NCBI GenBank assembly: GCA_965240325.2
Contig: OZ251226.1
Coordinates: 2,790,001 to 2,854,000, forward strand
DNA: 64,000 nucleotides
Source: Rebecca billardiae RCC1528
Taxonomy: Eukaryota; Protista; Haptophyta
Reading direction: 5' to 3'
The notes below the pieces were generated by a model. It was not told where the DNA came from. It saw only the letters and a list, made by a program, of their open reading frames with translations, and did no database searches. Of the stretch, positions 1 to 64,000 are shown in pieces. The translations under genes were made by a program, and so were the position numbers. How positions within the stretch are numbered: position 1 is the stretch's first letter; the number at the start of each line of letters is the position of its first letter.

Positions 1-141
1 CGCTTTGGCGCACTTCCCGACGTGCACGAGCCGCTCGAAGGCGCGGAAGGGCGCCCAAACGGGGCAACCGCCATTTTGCGCCACTTCGGCCCGGATGGCG
101 GTCAAGGGAAATTGCTGGTGCGCTATCCTCAGAAAAGTTTA

Positions 142-144
<3 letters not shown>

Positions 145-198
<54 letters not shown>
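145..198. repeat. (TA)n microsatellite
   Basis: Perfect AT dinucleotide run in an otherwise GC-rich context. Confidence 0.97.
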
Positions 199-201
<3 letters not shown>

Positions 202-673
202 TGGCCCGCGGTGCCGGGGCGGAGCGCGCAGCGTGGAGCCCGCACCAGCGGGCCCGAACCACGTTTCAAAAAGATCTTTGATCAAGAAAAAAGGGACGGG
301 GGGCGATTTTTAGGGCTGGCGGAGACCGAGTTTCGAGTTTTTGAGATCGCATAGAGAGGTCTATTAGGCCGAAAATAACCGCGCCCAGCTGATTCCCTTA
401 AGTAAAGTGCGATCTGGACGTCAGCTGGACGTGACATTAGTGTAACGGTTCGTTACGAGCGCGATTTTAAGTATGAGATTGCCGCCAACCGCCAACCGAT
501 AAAAACGGCAAGGCAAGGGCTCGGGAAACTTGATCACTTCTAAATGTGAATAGTAAAATGCTCTCCCCGAGCGCGCCTGTCGCCTCGCAGGCCGCGCGTC
601 TCGCTCCCTCTCCCCGAGGCTGAGCTCGCGGCCCGCCTGTCACCTCGCAGGCGCGCGCCACGGACACATGCGC

Positions 674-1938
674 GACGAGATCGCGGCGGGGGCGGCGAGA
701 TCGCGGCGGGGGCGACGGGCAACAACCTGCCCGCGGGCGCGTTCGTCACTCGAGGAGCAGCGCGCAAGGGCGAGCCGAGTCCGGAGCACGCGAGCTCGTC
801 GCTCGCCGACCGGACGGGCGGAGCAGAGCGCGCCGCCCGCCGCCGCCGAGCGAGCGGCGCGGCAGAGCTGATGAGCCGGATGCGCCCGGAGCTCGCGCGG
901 CTGAAGGGCGAGCTCGAGCACGCGAGCTCGCGCCTCGACGCCGAGCCCGAGCTCCTCCTCAACTCAGTCGACGGCGGCGCGGAGGTCCGGCAGCAGCGTG
1001 AGGACTCACAGACAGTGTGAGTGAGCCGCGCGCAGCTCAGCCTGCCGCTGGCAGCCGCCGTCTTCGAGGCCGACGCGGCGGAGGAGGCGGCGGGCGACGA
1101 TATCGCGGCGGGGGCGGCGAGATCGCGGCGGGGGCGACGGGCAACAACCTGCCCGCGGGCGCGTTCGTCACTCGAGGAGCAGCGCGCAAGGGCGAGCCGA
1201 GTCCGCGGAGCACGCGAGCTCGTCGCTCGCCGACTCGCACTCGCAGAGCACGCCGCCCGCCGCCGCCGAGCGAGCGGCGCGGCAGAGCTGATGAGCCGGA
1301 TGCGCCCGGAGCTCGCGCGGCTGAAGGGCGAGCTCGAGCACGCGAGCTCGCGCCTCGACGCCGAGCCCGAGCTCCTCCTCAACTCAGTCGACGGCGGCGC
1401 GGAGGTCCGGCAGCAGCGTGAGGACTCACAGACAGTGTGAGTGAGCCGCGCGCAGCTCAGCCTGCCGCTGGCAGCCGCCGTCTTCGAGGCCGACGCGGCG
1501 GAGGAGGCGGCGGGCGACGATATCGCGGCGGGGGCGGCGAGATCGCGGCGGGGGCGACGGGCAACAACCTGCCCGCGGGCGCGTTCGTCACTCGAGGAGC
1601 AGCGCGCAAGGGCGAGCCGAGTCCGCGGAGCACGCGAGCTCGTCGCTCGCCGACTCGCACTCGCAGAGCACGCCGCCCGCCGCCGCCGAGCGAGCGGCGC
1701 GGCAGAGCTGATGAGCCGGATGCGCCCGGAGCTCGCGCGGCTGAAGGGCGAGCTCGAGCACGCGAGCTCGCGCCTCGACGCCGAGCCCGAGCTCCTCCTC
1801 AACTCAGTCGACGGCGGCGCGGAGGTCCGGCAGCAGCGTGAGGACTCACAGACAGTGTGAGTGAGCCGCGCGCAGCTCAGCCTGCCGCTGGCAGCCGCCG
1901 TCTTCGAGGCCGACGCGGCGGAGGAGGCGGCGGGCGAG
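674..1938 (+). repeat. Tandem array of a 420-bp unit (~3 copies) derived from coding-like sequence
   Basis: 1021-1440 and 1441-1860 give identical translations. The first copy is partly diverged by indels. One TGA per unit, at 1018, 1438 and 1858. Confidence 0.95.
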
Positions 1939-2606
1939 CACGGCGGCGCGGTGGAGCAGGCGCGCACGCGCGGCGGCAGGCGCGACGCGCCGCTCGCCTC
2001 GTTCCACCGCCCCGAGCTCCGCTCGGTCGGTCTCGGTGCGCGGCTGCGCAGCCGGCAGGCCGGCGGGCCAGCAGTCTGCAGTGGCGCGCGCTCTCGCTCT
2101 GCCGGCACGAGGCGTGCCGGCTGAGCGACCAGCGGCCCGTCGTCGAGCGCATGGCGCAGGGCGAGTACCTCAAGCAGGTGCGCCCGCTCGCGCGCACGCG
2201 CCGGCTCGCGACCAGCGGCCCTTCGTCGAGCGCATGGCGCAGCGCGAGCACCTTGCAAGCTGAAGCAGGTGCGCCCGCACGCGCGCACGCGCCGGCCCGG
2301 CGCCGCGCGGCGCCTCTCGCCCTCTCGCCCTGCGCGCGCCGCCGCCCCGCTTCCCCGCGCGGCCCGTCCGCGCCTCTCGCCCTGCGAGCGCGCCGCCCCG
2401 CTTCCCCGCGCGGCCCGTCCGCTGGTGTCCCATGCCACCCTTGGCCGTGCGCGCCCGCATACTCGCGCCGCCAGTCCGAGACTCGGTCGATCGGCTCTGA
2501 CTCTCCCTCTCAGAGTGGCTGAACTGTCTTTCTGACTCGGACTGACTGACTCGTCAGTCTCATTCTCAACCACTGCGCCGCGGGCCCCGAACTGCGTTGG
2601 TTCTAC

Positions 2607-2635
2607 GGAAAAGGACCGCGGAACGCGGTCCTTTT

Positions 2636-2637
<2 letters not shown>
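2607..2637. other. Perfect hairpin GGAAAAGGACCGCG-GAA-CGCGGTCCTTTTCC
   Basis: 14-bp arms at 2607-2620 and 2624-2637, directly abutting the (TA)n tract. Confidence 0.9.
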
Positions 2638-2722
<85 letters not shown>

Positions 2723-2748
2723 TATATATTATATATATATATATATAT
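2638..2748. repeat. (TA)n microsatellite, interrupted
   Basis: ~110-bp AT run with two interruptions. Confidence 0.97.
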
Positions 2749-2817
2749 CGACGATCCCAGAATTATAGTATATCATCGGTATCACGGTCTATTACACTGT
2801 GGACCGCATCACTCTGA

Positions 2818-4773
2818 GTAGGTGGGTCCCTGGCGATTTTCCAGCGGTCTTTTAAACATTTACCGGGCGGTTCTCTGGCCGGATTTCTTTCGCGCGGGGC
2901 GCGGCTCGGGAAAATCGCCGGGCCGCCGGCCGAGGTCCGATCTGAACGCTCCCGACGATGTCGGAGTGCCTCTCCAGCGCGACCGAGCCGCCGTGTGTCG
3001 GGTAGACTACTGCCAACACCTATCGCGCGCTCCAGCGCTTTGCGCGTGCTCACGGATGGGATCCGTGGTCACACATCCCCCGCCTGGCACGTGCCCGCAT
3101 GTTTGACTCTCGCCCGGCTAGACGCGTACAGACAACTTGAATCGATCGGCAGGTGTTCGACCCGTGCCTTCGAGCAGGGTCACTTTTCGCTACAGGCGGG
3201 TCAGGCGACGGGAGGCATGGGTCACCATCAGGCATGTGCATACTCTTGACGCTCCCGCCATCTTGAGCAGCTCTACGCACCGTGAAGGTGACAATTGGGC
3301 TGCGCGCAAGCTGCTCGTGAGAACGCACGACAGCCAGCCCCGGGCTCTCGGGGAGCCATGTGAGCGATTGGCGACTTCCGAGAGGGCGTGTTTGGTGGGG
3401 GTTGGTACCAATCATCGACCAGCAGGCCTGGGATGGGTGCACTGAGGACTTGGGATGCTGAGAAGCCGCCGCGATGTGCATCGAGCACGCTGACTTGCCA
3501 TCCGTGTGCACGATCAAGCGCCAGGAAGATCAGCAGGGCCTTTGACAGCGGCAGCAGGCGCTCAGCGATCCTTCCCTATGCCGAGTGTGGGCATAATATG
3601 CGGTGCTCGAGCGTGGTCGCAGGATATGGGTCCATTCTTGACAGAACGCGGTCGCGTTGACAGGCGCGGGTGCCACCCCACGCTGTTGCTCCTGCCATCG
3701 GGTGGTCCCACTCGTTCCGCTTGTTATCTGCGAAGACTCGTACTCAGCAAATCTACGGCTAGGCGTGGTAGACCCCTCAGACGCATGTCTGATGATTGCC
3801 CAGCACGTTCTCGTCGTCACGTTGGGTGTACTTGAGCGAGCGGAAGCCGCAACGTGATGGCTAGGCCAGCAGCTCAACCATCTGACGTCTCGCCGGCCAA
3901 CTGGCTGAGTGCTCTCAGCCTAGCAGCAGCGTCGGTGAACCTATCGTATTGCTGCCTGGCAAGAAGATTGTAGGAGGTATCGTCGACGGCATGGGCTGCA
4001 GCTGCGGTAGTCGTGGACTGGTGGCGGCCTCACGCGGGTGGGCATACGACGACCGGTGACACGCGGAGTACGAGCACGGAAGCCGCCGAGCGCGGCAAGC
4101 TCCGGCGGTGGCGTTGGCTGATAGTCCAGCCTCGACGGCGGAGGGCTCCCGTGTGACGGCGGTGGCATGCTCGGTGGCGGGCGATGATGCGTGCCTCGGC
4201 ACGCAGCCCGCCACAAACACTGCCACTCGCAGGCAGTCCGGTTGCGGCCCGGTTTGCCTGTGTCCGCGTCGCTCGGCGCCTATTCGATGACCCAACAAAC
4301 GTACCCACATATCGGAACGAATTTGAATATATAGTGAGCCACATCCACGGTCAATATAAAGTGGGTAACCGTCGTTATATATACGGGTAATTGGCTATAT
4401 ACAAAGTGGGTAATCTGCTCGATCTTGCTGTAGTTTGTTGGAGGTATCCGCGCACAGCATAGAGCCCCACTCTTTGCTTCATAAAATGGTTCGGTCGGGT
4501 GTCAACGGTTGCCAATAAGTCGTTCCGATCGCATGTCGCCATCTAGCCACCATAACCATTAAGTAACGCTTCGCAAAATCTCTATGTGACACTAGTGGCG
4601 CGGCGCGCGCGCGCTCGGCCGCGCGACGGCACGCGGAGTAGGTTTTGAGGTCGAAATTTTTGCTCCGCCCCGATGGGACGCATTTATAGCGTCGATTCTG
4701 GGTGAGAGACGAAATCTAGGACGCCATTCTGAGTGCGCCAGAACATCGCCCCAGTTGGGAGGGACCCACCTAC
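2818..4773. mobile_element. Degenerate TIR DNA transposon (hAT-like, tentative)
   Basis: 14-bp inverted repeats GTAGGTGGGTCCCT (2818-2831) and AGGGACCCACCTAC (4760-4773). The 8-mer CACGGTCT lies at 4773-4780 and 2783-2790. The interior is lower in GC and riddled with stops. Confidence 0.5.
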
Positions 4774-5617
4774 ACGGTCTGAGAGTCTGACGACTGCCAG
4801 TGGCGTCCTGGACCTGACTGAGACTCACGACCGGGGCCGGGCACCGCGCCGCGGCACTGACCGGCCCCGGACCGCGTCCGCGGCGGCCTGCCGGCTGCCG
4901 CTGCGCCGGCCACTCGGACGCCAGAGGCCAGTCGCCAGTGCCCGGGCAGACGAGGCTCATCAGACGCTCAGTGACTCAGTGAGATGATGAGATGGCAATA
5001 ACGGCCGGGCAACAGCGCCCCGTGGCACAGCCAACATGCACTCACCAGTCGGCGGAGATATATATCATTATATGTGCTATAGTAGTTGAGTAAGTTGTCA
5101 GTTGACAGCGCAATGCGCATCTGCCCTGCGGCCGCCCCGCCGCCGCCCCGCGGCCGCGAGTGTCGTCGGTGGCACTGGGGCCTGACTCGGCAGCGCGTCG
5201 TGCCGACTCGTGGGTGAACTGGCTGACTAGTGAAGGCCCCGCCCGCCCTGACGCGGGACGACACTCCGGACAGCCCTGTGTGACAGAGTCAGAGTGACCG
5301 GGCGTGAACCGAGCCCGCATCCGACTCGTCAGACCGTGCTTAAGCGGCGGGCATAAGCGACATCAATCAAGGCTAGCTAGTCGCCACTGGCACTGTGACA
5401 TTGTCATTGACTCACATTGTCACAGTCGCGTGCTGTGGTTGCTGACTGGCCATAGCCAGACACCAGTCTACTCGCCAGATGCCGGCATCGAGCGTGTGTT
5501 TGCGCGCGCAGTCGGCAGTGGTAAGCCGAAGTGGAGCAGCTCGCCTCGCTGCAGCCCAAACGGGCAAGGGACGTGTCCGTCGCCCGCGGCCGCCGCCCAG
5601 GGCGCGCCCCCGCGCGC

Positions 5618-8600
5618 TCAGGCACCGAGCATGTCGACGACGACAAAGGATTCGAGAAAGGCCTGGTATCTGATCATGTTGTTGTCGTCCCGCGGGCAGT
5701 GGCTTGCGAGGGTCTCGATCTGGTCCCGCGTGAAGGGCTCGTCCGCCGGCTTGCCCTTGGAGATGACCTCGCCCACGCTCGCGACCGCCTGCACAAAGTC
5801 CTCTGGCGAGATGCGCATCTCCTCGTCCTTGTCAAAGAACTGGAACGCCTTGGTGAGCGCGTGCTGCTCCGCGTAGATGTGCGTGCAGATCTGCGCGCGA
5901 GCACGCGACGCGCGCAGGTGGGAGGAGACCGCGCGGGCATCTGAGCACACCGCCCGCGCGCGCGCATGTGCACGCCCGATGCCGAGCGCGCGCGCGCGCG
6001 CGCGCGGGGCGGGGCGGGCGTGGCGCGCTCACGTGCTGGATGAGCGCGCTGTTGCTCCCCTGCAGGTCGGTGCCGGAGTTGGTGCTCGCGGCGGAGAAGA
6101 GCGGGAGGAACTCGAGGAAGCAGATGTGCCCTGTGCCGCACACGTCGATCCGCCGCGCAAGGTACTTGGCGTGGTCCCGCGTGATGTCCGCCACCTTGCC
6201 CTTGTTGTGCTTGGGGTCGCGCAGCAGCTCGAGCACCGCGTCGGCAAACTCGTCGTAAGAGAGGTAGCCGTCGCCGTCCTTGTCGATCATCTGCCACAGC
6301 TGCTGCGAGACGACGTTGAGCTCGGTCGGCGAGAGCTTGCCGTCGTTGTCGGTGTCCACGATACCCGTCAGCAGCTCGGACACGTGCTGCACGCCGTCCA
6401 CCTGCGTGCCGTCCGCCAGCTTGATGGTGCCGTCGCCGTGGTAGTCGCCAAAGACCGAGCCTCGGCGCGAGCCGGGCTGCGCGCCGCCCGAGGTGGTGCG
6501 CTGGATGCTGCTGCCCGAGGTGGTCTTCGGGTTGTGGATGGGCGAGTTGACCTGCGACTGCGGCACGCCGTCGTGGCACATCACGAAGAGCTGCGAGATG
6601 AACTCGCTCGCCTTGAACGACGCGCCCTCGTCCATGTTCATCCACAGCAGCGCGCGCTCGAGCTGCGGGCGCGCGAGCGCGAGGTCAAACGAGGAGAGCA
6701 CCTCGAGCACCTCCGCGCCCGAGACGGAGCCGTCCGCGTCCTTGTCGAAGCGCGACTTGAGCGATTCGAGCGAGAGGTCGGACTTCTGCAACGCGCCGTA
6801 CACCTTGGACAGCACGTTCGCCTGCCAGCCCGCGTACGCCTCGTGCAGCCGGATCTGGTAGCGCTCGAGCGACTTGACGATGTCGACCATGTCGCTCCTG
6901 CCGTCCGTGTCGCTCAGCGCCTCGGTGACGACGAGGGACTTGCCGTACAGCGGCCAGTCGATGGGCACGTTGAGCACCTCGCTCGTCACGTTCTGCCACT
7001 GCTGCAGCGTGATCAGCCCCTCGCCCTTCGTGTCCACTGCGCGGCGGCGCGGGGCGGCGCGGCGCGGCGCACGTGCGCGCGCGCGCACGCGCGTGTGAGC
7101 GGCGTGCCCGGCGGCGGCGCGCGGCGGCGGCGCGCGGCGGCGGCGGCGGCGGCGGCGGCGCGCGGCGGCGGCTCGCGCGGCGCGCACGCTTGTGGAAGGC
7201 GCGCATCAGCTCGGCGCGGTGCAGGCAGATGCGCTCCTTGAGCTGGCGCACGATCGCCACGTCCATCCCCGCGATCCCCGCGCCGGTCTTCTTCGTCTCC
7301 GCGTCGGGCACGTAGTCGGAGATGGTGGTGGTGCCGAGGCCGCCCTTGAGCGCCACCTGCCGCTCGCGCGCGTGTCCGCCCCAGCGCGCGGAGCGCATCT
7401 GCGCGAGGGCGATGTCGTGGATGCCGAGGCCCTTCCTCTTGCCGCCCCCGCCCGCCGCCTGCGCCGCGCGCTTCTTCGCCTCCTTCTCGCGCTGCGCCTT
7501 CGACTCGTCCCACGTCGACTGCAGCACGTCCATCGGCGGCGCCCTGTACTCCCACACCTCCGACATGCCGCCGCGCAGGATCAGGATCGCGCCGTGGTTG
7601 GCGCACACGCCGCAGTAGTTCGACGCGGAGAAGATGGTGAGCACCTTGTTCGCGTGGTGCAGCATGTACCCGCGCTGCTTGGGCGGCAGCTGGTGCGAGC
7701 GGATCACGAGCGACAGCCCGTTCAGCGCGAGGAACTTGCTCGTCGCGATGTCGTCGAACGAGTAGCACACGCCGCCGCGGCCCGAGCCCGCCGGCTCGCC
7801 GTCCGCGGCCGGGTCGGCCCAGAGCGAGTCGAAGAGGATGGTCTCGTCGAGCGTGAGCGGCAGGTCGGGGCACTGCATCTCGCGCTCCACCTTCTTCATC
7901 TGGTCCAGCGTCGGGTTGAGCCGGCACAGCCCGCCGTGCACCACGAGGCACTCGTCGCCGAGCACGGTCGCGAGCGGCAGCGCGCAGAAGAACTGCTGGA
8001 AGAGGTGGAAGATCTCGCGGTCGTACTTGGAGCGCACCTCGTTGGCGAAGCCGCCGCCGTTCTTGGCGGGGCGCTCGTTGATGTCGGCGTTCTCGTGGTT
8101 CCCCCGGTTGATGTAGATGCACTCGTCGCACGCCAGCTTGTACGAGAGCAGCAGCAGGCAGATCTCGACGGCCGCGGGCCCGCGGTCGGCAATGTCGCCG
8201 TTGAAGAGGTAGCAGTTGGTCGGCGAGGGCGGCCCGTGCACCGAGAAGATGTAGAGCACGTCGGCGAGCTGGCCGTGCGTGTCGCCGACGACGATCAGGG
8301 TCTTCCCCGAGTCCTGCGCCGGCACCGGCACCTTCATCACCGACGGCATCGCGCGGAACACCTCGATGCCCTCGCGCAGGATGGCCTCGACGTACGACAC
8401 GTGCGTGAGGTCCGCGCCCGACTGCGACTGCCGCACGAAAAAGTCGAGGAGCGCGTCGGCCTGCTCGATGGTCCACGGACCCTTGAGGTGCGGCCCCGTG
8501 TACTTCTCGGGCACGTCGTTCTGCGCGGCCGAGTGCGCGCGCGCGCATGCGTGCGGAGGGGCCGAGCGCCCGCGCGCTCAGCGGCTGCCGGCAGGCGGCA

Positions 8601-8969
8601 AGCCCGCCGCGTGTGGGGGCCGGCCACGCCGCGCGCCATCGACTGGCACACGCGGCGTCGTGCCGCGCGGTGGCTGGGTGGCGCGCGCTGCCCGTGCGCA
8701 CGCAACGCTCTCGTGCCCGTCGCGTCGCGACGCACCCGCCCCTTCTTCTTTGAGCTCACGAGCCGCTTGCGATCCTGCTGCTCCTGATTCTTCTCCGGAT
8801 ACATGGCCGACAGCTTGTTCTGCACGCTCGTGGCCGTCTTCTGGGCCTCGAGGAAGTCGTGCTCGTCGTTCTCCTCGGACTGAGCCCACGCGCCGTACGT
8901 CCGCTCGGTCCGCTGATCGGCGTCCTGCTTATCGTCATCGTCCTTGGGACGCGAGGGCGAGCACCCCAT
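5618..8969 (-). CDS. PPEF: Ser/Thr protein phosphatase with EF-hands (PPEF/RdgC family); exons 8969-8736, 8520-7188, 7036-6033, 5890-5618
   Basis: N-terminal MGC acylation motif. PPP motifs GDTHG, GDIADRG, RGNHE, HGG, IRSH, SASNY. Multiple C-terminal EF-hands (DTKGEG, DKDADG, DTDNDG, DKDGDG, DVCGTG). GT-AG introns restore the frame. Confidence 0.9.
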
Positions 8970-9556
8970 TCTGCGCCTGGCGCAGCCCCGCCACGCCGAC
9001 GCAGGCGCGCGCGATCGGAGGTCAGACGCGGGGGGGCGCAGCGGTGGCGCTTGCAGCCGGTCCGTTTGAGTGCCCCAACGCGCGCCGCGCCGCACCGGCG
9101 GCCTTCCGGCGTGCACGCCCCCGCCCGGGAAACTGACGCGGCCCAGAGTAGGCCGCCCCACTGTTGAGGGAGGTGGCCACCCCGATGAACCAGCAATGCT
9201 CACCAGCGGACCAGCCGCTTGAGGCGGGTAATAAGGCAGAGCAAGCACTCACAATCTCGTCCTATGCGGTGGGCGCCTTTTGGGAGAAATGGCCGCCGGC
9301 AGCCATAAGTGCGCAGCGAGCTCTGTAACGACGACGTTGCGACCACCGCACGCGCCGGTGAATAAAAATAACCGCGGCTGGAGGCTGCGACGTTGCTGAT
9401 GTGATTAGTTTTAGCCGCAGCGGCCCCGGGAAACAGTCCTGCCAAGGGTAAAAACCCTTGGTCCTGCCCCGGTGCCGCGCCGCGCAAGATACGTATCCAT
9501 CCATACCCCCATAATATCGTTGACGCGCGCGCGCCTCGAGCTCGCCTGCAGGCGCG

Positions 9557-11113
9557 ATGTTCATGCTGCTGACCACGACCCTGCTGGGGGCACTCGGCGC
9601 GCGGCCTGATTGCAATGCCGCGCGAGGGCTCGCGACAGTTCACATCGGCCCGATGAAGACGGGGACATCGACGATCCAACGCGCGATTGTGTGCAACACG
9701 AAGCTCCATCGGGGCTTGTTCTATTCCGACGCTCTCGTGATGCCACCGCCGACGGCTCTTACTGAGAGCTCGTGCCAGCACTCGTGGCTCGCGGAGGAGC
9801 TGGAGCGCCGAGACCGTCGCGGCGACACTGGCACGGCTTCGGGGCGCAATTGGCATCGCTTTGTCGAGAACGCTACCGCTGCCACCACGCCCGGCTCGCC
9901 ATGGCATGCCCACCACCTCCTACTGAGCTCGGAGGTGTTCAGCGAACCTCGTGTGGACATTCCGGCGCTGTTGGGCGTGCTGCGCCCGGGCTTCCGCGTG
10001 CGCGTGGTGGTCGCGTATCGCAGGTTTTTCGACTGGGCCATGTCGTTGTACTTGTGGGAGCAAAGGCTCCGCGGCCAAGCCGACTGGGACGGCTTCGCCC
10101 GCGACACCTACATGACTTTCCCCGAATGGATGCGCTCAAAGTGGCGGCGTGCAACTGTTGTCAAGTGGACAGGCGCGGCGCACCGTCGGTGGACAGCTGC
10201 GCTTGGCAACTCGACGACAGACGACATCGTGACCATTCCCATCGACGAGCTGCGCAGCCCTCTCATCGAACACTTCGTGTGCATGAACATGTGCGCCCCG
10301 CGTGCTTGCCGCTGGCTGAGGGATGACGACGATGGGCGCGAAGTGGCCGCGGCACACGAAAATGCAGCAACGCCCCGCTCATACCAGTTGGTGGTTGACG
10401 TGGCCATGGAGGCGGTACGAAGCGGCGCGCTGCGCGACGAGACGAACGCCTCGTTGGGCCGCGTGCCTCCGATGCGAAGGGTGATCTCTCGGGTCCACGA
10501 GTACTTCTTGGCCGGACGGCTCGGCGCCAACATTCCGCTCGCGTGTGCGGATGCCGACCAACTCGAGCAGCTGTGGCGTTTCTCACGCGAGGAGGACGCG
10601 AGACTCATCCCCAATGCGCCCGGGCGTCAGGCGCGGCTCAGGCAGGCGTTCGAGCAGGCGGTCAACTCGAGCACCTTCTGCTCGGCTGACGCGCGCAAGG
10701 TGCTTGCTCCACGGCCGCGTCCCGTGCCCATCCATGTCATCCCCCCCATCAACGTCTCCGCCGTCCTCTCCGCGAATGGCTCCGCCGCCAACGTGTCCGC
10801 CACCGTCTCCGCCACCAACGTCTCAGCTGCCAACGTCTCCACCACCAACGTCTCCACCACCAACGTCTCCGCCACCAACGTCTCCGCCACCAACGTCTCC
10901 GCCACCAACGTCTCCGCCACCAACTTCTCCGCCACCAACGTCTCTGCCACCAACGACTCCGCGAACATCACCGCCAACGTATCATCCGCCAACATTTCTG
11001 CTAATGTCTCACACGGTCACGAGCAGAGGCATGCCCCGATGATCGAGAGCGTGTGGCTGCGGGCACTGCGTTTCGCTTTCCGCCGCGAGTCTGGTCGCCG
11101 AGGGTACTCCTAA
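9557..11113 (+). CDS. Secreted/Golgi sulfotransferase-like protein with a C-terminal NVSAT repeat
   Basis: Signal peptide MFMLLTTTLLGALGA, HIGPMKTGTSTIQ (PAPS-loop-like), LLLSSE and VVVAYRRFFDW motifs. Confidence 0.7.
   Translation: MFMLLTTTLLGALGARPDCNAARGLATVHIGPMKTGTSTIQRAIVCNTKLHRGLFYSDALVMPPPTALTESSCQHSWLAEELERRDRRGDTGTASGRNWHRFVENATAATTPGSPWHAHHLLLSSEVFSEPRVDIPALLGVLRPGFRVRVVVAYRRFFDWAMSLYLWEQRLRGQADWDGFARDTYMTFPEWMRSKWRRATVVKWTGAAHRRWTAALGNSTTDDIVTIPIDELRSPLIEHFVCMNMCAPRACRWLRDDDDGREVAAAHENAATPRSYQLVVDVAMEAVRSGALRDETNASLGRVPPMRRVISRVHEYFLAGRLGANIPLACADADQLEQLWRFSREEDARLIPNAPGRQARLRQAFEQAVNSSTFCSADARKVLAPRPRPVPIHVIPPINVSAVLSANGSAANVSATVSATNVSAANVSTTNVSTTNVSATNVSATNVSATNVSATNFSATNVSATNDSANITANVSSANISANVSHGHEQRHAPMIESVWLRALRFAFRRESGRRGYS
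10751..11010 (+). repeat. 15-bp coding minisatellite (ACCAACGTCTCCGCC) encoding (TNVSA)n
   Basis: Tandem units are directly visible in the sequence. Confidence 0.9.
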
Positions 11114-11291
11114 AGTCTGGACAGTCAGGACTGTTAATTATTCTGGTGAACACAGCTTTAAACAATTTTAATTCGTGAGAAAGCCCTGGGAGACCCAGCT
11201 CCGACCCCCTTTAATTGGGTGTGACGTACTGCTGTCCCAAGTAATACCGGAGTAGGAATACGAACAATGGGGCCTCAAACGTTTTTTGATT

Positions 11292-12371
11292 AGGCACGCC
11301 TCGGGAATCGAGAACGCACTTGGTTAATTTTTGCGCCAATTAAAGGCACGCCTCGGGAATCGAAGCGCATGTGGTTAATTCTGCGCGCGCCGCATAGAGA
11401 TGTGGTTGCGATTCCCACAAATCTGGCGGCGATGGTCCCCGGTCGGGAGGGGCACATCGTGAGTCGTGACTTTGGCCGCCGTCGGCCCGACATGGCCACG
11501 TCGGCTGACGATGTCGTGCACGAGCTGGATAGATTCGTTCGTGGTCTACGCGGCGTGTGGCGTGCAGATGCGGAGGCGGAGCGCGGCGGCGTGCGCGCAA
11601 TTCGCCAACGACGCGCTGTCCAAACACGTCGCGCGCTGGGACGCGCGCGTCGCCGGGCTGCGTGCGCTGGAACTGCGCGACGAGCCGTTTGTGGGGAGGC
11701 GGAGCGCGGCGGCGTGCGCGCAATTCGCCAACGACGCGCTGTCCAAACACGTCGCGCGCTGGGACGCGCGCGTCGCCGGGCTGCGTGCGCTGGAACTGCG
11801 CGACGAGCCGTTTGTGGACCTGGCGCGCCTCGCCGTGCACCCGCACGAGGCCACGCGCCCCGGCGCGCGCGCGCCCGCGGCCTCGCACCCAAACTGCGAG
11901 ACGCCGGCAGCGCTCGACGCGTGCCTCGCGCAGCTGCGCGCGCGGCTGGCGAGCACGCTGAACGGCGTGGACGAGGCGCGCAACGCGGAGCGCCGCGAGG
12001 GTCACGCCGCGCGTCGAGCCGCCCCGCGCGCGGCGCGCGAGGCCGCCGCGACCGACGCGGTCGCGCGCCATCTGGGCGTCCGGCGGCAGCAGCGCGCACG
12101 ACGTGCGGAAAACCCCACGGAGCTGCAGTTACTGCACGACTACCACGCGTCGATGGCCGGCGCGCGCACGCACGGCGTGATCGGTGCGTGCCGTTGCCGT
12201 GCCGCCGTGCCCGAGCGGCCGTGCGCAGCGACGACTGCATCGACGCGCGCCTCACTCGCCGGCGCGCCTCGCTGGCGCCTCGGTGGGCCTTGCAGAAGAG
12301 TGCCGCGCTGCCGCGCCTGGCTAATGGCTAAATCGCACGCGCGACGCGCGAAGGCGCGGCAGCCCGGATGA
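11292..12371 (+). pseudogene. Decayed gene fragment or repeat relic with a 123-bp tandem duplication (11572-11817) and an upstream ~52-bp direct repeat
   Basis: RRSAAACAQFANDALSKHVARWDARVAGLRALELRDEPFV occurs twice. AGGCACGCCTCGGGAATCGA...GGTTAATT occurs twice. The ATG-initiated frame (11492) and the duplicated frame differ, implying a frameshift. Confidence 0.45.
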
Positions 12372-12844
12372 TACCGTTAGTCAGCGCTGAACGGCCAACT
12401 CGTCCCATCGTCGTCGGGTCTGCCGGCCCTGGCAAGCTTCTCCGTCGCGTCCTAGACGCGCTGTGTTCGACCAGCCCCACCGGGAAAAGGCCGCTAGGCC
12501 CCCGCTGTTTTGAGCAGTACTACGGGTCGTAGGTAGCAAGCACTGGAATAGCTGATTAGGTCGGACGGTAGCTTACCTAGCTGCTGTCACACCGGAGCTG
12601 TGCCACGCCGGCCACGCCAACACGTGCGCGCGGGTCCGCCCGGGCCGGCGGCAAGAAGGCCGGAAAACTTCCGCCGCTATAAAAACTAAAAAGGGCCGCG
12701 GGCGCGTTCCGTCCGGTTCCAGAGCGAAAACACAGGACCCGATCTGAGATTCCAAGGAACGCGCAACGCGTGCGGCCGTAGTCCGCAGCGCAAGAGTGGA
12801 ACGGGCCGTTCGTGGACTTCGCGCGCGAGGCCCGAGATCCCAGC

Positions 12845-13387
12845 ATGACCAGCGAGATGCGGGCGCGGCCCAACATCCTGGTGACGGGCACACCTGGCAC
12901 GGGCAAGTCGACCACGGCGCAGCAGCTCGGGGCACGGCTGCCTGGCTTCACGGTGATTGAGCTCGGTGAGCTGATCAAGTCCAAGCAGCTTCACGCTGGT
13001 TGGGATGCAGAGCACGAAGCGTACCTGTGGGACGAAGATCGCATCTGTGACGAGCTCGAGGAGGTCATGGCTGGCGGTGGTGTCGTCCTTGACTTCCACG
13101 GTGCAGACTTCTTTCCTGAGCGCTGGTTTGATTTGATTGTCGTGCTGCGCACCGACAACTCTGTTTTGTATGACAGGCTGGCGGCACGCGGCTACTCTCA
13201 GCAGAAGCTGCAAGAGAACTTAGAGGCGGAGATCATGCAAGTGGTCGTTGACGAAGTGACTGGCGCGTATCGGGAAGAGATTGTGGTCCAGTGGCACAGC
13301 AACAGCCTCGAGGAGCTGGAGGCAAACGTGGAACGTGCAGCGCAGTGGGCCCTGCAGTGGCAGGGCTCGGGCACACCTGCCCCGTGA
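12845..13387 (+). CDS. AK6: Adenylate kinase isoenzyme 6 (Fap7/hCINAP)
   Basis: PNILVTGTPGTGKST, DFHGADFFPERWFDLIVVLRTDN, LYDRLAARGY and ENLEAEI motifs. Confidence 0.95.
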   Translation: MTSEMRARPNILVTGTPGTGKSTTAQQLGARLPGFTVIELGELIKSKQLHAGWDAEHEAYLWDEDRICDELEEVMAGGGVVLDFHGADFFPERWFDLIVVLRTDNSVLYDRLAARGYSQQKLQENLEAEIMQVVVDEVTGAYREEIVVQWHSNSLEELEANVERAAQWALQWQGSGTPAP

Positions 13388-14196
13388 GTCGGCCTAGCTC
13401 GACTGCGACGCCAGCTGTGCAGTATCATTAGGCAGTCTCCATTGGCGCTGTATCTCAGTCAGTCGGTCGCACTCGGCGCTCCTCCCCGCAGCCCACGCCG
13501 GCGGTCGTCCGAGCGCCACTGATCCCGATGCTGCAGAGCCAGCCTGCCGATGGCCGGCGCCGGCGCCGCCCGGCGCGGCCGCCGGCGGCCGGCGCCCCTC
13601 GCCGGGGCGTCCGCGTGGAACGGGTCGGGACTCGGGGGCTCCGGGTTCGGTTGACCTCCCTAAGTCCGGTCAATGGAGCGTTACTCATCTTGACATGGAG
13701 ATCGGCGGGATCGCCCTCTGAGTGCCATAGATCTACTAAATGATCGCTCTCGGCCTAGACCACCCCAGGCGGTCGGACCTTACTTCGGCTCCGCCGGGAG
13801 CCAGGAGCCCTGCGGCTGCGGCCGCTGCCGGCGGGCCTGCCGCCTGCGATGAGTGCGAGACCGGTCGTGGCACCCCGGTCGTCCATTTCCGGTCGTGGCG
13901 CCGCGTTATGAATGAGGTCAGAGGTCACTGGGTCGTCGTGGCGGCACGCCGGCACGGCCTCGACGACCGATCGATATAACGACTAGCTAACAGTCCGATA
14001 TGATCAGCAGTACAATAGCTACTACCGGGAGCCTACTGTACTCAACTTCGGCGGCGGTCGCGGATCATCCCGGGCGACTGGGCGAGGCTCCTCCGATCTG
14101 CCCCCAAAACTGCATGCGTGTATCTCCATACGCGTGCATGGGGCATGGGCTCCGACTGCGATATCCTGATGCCGACGGGGATGGAGGTGTTCATCC

Positions 14197-14850
14197 TCAT
14201 GCCGTTGCGCTGGGGTAGCCGTCGTCCTCTGCATCGTCGCTCTCAGTATCTCCGTCATCTGTCGCGTTGGAGTCGGCGTTGGAGTCGCAGTCGTTGCTGC
14301 CGCCGCCGATGCCAGCACGCGGCGGGTAGAGCACCTGTTCGCCTCGCCCGAGCCAGTCATCGTAGCCCAGCCACTTCGTGCCACGCGAGGGGTAGTACAG
14401 GTGCGGGCGGGCTGGAATGCGAAGTTCCTCGAGCAGCTCGGGCTCGTTTTCGACCATTTCCCACCATGCCTGCTGAGTGCGAAGGCCCAGCCTGTGCACC
14501 TCGCCACGCGCCTCGTCGTATGGACGAGGAACACCTAGCCAGTCGTCCCAACCTTGCCAGTCATCTGGATACATCGACTTCGGATCAGATGGCATGTACG
14601 GGCCGAGCGAGGGCGATGCCTTCCCATCCCCCACCCAATCATCCCAGTCCGCCTTTGAAAAGCCCAGCGACCGCGCTGCGTTGCGCGCGACATGAAAGGG
14701 CAGTAGCCGTCTATAGCGTGCGCGCCAGCGCGGTCGGTTCTCTGCGCGGCCAAGCGAACTTTGAAGGGCGAGGAGCAGTGTGACCACCACTCCAGAGAGC
14801 CGCCGAGCCAAGGGGACTCCCCGTGGCCGAGCAGAGCTGTCCGCCATCAT
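14197..14850 (-). CDS. Protein with two integrase-repeat-like units and an N-terminal hydrophobic leader
   Basis: Two units of the form P[FY]x[EV]AR...LG[FL]...W...PxxP...Y...WxG[WY]DDWLG, followed by an acidic tail. Confidence 0.7.
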   Translation of the reverse strand: MMADSSARPRGVPLARRLSGVVVTLLLALQSSLGRAENRPRWRARYRRLLPFHVARNAARSLGFSKADWDDWVGDGKASPSLGPYMPSDPKSMYPDDWQGWDDWLGVPRPYDEARGEVHRLGLRTQQAWWEMVENEPELLEELRIPARPHLYYPSRGTKWLGYDDWLGRGEQVLYPPRAGIGGGSNDCDSNADSNATDDGDTESDDAEDDGYPSATA

Positions 14851-14946
14851 CGTTCCGGGGGTTCGGCCAATAATCGCGGCCAATCCCGATCGCCATCTCT
14901 CGGCGGGGAAAAGCCACTGCTGCTCAAAAATCGACGACATATCCCC

Positions 14947-15233
14947 ATATATTAACGACGTGGTATGCAACGGGCAGGCGTCAGAGTCAGCAAGCTGTAG
15001 CAGCAGATCGAGCAGCAGAGACAAACACCAGGATCAGCGCTCCTCGCCGTCGTCCCCCTTAACGACGTGGTATGCAACGGGCAGGCGTCAGAGTCAGCAA
15101 GCTGTAGCAGCAGATCGAGCAGCAGAGACAAACACCAGGATCAGCGCTCCATATATATATATTAACGACGTGGTATGCAACGGGCAGGCGTCAGAGTCAG
15201 CAAGCTGTAGCATATGCAACGTCGTTAATATAT
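14947..15233. mobile_element. MITE-like element with 15-bp TIR and internal ~3x tandem duplication
   Basis: ATATATTAACGACGT (14947) and ACGTCGTTAATATAT (15219-15233). The left-end unit recurs at ~15059 and ~15157. Confidence 0.6.
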
Positions 15234-15355
15234 AATTATGCCTGTAATTATCCCCATAATATGGGGGTACGGAAAAAATACGTTGCGCGAAGCACGGCGG
15301 GTGGGTAGACGCACGGCGGTTTCAGTTTCCATACGTGGCCAGGCTGACGAACAGC

Positions 15356-16442
15356 ATGATGGAGGCTTTGCCGCCTCTTGAGAGAAGGGGGCACACCTCC
15401 TCCGGGATTCCGCTACACGATGCGGCGCGCGCCTCGGTGGCACGCGAGAAGCAGCGCATGCGAAGCCACGCCTCTACGCAGACAACCTCATCTGAGATCA
15501 TCCCGCTTAAGCAGGTGCAGTCCAACCTGCAGCGGATGTGGACGGTACGTCCTGCACTTGCTTTGGCAGCGCAGATTGCGCGCGTGCCTGCTTGCCCACG
15601 CGCCGAAGTGGGCATTCTGGAGCCCCGTGGACCGACACAACGCGGCGATTCCCCGTAACCCCCGCCGCGCGCAGGAGATGAGCGCGGTCCAGGCCGAGCT
15701 CAAGTTTGCGGAGCAGAAGCTGCGGTATCAGATGCGTGAGGAGCTGCAGCTCCAGCTCGACTTTCAGGAGGAGCGGTGCAGCGACAAGCTGCGCTTCATG
15801 CGCTCCAAGGCGGATACGCACGTGAGCCAGGTGCGCAAGGCGAGCTACGCCAAGGCGAAGTCCGAGATCGTCCGCCACCAGCGCGAGGACCGCGCGCAGC
15901 GCGAGCAGCAGGCGGCGGCGGAGCAGCGCTCTGCTGAGGAGCAGCATGCTGAGGAGGTGCGTGAGCTCAATAGCCTGCAGCGGCAGTATATCCTGCGGCT
16001 GCAGGAGGTGCAGATTGAGAACCGCAATCTGCACGCCCGCATCAAGAAGGGGGACGAGGCCCTCGCGCAGAAGGATCACGAGTCGCGCGCGGCGCAGCAT
16101 CGTGACGTGCAGGTGATCTCCTCGCTCGAGCAGCAGGTCACCGCAAAGGAGCAGGAGATCCAGATGCTGCGCGAACAGCTCGCGGCGTACAAGCGGCAGG
16201 CGGACGCTGCTTCGAATGCTCCGAGCGCACCTGTCGCGCCACCTGCGCTGCCCAGCGGCTTCCACAGCGGGCCGAACGCCACGGCCGAGAGCTTTGCTAA
16301 ACAGCGGCATGCGCAGGCCCAGTCACCTGATCTGCGTGCACAGGACCCGGAGGCACCGGATGGTGGGCCCGGTGGCCCTGGCCCTGGCTTGACCGGGACC
16401 AAGCACATCCTTGTCTCGCTGCAAGAAACTACCGACGAATGA
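15356..16442 (+). CDS. Coiled-coil protein, DUF4709/C10orf67-like; exons 15356-15544, 15675-16442
   Basis: STQTTSSEIIPLK...ELKFAEQKL resembles my recollection of the DUF4709 motif. A GTACGT..GCAG intron joins the two ORFs in phase 0. Confidence 0.6.
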
Positions 16443-17413
16443 TATAATGACTACTACGCATATGGCCGGGCGGATCTGTGAGACTGCTTATGTGAGAGAC
16501 GCGCGCGTCTAAATTTTCGGAAATTACTGCTACCTGAGTAATAATTAATAATAAGTGAGTATAAATACGTGCTATATATTAACGACGTGGTGTGCTATAT
16601 ATATAATATTAAGTATTATTATAAGGCTATATGAAACGCCTAACTAGCGGTAACTTCGGCCGCTGTGACCTGTGTACAGTTTATTACTATATGATTTAAC
16701 GTGCACACTTGGTTAAGGCGTGATTACAGTGTCACTGACACTGTCAGTACTCAGTCGTAGTGTGTCTCGATCAAGTTCCGCTGCTGTCTCTTAATTGGCG
16801 GCAAAGTCGTCTAGTCTTTGGCCCGGCGCGGCGCCGGCGGGGCGGCGGCGGGCCGGCGCCGACCGCGGGCTGACCACAGACCAGCGACCGCGGCGGCGAC
16901 GCGGTCGCGCCGACGACGTACCGATCAATCGCGGTCGCGGATCACGAGTGCGGCAGTGTCAGTGACGAGGTCGAGTGTCGAGTCACGACCGCGACCGGGC
17001 CGGACCGCCGGTTTGTTCGCTCAGATGAATAAGCCTGATCACCCTGATGTATATATATGAGGGCCGCGGGGTCGGCGCGACTCAGACTACTGTACCTGTA
17101 TTATTATTCCGTAAATCACTATTTAAATGCCCGTATAGTAATCCGAGTACTTAAATACGATGGCAGCGGGCTACTGCGGCCGCGGCCGCGGGGCCGCGGC
17201 GGCGCGCGGCTCCGTGACCGTCCGCGACCCGACACGAGTCGAATGACGAATGAGTCGTCGACAAATCTCGTTGGTGACACTCGGAGTCTCGGTCGGTAGT
17301 GGACGGTAGCAGCCAGTGCCTGTGGCAGTGGCCGAGTGAGCCTGGCGCCCTGGCGGCCCGCGCAGAATGAGCTGCCAGGCTCTCACCCAGACCACGCCGA
17401 GTGTACTGCATGT

Positions 17414-19765
17414 TCAGATATCGGGAATCGGCCGATGGAGACGCTGGGCCAGAGCGACATGCGGCGAGAAGGACGGCGATGGCGGCCGCTGGACTCCGCG
17501 AGAGCTCGGCGCCTTGTGCCCGCCGAAAAGAGCTCGAGCCGACATCAGGTCACCCTGCGAGTCACTGCGTGCGCCGCGCGCGCTATTGGGCTGCCTTTGG
17601 CTGAATCTGTGCGCGTTTCTGTCGGCGTTGCTGGCAGGCCGCGCCGTCAGGTTCCCCCGCGTGCGCGAGTCACCGTCCGGAGGAGAGTCGTGCGGTGATC
17701 CCGCCTTGCCGGCCGCGCGCGACGCGCGCGCGCGCATCAGTTCGAGCAGCGCGCGCTCCTCGTCCTTGCTCATCACACCTGTCGACAAGCCGGCGGCAGG
17801 CATTGCAACGGCCGAGGCCACGAAGCGCCGGCGTGCCTCCCGCCGCTGCTGCTCGCGCTTGGGTGGCGCAAGCAGCAGGCTCTCGTCCTGTGGCTGCACG
17901 CCCAGCCGTAGCAGCACCAGGTCGAGCGGGTCAAACTGGTAGGTGCCTGCGCCGCCCGCCAGCCCCTCCGCATCGGGAGCTTTCTCGCCACCAGCCGGGC
18001 CCGCTGCCTCCCTCTGGTCAGAGTGGTCGCTCGGCGTTGAGAGCTCAGGCTCGGCGTCGTCGGCGCGCACGCCCGCCCTGAAGGTGGCGAGGGAGGCCTT
18101 CCACCGCCGCCGGCTCTCCTTGTCCCGCGAGCTGCGCTCGGCCTCGAGGCGCGACGAGGCGTGCAGGGAGCCCGCCGCCGACCGGCCGCCGGCCGCCGCG
18201 CCTTTGTTGGCACCATCCTGAGCGCTTGGCCCGACCCCAGGCTCCGGCACCGTCTCCACCCGCACCGCCTCGCTCGGCATGGATGCCGGGCGCGTCGGCT
18301 CCCACGCCGCGACCGGGCGCCCCGGCGACGCGGCCCGCTCCTGTTGGATGCGGTGTAGCAGCGCAGCGACGGTCGGTGCGCGCGGTGTGCTCAACACCAC
18401 CTCGCCCACCGACCCGCGCGGCGCGCGAGTCGGAGGCCCAGCCCGAGTTGGCGACGCGACGCCGGTGCGCTCGGCGCCGTATTCTGGCCCCTCCTCGCCG
18501 TCAGACTCAATGATGGCCTGGGCGCCGTGGACCTGATCACGTGGCACGGCGCCCACCGCCGCTTGGGTGGGCACTGCGAGCTGGGCCGGAAAGCTCCAGC
18601 GCTCTTGCTCCGCGCCTGCACGCTGGCCGGCTCGCTCATGGTGGGATGGTGTCGGCGTCGATGGCGGCAGCGGAGTGCCCGCCAGCAGCGCCGCGAAGCG
18701 CTGATGGCGTGCGGCCAGCTGATCCGCGGGGGCATACGTGCTGTCACTGCGGAATGAGTGCGAGCGGAAGCTCTCGCGCGGTCCGGCCTGCGCAATCGCC
18801 AGAGTCAGACGCGCCGCCCCAGCCGTCGGCGCGCGGCGCCAGCGCGGCGACCTGGACACGCGCGGCTCAGCAGCGGCGCGCCACACGCGGTCGAGCTGGG
18901 CGCCGTCTGGCGTGCCCGGGGAGGCAGGGCGAGCCAACGGCTCAGCGCCGGCGGCTGCAAGCGCCGCGGCCTCCTCCGCCTCCTCTGCCGTGACGCCGCC
19001 GTCCTCCAGCGGCCGAGGGCTGACCACCTCAGGCCGCTCCGGCCTGGGCGCAGATGCAAACGTCGCCGGCCGCAGGCCGCGTGCGGGAGCGTCCGAGCGC
19101 GCGCTGGCGGCGGTGGGCGAGCGAGGCGAGCGAAGCGAGCGCGACGAAGCGTGTTGCTGAGCGTACATGCCACGCCGAGCACCCAGGAACCTTCCGCTCT
19201 CCCCAATCTTCTCCGCATTCGTCCGCGTCGCGTCCCGGTGCGCCGCGACGCGTGCGTGCCGGATCGCCAAGCTCAGCTTCGCGTCAGCGAGCAGCTCGAG
19301 CTCGGCTGCGCTCACCGCGCGTGTGTGCGGGAACTGCGAGCCTCGGCGTGTGGGAGCGTACTTGGAGGTCGGGTCGGCGTTGAGCCCCGCGATCGTCGCC
19401 GCGCGCTGCCGGAACTTGCGCGGCGGAGAGGGCTGCGAGCTCGGGTTGCCAAACTTCGGCGAGGCCGAGCCGCCCCGGCCCGTGCGCATGTCTACTGCGT
19501 TCGCAGACGCCCTGGTAGTGCGTGTAGATGATGAACGCACGCCGTCGGGGGCGGCACGGGGCGTGGGGAGCCCGGCCCTGTGCTGCATGCCGGCGAGCTC
19601 CGATTGCCGGTGCCGCATTCTCCCAATGTTGCGCGCGCGCGCTTCGTCGTGCAGTTGGCGCTGCACATCAAGTCGGGCGGCCGCCGCGCCACCCGCACGA
19701 TTGTCTCCGAGCGCCGGGCGCGCTGTGTGCGGCCTGCGAGGCGCTGGCCGAACCGCATGGCTCAT
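17414..19765 (-). CDS. Hypothetical low-complexity/disordered protein (783 aa)
   Basis: Long ATG-initiated ORF, head-to-head with the PDZ gene. No recognised domain. Confidence 0.5.
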   Translation of the reverse strand: MSHAVRPAPRRPHTARPALGDNRAGGAAAARLDVQRQLHDEARARNIGRMRHRQSELAGMQHRAGLPTPRAAPDGVRSSSTRTTRASANAVDMRTGRGGSASPKFGNPSSQPSPPRKFRQRAATIAGLNADPTSKYAPTRRGSQFPHTRAVSAAELELLADAKLSLAIRHARVAAHRDATRTNAEKIGESGRFLGARRGMYAQQHASSRSLRSPRSPTAASARSDAPARGLRPATFASAPRPERPEVVSPRPLEDGGVTAEEAEEAAALAAAGAEPLARPASPGTPDGAQLDRVWRAAAEPRVSRSPRWRRAPTAGAARLTLAIAQAGPRESFRSHSFRSDSTYAPADQLAARHQRFAALLAGTPLPPSTPTPSHHERAGQRAGAEQERWSFPAQLAVPTQAAVGAVPRDQVHGAQAIIESDGEEGPEYGAERTGVASPTRAGPPTRAPRGSVGEVVLSTPRAPTVAALLHRIQQERAASPGRPVAAWEPTRPASMPSEAVRVETVPEPGVGPSAQDGANKGAAAGGRSAAGSLHASSRLEAERSSRDKESRRRWKASLATFRAGVRADDAEPELSTPSDHSDQREAAGPAGGEKAPDAEGLAGGAGTYQFDPLDLVLLRLGVQPQDESLLLAPPKREQQRREARRRFVASAVAMPAAGLSTGVMSKDEERALLELMRARASRAAGKAGSPHDSPPDGDSRTRGNLTARPASNADRNAHRFSQRQPNSARGARSDSQGDLMSARALFGGHKAPSSRGVQRPPSPSFSPHVALAQRLHRPIPDI

Positions 19766-19884
19766 GCTTCAAAGCAGGCGGAGCTCATGCTGAAACGACC
19801 GCCATCGCCCGTCTTCGGCCAAGTCCAGATCAGCTCCTGCGATCGGCATCGCCATCGGCAACCCACCCAACTCACTCCTCCGAG

Positions 19885-20394
19885 ATGCTGGCCATCTTCG
19901 GCCTAGCGGCCCTGAGCTTCTCCCCATCTGGGAACGGATGGCCGGCGTCGGCACGATCTCGGCTGGGGCCTCGCACACGCCCGTGCATGGAGTTCGGTGA
20001 CTCGTTCTATGTGTCGCACGACTCACCCGAACCGTATGGCCCGAAGGGTGGTCCTGCGCCGCTGCCGGAGGGTGTGTACGAGATCTCCCTGCAGAAGCCC
20101 CTGGGAATCGGGTTCGAGGAGAACGACTTTCCGCAGCGTGGGGTCAAGGTGAACATGCTGGTCGGCGGTGGCAACGCCGAGAAGTCGAGGGCTGTCCAAG
20201 TCGGTGATCAGTTGGTCGGCGTCACTGGCGTGAGGCTGGTTGGCGCCAAGCACGAGCGGCAGATGTTCGATTGCTCCAAGTGGGACTTTGACACAGTGGT
20301 CGACGCCATCGGCTCAAACGAAGATCGCTTCGGATGCGCCGATGTCGTGCTGCAATTCCAGCGTGGGGAAGCAGGGGGTAGCACTGAAGACTGA
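19885..20394 (+). CDS. PDZ-domain protein, probably plastid-targeted
   Basis: Leader MLAIFGLAALSF plus an S/R-rich transit-like region. PDZ motifs LQKPLGIGFEE and GGNAEKS..VQVGDQLVGV. Confidence 0.8.
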   Translation: MLAIFGLAALSFSPSGNGWPASARSRLGPRTRPCMEFGDSFYVSHDSPEPYGPKGGPAPLPEGVYEISLQKPLGIGFEENDFPQRGVKVNMLVGGGNAEKSRAVQVGDQLVGVTGVRLVGAKHERQMFDCSKWDFDTVVDAIGSNEDRFGCADVVLQFQRGEAGGSTED

Positions 20395-20645
20395 GATGCC
20401 CGTAGTCTCGCCGCGGGAAGTACTCTGGCGTCGTTCAGACCGAGGCCGAGTCCGAGTCGCTGTCGTCGTTTGCGCTGTCTACTGTGCCGCCGGTGGGCCG
20501 GCCGGTGGGCGTGTGGCGGCGAGTGGTGCCTGCCAGCTAGACATGAACTGACTTATTAAGTCTGTACAGCTACGGCCACTACCGTGGATGATTGAGTCAC
20601 GAGTACGTGTGTAAACTGTCAATAAGCGGCTAGCTGCGCGGCTGT

Positions 20646-22061
20646 CTACTCGGTCTTGCCGACGTTAACACCGACGTGGATCGGTGCCTGCGCCCAGATG
20701 GGCTCGTCGCGGTTGGCCAAGTGAACGCTGTGGACGCTCGAGCGCAGGCTGCTGTCGTCTGCCAAACTCACTAAACTGCTCGCCGGCCCGAGCAGACTTG
20801 TCGACTGTTCGCGTTCGACAACCGTCACCGAGAGGGGACTGTCCAGCTGCGGGGCGAGCTCGTGCTGGTCATGATTCGGGGCGAGCTCGTGCTGGTCATG
20901 ATTCTCCGCGAGTTGCAGCTCTTCCGGCACCGTGCGCTGCCCCGCAGCAAGGGACGCTGCGGGCATGGGCTGTTGCCCGCTGGGCGCAGCGGTGAGGTCG
21001 ACGAGGACTTGGCCGGCCAGGAGACATGCCATGAACGCAGACGCGTATGGCTTGCCCGCCGCCAATACACACAGCGCCGGGCCGGGGCAGAGCCCAGCGA
21101 GGCCCCACCCAACGCCGAACAGCGCAGCGCCACCCACCAGCGCGGGCGTGATGCTCGTCGCAGTAGGCAGCTCGAACTTGCAGCCCAGCACCGGCCGGCG
21201 GCAGCGCAGGATGACTCGGAAGCTGGCGAGGCAGAGACACGCCGCGCCAAAGAGAACAAAGGCCAGCGTCGGGTCCCAGCCTTCATCGTCTTCGGTGGCG
21301 GCAGCTGTCGCAGCCGTTGCACCCGCGGCTCGGCCCCCGCGCACCTCGTTTGAGAACGGGCTGAGGAAGCGCAGCACGCGTGACGGCTGGGTCATGCCGG
21401 AGAGGGTCAGACCACCACCAAAGCCCGCACCGAGGAGGACGCACAGAAGGATATCTGTCGTCCGCGGAGGTTCGGCCCGCTGAGAGCTCTCCTGCTTCCA
21501 CGCATCGACGACCAATGCGAGCACGGCGGTACTCAACCCGCCAAGCACCGCCGCGCGCTGCTCGGCAACGGGCTCAGCCGGGCGGACAAGCGCCATGCGT
21601 GCACCGGTCACGCTGAGAGCGCTCGAGGTCGCAAAGCCTGTGCAGAGGAAGGTGACGACGGCAACAAGCGAGCGCTTAGAGAGGCGTGCGAGACCGCAGA
21701 CGCCGTGGCCAGACGTGCACCCGTTGCTGATCTTCGTGCCGACGCCGACCAGGAGGCCTGCAGCCGCGGCCACCTCCGGCGTTGGGTCGAGCGCATCGGG
21801 TGCGAACGCTGCAGGCCGCGCCGCGCTGATGATCGCGCCCACTGCCATCAGGCCGGCGAGGAATGCGAGGCGCCACGGCCGGCTGGCGAGGGGCAGGGTA
21901 GCTGACGAGAGCGCCGAGCACATGCCGCTGATGCCAGTGATGCGTCCGCACGCGTACAGATGGCAGGATGCGATCAGCCCGATCATCAGGCCACCGGTGA
22001 GGCCGAGCAGAGCTGACTCCAGTGTGAATGACGCGCTGATGGCGACCTCGCTGTGGCCCAT
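20646..22061 (-). CDS. YeeE/YedE sulfur-compound transporter, two fused domains
   Basis: GRITGISG, NGCTSGHGVCGLARLSKRSL, LSGMTQP, WDPTL and LFGVGWGLAGLCPGP motifs. Confidence 0.9.
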   Translation of the reverse strand: MGHSEVAISASFTLESALLGLTGGLMIGLIASCHLYACGRITGISGMCSALSSATLPLASRPWRLAFLAGLMAVGAIISAARPAAFAPDALDPTPEVAAAAGLLVGVGTKISNGCTSGHGVCGLARLSKRSLVAVVTFLCTGFATSSALSVTGARMALVRPAEPVAEQRAAVLGGLSTAVLALVVDAWKQESSQRAEPPRTTDILLCVLLGAGFGGGLTLSGMTQPSRVLRFLSPFSNEVRGGRAAGATAATAAATEDDEGWDPTLAFVLFGAACLCLASFRVILRCRRPVLGCKFELPTATSITPALVGGAALFGVGWGLAGLCPGPALCVLAAGKPYASAFMACLLAGQVLVDLTAAPSGQQPMPAASLAAGQRTVPEELQLAENHDQHELAPNHDQHELAPQLDSPLSVTVVEREQSTSLLGPASSLVSLADDSSLRSSVHSVHLANRDEPIWAQAPIHVGVNVGKTE

Positions 22062-22468
22062 GACCTCGACCTGCTCGTCCCGTCAGCCTCAGGCCGACGC
22101 GGCAGCCAGGCTCCCTTCCATTCCCGGTGGTGCCAGGTTCCGATGCGGAGTTGCGGACGAATATTCGAAAATAAACTTTGTGGGCGTGCGTCGTCCTTCC
22201 GGGCGTCCTTGTCCAGATTCCGGCCCGCGCGAAGGATCCGGATCAAACAGCCCTGCATGCTCAGATGCTGCCATGAGCTGCCAGTCGCCCCAGTCTCATA
22301 CTAAAGGCATACTGTGCCATACGCGGCGCGCTGCCATACATGCGCCTGCCAGCCGCCACCCCCGCCCCGCCCTCGCGTCCCAGGGCGGGCCCCATCCTCC
22401 GACTCTGCCCGATCAGTAATTCAGTATGCAGTAGTACCGCGCATTGATGCGCGATCGCCGATCAACTA

Positions 22469-23407
22469 TCAAGCCGCCCCTGCGCCGAGCTGCTTGAAGG
22501 CCGCGAGCACACTCGGCATCACGTTGGGCAGCACCGTCTCGGTGATGTCGCGCGCAGTGACGGTCGTGCCGTACCCGCGCTCGCGCGCGAGCGCCTCCAG
22601 CTCGCGCTCGAAGTGCGGCCGGCTGCGCTGCACGCACGACGCGAAGACGGTCTGCTTGGCGGCGGGCAGACGGCGGAACACGTCACCGCCAGTGAGCGCG
22701 CGCACAAACAGCTCGAAGAACTGCTCGATGGAGTTGGCGGCGATGTCGGCACCGGCGGCGTGCGGCGGCTCCTCGCTCGGCGCACCGACGGTGGGCTGCA
22801 CCAGCTCGGCGGGCACGCCCTCCTCGAGCACGTTGTCCTCGTACAGGATGTCGTACACGACGGCGCCCGGCCCGGTGTCGTCCGACGAGGAGCTGTCGTA
22901 CCGCACGGCGTGCACTCGGCCCGCGTACGCCTTCGCGCCGCCCTGGAAATGCGCCTTGACGTTGGTACCGGGTGCAAGCGCGCCGAGCTCCTCGGCGCGC
23001 GCGTGCTCGTCCGGCTCAGCGCGCCACTTCATCGGCTCCACCTCTTCCGCGTCGTGCAGCGCCGCGGTGCAGCCGCCGCCAAAGCGCACGTGCCGCACCT
23101 CCTCGTCGAAGCCCAGCTCGGGGGAGGCGTCGTATCGCACGCGCCACGCCAGTCGGCCGTCGGAAGGCGCGGATTCGGCGCCCTCGATCGAGCATGACCA
23201 CCACACCTGCTCCTCCTCCTCCTCGTCAGTCGCAATCGTCCACAGCACCTGGATGCGCGAGCCCGCGCGCAGGCCTGCGTCGGCGAGCGCGCGCTCCTGG
23301 AGGGCTGGGTCGACGTGCGTCCAGTACGAGGACGAGAAGCTGCCGCAGACGGCTCGCGGCGCCTCTGGCGCATCGACGCGCTGCCGCTTCAGCGGCGACT
23401 CAGCCAT
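22469..23407 (-). CDS. Tudor/SH3-like barrel-containing nuclear protein
   Basis: NLS-like PLKRQR. Tudor-like PGTNVKAHFQGGAKAYAGRV...YDILYEDNVLEEGV, with a second divergent barrel upstream. Confidence 0.6.
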   Translation of the reverse strand: MAESPLKRQRVDAPEAPRAVCGSFSSSYWTHVDPALQERALADAGLRAGSRIQVLWTIATDEEEEEQVWWSCSIEGAESAPSDGRLAWRVRYDASPELGFDEEVRHVRFGGGCTAALHDAEEVEPMKWRAEPDEHARAEELGALAPGTNVKAHFQGGAKAYAGRVHAVRYDSSSSDDTGPGAVVYDILYEDNVLEEGVPAELVQPTVGAPSEEPPHAAGADIAANSIEQFFELFVRALTGGDVFRRLPAAKQTVFASCVQRSRPHFERELEALARERGYGTTVTARDITETVLPNVMPSVLAAFKQLGAGAA

Positions 23408-23826
23408 TGCCAGCGAGGGGCAGGGGGGCGTACCGGTAGAGAGCGATCGAGACGCGTCCGCTCGCCGAGAAAAAAGACCGTTGGTCACTTCAGACCAGCT
23501 ACAATACTGTATTGTACTCGAGTACTCGACGCACTCGGCGGCGGTTCCTCGCTCCTCTCAGCCCCGCTGGCGGCTTAGTTGTATGTGACTTTGTGGCGGC
23601 GGACTCGGGATGGCCGGCCGGGGCAGTGTCAGGCAAGGGCGGTGTGTCAGGGCACTATGTGTACATCTCGGTCAGTGGTTTGAGGTTAGGTGGGGGTGGG
23701 GGTCATGGAGCCCGTTAATACTTTTTGGCTTTGCGGCGCGCGAGACTTGCTGCTGGCTGCGCGGCCTTCTGTTTCTGCCGTTGGAGTTGGCCCTCATCGC
23801 CGCGCGTGCCCACCATCCGCGCCGGC

Positions 23827-24483
23827 TCACTCGCCGGGCGTCAAACGGCGTATCCGCGGCAAGAAGGAGTCGTCGCAGACCGGCTCGTAGGCGGGCATCG
23901 GAAGCTCCGCGCACACCTGGATGTGATGCGCCCTCGCAATCTCGGCGTTCAACCGGCCATGCGACCGGTAGTAGCCCTGGTCCCCGCCCGGTGGTGGGGG
24001 CGTGACGATGCGCTTGATGCCGGCACCGGCAGCGAGGGCGAAGCAGGTGCGGCAGCACACGATCGTGCAGTACAGTGTCGCGCCCTCAAGAGCCACGCCG
24101 TTCATGGCTGCCGTGACAACTGCGTCTGCCTCGGCGTGCAGATCGGTGCGGTGCGTCGGCTTCTTGTTCACCCGCTTGTCGGCCACAAGTGAGCGGGCGA
24201 AGCCGTATGTGAGGATGTCGCCATCGCGCACAACGATCGCCGCACACTGCCCTCGAACCGCATTTCTCCGTGACGCGTGGCTCCGCAGCCTGTTGAGCAC
24301 GTCCATCCAGTGCGCATCGCCCTCCCGAGCTGCCGTCCTTCCGTCTTCGGGAGAGGAGCGACCGCGAGGACGCCTGCGGCTGAAGTGATACCACGCCAGC
24401 CCGAGCCCAAGCAGAGCGGCTGCCGTCGCCGTGGTGCCGACACTCATCAAGCGAACTCGTGCGAGCGAGCGCGAGGACGCCAT
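23827..24483 (-). CDS. Cytidine/deoxycytidylate deaminase family protein with an N-terminal TM anchor
   Basis: LHAEADAV, GATLYCT, CCRTC zinc motif and AGIKRIV. TM segment AAALLGLGLAWYHF followed by RRR. Confidence 0.8.
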   Translation of the reverse strand: MASSRSLARVRLMSVGTTATAAALLGLGLAWYHFSRRRPRGRSSPEDGRTAAREGDAHWMDVLNRLRSHASRRNAVRGQCAAIVVRDGDILTYGFARSLVADKRVNKKPTHRTDLHAEADAVVTAAMNGVALEGATLYCTIVCCRTCFALAAGAGIKRIVTPPPPGGDQGYYRSHGRLNAEIARAHHIQVCAELPMPAYEPVCDDSFLPRIRRLTPGE

Positions 24484-24617
24484 CGTACCTGGCAGGGCGG
24501 GCCGCGTGCCCGTGCAGCAAGCTGAAAGCGCGGCGAGGGTTGTGCATCCACGCTCGCGGCCGGCGAACACGAGGACTGCGATGGCATCGGCGTGAGCCCG
24601 TGTCGCCAGCTGAGCTC

Positions 24618-27600
24618 ATGGGGCGCAAGGGAAAGCGGCACGTGCCGCACGCGTTAAGCGAGCTCGTCGCTCCGCACGTCCACTCGTACAACCACTTCGT
24701 GGAGCACGGCCTGCGCGCCGTGGTCGACAGCCTTGCGCCGGCCTACCTCTACCCAAACGCGGTGCGCGCGGCCGTGCGCACGCGCGCGCGCGCGCGCGCA
24801 CAGGCGGCGGCGGGAGCGCACGCGCGGGGCGGGAACGGGAACGCGTGTGTGCATATTGCGTAGCCAGGCGTGCCTTGCTGCCTGTCGTGGCGCGTGTACT
24901 CACGCGCATTCCACGCGGCCTCCTGCGCGCACGCACGGCTTGCCAGGGAGGCGTGCTCAAGTGGTGGCTCACAGATGTCACGCTCGGCACGCCGACCAAA
25001 AGCGAGGACTGCAGTGATACGCGGCTCTTCCCGACAGAGGTGTGCATCCGAGCGCTCGGCGCGTCCCTCGCGCCCGGGCGCTGCCGCAGCGTCGTCGTCG
25101 CGCGCGCGCGACGCTTCGGCCGCTCACGCGGCCTTCGCACTGGGCTGCCGCGCCGCCCGCGATGCAGGCCCGGCAGCGCGGCCTGTCGTACCGCGCGCCG
25201 CTGATGGCGAAGGTGAGCGTGCGCGTGGACCAGGGCCCGGTCCACTCCTTCGAGCGCAAGATCGGCCTCCTGCCCGTGATGGTGTGCTCGGCGGCGTGCC
25301 ACCTGCGCGCGCTCAGCCCAAAGCAGCTGCTCGCGCGGCACGAGGAGGCGCACGAGGTCGGCGGTTACTTCATCTGTAACGGCAACGAGCGGTGCATCCG
25401 GCTGCTGATCGTGCCGCGGCGGCAGCACATGCTTGCGCTCGCGCGGCCCACCTTCAAGAACCGCGGCACCGACTTCTCCGACAAGGCGATCCAGATCCGG
25501 TGCGTGCGCTCCGACCACTCGTCTGTGACGGTCGCGCTGCACTACCTGGAGAGCGGCGCGGCCGCGCTGCGCCTCACCGTGCGCAAGTCGGAGTTCTTCG
25601 TGCCGGTGTGCCTGGTGCTCAAGGCGCTGCGCGAGTGCACCGACCGCGACATCTACGCGCGCGTGTGCGCCGGCGACTACGACGACGCCTTCGTCTGCGA
25701 GCGCATCGAGGTGGCGCTGCGCGCGGCGCGCGACCTCGGCGCACGCGTGCGAGGGCGCGCGGATGCGCTCATGTACCTCGGCCGGCGCTTCCGCTCGCAG
25801 CTCGCGCTGGGCGACGCGGACGCGAGCGCCGTGTCGGACGAGGCGGCGGGGCGGCTGCTCCTCGAGCAGTACGTCCTCGTCCACCTCGACGACCACGCCG
25901 CCAAGTGGGAGCTGCTCGTGTGCATGCTGCAGAAGCTGTACGCCTTTGCGGCCGGGCGCGTGCCCGCCGACAACGCGGACGCGCTGTCCAACCAGGAGGT
26001 GCTGCTGCCGGGGCACCTGCTGTGCGCGCTGGTGAAGGAGCGGCTGGGGGAGTGGCTCGAGGCGTGCGCCGCGACGGCGCGCAAGGAGCTCCAGCCCGCC
26101 GCCGCCGCCGCCGCGTCGGGCGGCGGCGCGCGCGGCCCGAGCGCGCCCGCGGCCGCGCACTCGGCTGACTTTGCCAAGCGCACGGTGGAGAAGGCGACGC
26201 AGGCGGTCGACGTGGGCAAGAAGGTGGACTACTTCCTCGCGACGGGGAACCTGGTGTCGCGCTCGGGGCTCGACCTGCAGCAGACCGCGGGGTACACCAT
26301 CGTCGCCGAGCGGCTCAACTACTGGCGCTTCATCTCGCACTTCCGCTCGGTGCACCGCGGCGCCTTCTTTGCGCAGATGCGCACGACGACGGTGCGCAAG
26401 CTGCTGCCCGAGAGCTGGGGGTTCCTCTGCCCCGTGCACACGCCCGACGGCTCGCCGTGCGGGCTGCTGAACCACCTGGCGCAGCGCTGCGAGCTGCGCG
26501 CGTCCGACGGGCTCGCGCCCGCGCAGGCCGCCGCGCTCGTGCGGCTGCTCGCCGAGCGCGGCGTCGTGCCGATCGGCGGCGCGCTCGACGCATGTGGCGC
26601 GCCGCCGCCGCGCGGCTCGCTGCCGGTGCTGCTCGACGGCGCGCTGGTGGGGCACGTGCCGGGCGCGCGCGCGGCGGGGCTGGCGCGCGCGCTGCGCACG
26701 CTCAAGCTGCTCCGCGCGCCCGTCAGCGCGCTCGGCGAGCTCCTCCCCGCCTCGGCCGCGTCGGGCGCCGCGCTGCGCGTGCCAGATGCGCTCGAGATTG
26801 TGCTGGCGCGGCCGGGCGACAGCCCGCAGTGGGGCTCGCTCTGCCTCTTCAGCGGGCCGGCGCGGCCGCTGCGGCCGGTGCGCCACCTGGGCACGGGGCG
26901 CGTGGAGCTCGTCTCGCCGTGGGAGCAGCTCTACCTCCGCATCGCCCTCTCCGACGCCGACGCCGCCGCCGAGGCCGCGGCGGGCGCAACAGGCGCGGCG
27001 GGCGCGGACGCGTGCGCGGACGACCCGCCGACGCACGCCGAGCTGAGCCCGATGAACATGCTCTCGGTGATCGCCTCGCTCACGCCCTTCTCCGACCACA
27101 ACCAGTCGCCGCGCAACATGTACCAGTGCCAGATGGGCAAGCAGACGATGGGCACGCCGTACCACGCGCTCCCGTACCGCACGGACAACAAGTCGTACCG
27201 GCTGCAGAGCCCGCAGACGCCGCTGGTCGCCACCGAGGGCTACCGCGAGTTCCGGCTGGACGAGTACCCGAACGGCACCAACGCGGTCGTCGCGGTGCTC
27301 GCGTACTCGGGGTACGACATGGAGGACGCGATGGTGCTGAACAAGGCGAGCTACGAGCGCGGCTTCGGCCACGCGTCGGTCTACGCCACGTACGTCGTCG
27401 ACCTCGCCGAGAAGGGCGCGCGCGGCGGGCGCGGCGGCGGCGGCGCGTGCCAGCGCGTCTTCTCCAACCTCGTGCCACGCGAGGAGACGCCCGCCGACTC
27501 GGGCGACGTCGAGCTGTTCACGCCGCAGCTGGGCGAGGACGGGCTGCCCGAGATCGGGCAGACGGTGAAGCAGGGCGAGCCGCTGTACTGCACGTACGAC

Positions 27601-28694
27601 TCGATCTCCAAGACGCACGCCGTGAGCGTGCACAAGAACGCCGAGCCCGCGGCGGTCGAGGAGGTGCGGCTGCTGGGCGCGGAGGGCGGCGCGGCGCACT
27701 GCACGCGCGCGTCCATCAAGCTGCGGTACAACCGCAACCCGATCCCGGGGGACAAGTTCTCGTCGCGCCACGGGCAGAAGGGCGTGATGTCGCGGCTCTG
27801 GCCGCAGGAGGACATGCCCTTCTCCGAGTCCGGCCTCACGCCCGACGTGATCATCAACCCGCACGCCTTCCCGTCGCGCATGACCATCGGGATGCTCGTC
27901 GAGTCGCTCGCCGCAAAGTCGGGCGCGCTGCACGGCATGCAGCAGGACGCGACGCCGTTCCGCTTCGGCGAGCGCCAGCCCGCCGCCGACTACTTCGGCC
28001 GGCAGCTGCTCCGCGCGGGGTACTCGTACGCCGGCTCCGAGCCGATGTACTCGGGCGTGTACGGCTGCGAGATGCAGTACGACATCTACGTGGGCGTCGT
28101 CTACTACCAGCGGCTCAGGTGCGCACGAGGGGGGGCGCGCGCCGCTCGGCTGCCGCGCGCCGCCGGAGGCACGCGGGCGCGGGCGCGAGCGCGCGCCGCG
28201 CAGGCGCGCGCCGGCGACGGTGCGAACGGGCGAGGCGCGCTCACGGCGCGGCGCCGGCGCGCCTGCGCGCGCGCAGGCACATGGTCTCGGACAAGCACCA
28301 GGTGCGCGCGCGAGGCCCAGTCAACGCGCAGACGCGGCAGCCAATCAAGGGCCGCAAGCTGCACGGCGGCATCCGGCTGGGCGAGATGGAGCGAGACTCG
28401 CTGATCGCGCACGGCACCTCCTTCCTGCTGCACGACCGGCTGCTCGTCTGCTCGGACGACCACCGCGCGCTCGTGTGCGCGCGGTGCCGCAGCCTGCTCG
28501 CGCCGCGGATGAAGCCGGCGCACGCGAGCGCGCGCACGCTCGCCGACGGCGGCGCGCACGGCGTCGAGTGCGCCGCGCCGGGGTGCAAGGGCGCGCCCTC
28601 GCGCGTGTGCGTCGTGCGCGTGCCGTATGTGCTCATGTACCTCGCAAACGAGCTCGCCGCGATGAACGTGCGCACGCTCATCGACGTCAAGTGA
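24618..28694 (+). CDS. RPA2: DNA-directed RNA polymerase I second-largest subunit; exons 24618-24761, 24947-25039, 25168-28118, 28277-28694
   Basis: PHVHSYNHF, SHFRSVHRG, RKLLPESWGFLCPVHTPDG, NQSPRNMYQCQM, GYDMEDAM, GDKFSSRHGQKG, QRLRHMVSDK and GEMERD motifs. Confidence 0.97.
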
Positions 28695-29081
28695 GGCGCG
28701 GCTCGCGGTCACTCCAGGACGCGTGCGATGAATCCCATCAGGCGGCCTAATGTCAGTTGTCACCGACTCACCGCATTACTCGTAGACTACACTCGCGCGC
28801 ATGATGCAAACCTCGTCATCATCAGGGCGCTTCGATCATATCCCTGACGAATTATATAGGCGGAGTGTGACCGCTGCTGTGCCTGTGTCAGTGTGCAGAA
28901 TGACTCGGACTGGATTCCAGCTGTCTGGATGATACTTCGTCACATGTGCTGACTGAACGCATTGCCAATCGGAAGCGAAAAGGCAGCGGGCCCAGCCCGT
29001 CGGTCGACGACGCATCATGTTGGCGGATGCTCTGCATGCCGCCAAGCTGCATCCACGCAGAGTGCAGCGCCCCCGCTCGCC

Positions 29082-29708
29082 CTACGGCATGCTCGTATAC
29101 AGGTCGCAGAACTCGTCAAAAGAAATCGAGCCATTCCCGTCGGTGTCGAATTTGTCGAACATCTTGCTCAGCTCGGAGCCATCGAAGGAGTACCCGAGCG
29201 ATGTGAAGAGGTCCCCGAGCTCGGAGGCGTCGATCACGCCGTTGCCATCGCGATCGACCGAGCCGAAGGCCCGTCGCAGCCGGTCGCTGCTCGACTGCGT
29301 GTCCCGCGTAGGGCTCCTGCTCGCCAGCTGCTGAAGTTGGCTGTTGAGTGCAGCCTCCTCCACCGCATCCAGGGCGGCCTGCACGGAGTCGAGCGCCGCC
29401 TCGAGAGAAGCTGCTCTCTGCACAGCCGCGGCGGCATCGCTGCGCAGCTGCGTGAGCTCGTCCGCTGGCCCAGACGCCAGGCGCACCAGCTCTGCGAGCC
29501 GCTCGGCGAGCGCGGTGCTCTCTGATGCAACCGACTGCGCCTCCGCGACGAATGTCTCCTTGGCGCGCTCAAAGTCGGTGAGGCTCATGCACGCGCCACT
29601 ACGAAAGCCGCGGACGTGGTGCCACGTGAGCGCCGATGCACCCCTGACAGACACGACTGGGCCGAGGCCCGCCACCACGAGGACGGCCGCAGCGAGCAAC
29701 ACAGCCAT
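29082..29708 (-). CDS. EF-hand pair protein with a coiled coil and bipartite targeting leader
   Basis: DRDGNGVIDASE and DTDGNGSISFDE loops, plus an N-terminal signal peptide. Confidence 0.85.
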   Translation of the reverse strand: MAVLLAAAVLVVAGLGPVVSVRGASALTWHHVRGFRSGACMSLTDFERAKETFVAEAQSVASESTALAERLAELVRLASGPADELTQLRSDAAAAVQRAASLEAALDSVQAALDAVEEAALNSQLQQLASRSPTRDTQSSSDRLRRAFGSVDRDGNGVIDASELGDLFTSLGYSFDGSELSKMFDKFDTDGNGSISFDEFCDLYTSMP

Positions 29709-30275
29709 CGTGATTTCGTCGGCTGCCGCCCCGCGGAATTAATTAGTGCACGCTTGAAGGCGGGCTGAAGGCACGATGATGACGATGGGGCCGTGCCATG
29801 TGCAGCCATGGCCCGCCGCACCGTCAGGGCGTCGGGCGTCAAGGTGCTGCAGTCAGCCGTGCTGCAGACGCGATGGCATGCCAATGCGCCTCATCAATCA
29901 TCGTCAATGGACGACCGCGCACGCACGACAAATGGCTGCTGACTACACTGAGGCTCAGTCGCTGAGCCGACCGAACGGTCACCTCGACCTCAGTCCTGGA
30001 CCTCGGGGCCAATCGAACGGCTGACGACTACCGAGTAGGACTAGACGAGGCCCTTTCACCGTTGACACATCTGAATCTGCGACCGCGCTTCTCGCCCGCC
30101 TGCGAGGGCCTACTAGCAGCTAGCCAGGCCACGAGGCCCGCTCGTCTGGCCATCCCAGCTTCGAAGGTACACCCCGTTGCGCGAGCCGCCTGGCATACGC
30201 GCCGCGCACGAGTAGCAGCAGTCATGCAGTGGCAGCAGTCAGCGCTCGTGATCACCCGCGGCAGCCCGCGGCCCA

Positions 30276-33200
30276 TTACATAGTGGAGAGGACGTCGCTG
30301 ACGGCCGGGCGCTGCAGCTTGAGCCCGCCGCGCGAGTCCATCAGCTCGCCGTCCACCTCCCACCGCGCCGGGCTCGCGGCGGGGTAGAAGGTGATCGCGC
30401 GCTCATACTCGCCGTACGGCAACCCCGGGTGCACCTCCTCTGTGCGGTGCAGCCAGCGCAGGCTGAGCCAGAGGTACCCCTTGCGGTCCGCGCGGTAGTG
30501 CAGCTTCTTGGCGCCCCGGATGCGGCCCGCTGCGCGCGCACGCGCCAGCCGGAGGGCCGCGCGGCGGGCGGGGTGTGATGCAGCGCGCGCGCGCGCGGTG
30601 TGAGCGAGCGAGCAGCGTGCGCGCGCGCGCGCCGCCGCTCCGCCCGGCGCGCCGCGAGCGCTTACCCTTGGAGCGCGCCCTGAGCCTGACCCTGTGCTCG
30701 GCCACCCAGCGCGCCAGCCGCTTGCTGCTCTTGCCCAGCCGCACCTGCGGACGCGCGCGCGGGTGCGCGGGTGCGCGCGCGCGAGGGCGGCGGCTGAGCA
30801 CGCGCCGGCGCCCGCGTGCGCGCGAGCAGCCCGCCCGCCCGCGTGCGCGCGCGCGCGCGCCGCAGGCTCCCACCTCTGTGACGGCGTGGCACCAGTCGCC
30901 ATCCTCCGAGCGCACCGCGCCGGGCGGCAGGCCGGACGCGGCCGCGTCCGACTCGGTGCCGTTGTGCGCGACGCAGAGCAGCGCGATGCGCACGTGCCGC
31001 ACGCCCATCGCGCGCAGCACGGCGGCGAGTGCCACCGCAAAGTCGGAGGGCGTCGCCTTGAAGCCAGGCAGCACGCCCTCCTGCGCGGCCGGCGGCGGCG
31101 CGCGCTGCGGCTGCTGCGGCTTCTGCTGCTTGGGCGCGGGCGCGTCCTTGTGCGCGGCCATCATCTGACTCGCGCGGAAGCGGCCCAGGGCGGGGAGCAG
31201 CGGGCCCGGCTCGGCGGGCGCCGCGGTGCCCTTCGCGCCATCGCTCGCGTTCGCGCCGCCCGGGCCGCCGTCCGCGCCGCCGCCCTGCGCCGCGCTGATC
31301 GCGGCGGCGGCCTCGGCGAGCGCGGCCTCGGCCAGCCATCTGCGGTGTGCGCGCACGCCCGACCGCACCATCTCGACGCGCTCGCGCGGCACCGCGTCCT
31401 GCTCCACGCCCGCCATCTTGAAGAGCTCCTTGAGCACCTCGCGCTCGGACATGTGCGCGGGCACGTCGAACCCGCCCAGCGACGCGTTCACGTGCGCCTC
31501 GATGGCCGTGCGCGCGCGCTCCTCGCGCGCCGCCATGCGCTCGAGCGCGCGCCGCGCGCGCTCGACGTCGCGAGCGCCGCGCGCGCCGCCTCGCGCGCCG
31601 GCTCGGCTGCTGCTCTCGGCCTCCTCCTCCTCCTCGTCCACGTCCACCACCTCGAGGAGCTCCTCCTCCTCCTTCTCCGCCGCCGCCGCCGAGCTGGGCG
31701 CCGCCGCGCCGCCGCTCGGGGAAGCGCCATCGGCGTCGGCGCCGGCAGTGTGCGCAGCCGGCTCGCTCTCAGGCCGAGGCGGCCGCGGCGCGTCGCTCGG
31801 CTCGGAGGCGGCGGCGGCGCCGTCTGGCTGCTCGGACGCGCCGCCCTCCGTGTCGCCCGCGCCCTGCGCGCCCTCCGAGCGCGTGCCCTCCTCCCCCTCC
31901 TGCGCCTCGCCCCCCTCCTCCGCCTCGTCCTCGGCCTCGGCCGCCGCCGCGGCAGTCGGGTCGATCAGCTCGCGCAGTGCCGTGAGCGCCTTCTGAACAG
32001 TCGCCTGCCTGCGGTGCTCCTTCACAGAGTCGAAGAGCAGCGCGAGCGAGCGGTTGCGCAGCGGCGGCTCGGCCAGCGTGTCGTTCCAGCTGGGAGCGCC
32101 CGCGCCCGCGCCCGCCTCCGCGCCGCCGGCTGCGCCGGGCGGCTGCGCCACCGGCTGCTGCGCGCGCTTGGCGCTAACCCCGAGCCAGCGCAGCAGCGTG
32201 CTGTGCAGCTGCAGGTCTGTGGCGTTCTGCGTCTCGTTGGCGTCGAGCGCGCCGAGCAGGTCGAAGACGAAGGCCTGCACGACGGTGCGCTCTGTGAAGT
32301 TGAACGCGCCCGGCGGCACCAGCGGCGTCGGCGGCGGCGTCGGCGGCGTCGGCGGCGGCGGCACGTCGGCGGCGGCCTCGGCTGCGGACGCGTCCGCGCA
32401 CACCGACGGCTCACCGCTCGGCCCGACGCACGCGCGGACCGTTGGCTCGTCGGGCGGCGCGCGCGCGGGCGTCGCGCTCGGCGGCGCGGCGGGCGCGGCG
32501 GCGCCGGCCTCCTCCGCGGCGCGCGCGCTGAGCACCTCGAGCAGCCCGCTCAGCGCCGACGCGCGGATCCGCTCCGCCATGCCGCGCCGCGCCTCGCCGA
32601 TCCTCGCGACCACAAACGGGCGGTGCTGCTCCGGCACTGCGCCCAGCCCGCCCTCCACCTCCGCGGACGCGAGGAGCTCCTCGAGCACCTGCTCGTCGGA
32701 GAGCTCGGCCGGCACGGTGAACGAGCACACCGTCGCGTTGAGCACGCGCGCCACGTCCGCCGGCTCGAGCAGCCCGAGCGGGTCGAAGCGCAGCGCGTCG
32801 AGCAGCTCGGACGAGCGCACGCCGACCGAGCCGGCGGCGTCGGAGCCCGGCGCGCCGTCCGCCGAGCCCGACGCGTCAGTGCCGGCTCCGTCGGCGTCGG
32901 CGTCGCTCGGCGCGGGCGCATCCGCGCCCGGCGCGTCTCCGCGCGCGCCCTCTTCCGCCTTCTGCGCGGCGTCGGCGTCGGCGCCGTGCTGCGCGTCGTG
33001 CTGCGCGCCGCCGTCGGGCGCTGCGCCCTCCCCGCTCTCCCCGAGCGGCCTCTCCTCCGTGCGCAGACGCTCAGCGAGGCCCTTGAACGCGCGCAGCGCC
33101 TCCTTGGCGACCGCCTGGTGGTGCCGGTGCTCGGAGACCACCTCGAGCAGCGCGCGCATCGCCGGGTGCTCCTCCCGCCCGCCGTCCGCACCCGCCGCCG

Positions 33201-34611
33201 CCTCGGCGCCGTCCCCGCCCTCGCGCGCCGCGTCGCCGCCTGCGGCCGCGCCGGCGGGTGTCGCGTGCAGCAGGCCGGGCACTTCCTTCAGCTCGTCGCC
33301 CAGCACGGTCTCGAGGACCTCCCTGTCGCTCATCTCGTCGGGCACGTCGTACTGGCCGAGCGTGTCGACCAGCGTGGCCTGCATCGAGGCGAGCAGCTCG
33401 TCGGTCTCGAGCTCGTCGCGCTCCGCGTCCGACTTGGCGCGCGCGGCGAGTGAGGCGGACGCGGAGATGCCCGAGCTCATCGCCGGCTTGGCGGACGGGC
33501 GGCGCGCCTTCTGCTTCGCGGCCCACAGGGTGGAGAGCTCCTCGAAGGCGTACAGGATGTCGGCCGCCGAGGCGGCCTTGGCGGCGCCGGGCTCGACGCC
33601 GCCCTCCAGCTCCGTCGCGTTCGCCTCGGCCGAGGCGTTCGCACCGGACGCGCCGCCCTCCGCCGTGCGCAGCGCGCGCGCCGCCAGCTCCTGCACGGCC
33701 GAGCCGTTGGCCGCAGAGATGCCGGCGCCTCCGCCCTGCTCGGCCGGCGCGACGGGGACGAAGGGCGGCGGCTCGGCGCCCTCCACCTCCATCGCCCAGC
33801 GCAGCTGCGCCGCCTGCGCGGCGAATCGCGCCTCGTCCCGCCCGACGAACGCGCCGCGCGAGATGTGCCACCCCACCAGCCCGATGGCGAGTGCGCCGAG
33901 CAGCGCGCCGCGCCGCCCGTCGGCCGAGAGGCCGCGCGCGCGCGCGCCGGGCGCGCCGTCGGCGGCGGGCGCGCCGTCGGCGGCGGGCGCGGAGGCGGCC
34001 AGCGCGGACGCCGACGCCGCCGCGCCCTCCGCCGGCCCGACGTCCACGTCGTCCCGCAGCATGTCGACGAAGCAGCCCGCGCCCAGGCCGAGCAGCGGGG
34101 GCAGCGCCGCCGGCATCCCCATCACGATCGCGACCGCGGCGACCGACCACCAGGGCAGCTGCAGCGCGGAGGTGCGCAGCGGGCCGAAGACCTCGATGGG
34201 CTGCGCCGGCTCCGACATCGAGTAGAGGTGCATCACGAAGAAGACCAGCGGCGTGCACAGGAAGGGCTGCTCGAACTCGGGCAGCGCGTACGCGCCCAGC
34301 AGCATGGCCGCCAGGCCGCCCAGCAGCGTGGCGGCGTAGTGGTGCACGCGGCCCGCGTAGAAGCCGGTCTCGAGAAGCGCCGAGAAGTGCGACAGGAAGT
34401 ACATGTGCATCATGAACGTCATGCTCAGCCCGTCATGATAGGCGAACGCGGTGAGCAGCCGCCACGGCTGGCCGCCGCCGAGCGCGAGCGGGAAGCTGAG
34501 CGCAAGGTCGGAGGGCGCGGCGTGGCGCATCGTGACCGCCGCGGACACGCCGACGCATGCGACCGTCAGGCCCAGCGTGAACGGCGGCAGCTCCGCGATC
34601 TTGATCGGCAT
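30276..34611 (-). CDS. Giant Derlin fusion (~1356 aa): DER1 domain, extra TM, acidic repeat region and transglutaminase-like C-terminus; exons 34611-30874, 30744-30666, 30529-30276
   Basis: Derlin motifs LPPFT, QPWRLLTAF, MYFLSHFSALLE.GFY, FL...LVFFV and LPW. Exon 1 is a continuous 3738-nt frame. Two GT-AG introns join in frame. Confidence 0.8.
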
Positions 34612-34842
34612 GCTTCGCGGCGGCGCGAGGGGCGCGAGCCCGTCGTGCTGCAAGGCCACGGGAGCCACGTCCGCGTGGCGATGACGACGATTTCGAGCGC
34701 AGATCGAATGCGCCCTTTTATTTGATGGCTTTTTTTTCGCTGCGCGCGTGATTTCAACACCGCCCCGGCCGGACCGGACGGTGGGAAGGCTGGTTCTTGA
34801 GCCTGTTGTTGCTGGCAACCGCGCGGCGGCCGTGAGGGGCTC

Positions 34843-35784
34843 ATGCTGCCGGCCCCCCGCGACGAGTGCTCGCCCCCGGCGGCAGTCTCGGGCGATGGAG
34901 TGAGCGAGAGCAATCACGACAGCGCGGCAGACGTGTCGCCATTCATCCTCTTGCGCGAGGACGAGCTGCGCGCCGTCATCGCCGCCGTTGACGAGGAGGA
35001 GCACCTGTACATCTCGCTGGCGTGCAAGTTGCTGCGCAGGGTCGTGCGCGCCCATCACAGCGGCCGATCGCTCATCACGCCAGTCTCGACGGCGCTCGAG
35101 ACGGCCTCGCGCGTTGTATTTGCCGAGAGGCTGGGCTGCCCGCTGGACGCATGCGTCGCCGCGGCCGCCGCGAGCGGCAACACGAGCGCGCTCGCCTTGC
35201 TGCGCGACCGGCATGGCTGCGTGCTCGACGAGATGACATGCGTCGCGGCGGCCGCGGCGGGGAACGTCGAGTCGCTCGCGTGGCTGCACGAGCAGAAGGT
35301 GCCCTGGGACGACCGCACGTGGCACGCCGCTGCCGCTGGCGGGCACGTCGAGGCGCTCCAGTTTGCGCGCGCGTACCGGCTGCACCTGCTGGACGTCGAG
35401 GGCTGCGACCGCGCGGCGGGCGGCGGCCACCTCGCCGCTCTGGCGTGGCTGCGCAGCATCGGCTGCCCGTGGGGCGTGTTCACGGGCATCGCCGCTGCGA
35501 GCGGGGGGCACGCGCAGATCCTGCGCTGGCTCCACGCGCATGGCTTCATGTGGTGGGGTGTCGCGACGTTTGAGGCGGCTGCGCGCTCGGGCTCGCTCGA
35601 GGCTGTGCGCACGCTGACGGACATCGGCTGCCCGTGCGGGCTGAGCGCACGGCGCGCGGCGGCCGAGTGCGGGCACGACGAGATCGTCGCGTGGCTCGAT
35701 GCGGGACGCCATGGCGGGGAGGCCGCTGCGCCACCCGCCGTGCAGCAGCCGCTGCCGCTGCTGGGCGTGCACGCATTGGAATGA
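34843..35784 (+). CDS. Ankyrin-repeat protein of the giant-virus-like GCPW type, with an F-box-like N-terminus
   Basis: Repeats of AAxxGHxxxLxWLxxxGCPW. N-terminal LYISLACKLLR. Confidence 0.85.
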   Translation: MLPAPRDECSPPAAVSGDGVSESNHDSAADVSPFILLREDELRAVIAAVDEEEHLYISLACKLLRRVVRAHHSGRSLITPVSTALETASRVVFAERLGCPLDACVAAAAASGNTSALALLRDRHGCVLDEMTCVAAAAAGNVESLAWLHEQKVPWDDRTWHAAAAGGHVEALQFARAYRLHLLDVEGCDRAAGGGHLAALAWLRSIGCPWGVFTGIAAASGGHAQILRWLHAHGFMWWGVATFEAAARSGSLEAVRTLTDIGCPCGLSARRAAAECGHDEIVAWLDAGRHGGEAAAPPAVQQPLPLLGVHALE

Positions 35785-36043
35785 CCGGACTGGCAAGCGT
35801 TTCACCTGCTGTAGAGTCTGGTCGCCGCGTACCGACGCACTCCGATGACAGTGCCCGTCGCCGCCGCTTTGACATGCTACTTCATGTACGCGATGGCCCT
35901 GCGCGGCAGGTGGCCTCTGGCGCCTGACAGCCTTTGCAGGCTAGTCATCATCAATGAATGACGCACGAGTAGCTGGTTAAGTCACTAGACACTACTCACC
36001 CGGATCAGAATTCCTGGAAGAGATGTCAAGTAGTTTGCCAGTT

Positions 36044-36085
36044 AGAGAGAGAGAGAGAGAGAGACGAGAGAGAGAGAGAGAGAGA
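36044..36085. repeat. (GA)n microsatellite
   Basis: AG dinucleotide run with one interruption. Confidence 0.95.
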
Positions 36086-36461
36086 GGCATTATGAGCTAC
36101 TTAGTAAGCGCTGACTAATAATTCACTCGATCCGGATTTATGATTTATAAAGACCCGACAGTGCATGAGTGGCGGGCCGACACTGCACGCGCGCGCGGCC
36201 ACGAGGGCGCAGACTCTAGAGCTCCTGCCTCCTGAGTCCTGATCGTCTATCGTGGTACTTCCGTGGGCCTCAGAAGCTTGTACTCAGTGCAGCAGTGGTG
36301 ACAGTGTGACTCTGTGTGAGCACGTTCAGATCGGTTGGTCCGGCCAGGGTTGATGTTGTTGTCGTCCGGTCGACGACGACGTCGTCAGGCCCGCCAGGAA
36401 GTGCATGCGGGGTACCAAGTCAAAGACGGGTGAGCATGTTGGTGTCGGCAAGGGTGTCCGG

Positions 36462-36596
36462 CCTACTTGGTCAGCAGCTGGTGGATGATGTCGTCGCCTA
36501 CTAGTACTTGGACTTGGTCAGCGGCTGGTCATGCCTCATGGACGTCATGGTGGATGATGTTGTAGCCTACTTGGTCAGCAGCTGGTGGATGATGTT
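36462..36596. repeat. Short direct repeat CCTACTTGGTCAGCAGCTGGTGGATGATGT (2 full copies plus partials)
   Basis: Copies at ~36462 and ~36567, with a partial copy at ~36512. Confidence 0.7.
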
Positions 36597-36966
36597 CATG
36601 TTGTGGCCGTCGTCGTTGTTAGTCGTAGTAGTTGAAATAACGTGATGGTTACAGTATAGTCGTCGTCAGTAGTGCCCGCGCGCTGCGGGCTCCCCGCGCT
36701 GACACTACCGCCGTGACGCTGCGTGCACGCGCGCTCGGCGGGCGTCCCGCCGTCCGGCTCACGCGGCTGACCACCGGGCCACCGGGCTGGCACACACCCT
36801 GCAGGCCGCAGGCCATGATATATATATATATTTTTTTCATCGATGATCATCATATCAAAAAAGCGCTGATGATGATGGCGGCTTATGATTCTACTACGCT
36901 AGCAGCTGTACTCGCTACGCTCGTCGATCAGTCGAGCTTGATGGATCCCATCGCTCATCATCAGTC

Positions 36967-37956
36967 TCACTCGAGGCGCAGCGGCTTGCCCGGTGATACC
37001 GCCACGACCTGAGCGCCAACCCCGGCCTCGTCGAGCAGCCGCTCGAACTCGCCGGGGGAGCCAACTGACTGCACGATCGCCGCTGCGACGCCCGTCGCAT
37101 CGATGTCGCCGTTCGCCATCGGGAGCACCCAGCGCGGCCGCAGCGTCTGGACCAGCCGCGCCGCGTCCGCGGGGCCGTGCACGAGCTCAAAGGCAGGCAG
37201 GCCCTGGCCGGAGATCGGCGTGATCGCCACGTCAACGGGGGCGAGCGCGCGGAGCTCAGCCGCGTCGAACTCGACGTGCGGCTCGTAGTAGGCGGAGAAG
37301 TCCGACGACTCGTCGCGCAAGACGTAGCCATTCTCCCGCGCCTGCCACGGTGGGCCGACAAGCGCGCCCGACGTGGCGCGAATGCGGAGCTCGCCACCGC
37401 CCGCGCCACGCAGGACGCGCGCGTCGCCGGGGGAGAGGTACCGGACCTGCGAGGGCTGGAAGTGCTTCTCGAGCGCGGCGCGCGCGGATGGCGGCGCGAC
37501 GATGGGCGCGGTGCACCCAGCCGCCGCAAGCGCGCCCAACGTGGCGTCGTGCGCGTGGTCGTCCAGCCCCTGTGAGATCAGAATGGCGTCCAGGGCGGGC
37601 AGCGCGCGCACGAGGCCGCGCCTGGGCAGCACGCGCTTCGACGCAGAGTAGACGGCGGGAGGGAGGCCAAAGTCGAGCGGGCCCTCGAGGATGGGGTCGA
37701 CGAGCACCGTCAGCCCGCCGAGCGAGATCAGCCAGCAGTTGATCTCGAGGTAGGTGGCGACAAACGTCGCACTGCCAAGCGCATGGGTGGCGGCGGCGAG
37801 CGGGCTGGGCGCTGCGGCTGAGGCGCGCAGCCGCGCCACTCGCTTGATTTGTGAACGCGTCCATGCCGCGCCACGCGCCGCCACAGCCGCCTCGGCGGGC
37901 AGCGCGCTGAGCGCCATCAAAAGCGCAGCAACGAGAGCTCGAAGCATCGGCGCCAT
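36967..37956 (-). CDS. MBL-fold metallo-hydrolase (Lactamase_B_3-like), likely plastid-targeted
   Basis: TYLEINCWLI, VLVDPIL, ILISQGLDDHAH, GPPWQARENGY and YYEPH motifs, plus a signal peptide. Confidence 0.88.
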   Translation of the reverse strand: MAPMLRALVAALLMALSALPAEAAVAARGAAWTRSQIKRVARLRASAAAPSPLAAATHALGSATFVATYLEINCWLISLGGLTVLVDPILEGPLDFGLPPAVYSASKRVLPRRGLVRALPALDAILISQGLDDHAHDATLGALAAAGCTAPIVAPPSARAALEKHFQPSQVRYLSPGDARVLRGAGGGELRIRATSGALVGPPWQARENGYVLRDESSDFSAYYEPHVEFDAAELRALAPVDVAITPISGQGLPAFELVHGPADAARLVQTLRPRWVLPMANGDIDATGVAAAIVQSVGSPGEFERLLDEAGVGAQVVAVSPGKPLRLE

Positions 37957-38453
37957 CGCTCACCCTCCTGAAGGTTCGCCGGCCGTTTAATCATCAAAGG
38001 ACCTTTGGTTAATTGCCGCCTGTCTGTCATCCATCAGTCATTAGGCTGTCCGACTCTACACTGCTGTGTAGAGTCGGACGGACAGCCTAACTTTGACGGC
38101 ATTCCCCGTACAGTAGCCAGTCAGACAGCCCCCGTAGCCAGCGGAGGGGGGGCGGACAGGCGAATCAGTCATCATCGGACGACTTGCAACTGCTGAAAAC
38201 TTGGCCTTGCTAAAACTTCGCCTTGCATGACGATGCCCACCTGCCGCCACCCCGTCCTGATCGGCCGGCCGGCGGCAGACTCTCAGCCACTCGAACCGCA
38301 GGCCTGTCCGCCGGCCGAGTCTGTATAGTAAATAGTCTCAGACTGAATGACACTCGTGACACTCGTAGACTACTCACGAGCCCGTCTGCACCGCCTGTGA
38401 TAGTGCCTGATCCAGATGTTGCCGCTGCTCGAACTACTGGTAACCGACTACGG

Positions 38454-40505
38454 CTACGACACGACAGCGGGCGCAGAGTCCGCGGCAGGGGCTTCCCCTG
38501 CTGCCTGTGCTGCGCACCACGCGTGGCAGTGGGGCCTGTGCACCTTCCACGAGCTGCGCTGGTGCTCAGGCGAGCAGAAGACCGCCACGTGGCACCGCTC
38601 GCACCTTTTCAGACCACGGCCTGTCCATCCGCATGTGATGCAGCACTGGGAGACCACCTCGCGCTCTCCAGCTGCCTTGGCCAGCACATCGCACACCGTC
38701 TCTCTGAGGTCTGGATCGAGCTCTTGGCCACGGCGCAGCAGCGCCGCGCCCTCCTCCACGTCACGCTCCACCACCTCACTCTGCACACCCCGCAGCGCCA
38801 GCCAACCCAGCGAGATGTGGGCACGTGGGTACCCGCCATCAGCAGCCAAGCGGAACCAGCGCATTGCCTCGCCCCAGTCCTGCCGCACACCATCGCCTTG
38901 CGCGTAGCACGTGCCCAGATTGTGTTGCGCCCCAGCGTTGCCCTGCTCGGCCGACAGCCGATACCAGCGCACTGCCTCGCCCTGGTCCTGCTGCACACCC
39001 TCGCCGTGCGCGTAGCACCAGCCCAGTTTGTGCCGCGCTTCAGCATGGCCCTGCTCGGCCGCCAGTCGTTGCCAGCGCACTGCCTCGCCCCAGTCCTGCT
39101 GCACACCCTCGCCGTGCGCGTAGCACACGCCCAGACTGTGCTGTGATTGAGCTTCGCCCTGCTCGGCGGCCAGCCAGTACCTGCGCGCCGCCTCGCCCCA
39201 ATCCTGCTGCACACCCTCGCCTTGCGCGTAGCGCCAGCCCAGAGCGCACAGTGCGCTAGCATAGCCCTGCTCGGCCGCCAGACGGTACCAGCGCTTCGCC
39301 TGGTCCAAATCCTGTCGGACACCATGGCCTTGCGCGTAGCACACGCCCAAATTGAACTGTGATCGAGCATCGCCCTGCTCGGCGGCCAGCCGGTACCAGC
39401 GCACCGCCTCGCCCCAGTCCTGCTGCACGCCCTCGCCGTGCGCGTAGCACTGGGCCAGATGGCACTGCGCTTCAGCATAGCCCTGCGCAGCCGCCAGACG
39501 GTACCAGCGCGCTGCCTCGCCCCAGTCCTGCTGCACACCCTCGCCTTGCGCGTAGCGCGCTCCCAGATGGAACTGTGATTGAGCTTCGCCCTGCTCGGCG
39601 GCCAGCCGGTACCAGCGCGCCGCCTCGCCCCAATCCTGCTGCACACCCTCGCCGTGCGCGTAGCACACGCCCAAATTGAACTGTGATCGAGCATCGCCCT
39701 GCTCGGCGGCCAGCCGGTACCAGCGCGCCGCCTCGCCCCAGTCCTGCTGCACGCCCTCGCCGTGCGCATAGCACTGGGCCAGATGGCACTGCGCTTCAGC
39801 ATAGCCCTGCTCAGCCGCCAGACGGTACCAGCGCGCTGCCTCGCCCCAGTCCTGCTGCACACCCTCGCCTTGCGCGTAGCGCGCTCCCAGATGGAACTGC
39901 GATTGAGCTTCGCCCTGCTCGGCGGCCAGCCGGTACCAGCGCACCGCCTCGCCCCAGTCCTGCTGCACGCCCTCGCCGTGCGCATAGCACTGGGCCAGAT
40001 GGCACTGCGCTTCAGCATAGCCCTGCTCAGCCGCCAGACGGTACCAGCGCGCTGCCTCGCCCCAGTCCTGCTGCACACCCTCGCCTTGCGCGTAGCGCGC
40101 TCCCAGATGGAACTGCGATTGAGCTTCGCCCTGCTCGGCGGCCAGCCGGTACCAGCGCACCGCCTCGCCCCAGTCCTGCTGCACACCCGCGCCTTGCTCG
40201 TAGCACACGCTCAAGTTGTGCTGCGCTGGAGCATAGCCCTGCTCAGCCCCCAGCCGGTACCAGCGCGCGGCTGCCTCGAGGTCCACGGGCTGACCAAGCT
40301 TGCCTGCAAGGCAGATATCGCCCATGCGCAGGTGCGCATCGGCAAAGCCGCGCTCGGCGGCGAGGGTGTACAGGCGAACGGCTTCGCGCTCGTCCTGCGC
40401 GATGCCGTCGCCATACTCAACCCGCTGCGCCAGAAGGAACGTCGCACGCGCGTCGCCGCGCCCCGACTTGCGCTGGAGGATCCTGACCCCCGCTTCCGCC
40501 GACAT
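38454..40505 (-). CDS. Sel1-like repeat protein with a C-terminal MYND zinc finger
   Basis: About 16 SLR units. The 13 units at 40235-38832 form a near-identical 108-bp array. MYND finger CITC..CERC..FCSPEHQRSSW..HRPHC. Confidence 0.92.
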   Translation of the reverse strand: MSAEAGVRILQRKSGRGDARATFLLAQRVEYGDGIAQDEREAVRLYTLAAERGFADAHLRMGDICLAGKLGQPVDLEAAARWYRLGAEQGYAPAQHNLSVCYEQGAGVQQDWGEAVRWYRLAAEQGEAQSQFHLGARYAQGEGVQQDWGEAARWYRLAAEQGYAEAQCHLAQCYAHGEGVQQDWGEAVRWYRLAAEQGEAQSQFHLGARYAQGEGVQQDWGEAARWYRLAAEQGYAEAQCHLAQCYAHGEGVQQDWGEAARWYRLAAEQGDARSQFNLGVCYAHGEGVQQDWGEAARWYRLAAEQGEAQSQFHLGARYAQGEGVQQDWGEAARWYRLAAAQGYAEAQCHLAQCYAHGEGVQQDWGEAVRWYRLAAEQGDARSQFNLGVCYAQGHGVRQDLDQAKRWYRLAAEQGYASALCALGWRYAQGEGVQQDWGEAARRYWLAAEQGEAQSQHSLGVCYAHGEGVQQDWGEAVRWQRLAAEQGHAEARHKLGWCYAHGEGVQQDQGEAVRWYRLSAEQGNAGAQHNLGTCYAQGDGVRQDWGEAMRWFRLAADGGYPRAHISLGWLALRGVQSEVVERDVEEGAALLRRGQELDPDLRETVCDVLAKAAGEREVVSQCCITCGWTGRGLKRCERCHVAVFCSPEHQRSSWKVHRPHCHAWCAAQAAGEAPAADSAPAVVS

Positions 40506-40560
40506 GAGAGCGGACCGCTTCTCCGCGGTATGAACCCCGCCGCCCAATACTGTACGGTAC

Positions 40561-40852
40561 TGTGCGTCTCTTATTCTTAGTAAACTGTACGACCGCCGTC
40601 CGCCGTATTGTCGTAACTTTACGTATCCTACAGCTTGTAACTAGCGGCGGAAAGATTGACGCCCGCCCGCCAACTGTCACCTTCTCGCCTGCCTGAGCTG
40701 TGTGCGTCTCTTATATTCTTAGTCAACTGTATCAGAGTCTGAGTCAGTCTTGTATGATGTACCATCGGCGACGGCTTCATGGGCGGTGACAGTTGGCGGG
40801 CGTCAATCTGCCTGCCTGAGCTGTGTTCTCTAATATTCTTAGTAAACTGTAC
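40561..40852. repeat. Three ~30-bp direct repeats with an inverted 24-28-bp segment between them
   Basis: TGTG..TCTCT..TTCTTAGT.AACTGTA at 40561, 40701 and 40822. GATTGACGCCCGC..CAACTGTCACC (40654-40681) versus GGTGACAGTTGGCGGGCGTCAATC (40785-40808). Confidence 0.8.
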
Positions 40853-40889
40853 CGCCTTGATTTATTAGAGGCGGATTGAATCCTCGCTC

Positions 40890-43538
40890 CTAGTCGTATC
40901 GCGGCGAGTTGGCCGCCGACGAGTTTCGCGAGTTGTTGATGCGCGCGGCGAGGTCGGCGGCCGCGTTGGGCACGGCGGCGGCGCGCTGCACAATCTCCAT
41001 GTAGTTCTCCGGCAGCAGCTCGTCCGCGTGCACGTTGGTGTGCTCATGCCGCTGCAGCAGGTCGGTGAGCGCCTTGGCGTGCTCGCGCACCCAGCGGCGC
41101 GCGCTCTCGTCGGGCCGGTGCACGAGCACACGCGCAATGTTGTGCTGCGTGAGCGGCTTGAGACGGTCGCTCTCGGGCGCGGTGCCAAAGCGCGTGATCA
41201 GCCCGTCGGAGGAGACCTCGAAGAGCGAGAGCAGCGCGTGCAGCCGGCGCGTGACCATCTCGACGAGCTCCTCCGGCAGGCCCTGCGAGGAGGCGCGCGG
41301 CGCGCGGGCCGGCCGCCCCGAGCGCGCCGCTCAGCGGGAGGGCGGTGCGGTGCGGTGCGGTGGCGGCGCGCGCGTCCGCGCGCGCGGCGCGGCGTGCGGC
41401 GTGCGCGACGGCGCGCACCTGCGCCACGCCCCGCTCGTCGCGCGCGATGAAGAAGGCGCAGAGCGCCTCCGCGTCCGCTCGCAGCACGGGCGCGTCCGCG
41501 GACGTGAACACGCGCAGGTCGCCTGCGGGGCGCGGCGAGGTGCGGGCGCGCGGTGTGAGCGCGCCGCGCTCGCGCGCGCGCGCGTCCGAGCGTGCGCGCG
41601 CGCGCGCGCGCGCGCACGCGCGCACCGCCGTCGAGCAGCACGCGCTCGTAGACGCTGACCGCGCCGCAGCACAGGCCGAGGATGCAGTTCACGCGCGCGA
41701 CGGGCTCGGTGACCAGCGCGCACACCTCCTCGAGCGAGGGCGAGAGCAGCTCGTGCAGCCGCGCGCGCAGCGCGCCCTCGCGCACGCCGACCGGCTGCGC
41801 GTGCAGCCCCTCCAGCAGCCGCTCGCGCGTGTCAACAAAGCACACGCGCGTGCCGAGGTGCGCGGCGATCTCGCGCGCGCAGAGGCGGAGCGTGCCGTCG
41901 GACGCGCGGAGCAGCGTGCTCGCGTACCGCTGCCCCGTGCGCGGGTCCGCCTCGTCCTCGATCCGCAGCTCCGCCCAGCGGCCGATCACGAGGCCGCGCA
42001 GCTCGGCGAGCGAGGCGTGCGCAAACACAAGCGAGTTGATGCGCACGCACAGCTGGCGCACGGACACGCGCGCGGCGGCGGTGGAGCGGCGCGAGGCCTC
42101 GCGCGCGGCGGCGGCGGTGGCGCCGGGCGCGAGGCCGTCGGCGCCGCCCGCGCCGAGCGGCGCCATCCCCGCCATCTGCGGCATCTGCGGCATCTGCGGC
42201 ATCTGCGGCAGCGCGGGCATCGTCACGCGCACCGCGTCGCCCGCGCGCTTGAGCGTGCCGCGCGCCTTGTCGACCAGCAGCAGCTCCGGCCGCGGCTTGG
42301 GCGGGAGGAGGCGCGCGCGCGGGCCGAGCTGCTGCAGCATGCGGTTGGCGTACTGGTTGCAGATCAGGTCGGCCACGCGGCACACGTCGTGCGACCACTC
42401 CGCCGAGTGCGGCAGCGGCATCGAGAGGAACGCCCGGATCGTCTGGATGAAGAGCGAGAACAAGTCCACCACCGACGCGGCGTGCCAGCCGGCCGCGCCC
42501 GTCTCGTCGAGCGGCGCCCACGACTCCTCGGCGACGAGGAGCTGGAGGCGCGTGTGGAAGCGCGCGGACTGGTAGTTGATCCACTCGCGCGCGAGCGGCT
42601 CGAGCAGCGTGCGCGCCGGCAGCAGCGGCGCGTCGCGCGCGCCGTGCGCCATCAGCAGCGCGTCCAGCGACTCAAGCGCCGGCCAGAGCGGCAGCGAGCG
42701 CTCGAGCGCCTCCACCTGCTCCTCCGCGCGGCCGGCGCGCGGCGCGACGCCGGCGTCGACGGCGGCGCCGAGCTTGCGCAGCGAGGCGGCGGCGAGGCGG
42801 GCGTACGCGCCGGCGAAGAGCGCGAGCGGCACCGCCACCGCCGACGTGCGCGCCTCCGCGTCCGCCGCGCCGCCGCCCGCGCCCGTGTGCGCGCCGCCCG
42901 GCCCGGCCGCGCCGCCGCCGCCCACTGACGCAGCAAACGCGACGGCGCGCGCGCGCGGCGACTGCGGCGGCGGCGCGGCGGCGGGCGCGGCGGCGGCGCT
43001 CGACGCGCGCTTGACCGCGGGCGCGACGTACGGCTGCAGCGTCGGCCCAAAGTACCGCGCCTCCAGCACCGCCGCCTCGCCCAGCTGCGCCGTGAGCTCG
43101 GCAAGAGATTCTATTTCGAGCGGCGACGGCTCGTGCGCCAGCAGCCGGCGCAGCAGCGCGGCTGACGAGTCGCGCGCGCAGCACAGCAGCTCGGCGGAGA
43201 GCGCGGCGGCGGCGGGCTCGGGCGCGGGCGACCACGCCGCCGCCGCCGCCGCCGCCGCGCCGTTCGCGTCCGCGACGCCCGCCTCGATCGCCGCGTCCAC
43301 CGACGCGCCCGCCTCGAGCTGCGCGCGCCACGCGTCGCGCACCGCGCTCGCCTCGGCCAGCTTGGCGCGCGCCTTCGCCGCCTGCTGCTCGGAGACGGGC
43401 ACGCGCGCGAGGGCGGCCGCGGCCGCGCCCGCGCCGACGGCGCTCAGCTTGAGCGGCGGCGCCGCTGCTCCGCCGCCGTTCGCGCCCGCCTGACCGCCCG
43501 CACCCGCCGGCCCGTTGCCGCGCGGCGGCGGCGGCGGC

Positions 43539-43569
<31 letters not shown>

Positions 43570-46174
43570 GCTCGGGTGGCGTGCGCGCGGGCGAGCGCGC
43601 GCCCTGCCGGCCGGCGGCGGCGGCGTGCGCGCTGCCCTGCGCGGCGTGCGCGGCGAGGACCTCCTCGTACAGCTTGCACGCCACGCCCACCGCGCCGAGC
43701 TTCAGCCGCATGTTCGCCGCGGAGAGCACCGTCGCCCACGCCGGGTCGAGCGCGTGCGATCGCTCAAACAGCTCGGACGCGCGCCGAAAGTCGCCCTCCG
43801 AGTTGGCGGCCAGGCCGTCCTTGTACAGGCTGTCCGCGCGGAGCTTGCGCTGGTACGCGAGCTTGGCGGGCAGGACGGGCGTCGGCGCCGAGCCGCCCTC
43901 CGCCGCAGCCGCCTCCAGGTCCGCGTCCTCCGCCAGCGGGCCCGTCGGCCACACCAGCGCACGCGCCTCTGCGGACACCGCACTGTCGTCGACGCCGGCG
44001 AGCGCGCGCGCGCGCGCGCGCGGCGAGGGCGGCACGGAGGCGAGCGCGCTCGCGCCCGCGCGGATCGCGCCGACGACGGCGCGCGCGGCGCCGCCCGCGC
44101 GCTCGGGCTCCGCGCCCCACGGCGGCCACGCCGCGCCGCCGCCGCCGCCGCGCGCGCGCGCGAGAGAAAAGCCGCGCGTGTACGCGGCCGCGAACGCGGA
44201 GACGACGCGTCGGAACGTGGCGCGCGGGAGCGACTCGGCGTGCGCGTGGTGGTCGGAGAGCAGCGGGCGCGCCCAGACGCAGACGGCGGCGCACACGCGC
44301 GCCTCGAGCGCCGCGTCGAGCGCGGCCGCCTCCACCGGCGCGTGCTGCAGCGCGCGCACGCTGCGTGCCAGCATGGCTACCTCCAGTGCGCTCGCGGCTG
44401 GCGGCGCGCCCGCGCCGTGCGCGCCGCGCGCGCCCGCCGCCGCCGCGCCGGCCGCCGCGCCGGCGCGCGCGCAGCGCTCGGCGGCGAGCGCGGCGGCGAG
44501 GAGCTGGCGCCGCCGCTCGGGCACGTCCAGCGCGGGCACGAGCGGCGCGAGCATCCGCCGCGTCGCGCGCTCCGCGTCCAGCTCGAGCGCGCGCGCGCTC
44601 GCGGGCCCGCGATCCTCTGTCTCGGACGCGCCGCCGTCCGCGTCCATCGACGCGGCCGCGCGCGCCCACGCGCCCTCCTCGGCGACGGCGCCGCCGTCGG
44701 TGAGCGCGCCGGCGTCGTCGTCGTCGCCGCCCTCGTCGTCGATGTCCACGCCCGCGCCGCGCGCGCGGCCAAACCTGCGCCGCGCGCCGCGCGCCTCAGA
44801 CTGCGCCGGCAGCGTGCCGTGCCGCGCCGCCTCGCCCACCGCGTCGAGCGCGCGCGAGCGCGCGGCGCCGAGCAGCCACGCGCCGAACGCGCCGCAGAGG
44901 GGGAGGCGCTGCGCGAGGGCGGGCGGGCCGAGCCGCGAGCCCGCCGTGTCGAGCGCCGCGTACAGCTGCCACGCGCCCGCGTGCAGCTGCTGCACCGCCG
45001 ACGAGAACTTGGACTCGTCGAAGCGCGCGCCGGGCGCCGGCTGCGGCTGCGGCTGCGGCTCTGTGGGCGAGGGGACGAGGGAGGAGGCGCTGCCGCGCGA
45101 GCCGCTGCTCGAGTCGGAGCGCTGCAGCCGCGGGCGCGAGGCGCTGCGCGAGACGGGCAGCCAGTGCATCCGCCCCGTCCCCGCCGCCGTCGCGCCGCCC
45201 ACGCCGCGGCCGCGCGACGCCGCCAGCGCCACGCCGAGCGCGTCGCGGCGAGCGAGCTTGACGATGGCCGCGCGCACGGCGGCCGCGCTCGCCGGCTCGG
45301 CGCTGCCCGTGAGCGCGGGCACGCGGTAGCGCCGCGCGCCGGGCTCGCCCGCCTCCGCCTCCGCCTCGGCGAGCGCGCACACCAGCGCGCACGCCACGTG
45401 TGCCAGCCGGCGCTCCGCCCACGCCACAAACGCCTCGACGCCGCCGCCGTCGGCCGATCCGCCGTCTGCGCCCGCGCCCGGCGCGAAGTGGTGCGGGCGG
45501 CGCAGGGTGAGCAGGAGCAGGTGGTAGTGCGCCGAGGCGAGCACGCCGTCCGCGAACAGCCCGGACGCGCGCAGCTCCTCCGGCACGCGCATGCCCTCGC
45601 CGAGCGCGCGGTGCTCGCGCCGACTCAGCCCAAACGCCAGCCGCCACTCGTCCTCGGCCGAGAGGGCGCCGGCGAGCGCGCCCGTGCCGCCGCGCGCGCG
45701 CGCGGCGGCGAGGCGCTTGGTGGGCGAGCCGGCTGCGCCCGTGAGCCCGTACGAGTTCAGCCGGCCGAGCAGCGTCGCCGACGTCTCCTGCAGGCTGCCA
45801 AACGCGGCGGCAAAGGCCGTGCCGTTCGAAGGCGCGCGATCGTCGGCGGCGAGGCGCCCCGCGGCGGTGGCCGAGCGCGAGAGCGCGGGCTTGGTAGACG
45901 GCGCCGCCTCGTCCCCATCCGCGGCGCTAGTCGCCTTGCCCAGCGGCGCCTCACGCGCCGCCAGCGCGCGCTCCTGCGCCGCCTCGCGCGCCGCGGCCTC
46001 GGCCGTCGCGCTGTCACGCCGCTCGCGCTCGGCGAGGGCGACGAGCAGCGCCTCATACGTGAGCAGCTCGAGCTGCCGCTCTGTCAGCTTCCACGGCGCC
46101 AGGAACGGCAGCGCGCCCGACTCCGCGCCCGCCGCCGCCTCGAGCAACGAGGCGAGCGTTGTCGGCGGCGCCAT
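40890..46174 (-). CDS. PATROL1/unc-13-homolog (DUF810, MHD1-MHD2) protein with a TPR-like insert; exons 46174-41626, 41522-41419, 41282-40890
   Basis: ESWAP..HAASVVDLF, LLPPKP, LCVRINSL, VLLDGGDLRVF..D..L..FF.A, GLPEELV and RVLVHR.DESA motifs. Introns restore the frame. Confidence 0.82.
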
Positions 46175-46899
46175 GGATCCAAGCAGATGCGCACACAACA
46201 CAGCTTGCTGGCGGCTGCGCGCTGGGCAGGAGGCTGGCGGCGCTCAAATCGGGCGGCGCACAGTTCCTTTTCCGCGGAAGCGTTGGTCGGTGACGACGAC
46301 GTTTTCGTGATGACGATGACGACGAGCAACGTGTGCGCCGGAACGCGACAACCCTCCGAGCACTCTACAACTCTGCTTCACATTCAACTTCTGTGAGTTC
46401 AAACCAGTGCGTGCTTGACATGCCGCGACTCAGTGGGCCGCGTGATTCGAACATCACGCGCACTCCGCCCAGCCGACGCGATGTAGCCAGCTGGTGTTGC
46501 CAGCGCCCAACACGCGCGCGGCCGTCATCGCCCCCGCGCATCTGGCCTGAAGAGAGCACTGCCGTGAGACGTGCATGCAGCCGATGCCGTTACTACGCCG
46601 TCGGCCCGGTCCGGTCTGGGCTCTGCCGTCTGCGTCTGCGGGTGTCTTTGTGGCGGCCAGTCAGACAGCGGTCGCCGCCAGGCGGGAGCCGCTGCGCCGC
46701 TTGCAGAGTTCGATTGGCGGCCACCGCACTAGATGGCCGCCGCGAGATGGCATGCGCGGGGGAGAGGACCCAGCGACGTCTTGTGTACGACCACAGCCCC
46801 CGTGCGCAAGCGCGCAGTGGGGCTGCGAGCACACGACTGGGCTCTCGCCGCTCCAGCGCCCGCGCAGGGGCCGGGCCACGCCCTCTGGCCCGCGCGCGC

Positions 46900-48232
46900 C
46901 TACGCGGCCGGCATGCCCATGAGCTGCTTGGCCTTCCCGAACAGGCCCTGGCCGGCATCCTTGGCCGGCTTGCCGCCCGCGATCTCCTCGGACACCTCCG
47001 AGAAGCGCACCCACCGCTTCTCCTCCGCGGACTTGCCCGCGGCGATCGACATGACGAGCGCCATCAGCCCGTCCTCGCCCGAGCACGGCGACGGCTCGTC
47101 GTTGACGAGGCACTTGCAGAAGGCCTGCGTCTCGCGGACGTAGGCCTCCTTGTACCGCGACATGAAGAAGTCGTACGGCATGTCCGCGTTGCCCGTGAAG
47201 TCCTCCTTGAAGATGCGCGCGGTGTTCGGGTACATGTTGTCCGTGGCGATCATCCCTGGGCGTGGCGCGGGGCGGGGCGGCGGGCGGCGTGAGACGCGCG
47301 CCGTGCGGCGCTGCGCGGGCGGGCGCGACGAGGCGGCGCGGTGGCGCGCGTGCGGCGCGCGCACCCTTCGTGCCGAGCACCTCCGCGCGCTGGTCGTACC
47401 CGTACGGCGCCTGGCGGCACACGTCGATCACGGCGATCTTGTCCGCGGGGTACTTGACCATGATGGTCGCCGTGTCGTAAGACTCAGGGCCCGGCAGGTC
47501 CTTGATCGCAGGGTCGATCTGGCACGAGCCCGTCGCGAGGATCTCGATGGGCTCCTCGCCCATCAGAAAGCGCGTCATGTCCAGGTCGTGCACCGCCATG
47601 TCCTTGAAGATCCCGCCGCCGCCCTTGACGTACTCGAACGGCGGCGGCGCGGGGTCGCGCGAGCACAGCTTGACGGTGATCGTCTTGCCCACCTCGCCCG
47701 CCATGATCGCCTGCTTCACGCGCGCAAAGTTGGGGTCGAAGCGGCGCTGCAGCGCCGTCATCAGCTTGACGCCGGCCTTCTCGCAGCACTTGATCGCCTC
47801 GATCGTCTCCGGCAGGTCGGTCGCGATGGGCTTCTCGCAGAACACGTGCTTGCCCGCCTTGGCGCACGCCTTGATCTGCTGCGCGTGGAAGCTCGACGGC
47901 GAGCAGATCCAGACGGCCTCGACCTCCGGGTGGTTGATCACCTCCATGTCGTCGGCGGTGAAGTGCGGCACGTTGAACGCGGACGCAGCCTTCTGTGCCT
48001 TGGACACCGTCGGGTTGGAGATGATGATCGGCCGCGCCTCCGGGCACGCGTTGAGAGCCTCCAGGTGCACCAGGCCGATGCGGCCCGCGCCGATCACGCC
48101 CACCCCCAGTTCTCTCATGGCGATCGTCGCCGCGCGTGGCCGCGCGGGGCGAGCGACGTGCGCGCCCGGGGCCACGGCTGCATGCCCGACGACGGCCGCG
48201 GCCGCGGCGCCGACGAGGAGGACGACGGACAT
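46900..48232 (-). CDS. iolG: myo-inositol 2-dehydrogenase (Gfo/Idh/MocA) with a bipartite plastid leader; exons 48232-47365, 47255-46900
   Basis: GVIGAGRIG, HVFCEKP, QRRFDPNF, SRDP, DMAVHDLD and YGYDQRAEV motifs. Confidence 0.92.
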
Positions 48233-48472
48233 CGGTCAGGTCTCGGCGAGCCGAACCGGCAGAGTGGCTCCGCCGAGTGGCCCACCGCCCAATTGTTCAT
48301 GACCAATCGGCGTGCGGCTACTATCCGGAGATATCGGTCAGATCCTCCTGTTCGATACCCTCATTAGTCGAGTCTAATTAATTGACGGCCAGGCAACGGG
48401 CCAATGGCGTGACTCCGACGAACCCGAGACCCTGAACGTGAGGAACCCCATCCATGGCGGCGCGACTCATCC

Positions 48473-49633
48473 ATGCCGAAGATGAGTCGGTGCGTGATCT
48501 GCTTCAGCGGTCTACCCGGCTCGGGGAAGAGCACGCTCGCGCGCGCGATCGCGGAGGATGCCCGGCCACTCGACGACGCGCTGCGCGAGCGCGGCATTCC
48601 CCCGGCGAGGGTGGTGGTCGTAAGCTATGACGAGCTCATGCGCGCACGCCAGGGCGACGGCGCCGCCGACGGCGGCTTCGACCCTGCCGCCTGGCGCGGC
48701 GCTCGTCGGGACGCGATTGCGCGCGCGCGCTCGGCGCTTGAGGCGCACACCGACCCCCGCGCCGCTCTCGCGAGCACCAGCGATGCCGGCGCACCCGCCG
48801 CCGACCAGCTCTCGCTGGCGATCATCCTGGATGACACGATGCACTACCGCTCGATGCGGCGCGAGGTGTTCCGCATGGCACGAGAGCTCTCGGCGGCGTT
48901 CGTGCACGTGCACGTCGACGCGCCCTTGGAGCTCGCCACCCGCCGGAACGCGGCTCGACCGGCGCACGCACGCGTGCCGCGCGCGCTCGTCGAGGAGACG
49001 GCGCACGTGCTCGAGCGCGCACAGCCCGACCGGCACCGCTGGGAGCGCACGACGCTCACGGTCGATGTCGCGCGCGACGCCGACGCCGCCGATGCGGGCG
49101 AGGGCGGGGCCGGCGGGCGTCGATCGAGCTGGGCCTCGTTGCTTGATCCGGCCGCGCTGGTGAGGGAATGGCTCGACAACCAGCTCGACCTGAGCGCGGA
49201 GCTCGCGGCGTGCGAGCAGAGCGCCGCGCTCGCCGACGCGAGTCGGGCTGCGACGATGGCGAGCGTGCCGCATCAGCTCGACCTGCGCTGCAGGCAGACG
49301 ATTGCGCGGACGGTCGGTGGGGCGGCCGGCGCGGCGCTGGGCCGCGACGACAAGCGCGCGCTGGCGGCGCGGCTCAACACGCTCCGAAAGGACGCGCTGA
49401 AGCACTGCAACCAGCACACGCCCTCGCCAGCAGGCGGAAGCACCGAGGGCGCCGAGTCGTCTGCTCGGCTTGCCGAGCGCGTCGAGCTGCTCGTGGACGA
49501 GGAGCACGAAAAGTTCGTGCACGAGTGCCACGCGGCCGTGCGGGCTGTGATGGGCGCAGCAGCTGACGACGTCACGACGACCGGGCCAGCCGTGCGTGAC
49601 CACAGCCACTCAGGTGACCGACACGGCGGATGA
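48473..49633 (+). CDS. PSTK: L-seryl-tRNA(Sec) kinase
   Basis: GLPGSGKST, VVSYDELM, ILDDTMHYRSMR.E, A..RNA.R, WE and C-terminal HQLDLRCR motifs. Confidence 0.85.
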   Translation: MPKMSRCVICFSGLPGSGKSTLARAIAEDARPLDDALRERGIPPARVVVVSYDELMRARQGDGAADGGFDPAAWRGARRDAIARARSALEAHTDPRAALASTSDAGAPAADQLSLAIILDDTMHYRSMRREVFRMARELSAAFVHVHVDAPLELATRRNAARPAHARVPRALVEETAHVLERAQPDRHRWERTTLTVDVARDADAADAGEGGAGGRRSSWASLLDPAALVREWLDNQLDLSAELAACEQSAALADASRAATMASVPHQLDLRCRQTIARTVGGAAGAALGRDDKRALAARLNTLRKDALKHCNQHTPSPAGGSTEGAESSARLAERVELLVDEEHEKFVHECHAAVRAVMGAAADDVTTTGPAVRDHSHSGDRHGG

Positions 49634-50030
49634 ATACCGATGAGTCGTGGCGGCGGATGAGTCGTCGATACTGACGCGATACGTACTCGAATCATCTCGA
49701 TAATGATATATGGCGGCGATCGCGATCTGATGATAGCGCGTAGTGTCCTAAGCTAGCGTACTGCTATATATATAGCGCTAGCAGTACTACTATGCTGATG
49801 GCCTCTGGCTTCTAATCGGCGCGGAGCCAACCACTAACCAGCCGATTCAGGACCTCAGGGCGTCGCTGGCCCTGGGACACCAAAGGGGCCTTGAGCTGAT
49901 GTGAGCAGCAGTAGTGCCAGCTACTAGCTAGGCGGCCCGCCCCGGTGGCAGTATCTCGCGAGTCGCGAGCGAGCCGCGGCGGCGGCATCGACCGCTGCGC
50001 TTCAGCCCTGCTCTCCCACCCCCGACTGGC

Positions 50031-52813
50031 TCATGGCTCATCCTCGTCCACGTCGTCATCGGTCGAGTCGAGCTTGTGTATGGCCGTCTTGATCATCTGC
50101 GCGTCCTTGGGGTTGAGGTCGAGCGCGGTCGAGAGGCACACGAGCGCCTTCTGCGGCTGGCCCATGCGCTTGTAGATCTTGCCGAGCATCAGGTGCACCG
50201 CGCCCTCCTTGGGCGCCAGCTCGCGCAGCGCGAGCAGCTCGTCCAGCGCCAGCTGCGCGGCCGACGGCAGCGCGACGCGTGCCGCGCGCGTCTCAGTCAG
50301 GCCCTGCGCGCGCGGGGCGTGCGCGCGCGCGCGCGCTCGTTCCGCGCGCGCGCGCACCTGCTGCTCCTCGAGTGAGATGAGCACACGCGCCTTCTGGAAG
50401 CGCGCGAGCGGGTTGGCCGGGTCGAGGCTGATGGCGCGCTCGAGCACGGCGAGCGCGCGCTCGGGCCGCTGGTTCTCGTGCACCGCCTTCTCGTGCAGCG
50501 CCATCCCCAGGTAGCACTGCAGCGGCGACGAGCCGCCGTTGATCTGCAGCGCGCGCGCGAGGTGGAACTCTGCGAGGTCGTATTTCTCCTGCCGGAAGTA
50601 GATCGAGCCCAGGCCGTACCACGCGTTGTAGTGCCGGTCGTCCAGCAGGATCGCGCGGCGGTACGCGCCGAGCGCCTTCTCAAAGTCCTCGTTGGCCGCG
50701 TACTCGTGCCCGCACAGCGTGTGCGCGTACGCAAAGTCGGGCGAGAGCTGGATGGCCTGAGGCGCACACGCGCACGAGCGCACGCACGCACGCGCGCACG
50801 CACGCACGCGCACACGCGCGCACACACGCACGCGCACGCACACGCGCGCACACACGCACGCACGCACGCGCGCGGAGAGGGGGCAAGGGCAGGGGGAAGG
50901 GCGCAGGGCGGGTCGGGCGGGGCTGCGCTGGGTGCGCGCGCCGCGCGGCACGACGGCACGACGAGCCGCGCCGCGCGCACGCGCACCCTCTTGAGGAACT
51001 TGAGCGCCGTGTCGTGTTCCTTCTGCAGCGAGAAGCAGTTGCCGAGGATGGCCCACGTGTGCGCGCTCATGCGGTTGAGGGCGAGCGCGTGCTGCGAGAG
51101 GCAGCACAGCTTCGCCTCGGCGCGCAGGTGCCAGAGCAGCGTCGAGTGCAGCTCGTGCCCCGCAAGCCGGTGCGGCTCGATGGAGAGCGCGGCGGAGAAG
51201 GCGCGCTCGGCCTGCACGGCGCGGCCGTGCGTGTGCGCGCGCGCGCGTGTGAGCGCGCGCGCGCGCGCGCACGCGGGCGGCGCTGGACGGAGCGCACTGC
51301 CGCGCCCCGGCGCGTGGCGAGCATTGCATCGCATCGCCGCGGCGCGCGCGGCGCACACCTCTGCGTAGTTCACCATCTCAAAGTGCGCGCGGCCCACGTG
51401 GCACAGGACCCACCCCGTGCGGTAGTGCTGCCGCGGCAGCGCCTGCAGCAGCTCGAGCGCCCTGGGCGCGCGGTACGCGGAGAGAGCGGCGAGCGCGCGC
51501 GCCATGTGCTGCAGCAGCGCGGCGACTGCGCAGCCCGCGGAGGGCGTGGGCGCGGCTGCCGCGGCGGCTGCCGCGGCGCCGTCGGCGGCGGCGGCGCCGC
51601 CCGCCTTCGAGCCGGCTTGGCTCGCGTGCGGCTGCGCAGACGCCGGCGTCGTGCCCGCGCCGCCCGCGCCGCCGCCGCTCAGCCGCGACGAGCGGCGCAC
51701 CGGCGCGCCCGTCGAGCCCGCGGCGGCGGCGCCGCCCGTCCGCGACGACTTGCGCGGCGGCGGGATGCGCACACCGTCGTCCACCATCGGGCTGGCGGCG
51801 CCCGCCCCGCCCGCCGCGCCGCTCGGCGGCTGCGCCGGCGACGAGCCCGCGCCACCCGCGCCCCCTCCGCCTGAGCCGAGGTTGAACAGCCAGCTGCCCA
51901 CGCCGCCTGGCGTCACGCGGCGGCGCGACGGCGCGCCGCCTGCCGCGGCGCCCGCAGCGCCCTCGTCGGGCGTGGCCGCGCCCATCGGCGGGTACGGGCC
52001 CGGCTGCGGGGGCTGCAGCCCGTTGTCGAAGCCCGCACCGCCAGCGCCCGCGCCCGCGAGCGGCGGCAGCGGCGACAGCCCAGCCGCGCCCGCCTGCTGC
52101 TCCGCGCCGCCGCCGCTCGCGGGCATCGGCGACGGTGTGAACGCACCCGCGCCGAGCATGGCGGACGCGGGCGTGGCGGGCAGCGCGCCGGCCGCCAGGC
52201 CGAGGCCCGCACTCCCGAACGCCGGCGCCGCCGGCGTGAAGCCCATCGCGCCCGAGAGCGGCGGCGCCGGCGGCGCGCCGCCCGCGCCGTCGGCCGCGAG
52301 CGGCGGCGGCTCGAGCCCGAGCTGGCAGAGGCCCTCGTACGCGCTCCAGAGGTACGGGTTGAGCTCGAGCGCCTGCGTGAAGTAGCGCGCGGCCTGCGAG
52401 CGCCGCTGCGACTTGACGCAGATCACGCCGAGCAGGTAGCAGCCCGACGCCCCGTTCGGCACGTCCTCGGCGGCGGGCGGCGCGCCGCCCGGTGGCGACG
52501 ACGCCGCGGGCTGGCCGAGCAGCATGCGCTCGGCCTCGTTGAGGTGGCCGAGCTCGAGGCAGCAGAGCGCGAGGAGGTAGCGGTTCTGCGCCGACGTGCA
52601 CCCCTGCAGCACGTGGTACGCGCGGTGCCGCTCGCCCGCGAGGAAGTAGCACGTCGAGAGCACGTGCGCCGAGTCCTCGCTCGGCGCGTGCGCGTGCAGC
52701 CGCTCGGCGAGGAAGGTGGCGTTGTGGTACAGGTGGTGCTGCAGCGACTGGTGCGTCCACGCGAGCAGCGTGCGCTCGAAGTGAGGCCGCGAAGGGTCGA
52801 GCGCGCTGGCCAT
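50031..52813 (-). CDS. CDC27: Anaphase-promoting complex subunit 3 (CDC27); exons 52813-51359, 51211-50987, 50756-50358, 50252-50031
   Basis: NATFLAERL, RYLLALCC, LNPYLWSAYEGLC, GNCFSLQKEHDTA, YAHTLCGHE and RHYNAWYGLG motifs. Confidence 0.95.
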
Positions 52814-53047
52814 CGCCGCGCGCGCGTCTCTCCGTCCGAGCGTGCGCGCGCAACTCGCGCGCGCTTCGAACGAGCAGCAAGCGGCGGTCACCGTGCGTGT
52901 TCCAGCCAACGATGGCTGCCGGCCCGGTCCGGGCGCGGGGTGAGGAGTAAAGTCCGGCCGTCGTCGGTTTTTGACTTTTTGTACGGTCAACGCCAGGGTG
53001 GCTGCTCCCCGCCGTTCGAGGCGGCGCGCCCCGCCTGGCCGGCCGAG
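52814..53047. promoter_or_regulatory. Putative bidirectional promoter between CDC27 and the dynein gene
   Basis: 234 bp between divergent ATGs. Confidence 0.5.
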
Positions 53048-56000
53048 ATGGCCCCCATCAAGCCTGGGGAGGTGGTCTGGCAGAGCCCGACGTGCCGCGG
53101 GACCCCGCCCGGCCCGCGCTCGGGCCACTCCATCAACGTCGTCCACGGCAAGGCCGTCATCTTTGGCGGGTGCGGCGTGGAGGGCAAGGAGTCGAGCAGC
53201 GTGTACAACAGCACGCACGTGCTCCACCTCGGCGACTCGCCGTACTGGGAGACGCTCGAGGCGCTCGGCGACATCCCCGAGGCGCGCTGGCGCCACACGG
53301 GCACCGTGCTGCCCGACGAGCAGTCCATCCTCGTCTTTGGCGGCCTGTGCCGCGGCCGGCGCTTCAACGACACGTGCGTCCTCAACGTCGAGAAGCGCGA
53401 GTGGGCGTACAAGGAGTGCGCCGGCGCGCCGCCGTACGCGCGCTCGCACCACACGGCGACGCTGGTCGAGCCCGCCACGGAGGAGGGCGGCATCGGCGGC
53501 GCCGGCGGCCAGCTCCTCATCTGCGGCGGCTTTGGCGGCCCGTCGGCCTCGTTCCGCGACTTCTTGATGGACGTGCACCTGCTCGACCTGGAGACGTGGA
53601 CGTGGGTGCGCGCGGACGACTTCAAGGGGCGCGTGCCGCGGCCGCGCTCGGACCACTCCGCCTGCGTCACCAACGGCCGCCTCATCATCATGGGCGGGCG
53701 CACGTGGACGTCGGCCGAGTCGGTCGGCTTCCTCTCAGACATGCAGGTGCTCGAGATCAAGACGATGCGCTGGCTCGAGCCGCCGCCGACCGACGACCCG
53801 GCGGCGAGCGACGAGGACGCGGAGGCGGTGCCCACGTGGCCGGGGCTCGGCTCGACCCGCTGGAACCACTCCTCCGTCCTCATCGACTCCGTCCCCTCGC
53901 CGTACGTCTTTGTGTTTGGCGGGCAGACGTCGACGCGCACGTACACCAACGAGCTCAACGTGCTGCACGCCGACCCGGCCGGACTCAAGTGGATCAGCCC
54001 GGCGATCGCGGGGACGCCGCCCGAGGCGCGCGAGGACTGCGGCTTCGCGTACGACCGCTCCACCTCGTCCGTCGTCCTCTTCGGCGGCTGGCGGCACAAG
54101 TGGGTCGGCGACGTGTGGGCGCTCAACGTCGCGGGCATCGTCGGGCCCGCGTACGCGGTCAACTCGATCTGGCCCGTCTCCGGCCCCGTCACCGGCTCGG
54201 CGCCCGTCACGATCACCGGGCTGCGCTTCAAGCCGTCGCAGCGGATCAACGTGAAGTTCACGGACGGGCGGCACGAGGCGATCGTGCCCGGCGCGTACGA
54301 GTCCGAGACCGAGATCCGCGCCAAGACGCCCGTCTTTGAGAAGATGTCCGCGCCGGTCAACGTGGCCATCTCGATTGACGGCGAGCCGTACACCGTGAAC
54401 CGGTGCGCGTACCACCCGTTCCTCAACACGCGCGCGGCCAAGTCGATCGCGTTCGGGCCGGGCGTGAGCCCGAGCGGGACGGTCGGCGTGGAGCACACCT
54501 TCCTCATCCAGGCGAAGGACGCGGCGGGCACCAACCGCTCGACGGGCGGCGACCCCGTCACGGTCGAGCTGGGCGGGCCGGCCGAGCTGGGCGGGCCGGT
54601 GCACGCGCACATCGCAGACTCAGGCGACGGCCGGTACACCGTGCGCTTCACGCCGCCCGTCGCGGGGGAGTACTCGGTGAACGTGCTGATCAACGAGACG
54701 GCGTTCGGCGACGAGGCCGACGTCGAGGCCTCGCGCCAGAAGATCCGCTCCTCCCCGTTCCAGATGGTGGCGTCGGACGTGTGGCAGCCGCTGCGCGCGG
54801 GCGGGATCGCGCCGCGCGTGCGCGACACGATGCGCTGCGCCTCGCTCGGCTCGAAGGTGGTCGTCTTCGCGTTCTCGGCGGTGGACCTGGCCGGCGCGGG
54901 GGGCGCGGGCGAGGAAGGCGACGCGGAGGGCGAGGAGGGCGCCGACGTCGACGAGGCCCTCGCCGAGGCCGAGGCCGCGGACGCGAGCGCCGCCGCGGCC
55001 GGCGCCGAAGGCGCGGACGGCGGCGCCGACGGCGCCGAGGCCGAGGCCGAGGTGGCGGCGCCGTCGGCGGCGGAGCTCGCGGCGACGGAGGCGAAGGCGG
55101 CCGAGAAGGCGGAGGCCTCCGAAGCCGCGCTCTTCGACCCGCCGCGCGTGAGCGACGACGAGCTCAAGGGCTGGCTGCCCGCCGCGCCGTCAGACGCGTG
55201 GGTGCTCGACGTGGCGCCCGCGGCGCCGGGCGGCGCGGGCGGGCTGCGCGCGCTGCCGACGTGGGAGCTCGTGTCCGAGACGGAGGAGGTAGACGCGCTG
55301 GTGTCGGCGACGGCGGACGCGCACGCCGCGCTCGCCAAGGCCGTGCGCGCGCTCGCCCTCCCCGTGCACCTCGAGCGCGCGCTGCTCCTCCCGCAGGCGG
55401 CGGGCAGCGCGCCGCTGCGGCCGTACCGCGAGGGCGCGGAGGCGGACGCGCCGCCGCCGCGCGCGCACTTCCTCGTGCACGCCGCGGCGGGCGCGGCGTA
55501 CATCTACGGCGGCGTCGACGCGTCGGGCGCGCAGCTGAACGACGTGTGGAAGCTGACCAAGCCGCCCGGCGCCGCCGCGCGCTGGCGCTGGGAGCGCGTG
55601 TACGGCGGGCTCGCGCAGCCGCCGCCGCCGTCCGGCTTGGCCGCGGCGACGCAGCCCAAGCCGTTCACCGTCTTCGTGGCCGGCCCGCACTCGGCGGACG
55701 GGAACGGCGGGCCGCCGGCGCTGCGCCTCGCGTACTTCGGCTCGGGCGCGCTCGGCGACGCGTACGACGTCGGCAGCGCCCTCGACGTCTCCGCCCTCGA
55801 GCGCCGCGAGCCGTTCGACACGCGGCTGCTCAAGCTGAGCGAGGCCGACCTCTCGAAGCGCGATGACGCGGCGCGGCGCGCCTACTCGGCGCTCAGCAAG
55901 GCGCTGGCCGCGCCGGACGCGGAGGCGATCGCGAACGGCACGCTGGACAGCAAGTCGCTGCACCGGCTGCTCCGCGCGCTCGCCGAGGTGCGCGTCGGCG

Positions 56001-59000
56001 GCGAGGCCGTCGAGTTCGCCCTCGAGCAGCTGCGCGAGTCGTTCACCCACCTCGAGCGCGCCGCGGCCGAGGGCGGGCGCGCGCCCGAGGCGTCGTACGC
56101 GGCCAAGCAGCTCGCGCGCGTCGAGGCGGCGGCGGAGAAGTGGTCCGCGGCGAAGAAGGCGGCGCCCGCGGTGAAGAAGGTGATCAAGGGCCACGCCGAG
56201 ACCGAGGCGGCCAACGTCTCCGAGAAGGCGCGCGCCATCCGGCTGAAGCTCGTCGACTGGCGCTCCGTCTTCCGCGTCGACGGCGTGTGCGAGATGGGCA
56301 CCGGCATCAAGGAGGCGTACGCCAAGTGCGACGACGCGCACCTGATCCTGGCGGAGTACGACAAGGAGATCGCCGGCGTGTACGAGCTCGCCGAGGTGTG
56401 CGAGGTCGTCGAGTCCGCCGAGTCCGCGCGCCTCGAGCTCGTCGACGCGCGCGCAGAGCTTGTGCTGATCAAGACGCTGTGGGACCTGGTCGCGGTCGCC
56501 ACCGCCTTCATCGCCGACTGGGAGGGGACGCTGTGGGCGGTGATCGACACGGGCGTGATGGAGGAGGAGATCAAGCAGCTCTCGAAGACGCTCAAGTCGC
56601 TCGACAAGCGGCTGCGCGAGCTCCCCGTCTTCAAGTCGCTCGAGGTGATCATCAAGAACTTCTCGCTCGCGCTGCCGTGCGTGGGCGACCTCAAGTCGCC
56701 CTCGATGCGCGAGCGCCACTGGATGCAGCTCGCCGAGATCACGGGGAAGGAGATCCCGCTGCCGTTCCCGGCGGACTTCGCGCTGAAGCAGCTGCTCGAG
56801 CTGCAGCTGCACAAGTTCGTCGACGACGTGGGCGAGGTCGTCGACCGCGCCGTCAAGGAGGACAAGATGGAGCAGCAGCTGAAGAAGCTCGCGACCGTGT
56901 GGCAGGCGATCGAGTTCACGTTCGACCGGCACCGCGACACCGAGGTGATGCTCATGTCGATGCAGGAGGAGGACTTCGACGCGCTCGAGGAGAACCAGCT
57001 GCTCGTGCAGGGGATGATGGCGTCCAAGTACCTCGCCACCTTCGAGGAGGAGGTGACCAAGTGGCAGCGCGAGCTCTCCAACGTGTCGGACGTGCTCACG
57101 ACGATGTCGGAGGTGCAGCGGCGCTGGCAGTACCTCGAGACGCTCTTCATCGGCTCGGAGGAGGTGCGGCAGGAGCTGCCGCAGGACGCGGAGCGGTTCG
57201 TCGGCATCGACAAGCTGTTCAAGGAGTGCCTCGTCGGCGTGTACGAGGTGAAGAACGCCGTCGCCGCGTCCAACCGCCCCGGGCTGCTCAAGAACCTCAA
57301 CAGCATGTCGGACGAGCTCGAGCTGTGCGAGAAGGCGCTCGCCGACTTCCTCGAGTCGAAGAAGCGCATCTTCCCGCGCTTCTACTTCGTGGCGACGGCG
57401 ATGCTGCTCGACATCCTCTCGAACGGGAACCGGCCGTCGGTGGTGGCGCAGCACATCAACGCGCTGCTGCAGGGCGTCAAGTCGCTCGAGCTCTCGGGCG
57501 ACCCGCCGAAGGTGGTCGAGTCGATGACGTCGAACGAGGGCGAGGTCGTGCCGTTTGCGCAGACGGGCTCGCTGCCGCTCAACGGCAAGGTGGAGATCTA
57601 CCTGAACGACCTGATCGACAAGATGCGCGCGGAGCTGAAGACGCAGCTCGGGATGGCGATCGGCGACTACCGCAAGCCCGGGCGCAAGCGCACCGAGTGG
57701 CTCTTCGACCACGTCGCGCAGGTGGTGCTCGTGACGACGCAGATCGAATGGACCGAGGGCACCGAGGCCGCGCTCGCCGCGCTCGCCAAGGGCGACGCCA
57801 AGGCGATGGGCGGCTACTCGGACGAGCAGATCCGGATGCTCTCCGAGCTGATCGTGCTCGTGCAGGGCAAGCTCGAGAAGCTGCAGCGGCGCAAGATCAT
57901 GAACATGATCACGCTCGAGACGCACTCGCGCGACATCAACCTGATGCTGATCAGCGACGGCGTGCAGACGGGCGACAACTTCAAGTGGGCGTCGCAGCTC
58001 AAGACCAAGTGGCTGCCGTACCCGTCGCCCGACGCGGAGGTGGACTGCCACATCTTCAACTGCGACGCGCACTTCGTGTACTCGTACGAGTACCTGGGCA
58101 ACGCCGGCCGGCTCGTGATCACGCCGCTCACCGACCGCATCTACACGACCGCGACGCAGGCGTGCCACCTCGTGCTCGGCTGCGCGCCCGCCGGCCCGGC
58201 CGGCACGGGCAAGACGGAGACGACCAAGGACCTGTCCGCGCAGCTGGGCAAGGCGGTGTACGTGGTGAACTGCGGGCCGGAGATGGACTACCGCACGATG
58301 GGCGACATCTTCAAGGGCCTCGCCTCCGCTGGCGCGTGGGGCTGCTTCGACGAGTTCAACCGGCTGCTCGCCGAGGTGCTCTCGGTCTGCTCGACGCAGT
58401 ACAAGGCGGTGCTCGACGCGATCCGAGCGTCGCAGAACACGTACCGCATGGACGGCATGGACTACTCGCTGCACCCGGACGGGTGCATGGCGTTCATCAC
58501 GATGAACCCGGGCTACCTCGGCCGCACCGAGCTGCCTGAGTCGCTCAAGGTGCTCTTCCGCCCGGTCACGGTGATGGTGCCCGACATGCAGATGATCATG
58601 GAGAACATGCTGATGGCCGAGGGCTACACGACCGCCAACACGCTCGCCAAGAAGTTCTTCACGCTGTACCGGCTGCTCAAGGACCTGCTCTCGCCGCAGA
58701 TGCACTACGACTGGGGCCTGCGCGCGGTCAAGTCGGTGCTCGTCGTCGCCGGCGGCTTCAAGCGCGGCGAGCCCGACCAGCCCGAGGGCGGCCTGCTGAT
58801 GCGCGCGCTGCGCGACTTCAACCTGCCCAAGATTGTCGAGGACGACATGGTCGTGTTCATGGGGCTGATCAAGGACCTGTGGCCCGACGTGTTCGACTCG
58901 ATGCCGCGGAAGCGGGACTACGAGTTCGAGGGGCTCGTCGTGAGCGTCGCCACCGAGACGCACCTGCAGCCCTCCGACTACTTCGTGCAGAACGTCGTCG

Positions 59001-62000
59001 ACCTGCAGGACCTGCTCGACATCCGCCACTGCGTCTTCGAGATCGGCTCGTCCGGCAACAACAAGACGCGCACGTGGCAGACGCTGGCGAAGGTGTGGAC
59101 GAAGGGCGGCGTGCGCGGCAAGACGACGTACCGCGACATCAACCCCAAGGCGATCACGCCGAACGAGCTGTACGGCTACGTCAACATGGCGACGCGCGAG
59201 TGGAAGGACGGGCTGCTCTCGTCGTCGATGCGCGAGATGGCCAACGCGCCCGACACCAACCCCAAGTGGATCATCCTCGACGGCGACCTCGACGCGAACT
59301 GGATCGAGAACATGAACTCGGTGATGGACGACAACCGGCTGCTCACGCTCGCGTCGAACGAGCGCATCCGCCTCCTGCCGCACATGCGCCTCATCTTCGA
59401 GATCCGCGACCTCGCGTTTGCGTCGCCCGCGACCGTCACGCGCGCGGGCATCCTCTTCATCTCCGAGATGGGCCAGTGGAAGAACTTCGTCAAGTCGTGG
59501 ATCGACGAGCGCCGGCGGAACGAGCCGGCGTCGATCGGCGAGCCCGCGCGCGCGGCGCGCGCCGCCAAGCTCGCCGAGCTCTTCGACAAGTACTGCGAGC
59601 CGACGATGATCGAGATCTTCAAGTCGTTCAAGACGGTCGTGCCGATCCTCGACTTCAACATGGCGCAGACGCTCTGCTACTTCCTCGAGGGGCTGCTGGT
59701 CGAGGAGAACGTGGGGCGCGACGAGTCCAAGTTCGAGATCTACTTCGTGTTCGCCGCCGTCTGGTCCTTCGGCTCGGCGATGTCCGTCACCTCGGGCACC
59801 GACTACCGCAAGCGCTTCTCGCAGTGGTGGAAGGAGACGTGGAAGACGGTCAAGTTCCCGCACCGCGGTGAGGTCTTCGACTACTTTGTCGACGCGCGCA
59901 AGGCGGAGTTCACGGCGTGGGCGGAGGTGGTGCCCGAGGTGACGTACTCGTCGACCACGCCCATGTCCGCCGTCACCGTGCCCACGGGCGAGACCGTCGC
60001 CGTCACCTTCTGGCTCGACAACCTGATGCCGCGCTCGCACCCGGCGATGCTGGTCGGCTCGGCCGGCTGCGGCAAGACGGCCATCATCAACGGCAAGCTG
60101 CGCGCGCTCGGCGACGCGTACATGTCGTCCACGGTGAACATCAACTACTACACGAACTCGTCGCTGTTCCTCAAGGTGCTCGAGGCGCCGCTCGAGAAGA
60201 AGGCGGGCAAGAACTACGGCCCGCCGGGCAACAAGAAGCTGATCTACTTCATCGACGACCTCAACATGGCGGCGCTCGACAAGTACAACACCGCGTCCAA
60301 CATCTCGCTCATGCGGCAGCACCTCGCGTACGGCCACGTGTACGACATGACGAAGCTCGTGCAGAAGGTGCTGCTGAACACGCAGTACCTCGCCGCGATG
60401 AACCCGACCGCCGGCTCCTTCGTCGTCAACCCGCGGCTGCAGCGGCTCTTCGCCACGTTTGCGATCGGCTTCCCGGGCGCGGAGGCGCTCACGACTATCT
60501 ACTCGACCTTCCTCAACGGCCACCTCGCGTCCGGCTTCGCCGCGGAGATCACGCAGGACGAGATGGGCAAGAAGATCGTGCAGGCGGCGCTCCAGCTGCA
60601 CCGCCGCGTCGCCGCCAACTTCCGCAAGACCGCCTCCAACTTCCACTACGAGTTCAACATCCGGCACATGGCGGGCGTGTTCCAGGGCATCCTGATGGGC
60701 CAGCGCAACGAGATCAGCGAGTCGCTCACGCTCGCGCAGCTGTGGCTGCACGAGAGCGAGCGCGTGTACGGCGACCGGCTGGTCTCGCCGCAGGACCTGA
60801 AGAAGTACAAGGAGCTCGCGGGCGAGGTGGCGAAGAAGGTCTTCAAGGAGATGTCGCCCACCTCGCTGATGGCCGAGCCGCTGCTCTTCACGCACTTTGC
60901 GCAGGGCATCGGCGAGAAGCAGTACGACCGGCTGCCCTCGTTTGCCGACCTCTCGACGCTGCTCACGCAGGCGCTCACCGAGTACAACGAGACGAACGCG
61001 GTGATGAACCTCGTGCTCTTCGAGGACGCGATGCGCCACGTCTGCCGCGTCTCGCGCATCATCGAGTCGCCCGGCGGGCACGCCCTGCTCGTCGGCGTCG
61101 GCGGCTCGGGCAAGCAGTCGCTCTCCAAGCTGGCGACCTACGTCTCTGGCTTCTCACTTGTGCAGGTGGTGATCTCGGCGACGTACGGCGTGAACGAGCT
61201 GAAGGCGGACCTGCAGACGATGTACCGCAAGGCGGGGCTGAAGGGCGAGGGCCTCGTCTTCCTCTTCACCGACCAGCAGATCGCCGACGAGCGCTTCCTC
61301 GTGTACATCAACGACCTGCTCTCGTCGGGCAACATCCCCGGCCTGTTCCCGCCCGAGGACATGGACGACATCGTCAACACGATGCGGCCGCACGTCAAGC
61401 GCGCGGGGCTGCCGGACAACCGCGAGTCGTCGTGGAACTACTTCATCTCGCAGGTGCGGGCCAACCTGCACGTCGTGCTCTGCTTCTCGCCCGTCGGCGA
61501 CCCGATCAAGGTGCGCACGCGCCGCTTCCCCGCGCTCGTCAACTGCGTCGTGATCGACTGGTTCCAGCCGTGGCCCGAGGAGGCGCTGCTCTCGGTCTCA
61601 AAGCGCTTCCTCGACGACCTCGAGCTCGGCACGGACGAGCAGAAGACGAACGTGATCCAGTTCATGCCGTACTCGTTCCTCGCCGTCAACCAGGCCTCCG
61701 CGCAGTTCATCGAGCGCGAGCGGCGGTACAACTGGACGACGCCAAAGTCGTTCCTCGAGCTGATCGCGCTGTACAAGTCGATGCTCGCCGCGCGGCGCAA
61801 GGAGACGATCGACGGGATCAACCGGCTGTCGAACGGCGTGACCAAGCTCGAGGCGACCGCGGAGGAGGTGGGCGAGCTCGAGGAGCAGCTCAAGCTCAAG
61901 CAGGTCGAGGTGGAGGAGAAGAAGCAGAAGGCGGACGAGATGATCCCCAAGCTGGAGGCGGAGAAGGCCAACGCCAACGACGAGATGAGCAAGGCGTCCG

Positions 62001-64000
62001 AGATCGCCTCGCAGGCGGCGGAGAAGGAGAAGGCGGTGGGCGACTTCAAGGTGAAGATCGAGCACGACCTCGCCAACGCCGAGCCCGCGCTGCTCAAGGC
62101 CGCCGCCGCGCTCGACTCGCTCAACAAGAAGGACCTCGGCGAGCTCAAGTCGCTCGCAAAGCCGCCGGCCGGCATCGACGACGTGACGGGCGCGTGCGTC
62201 TACCTGCTGCACGACGGCTCCAAGGGCAAGATCGACGCGTCGTGGAAGGCGTCGCAGCAGCTGATGAAGGATGTGAACAAGTTCCTCGACGAGCTGCTCA
62301 CCTTCAAGGAGAAGATCGACACGGGCAAGGTGCCCAAGCAGAACTTCAAGAACATCCGGCCGCTGCTCGAGAAGGAGTGGTTCAACGTGGACACGATGCG
62401 CACCAAGTCGAGCGCGGCCGCCGGGCTGTGCGACTGGGTGCTCAACATCACGGTGTACTGGGACATCAACGAGAACGTCGAGCCGATGCGCGAGGCGGCG
62501 GCGAACGCGGTGACGCAGCTCGAGCAGGCGATCGAGGCGAAGAACGCCGCGCTCGAGGCGGCGGAGAAGGCGAAGGCGACGGTGGCCGAGCTCACCGCCG
62601 CGTACGACGCGGCCGTCGCCGAGAAGGAGGCGACGATGGCGGAGGCGGCGGCGTGCGAGCGCAAGCTCGGGCTGGCGCAGCGGCTGATGGCGGCGCTCGG
62701 CTCCGAGGGCGAGCGCTGGAAGCAGGGCATCGCCGCGCTCCAGGGCCAGCTCGGCCTGATCGCGGGCAACGTGCTGCTCGCCGCGGCGTTTGTCTCCTAC
62801 TCCGGCTGCTTCAACCGCCACTTCCGCGAGATGCTGCTCAACGAGCGCTTCCTGCCCTTCCTGCAGGGCACGGTGCCCGCGGCGAAGAACATCGCGATCC
62901 CGATGTCGCCCTCCGCCGACCCGCTCAAGATCCTCACCACCGACGCGGAGATCGCGCAGTGGAGCAACGAGAACCTGCCGAGCGACCGCGTGTCGGTCGA
63001 GAACGGCGCGATCGTGACCAACTGCGCGCGCTGGCCGCTGATGATCGACCCGCAGCTGCAGGGGATCACGTGGATCAAGACGCGCGAGGAGCGGCGCGGG
63101 CTGCAGGTGGTGCGCCTCGGGCAGAAGCTGCTGATGCGCAAGCTCGAGAAGGCGCTCGAGGCGGGCATGCCCATCGCGATCGAGAACATGCAGATCAACG
63201 TCGACGCGGTGCTCGCGCCCGTGATCGGCCGTCAGGTCACGCGCCGCGGCCGCACCGTCTTCGTCAAGCTCGGCGACAAGGAGGTGGACTACCACGCGGA
63301 CTTCAAGCTGTACCTGCAGACGAAGCTGTCCAACCCGCACTACCCGCCCGAGATCCAGGCGGAGACCACGCTGATCAACTTCATGGTGACGGAGGACGGG
63401 CTGGAGGACCAGCTGCTCGCGCTCACCGTCTCCAAAGAGCGGCCCGACCTCGAGGAGTCCAAGTCCGAGCTGATCGCGCAGATGAACGCGTTCAAGATCA
63501 AGACGAAGGAGCTGGAGGACGGGATCCTCGAGCAGCTCGCGAACGCGGAGGGCGACGTGCTCGAGAACATCACGCTGATCGAGAACCTCGAGGACTCGAA
63601 GCGCGTCTCGCTCGAGATCGCGGAGAAGGTGAAGGTGGCGGAGGTGACGGAGGCGGAGATCAACTCGGCGCGCGAGCTGTACCGCACCGTCGCGACGCGC
63701 GGCTCGATGATGTTCTTCCTGCTCTCCGGGCTGAACAAGGTGCACTCGTTCCACCACTACTCGCTCAACGCGTTCGTCACCGTCTTCGAGCGCTCGATCA
63801 CCGGCCGGCGCGGCAAGCTCGTCTGGAACGAGGAGGCGCTCATGTCGGGGATCGCGCCCGACAAGCTCAAGCGCGCGCTCAAGGGCGAGGCGGCCGAGCA
63901 CAAGAAGGAGGAGCTGCGCACGCACCCCGAGGCGTTCGAGGAGCGGCTGGCGTACCTCGTGGAGAACATCACGTACCAGACCTTCTCGTACGCGCGGCGC
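53048..64000 (+). CDS. ODA11: Outer-arm dynein alpha-type heavy chain (kelch, IPT, filamin, DHC_N2, AAA ring, stalk), truncated by the window end
   Basis: ATG 53048 is in frame with ENITYQTFSYARR at 64000 (3651 codons). Kelch repeats (PRSGHS..IFGG), IPT and filamin domains, YEYLG..RLVITPLTDR, GPAGTGKT, HYDWGLRA, GSAGCGKT, GVGGSGKQS and RWPLMIDPQ motifs. Confidence 0.93.
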   Translation, partial: MAPIKPGEVVWQSPTCRGTPPGPRSGHSINVVHGKAVIFGGCGVEGKESSSVYNSTHVLHLGDSPYWETLEALGDIPEARWRHTGTVLPDEQSILVFGGLCRGRRFNDTCVLNVEKREWAYKECAGAPPYARSHHTATLVEPATEEGGIGGAGGQLLICGGFGGPSASFRDFLMDVHLLDLETWTWVRADDFKGRVPRPRSDHSACVTNGRLIIMGGRTWTSAESVGFLSDMQVLEIKTMRWLEPPPTDDPAASDEDAEAVPTWPGLGSTRWNHSSVLIDSVPSPYVFVFGGQTSTRTYTNELNVLHADPAGLKWISPAIAGTPPEAREDCGFAYDRSTSSVVLFGGWRHKWVGDVWALNVAGIVGPAYAVNSIWPVSGPVTGSAPVTITGLRFKPSQRINVKFTDGRHEAIVPGAYESETEIRAKTPVFEKMSAPVNVAISIDGEPYTVNRCAYHPFLNTRAAKSIAFGPGVSPSGTVGVEHTFLIQAKDAAGTNRSTGGDPVTVELGGPAELGGPVHAHIADSGDGRYTVRFTPPVAGEYSVNVLINETAFGDEADVEASRQKIRSSPFQMVASDVWQPLRAGGIAPRVRDTMRCASLGSKVVVFAFSAVDLAGAGGAGEEGDAEGEEGADVDEALAEAEAADASAAAAGAEGADGGADGAEAEAEVAAPSAAELAATEAKAAEKAEASEAALFDPPRVSDDELKGWLPAAPSDAWVLDVAPAAPGGAGGLRALPTWELVSETEEVDALVSATADAHAALAKAVRALALPVHLERALLLPQAAGSAPLRPYREGAEADAPPPRAHFLVHAAAGAAYIYGGVDASGAQLNDVWKLTKPPGAAARWRWERVYGGLAQPPPPSGLAAATQPKPFTVFVAGPHSADGNGGPPALRLAYFGSGALGDAYDVGSALDVSALERREPFDTRLLKLSEADLSKRDDAARRAYSALSKALAAPDAEAIANGTLDSKSLHRLLRALAEVRVGGEAVEFALEQLRESFTHLERAAAEGGRAPEASYAAKQLARVEAAAEKWSAAKKAAPAVKKVIKGHAETEAANVSEKARAIRLKLVDWRSVFRVDGVCEMGTGIKEAYAKCDDAHLILAEYDKEIAGVYELAEVCEVVESAESARLELVDARAELVLIKTLWDLVAVATAFIADWEGTLWAVIDTGVMEEEIKQLSKTLKSLDKRLRELPVFKSLEVIIKNFSLALPCVGDLKSPSMRERHWMQLAEITGKEIPLPFPADFALKQLLELQLHKFVDDVGEVVDRAVKEDKMEQQLKKLATVWQAIEFTFDRHRDTEVMLMSMQEEDFDALEENQLLVQGMMASKYLATFEEEVTKWQRELSNVSDVLTTMSEVQRRWQYLETLFIGSEEVRQELPQDAERFVGIDKLFKECLVGVYEVKNAVAASNRPGLLKNLNSMSDELELCEKALADFLESKKRIFPRFYFVATAMLLDILSNGNRPSVVAQHINALLQGVKSLELSGDPPKVVESMTSNEGEVVPFAQTGSLPLNGKVEIYLNDLIDKMRAELKTQLGMAIGDYRKPGRKRTEWLFDHVAQVVLVTTQIEWTEGTEAALAALAKGDAKAMGGYSDEQIRMLSELIVLVQGKLEKLQRRKIMNMITLETHSRDINLMLISDGVQTGDNFKWASQLKTKWLPYPSPDAEVDCHIFNCDAHFVYSYEYLGNAGRLVITPLTDRIYTTATQACHLVLGCAPAGPAGTGKTETTKDLSAQLGKAVYVVNCGPEMDYRTMGDIFKGLASAGAWGCFDEFNRLLAEVLSVCSTQYKAVLDAIRASQNTYRMDGMDYSLHPDGCMAFITMNPGYLGRTELPESLKVLFRPVTVMVPDMQMIMENMLMAEGYTTANTLAKKFFTLYRLLKDLLSPQMHYDWGLRAVKSVLVVAGGFKRGEPDQPEGGLLMRALRDFNLPKIVEDDMVVFMGLIKDLWPDVFDSMPRKRDYEFEGLVVSVATETHLQPSDYFVQNVVDLQDLLDIRHCVFEIGSSGNNKTRTWQTLAKVWTKGGVRGKTTYRDINPKAITPNELYGYVNMATREWKDGLLSSSMREMANAPDTNPKWIILDGDLDANWIENMNSVMDDNRLLTLASNERIRLLPHMRLIFEIRDLAFASPATVTRAGILFISEMGQWKNFVKSWIDERRRNEPASIGEPARAARAAKLAELFDKYCEPTMIEIFKSFKTVVPILDFNMAQTLCYFLEGLLVEENVGRDESKFEIYFVFAAVWSFGSAMSVTSGTDYRKRFSQWWKETWKTVKFPHRGEVFDYFVDARKAEFTAWAEVVPEVTYSSTTPMSAVTVPTGETVAVTFWLDNLMPRSHPAMLVGSAGCGKTAIINGKLRALGDAYMSSTVNINYYTNSSLFLKVLEAPLEKKAGKNYGPPGNKKLIYFIDDLNMAALDKYNTASNISLMRQHLAYGHVYDMTKLVQKVLLNTQYLAAMNPTAGSFVVNPRLQRLFATFAIGFPGAEALTTIYSTFLNGHLASGFAAEITQDEMGKKIVQAALQLHRRVAANFRKTASNFHYEFNIRHMAGVFQGILMGQRNEISESLTLAQLWLHESERVYGDRLVSPQDLKKYKELAGEVAKKVFKEMSPTSLMAEPLLFTHFAQGIGEKQYDRLPSFADLSTLLTQALTEYNETNAVMNLVLFEDAMRHVCRVSRIIESPGGHALLVGVGGSGKQSLSKLATYVSGFSLVQVVISATYGVNELKADLQTMYRKAGLKGEGLVFLFTDQQIADERFLVYINDLLSSGNIPGLFPPEDMDDIVNTMRPHVKRAGLPDNRESSWNYFISQVRANLHVVLCFSPVGDPIKVRTRRFPALVNCVVIDWFQPWPEEALLSVSKRFLDDLELGTDEQKTNVIQFMPYSFLAVNQASAQFIERERRYNWTTPKSFLELIALYKSMLAARRKETIDGINRLSNGVTKLEATAEEVGELEEQLKLKQVEVEEKKQKADEMIPKLEAEKANANDEMSKASEIASQAAEKEKAVGDFKVKIEHDLANAEPALLKAAAALDSLNKKDLGELKSLAKPPAGIDDVTGACVYLLHDGSKGKIDASWKASQQLMKDVNKFLDELLTFKEKIDTGKVPKQNFKNIRPLLEKEWFNVDTMRTKSSAAAGLCDWVLNITVYWDINENVEPMREAAANAVTQLEQAIEAKNAALEAAEKAKATVAELTAAYDAAVAEKEATMAEAAACERKLGLAQRLMAALGSEGERWKQGIAALQGQLGLIAGNVLLAAAFVSYSGCFNRHFREMLLNERFLPFLQGTVPAAKNIAIPMSPSADPLKILTTDAEIAQWSNENLPSDRVSVENGAIVTNCARWPLMIDPQLQGITWIKTREERRGLQVVRLGQKLLMRKLEKALEAGMPIAIENMQINVDAVLAPVIGRQVTRRGRTVFVKLGDKEVDYHADFKLYLQTKLSNPHYPPEIQAETTLINFMVTEDGLEDQLLALTVSKERPDLEESKSELIAQMNAFKIKTKELEDGILEQLANAEGDVLENITLIENLEDSKRVSLEIAEKVKVAEVTEAEINSARELYRTVATRGSMMFFLLSGLNKVHSFHHYSLNAFVTVFERSITGRRGKLVWNEEALMSGIAPDKLKRALKGEAAEHKKEELRTHPEAFEERLAYLVENITYQTFSYARR

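Follow-up and report, generated by a model that had tools for sequence, protein, structure and literature searches.

Derlins of the Der1/Dfm1 and Derlin-1/2/3 types are proteins of approximately 200 to 270 aa (solved chains of 226 to 267 and 211 aa) with a short cytosolic tail, and canonical members cross the membrane with six transmembrane (TM) helices, so that both termini are cytosolic. To our knowledge, luminal receptors are separate proteins in all studied systems, and the way in which luminal substrates are passed to the Derlin/Hrd1 retrotranslocon is still debated.

In algae with complex plastids, additional Derlins take part in the SELMA import machinery. These SELMA Derlins (sDer1-1/sDer1-2, s_Der1/s_Dfm1) have the usual Derlin length and a bipartite targeting signal (PMC12412216). 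Published haptophyte surveys contain only host and symbiont Der1/Dfm1 types (PMC12412216, PMC5756292), and e_Der1, e_Dfm1, s_Der1 and s_Dfm1 are the only types in published Derlin surveys of CASH algae. Here, we describe a locus from a window of 64,000 nucleotides of Rebecca billardiae RCC1528, whose minus strand encodes a Derlin of 1356 aa, referred to below as giant Derlin (Table 1). It is a real, conserved membrane protein, the architecture of which is kept in at least two divergent subfamilies and was not found in the literature or in curated families.

One gene and a bona fide Derlin domain

The frame is free of stops from the ATG at 34611 to 30403 on the minus strand, and the raw ORF reads through intron 1 because this intron is in frame. 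Once both GT-AG introns are removed, the C terminus reads in frame as ...CHAVTE/VRLGKSS...RARSK/AGRIRGAKKLHYRAD...LSTM-stop (slashes mark the junctions). At both junctions, every residue agrees with the orthologues P0042 and P0040, which derive from transcripts, and with contig L001, and CHAVTEVRLGK is contiguous in the orthologue mRNA. The ATG at 34611 is also the start in the orthologue transcripts, where MPIRVAELPP lies 20 nt from the 5' end of L001.

Pavlovales sp. CCMP2436 is the source of both orthologues, P0042 and P0040, which are full-length and are located on JGI contigs that read as transcripts and run in a single frame from the Derlin domain to ...SILSAM. Giant Derlin and P0042 are collinear over their full length, with 54% identity in aligned columns and block-wise conservation in the coding frame. 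The parts follow the same order within one genomic locus (L002), in an intronless 3459-nt ORF of 1152 aa on a 45-kb metagenome contig (P0065) and in P0022/P0043; P0065 and P0022/P0043 are distant relatives with only 28 to 29% identity. So far, haptophyte-like algae and marine environmental sequences are the only sources in which the family has been seen. The sequence-only reading of this DNA had proposed a Derlin domain running in one frame into a further helix and approximately 1100 more residues, a spliced C terminus and a single gene, and each of these proposals is borne out by the frame, the junctions and the orthologues.

Table 1. Features of the giant Derlin locus (positions in the window)
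Feature	Position	Strand	Basis or remark
Whole gene, three-exon CDS, 1356-aa giant Derlin	30276..34611	-	ORF and splice reconstruction
Exon 1, aa 1-1246	30874..34611	-	Uninterrupted frame
Intron 1, 129 nt, GT..AG, in frame, stop-free	30745..30873	-	Absent from orthologue mRNA
Exon 2, VRLGKSSKRLARWVAEHRVRLRARSK plus 1 nt	30666..30744	-	Helix inserted after His strand; helix in both AF2 models
Intron 2, 136 nt, GTAAG..CAG, phase 1	30530..30665	-	Junction reproduces the orthologue's ...KAKFGGRIRGAKELHF
Exon 3, GRIRGAKKLHYRADRKGYLWLSLRW...VLSTM, stop TAA 30278-30276	30276..30529	-	
Derlin (Der1-like, probable rhomboid pseudoprotease) domain, aa 8-186	34054..34590	-	Pfam PF04511
Low-complexity linker, aa 187-234, ending in basic cluster RARG..GRRG	33910..34053	-	Probably cytosolic side
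Extra (seventh) TM helix, aa 235-251, GALLGALAIGLVGWHIS	33859..33909	-	Corresponding hydrophobicity peak in all full-length members
Putative luminal arm, aa 252-1185, Ala/Gly/Glu-rich linkers	31057..33858	-	11 of 12 sequons; Cys pair C728/C738
Arm module M1, aa 408-502, helix, YDVPDEMSDREVL, insertion, HR-helix	33106..33390	-	M4 HMM: aa 408-436, iE 1.4e-7
Arm module M2, aa 616-684, VLNATVCSFTVPAELSDEQVL...	32560..32766	-	M4 HMM iE 1.1e-8; 70% identity to orthologue
Divergent module M3, aa ~770-880, FNFTERTVVQAFVFDLL ... NRSLALLFDSVKEHRRQ	31972..32304	-	Conserved block in orthologue
Arm module M4, aa 1025-1102, HVNASLGGFDVPAHMSEREVLKEL...HRRWL	31306..31539	-	HMM iE 3e-33, but M4 trained the HMM
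Predicted transglutaminase-like pseudoenzyme domain, aa ~1186-1356, spliced, ~170 aa	30279..31056	-	

By sequence, the N-terminal region of approximately 190 aa is a bona fide Derlin domain, as the earlier reading had called it; it is Der1-like and probably a rhomboid pseudoprotease. It matches PF04511 (DER1) with an E value of 5.7e-20 and 72.5 bits against a cutoff of 26.6, over profile positions 1 to 174 of 191, and its residues 19 to 164 align collinearly to residues 22 to 167 of human Derlin-1 (E 4e-5 with the single sequence, 3e-6 with the profile). The profile scores better to the Derlin-1/Dfm1 type than to yeast Der1. Giant Derlin shares with known Derlins the WR loop, LE(T)G and GxxxG-type motifs. 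Its WR motif, W50-R51 (34464-34459), which pairs with the WR of Derlin-1 in the alignment, does not vary among six giant Derlins, and the last Derlin helix contains GLGAG (aa 176 to 180), of which G177-A178 is invariant across giant Derlins. No rhomboid GxSG serine motif was seen in aa 1 to 190, and the rhomboid Pfam model reached an E value of only 0.21. The domain is among the best-conserved parts of the protein (61% identity between orthologues). Derlin domains of subfamily B fall below the Pfam cutoff (E 5e-4 and 1.6e-3). What sets giant Derlin apart from known Derlins is its length, which characterizes the known members but does not decide on homology, together with the seventh helix and the approximately 1100 probably extracytosolic residues that follow it.

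A seventh helix and a putative luminal arm

Beyond the Derlin core, the additional hydrophobic helix GALLGALAIGLVGWHIS anticipated by the sequence-only reading is preceded by an Arg-rich stretch, and a basic cluster directly before TM7 is conserved in every full-length member. The linker is probably cytosolic, as judged from the positive-inside rule and from the topology of a Derlin with six TM helices; no SHP-type p97-binding box conserved between orthologues was found in the linker (aa 187 to 234) and its orthologous counterpart, both read by eye. Since a six-TM Derlin has both ends in the cytosol and TM7 follows a conserved Arg/Lys cluster, TM7 would place the whole arm in the lumen, a topology that we infer from sequence.

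The distribution of asparagine agrees with this topology. No Asn occurs in aa 1 to 250, and all 12 that follow the extra helix are in N-x-S/T sequons, where approximately 1.2 would be expected (S+T fraction, 0.097) and 0 of 20,000 shuffles reached 12. In the orthologue, 14 of 21 Asn are in sequons (0/20,000 shuffles), and the more distant P0043 and P0065 have 12 of 25 and 11 of 21, respectively. Nine to 10 of the 12 sequons are conserved in position in the orthologue, among them N1217 of the C-terminal domain, and the Cys pairs 728/738 and 1213/1241 are conserved as well. The sequons appear to be under selection, and the arm is probably N-glycosylated and disulfide bonded. The luminal, glycosylated region suggested earlier on the sequon count is supported by the shuffles, the positional conservation, the Cys pairs and the conserved basic residues that precede TM7.

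Within the arm, we found three to four copies of an unannotated three-helix module of approximately 75 aa, separated by low-complexity spacers. M4 is modeled in the orthologue as three helices with a pLDDT of 82 to 94. For M3, the second half alone was detected by the M4 HMM, and weakly (iE 0.15 for aa 853 to 876).

A predicted transglutaminase-like domain at the C terminus

The C-terminal domain was compared with known folds using AF2 models of two relatives, P0005 (pLDDT 82.5, pTM 0.74) and P0042 (63% identity to giant Derlin in this domain), rather than a model of giant Derlin's own spliced domain. The best shape matches in the ESM Atlas all belonged to PF01841 families, with TM scores of 0.55 to 0.59 and an rmsd of approximately 3 A over 115 to 125 residues, a PF01841 result repeated with the orthologue model. 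The VIA list of PDB structures was dominated by transglutaminase (TGase)-fold proteins, with protein 4.2, LapG, TG2, TG3, FXIII, NTAQ1, PeiW/PeiP, XPC, PNGase and vasohibin among the top matches and a best Z of only 4.6. Foldseek against the PDB gave nothing at an E value of ≤0.001, and a profile search of the domain against PDB sequences gave no match. The embedding neighbors were the CEP76 peptidase-like domain, Transglut_core, DUF553 and vasohibin. In the Pfam profile search, PF01841 had no match in the domain of giant Derlin or its orthologue and was recovered below threshold in two relatives, P0031 and P0033 (E 0.014 to 0.018, 16 bits against a cutoff of 23).

The predicted order of elements is a helix at the Cys position, a strand, the strand of the His position and then the hairpin of the Asp position. 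Motifs and the register of secondary structure were used to map the triad, which placed P1188 at the Cys position, H1242 at the His and R1297 at the Asp position. Relatives carry Leu, Ser or Gly at the Cys position, His1242 is replaced by Arg or Gln in both subfamily B and subfamily C, and the Asp position is Thr or Ser in subfamily B and Asp in subfamily C, so that the Cys-His-Asp triad is incomplete in every member of the family. Exon 3 encodes nearly invariant residues of the family (D1287, G1290, W1293, L1294, L1296, P1307 and G1308), and the domain has an invariant signature of its own, R-x-D-x-x-G-[YF]-x-W-L-x-L ... P-G. These data, mainly the matches of predicted models from relatives, support a catalytically dead transglutaminase-like fold. 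The sequence-only reading had described such a fold with Cys and Asp replaced and His kept. The predicted fold with a broken triad and the two replacements agree with that description; the retained His, in contrast, is restricted to giant Derlin's subfamily, and because the other two subfamilies have Arg or Gln there, His1242 does not behave as a conserved functional residue.

Other proteins with the TGase core order and no working triad are protein 4.2, the Rad4/XPC TGD and the CEP76 domain, which are cytosolic or nuclear. Unlike these, the domain of giant Derlin has a family-specific helix of approximately 20 residues between the His strand and the Asp hairpin and a variable loop closed by the conserved pair C1213/C1241. 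It also bears a sequon, N1217, and is probably extracytosolic; the presence of this sequon and of the Cys pair inside the domain argues for a luminal location. PNGase (Png1/NGLY1) would share the superfamily fold, and both proteins are linked in concept to Derlin-dependent ERAD. However, PNGase is cytosolic and has an intact Cys-His-Asp triad, whereas the domain of giant Derlin lacks the Cys and the Asp and is predicted to be luminal. A specific relationship to PNGase, toward which the earlier reading had pointed, found no support, as the PNGase match had a Z of 3.4 and ranked 20th, no better than a dozen other TGase-fold proteins.

Possible roles of giant Derlin

The explanation that we favor, with a probability of roughly 0.5, is that giant Derlin is an ER-type Derlin of the host endomembrane system that brings its own luminal receptor or scaffold. 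Its helical modules and its catalytically dead transglutaminase-like domain would together form a platform for binding, which a flexible, glycosylated tether would keep above the lateral gate of the Derlin. Such a platform might capture luminal clients or dock luminal partners of the Hrd3/SEL1L-Yos9/OS-9 type and, by raising their local concentration at the membrane-thinning half-channel, might promote retrotranslocation. That the C-terminal domain itself delivers substrate to its own Derlin would be pure conjecture. The proposed role resembles that of Hrd3/SEL1L with Yos9/OS-9, which serve as a platform in the lumen from which clients reach the Hrd1-Derlin retrotranslocon. The comparison is one of functional analogy only, since there is no likeness in sequence or fold, giant Derlin has neither Sel1 repeats nor an MRH lectin domain, and its platform would be covalently part of the Derlin.

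Alternatively, the Derlin domain might serve only as the anchor of a structural or adhesive glycoprotein, which would travel beyond the ER to the Golgi, to scale or body vesicles or to the cell surface, where the repeat modules and the dead TGase domain would bind matrix or scale material. The make-up of the arm is mucin-like: its modules are repetitive, its spacers are acidic, rich in Ala/Gly and variable in length, and it has many sequons and Cys pairs. No conserved p97-binding box was seen in the linker, and the Derlin domains of subfamily B have diverged as far as described above. Nevertheless, two motifs that are important for Derlin function, WR and GxxxG, are invariant across both subfamilies, and a plain anchor would not need the identity that the Derlin domain retains between orthologues. 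On balance, this explanation is unlikely.

The import-type function raised by the sequence-only reading fares somewhat worse and is regarded as improbable. Giant Derlin would then act in plastid import linked to SELMA, either as a periplastid Derlin or as a Derlin of the host cER membrane whose arm spans the cER lumen as far as the periplastid membrane and passes preproteins on to SELMA. Like the SELMA Derlins, it comes from an alga whose plastid has four membranes and is a Derlin paralogue beyond the two of host ERAD, and the restriction of the family to haptophyte-like algae and marine environmental sequences would suit such a role. In addition, the ER lumen directly bathes the periplastid membrane in such algae (PMC5756292, PMC12412216), the haptophyte symbiont Derlins are said to be of the same Derlin-1/Dfm1 type that the profile of giant Derlin approaches (PMC5756292), and a flexible tether of approximately 1100 aa might be long enough to bridge a lumen. 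However, Met1 lies 8 residues before Derlin TM1, P0042 and P0065 begin likewise, and no N-terminal targeting presequence (signal or transit peptide) was seen in the sequence read before TM1. A SELMA role is unlikely because this presequence is lacking; its absence and the giant, probably luminal extension separate giant Derlin from the SELMA Derlins. Heavy N-glycosylation and disulfides would moreover suit the ER lumen and not the periplastid compartment, and the CASH-alga surveys list no type beyond the four named above.

A gene-model artifact, in which two genes are joined by a stop-free GC-rich frame and the sequons are a by-product of Asn depletion, could draw on the long stop-free frames present here on all six frames at 77 to 79% GC and on an NCBI gene model of the orthologue that stops at 359 aa, but it is effectively refuted already by the independent transcript contigs, by the part order kept in P0065 and P0022/P0043 and the block conservation in the coding frame, and by the Ser or Thr two residues after each Asn and the positional conservation of the sites, both of which Asn depletion leaves unexplained.

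Returning to an ER-type Derlin with a built-in receptor or scaffold, we tentatively propose, as a possibility, a single-chain receptor-retrotranslocon in which a luminal client-binding platform is fused to a Derlin half-channel, forming either a self-sufficient ERAD-L branch or a bridge over the chloroplast-ER lumen that feeds nucleus-encoded plastid preproteins to SELMA. If true, no earlier Derlin would have had a luminal domain of its own, and the protein would offer a handle for trapping Derlin clients and on how substrates reach the Derlin lateral gate. A conserved natural fusion predicts that proximity of the receptor to the Derlin gate is functionally sufficient; as the fusion fixes stoichiometry and orientation, the arm might be used as bait. 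Current databases do not show the architecture, since the orthologue is cut off at 359 aa in the public annotation. With this family, dead transglutaminase-like domains would gain a new branch that is extracytosolic; the family would also define a new helical repeat of approximately 75 aa, and it would add a fifth Derlin type to algae thought to hold two host and two symbiont Derlins, which bears on the evolution of ERAD and SELMA.

Gene structure and relatives

The window has a very high GC content (62-82% per 2 kb; 77-79% at the locus), and therefore stop-free frames are plentiful on all strands. Within the minus-strand open frame, two introns were placed, and splicing yields ...CHAVTE / VRLGKSS...RARSK / (A)GRIRGAKKLHYRAD...VLSTM followed by the stop, in a coding sequence of 4,071 nt (1,356 aa). 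This reproduces the spliced C-terminus proposed earlier, and the mRNA-derived sequence of P0042, an orthologue from Pavlovales sp. CCMP2436, is contiguous at both placed junctions. Since intron 1 is in frame and lacks a stop, the raw ORF continues through it into Arg/Ala-rich nonsense. Both introns are of extreme GC content, (GCGC)n-like and Arg/Ala-coding in all frames; frequent read-through of such GC-rich in-frame introns is to be expected in ORF-based gene calling of the R. billardiae genome.

Two neighbouring frames were also observed. The divergent one encodes an ankyrin-like repeat protein of 313 aa with repeated G-G-H-x-x-A-L-x-W-L-x-x-x-G-C-P-W units. Its start lies ~230 bp from the Derlin ATG, implying a short shared promoter region, and its placement speaks against a coding role for the stop-free frame upstream of 34611 on the minus strand. 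The downstream neighbour (208 aa) has an N-terminal hydrophobic anchor or signal (MAVLLAAAVLVVAGLG), followed by a coiled region and, at the C-terminal end, EF-hand-like loops (DRDGNGVIDASE and DTDGNGSISFDE), and is possibly a luminal or secreted Ca-binding protein.

Positions of features in the window (nucleotides) and in the giant Derlin (aa)
Feature	Position	Strand	Description
Divergent ORF	34843-35784	+	ankyrin-like repeat protein
Open frame	34611-30403	-	begins with ATG
Intron 1	30873-30745	-	129 nt, canonical GT-AG, in frame, stop-free
Intron 2	30665-30530	-	canonical GT-AG
Downstream neighbour	29082-29708	-	EF-hand-like loops
TM7	aa 235-251		GALLGALAIGLVGWHIS
Module M1	aa 408-436		M4 HMM, iE 1e-7
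Module M2	aa 616-684		M4 HMM, iE 1e-8
Module M3, second half	aa 853-876		M4 HMM, weak
Nucleophile position (putative)	Pro1188		Pro in orthologue, Leu in P0005, Ser in subfamily B, Gly in subfamily C
His position (putative)	His1242		Arg in subfamily B, Gln in subfamily C
Asp position (putative)	Arg1297		Thr or Ser in subfamily B, Asp in subfamily C

A full-length search returned a sole relative, P0001, on the 4,408-nt JGI contig L001, which looks like a transcript that has kept one AT-rich intron. Clustered with P0001 at 90% are two full-length proteins, P0042 (1,306 aa) and P0040 (1,339 aa), together with KAJ1618466.1, annotated as 'Der1-like family-domain-containing protein [Pavlovales sp. 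CCMP2436]'. The gene model of this last entry (P0037) ends at residue 359 (...AAAQWGPRQV), with ~950 residues missing, including the entire transglutaminase-like domain; because of this truncation, database searches by architecture miss the giant-Derlin family. P0042 and the window protein align collinearly from Met1 through the final residue, with 54% identity over aligned columns (Derlin domain, 61%; C-terminal domain, 63%; arm modules, 68-70%). Further members came from a profile of the full-length proteins. Among them, the 1,152-aa P0065 is encoded by one uninterrupted 3,459-nt ORF on a 45-kb metagenome contig and has its parts in the same order, namely, a divergent Derlin, a basic cluster, a TM helix, a sequon-rich arm, and the same C-terminal domain. 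The arrangement is also that of P0022/P0043 and the 267-kb genomic contig L002. Overall, at least two deep subfamilies of haptophyte-like algae conserve the giant-Derlin architecture, and the sequence-only reading was right to treat the locus as a single gene.

In the retained intron of L001 (3491-3708), the beginning of the following exon recurs as a near-copy (aggtgtgcggcatgtgcgtctagctgtcttgtgc at ~3621 versus gcgtgcggcatgtgcggctagctgtcttctgc at ~3710), with a stop ~20 codons later (after GVRHVRLAVLCEAATYSDKYCN). The copy could be a decoy or an alternative terminal exon, giving an isoform without the transglutaminase-like sheet. P0040 carries in an arm spacer a 33-residue Gln/His-rich insertion, YSQQQQQQQQQQQHRQQHRQHLQLHHHQHHDKQ, absent from P0042; this is an alternative exon or else an in-frame intron that was not spliced out. 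The low-complexity spacers of the window protein, e.g., aa 530-596 and aa 896-960, could hide in-frame introns of this kind.

Derlin domain, seventh helix and arm

Residues 1-186 match Pfam DER1 (PF04511) with an E value of 5.7e-20, well above the curated cutoff, and residues 19-164 are collinear with human Derlin-1 22-167 (E 4e-5), an alignment that takes in both the WR loop and LETG motifs. The giant-Derlin profile retrieved human Derlin-1 at E 3e-6, with yeast Der1 unreported at E <= 1; the single window sequence gave 4e-5 and 0.023, respectively. These comparisons hint at a Derlin of the Dfm1/Derlin-1 type.

Canonical Derlins have six TM helices and both termini in the cytosol, as in the cryo-EM structures of Der1 and Derlin-1. 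A Kyte-Doolittle scan bore out the proposed extra hydrophobic helix, TM7, which directly follows a conserved Arg/Lys cluster (RARG...GRRG), and one more helix after a six-TM Derlin with cytosolic ends would place everything beyond it in the lumen. All 12 Asn residues after TM7 are in N-x-S/T sequons, as had been read from the sequence, where ~1 would be expected at an S+T fraction of 0.097; none of 20,000 composition-preserving shuffles reached 12 sequons, and residues 1-250 contain no Asn. Among the full-length members, the sequon shares of Asn are 12/12, 14/21, 12/25 and 11/21, against roughly 1-4 expected, and 9-10 of the window's 12 positions are kept in the orthologue, including N1217 within the C-terminal domain. 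Cysteines make up 0.5% of the protein, and those of the arm are paired and conserved: C728/C738 form one pair, and the family-wide C1213/C1241 pair lies on either side of the variable loop in the C-terminal domain. Judging from these sequence features, the arm would be luminal, N-glycosylated and disulfide-bonded, with the protein probably located in the ER. Asn (AAY codons) is rare in a genome of such high GC, which probably explains why almost no Asn is left other than those selected and glycosylated.

The arm is built of conserved blocks between Ala/Gly/Glu/Pro low-complexity spacers, whose length varies between orthologues. The motif common to the blocks is a helix, [FY]-D-V-P-x-x-M-S-D-x-E-V-L-x-E-L, a short link, and a helix containing H-R. 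An HMM trained on M4, the last block, from nine family members detected the other modules in the window protein (see the table), and the same module pattern in P0042, P0043 and P0065. M4 forms three helices (pLDDT 82-94) in the orthologue's AlphaFold model. The modules matched no Pfam family (noise only) and no NCBIfam entry.

The C-terminal domain and its catalytic positions

An exhaustive HMMER run against 1.84 billion representatives, queried with the C-terminal 148 residues of the orthologue, gave 35 matches, all with the domain at the C-terminus. The longer ones also bear arm modules, and thus most are fragments of giant-Derlin-like proteins. They fall into subfamily A (window, Pavlovales, and the relatives P0005 and P0007; His strand CHAVxEVRLG), subfamily B (P0022, P0065 and others; CRTVxEVRLG and an extra Cys pair), and subfamily C (including a Chrysotila/Pleurochrysis protein; CQxFTEVRLG, with GGDGNxFA... 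and WLNLDW). Queried alone against metagenome loci, subfamily C retrieved three contigs, whose 1.2-2.2 kb are too little to reveal whether a Derlin is attached; the contigs L004 and L005 are likewise too short.

Fold models were made on relatives, P0005 and P0042 (63% identical to the window in the C-terminal domain). With a 22-sequence family alignment, AlphaFold2 gave a confident model of P0005:312-486 (pLDDT 82.5, pTM 0.74), ordered as helix, strand, disordered variable loop, strand, helix, hairpin, and three more strands. The P0042:985-1306 model (pLDDT 73.7) retrieves Transglut_core and Peptidase_C93 clusters. Foldseek against PDB found no match for the domain model at E <= 0.001. Exhaustive structure alignment against PDB gave weak scores (best Z, 4.6), and its top 40 were dominated by transglutaminase/papain-like folds (protein 4.2, LapG, TG2, TG3, factor XIII, TglA, NTAQ1, protein-glutaminases, PeiW/PeiP, XPC/Rad4, PNGase, vasohibins and arylamine N-acetyltransferases). 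Matches in an ESM Atlas shape search were clearer, the top rows all being PF01841 (Transglut_core) families (TM 0.55-0.59 over 115-125 residues, rmsd ~3 A). Language-model neighbours, which serve as leads only, were CEP76 peptidase-like, Transglut_core, DUF553 and vasohibin (0.82-0.87), and two subfamily C members had sub-threshold PF01841 matches (E 0.014-0.018). Against PDB sequences, the sole match of the domain profile was a chance one to ribosomal uL16 (EVRMGK, E 0.2), and single-sequence searches with the relatives P0033 and P0031 gave nothing. On this combined evidence, we put the probability of the proposed transglutaminase-like fold at about 85%. A specific relationship to PNGase was discarded, its Z of 3.4 being indistinguishable from those of other transglutaminase folds.

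Triad positions were assigned by three patterns, C-x-[DE]-[FW]-A (N-terminus of the helix), H-A-[WV]-x-E-V (strand) and W-x-x-x-D (hairpin strand), along with model secondary structure, which gives a putative register. In this register, no family member has a complete Cys-His-Asp triad, so the whole C-terminal-domain family would be a pseudoenzyme. The sequence-only reading described a dead domain that keeps its His; the replacement of Cys and Asp stands, but the His is not conserved beyond the window's subfamily and was rejected as a conserved functional residue, appearing to be a lineage-specific remnant. Nearly invariant in the family are R-x-D-x-x-G-[YF]-x-W-L-x-L ... P-G ... G and the Cys pair.

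Possible roles of the giant Derlin

The structural side of the sequence-only reading is largely supported, although the points on the His, PNGase and SELMA need correcting. For function, we propose client handling: the helical modules and the dead transglutaminase domain would make up a binding platform, tethered over the Derlin half-channel, which may concentrate luminal clients or partners at the retrotranslocation site. Of the alternatives, a post-ER structural glycoprotein with the Derlin fold as a mere anchor carries the most weight, and we consider it unlikely. Somewhat less probable still is a plastid-import bridge or SELMA-linked role, as the sequence-only reading had entertained. SELMA Derlins carry a bipartite presequence (PMC12412216), whereas the giant Derlin, like P0042 and P0065, has its Met1 only 8 residues before TM1, which leaves no room for one. 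That Derlin and downstream region were joined by a gene-model error is highly improbable, given the collinear full-length Pavlovales transcripts, the intronless P0065 ORF with the same part order, and P0022/P0043 with L002.

According to recent surveys, the Derlins of CASH algae are limited to e_Der1/e_Dfm1 of the host and s_Der1/s_Dfm1 of the symbiont (PMC12412216, PMC5756292), with no mention of a long Derlin; a full-text literature search for a Derlin paired with a transglutaminase-like domain returned nothing relevant. What is new here is a Derlin with an unprecedented seventh helix and a putative luminal arm, together with what would be an extracytosolic, catalytically dead branch of the transglutaminase-like fold.
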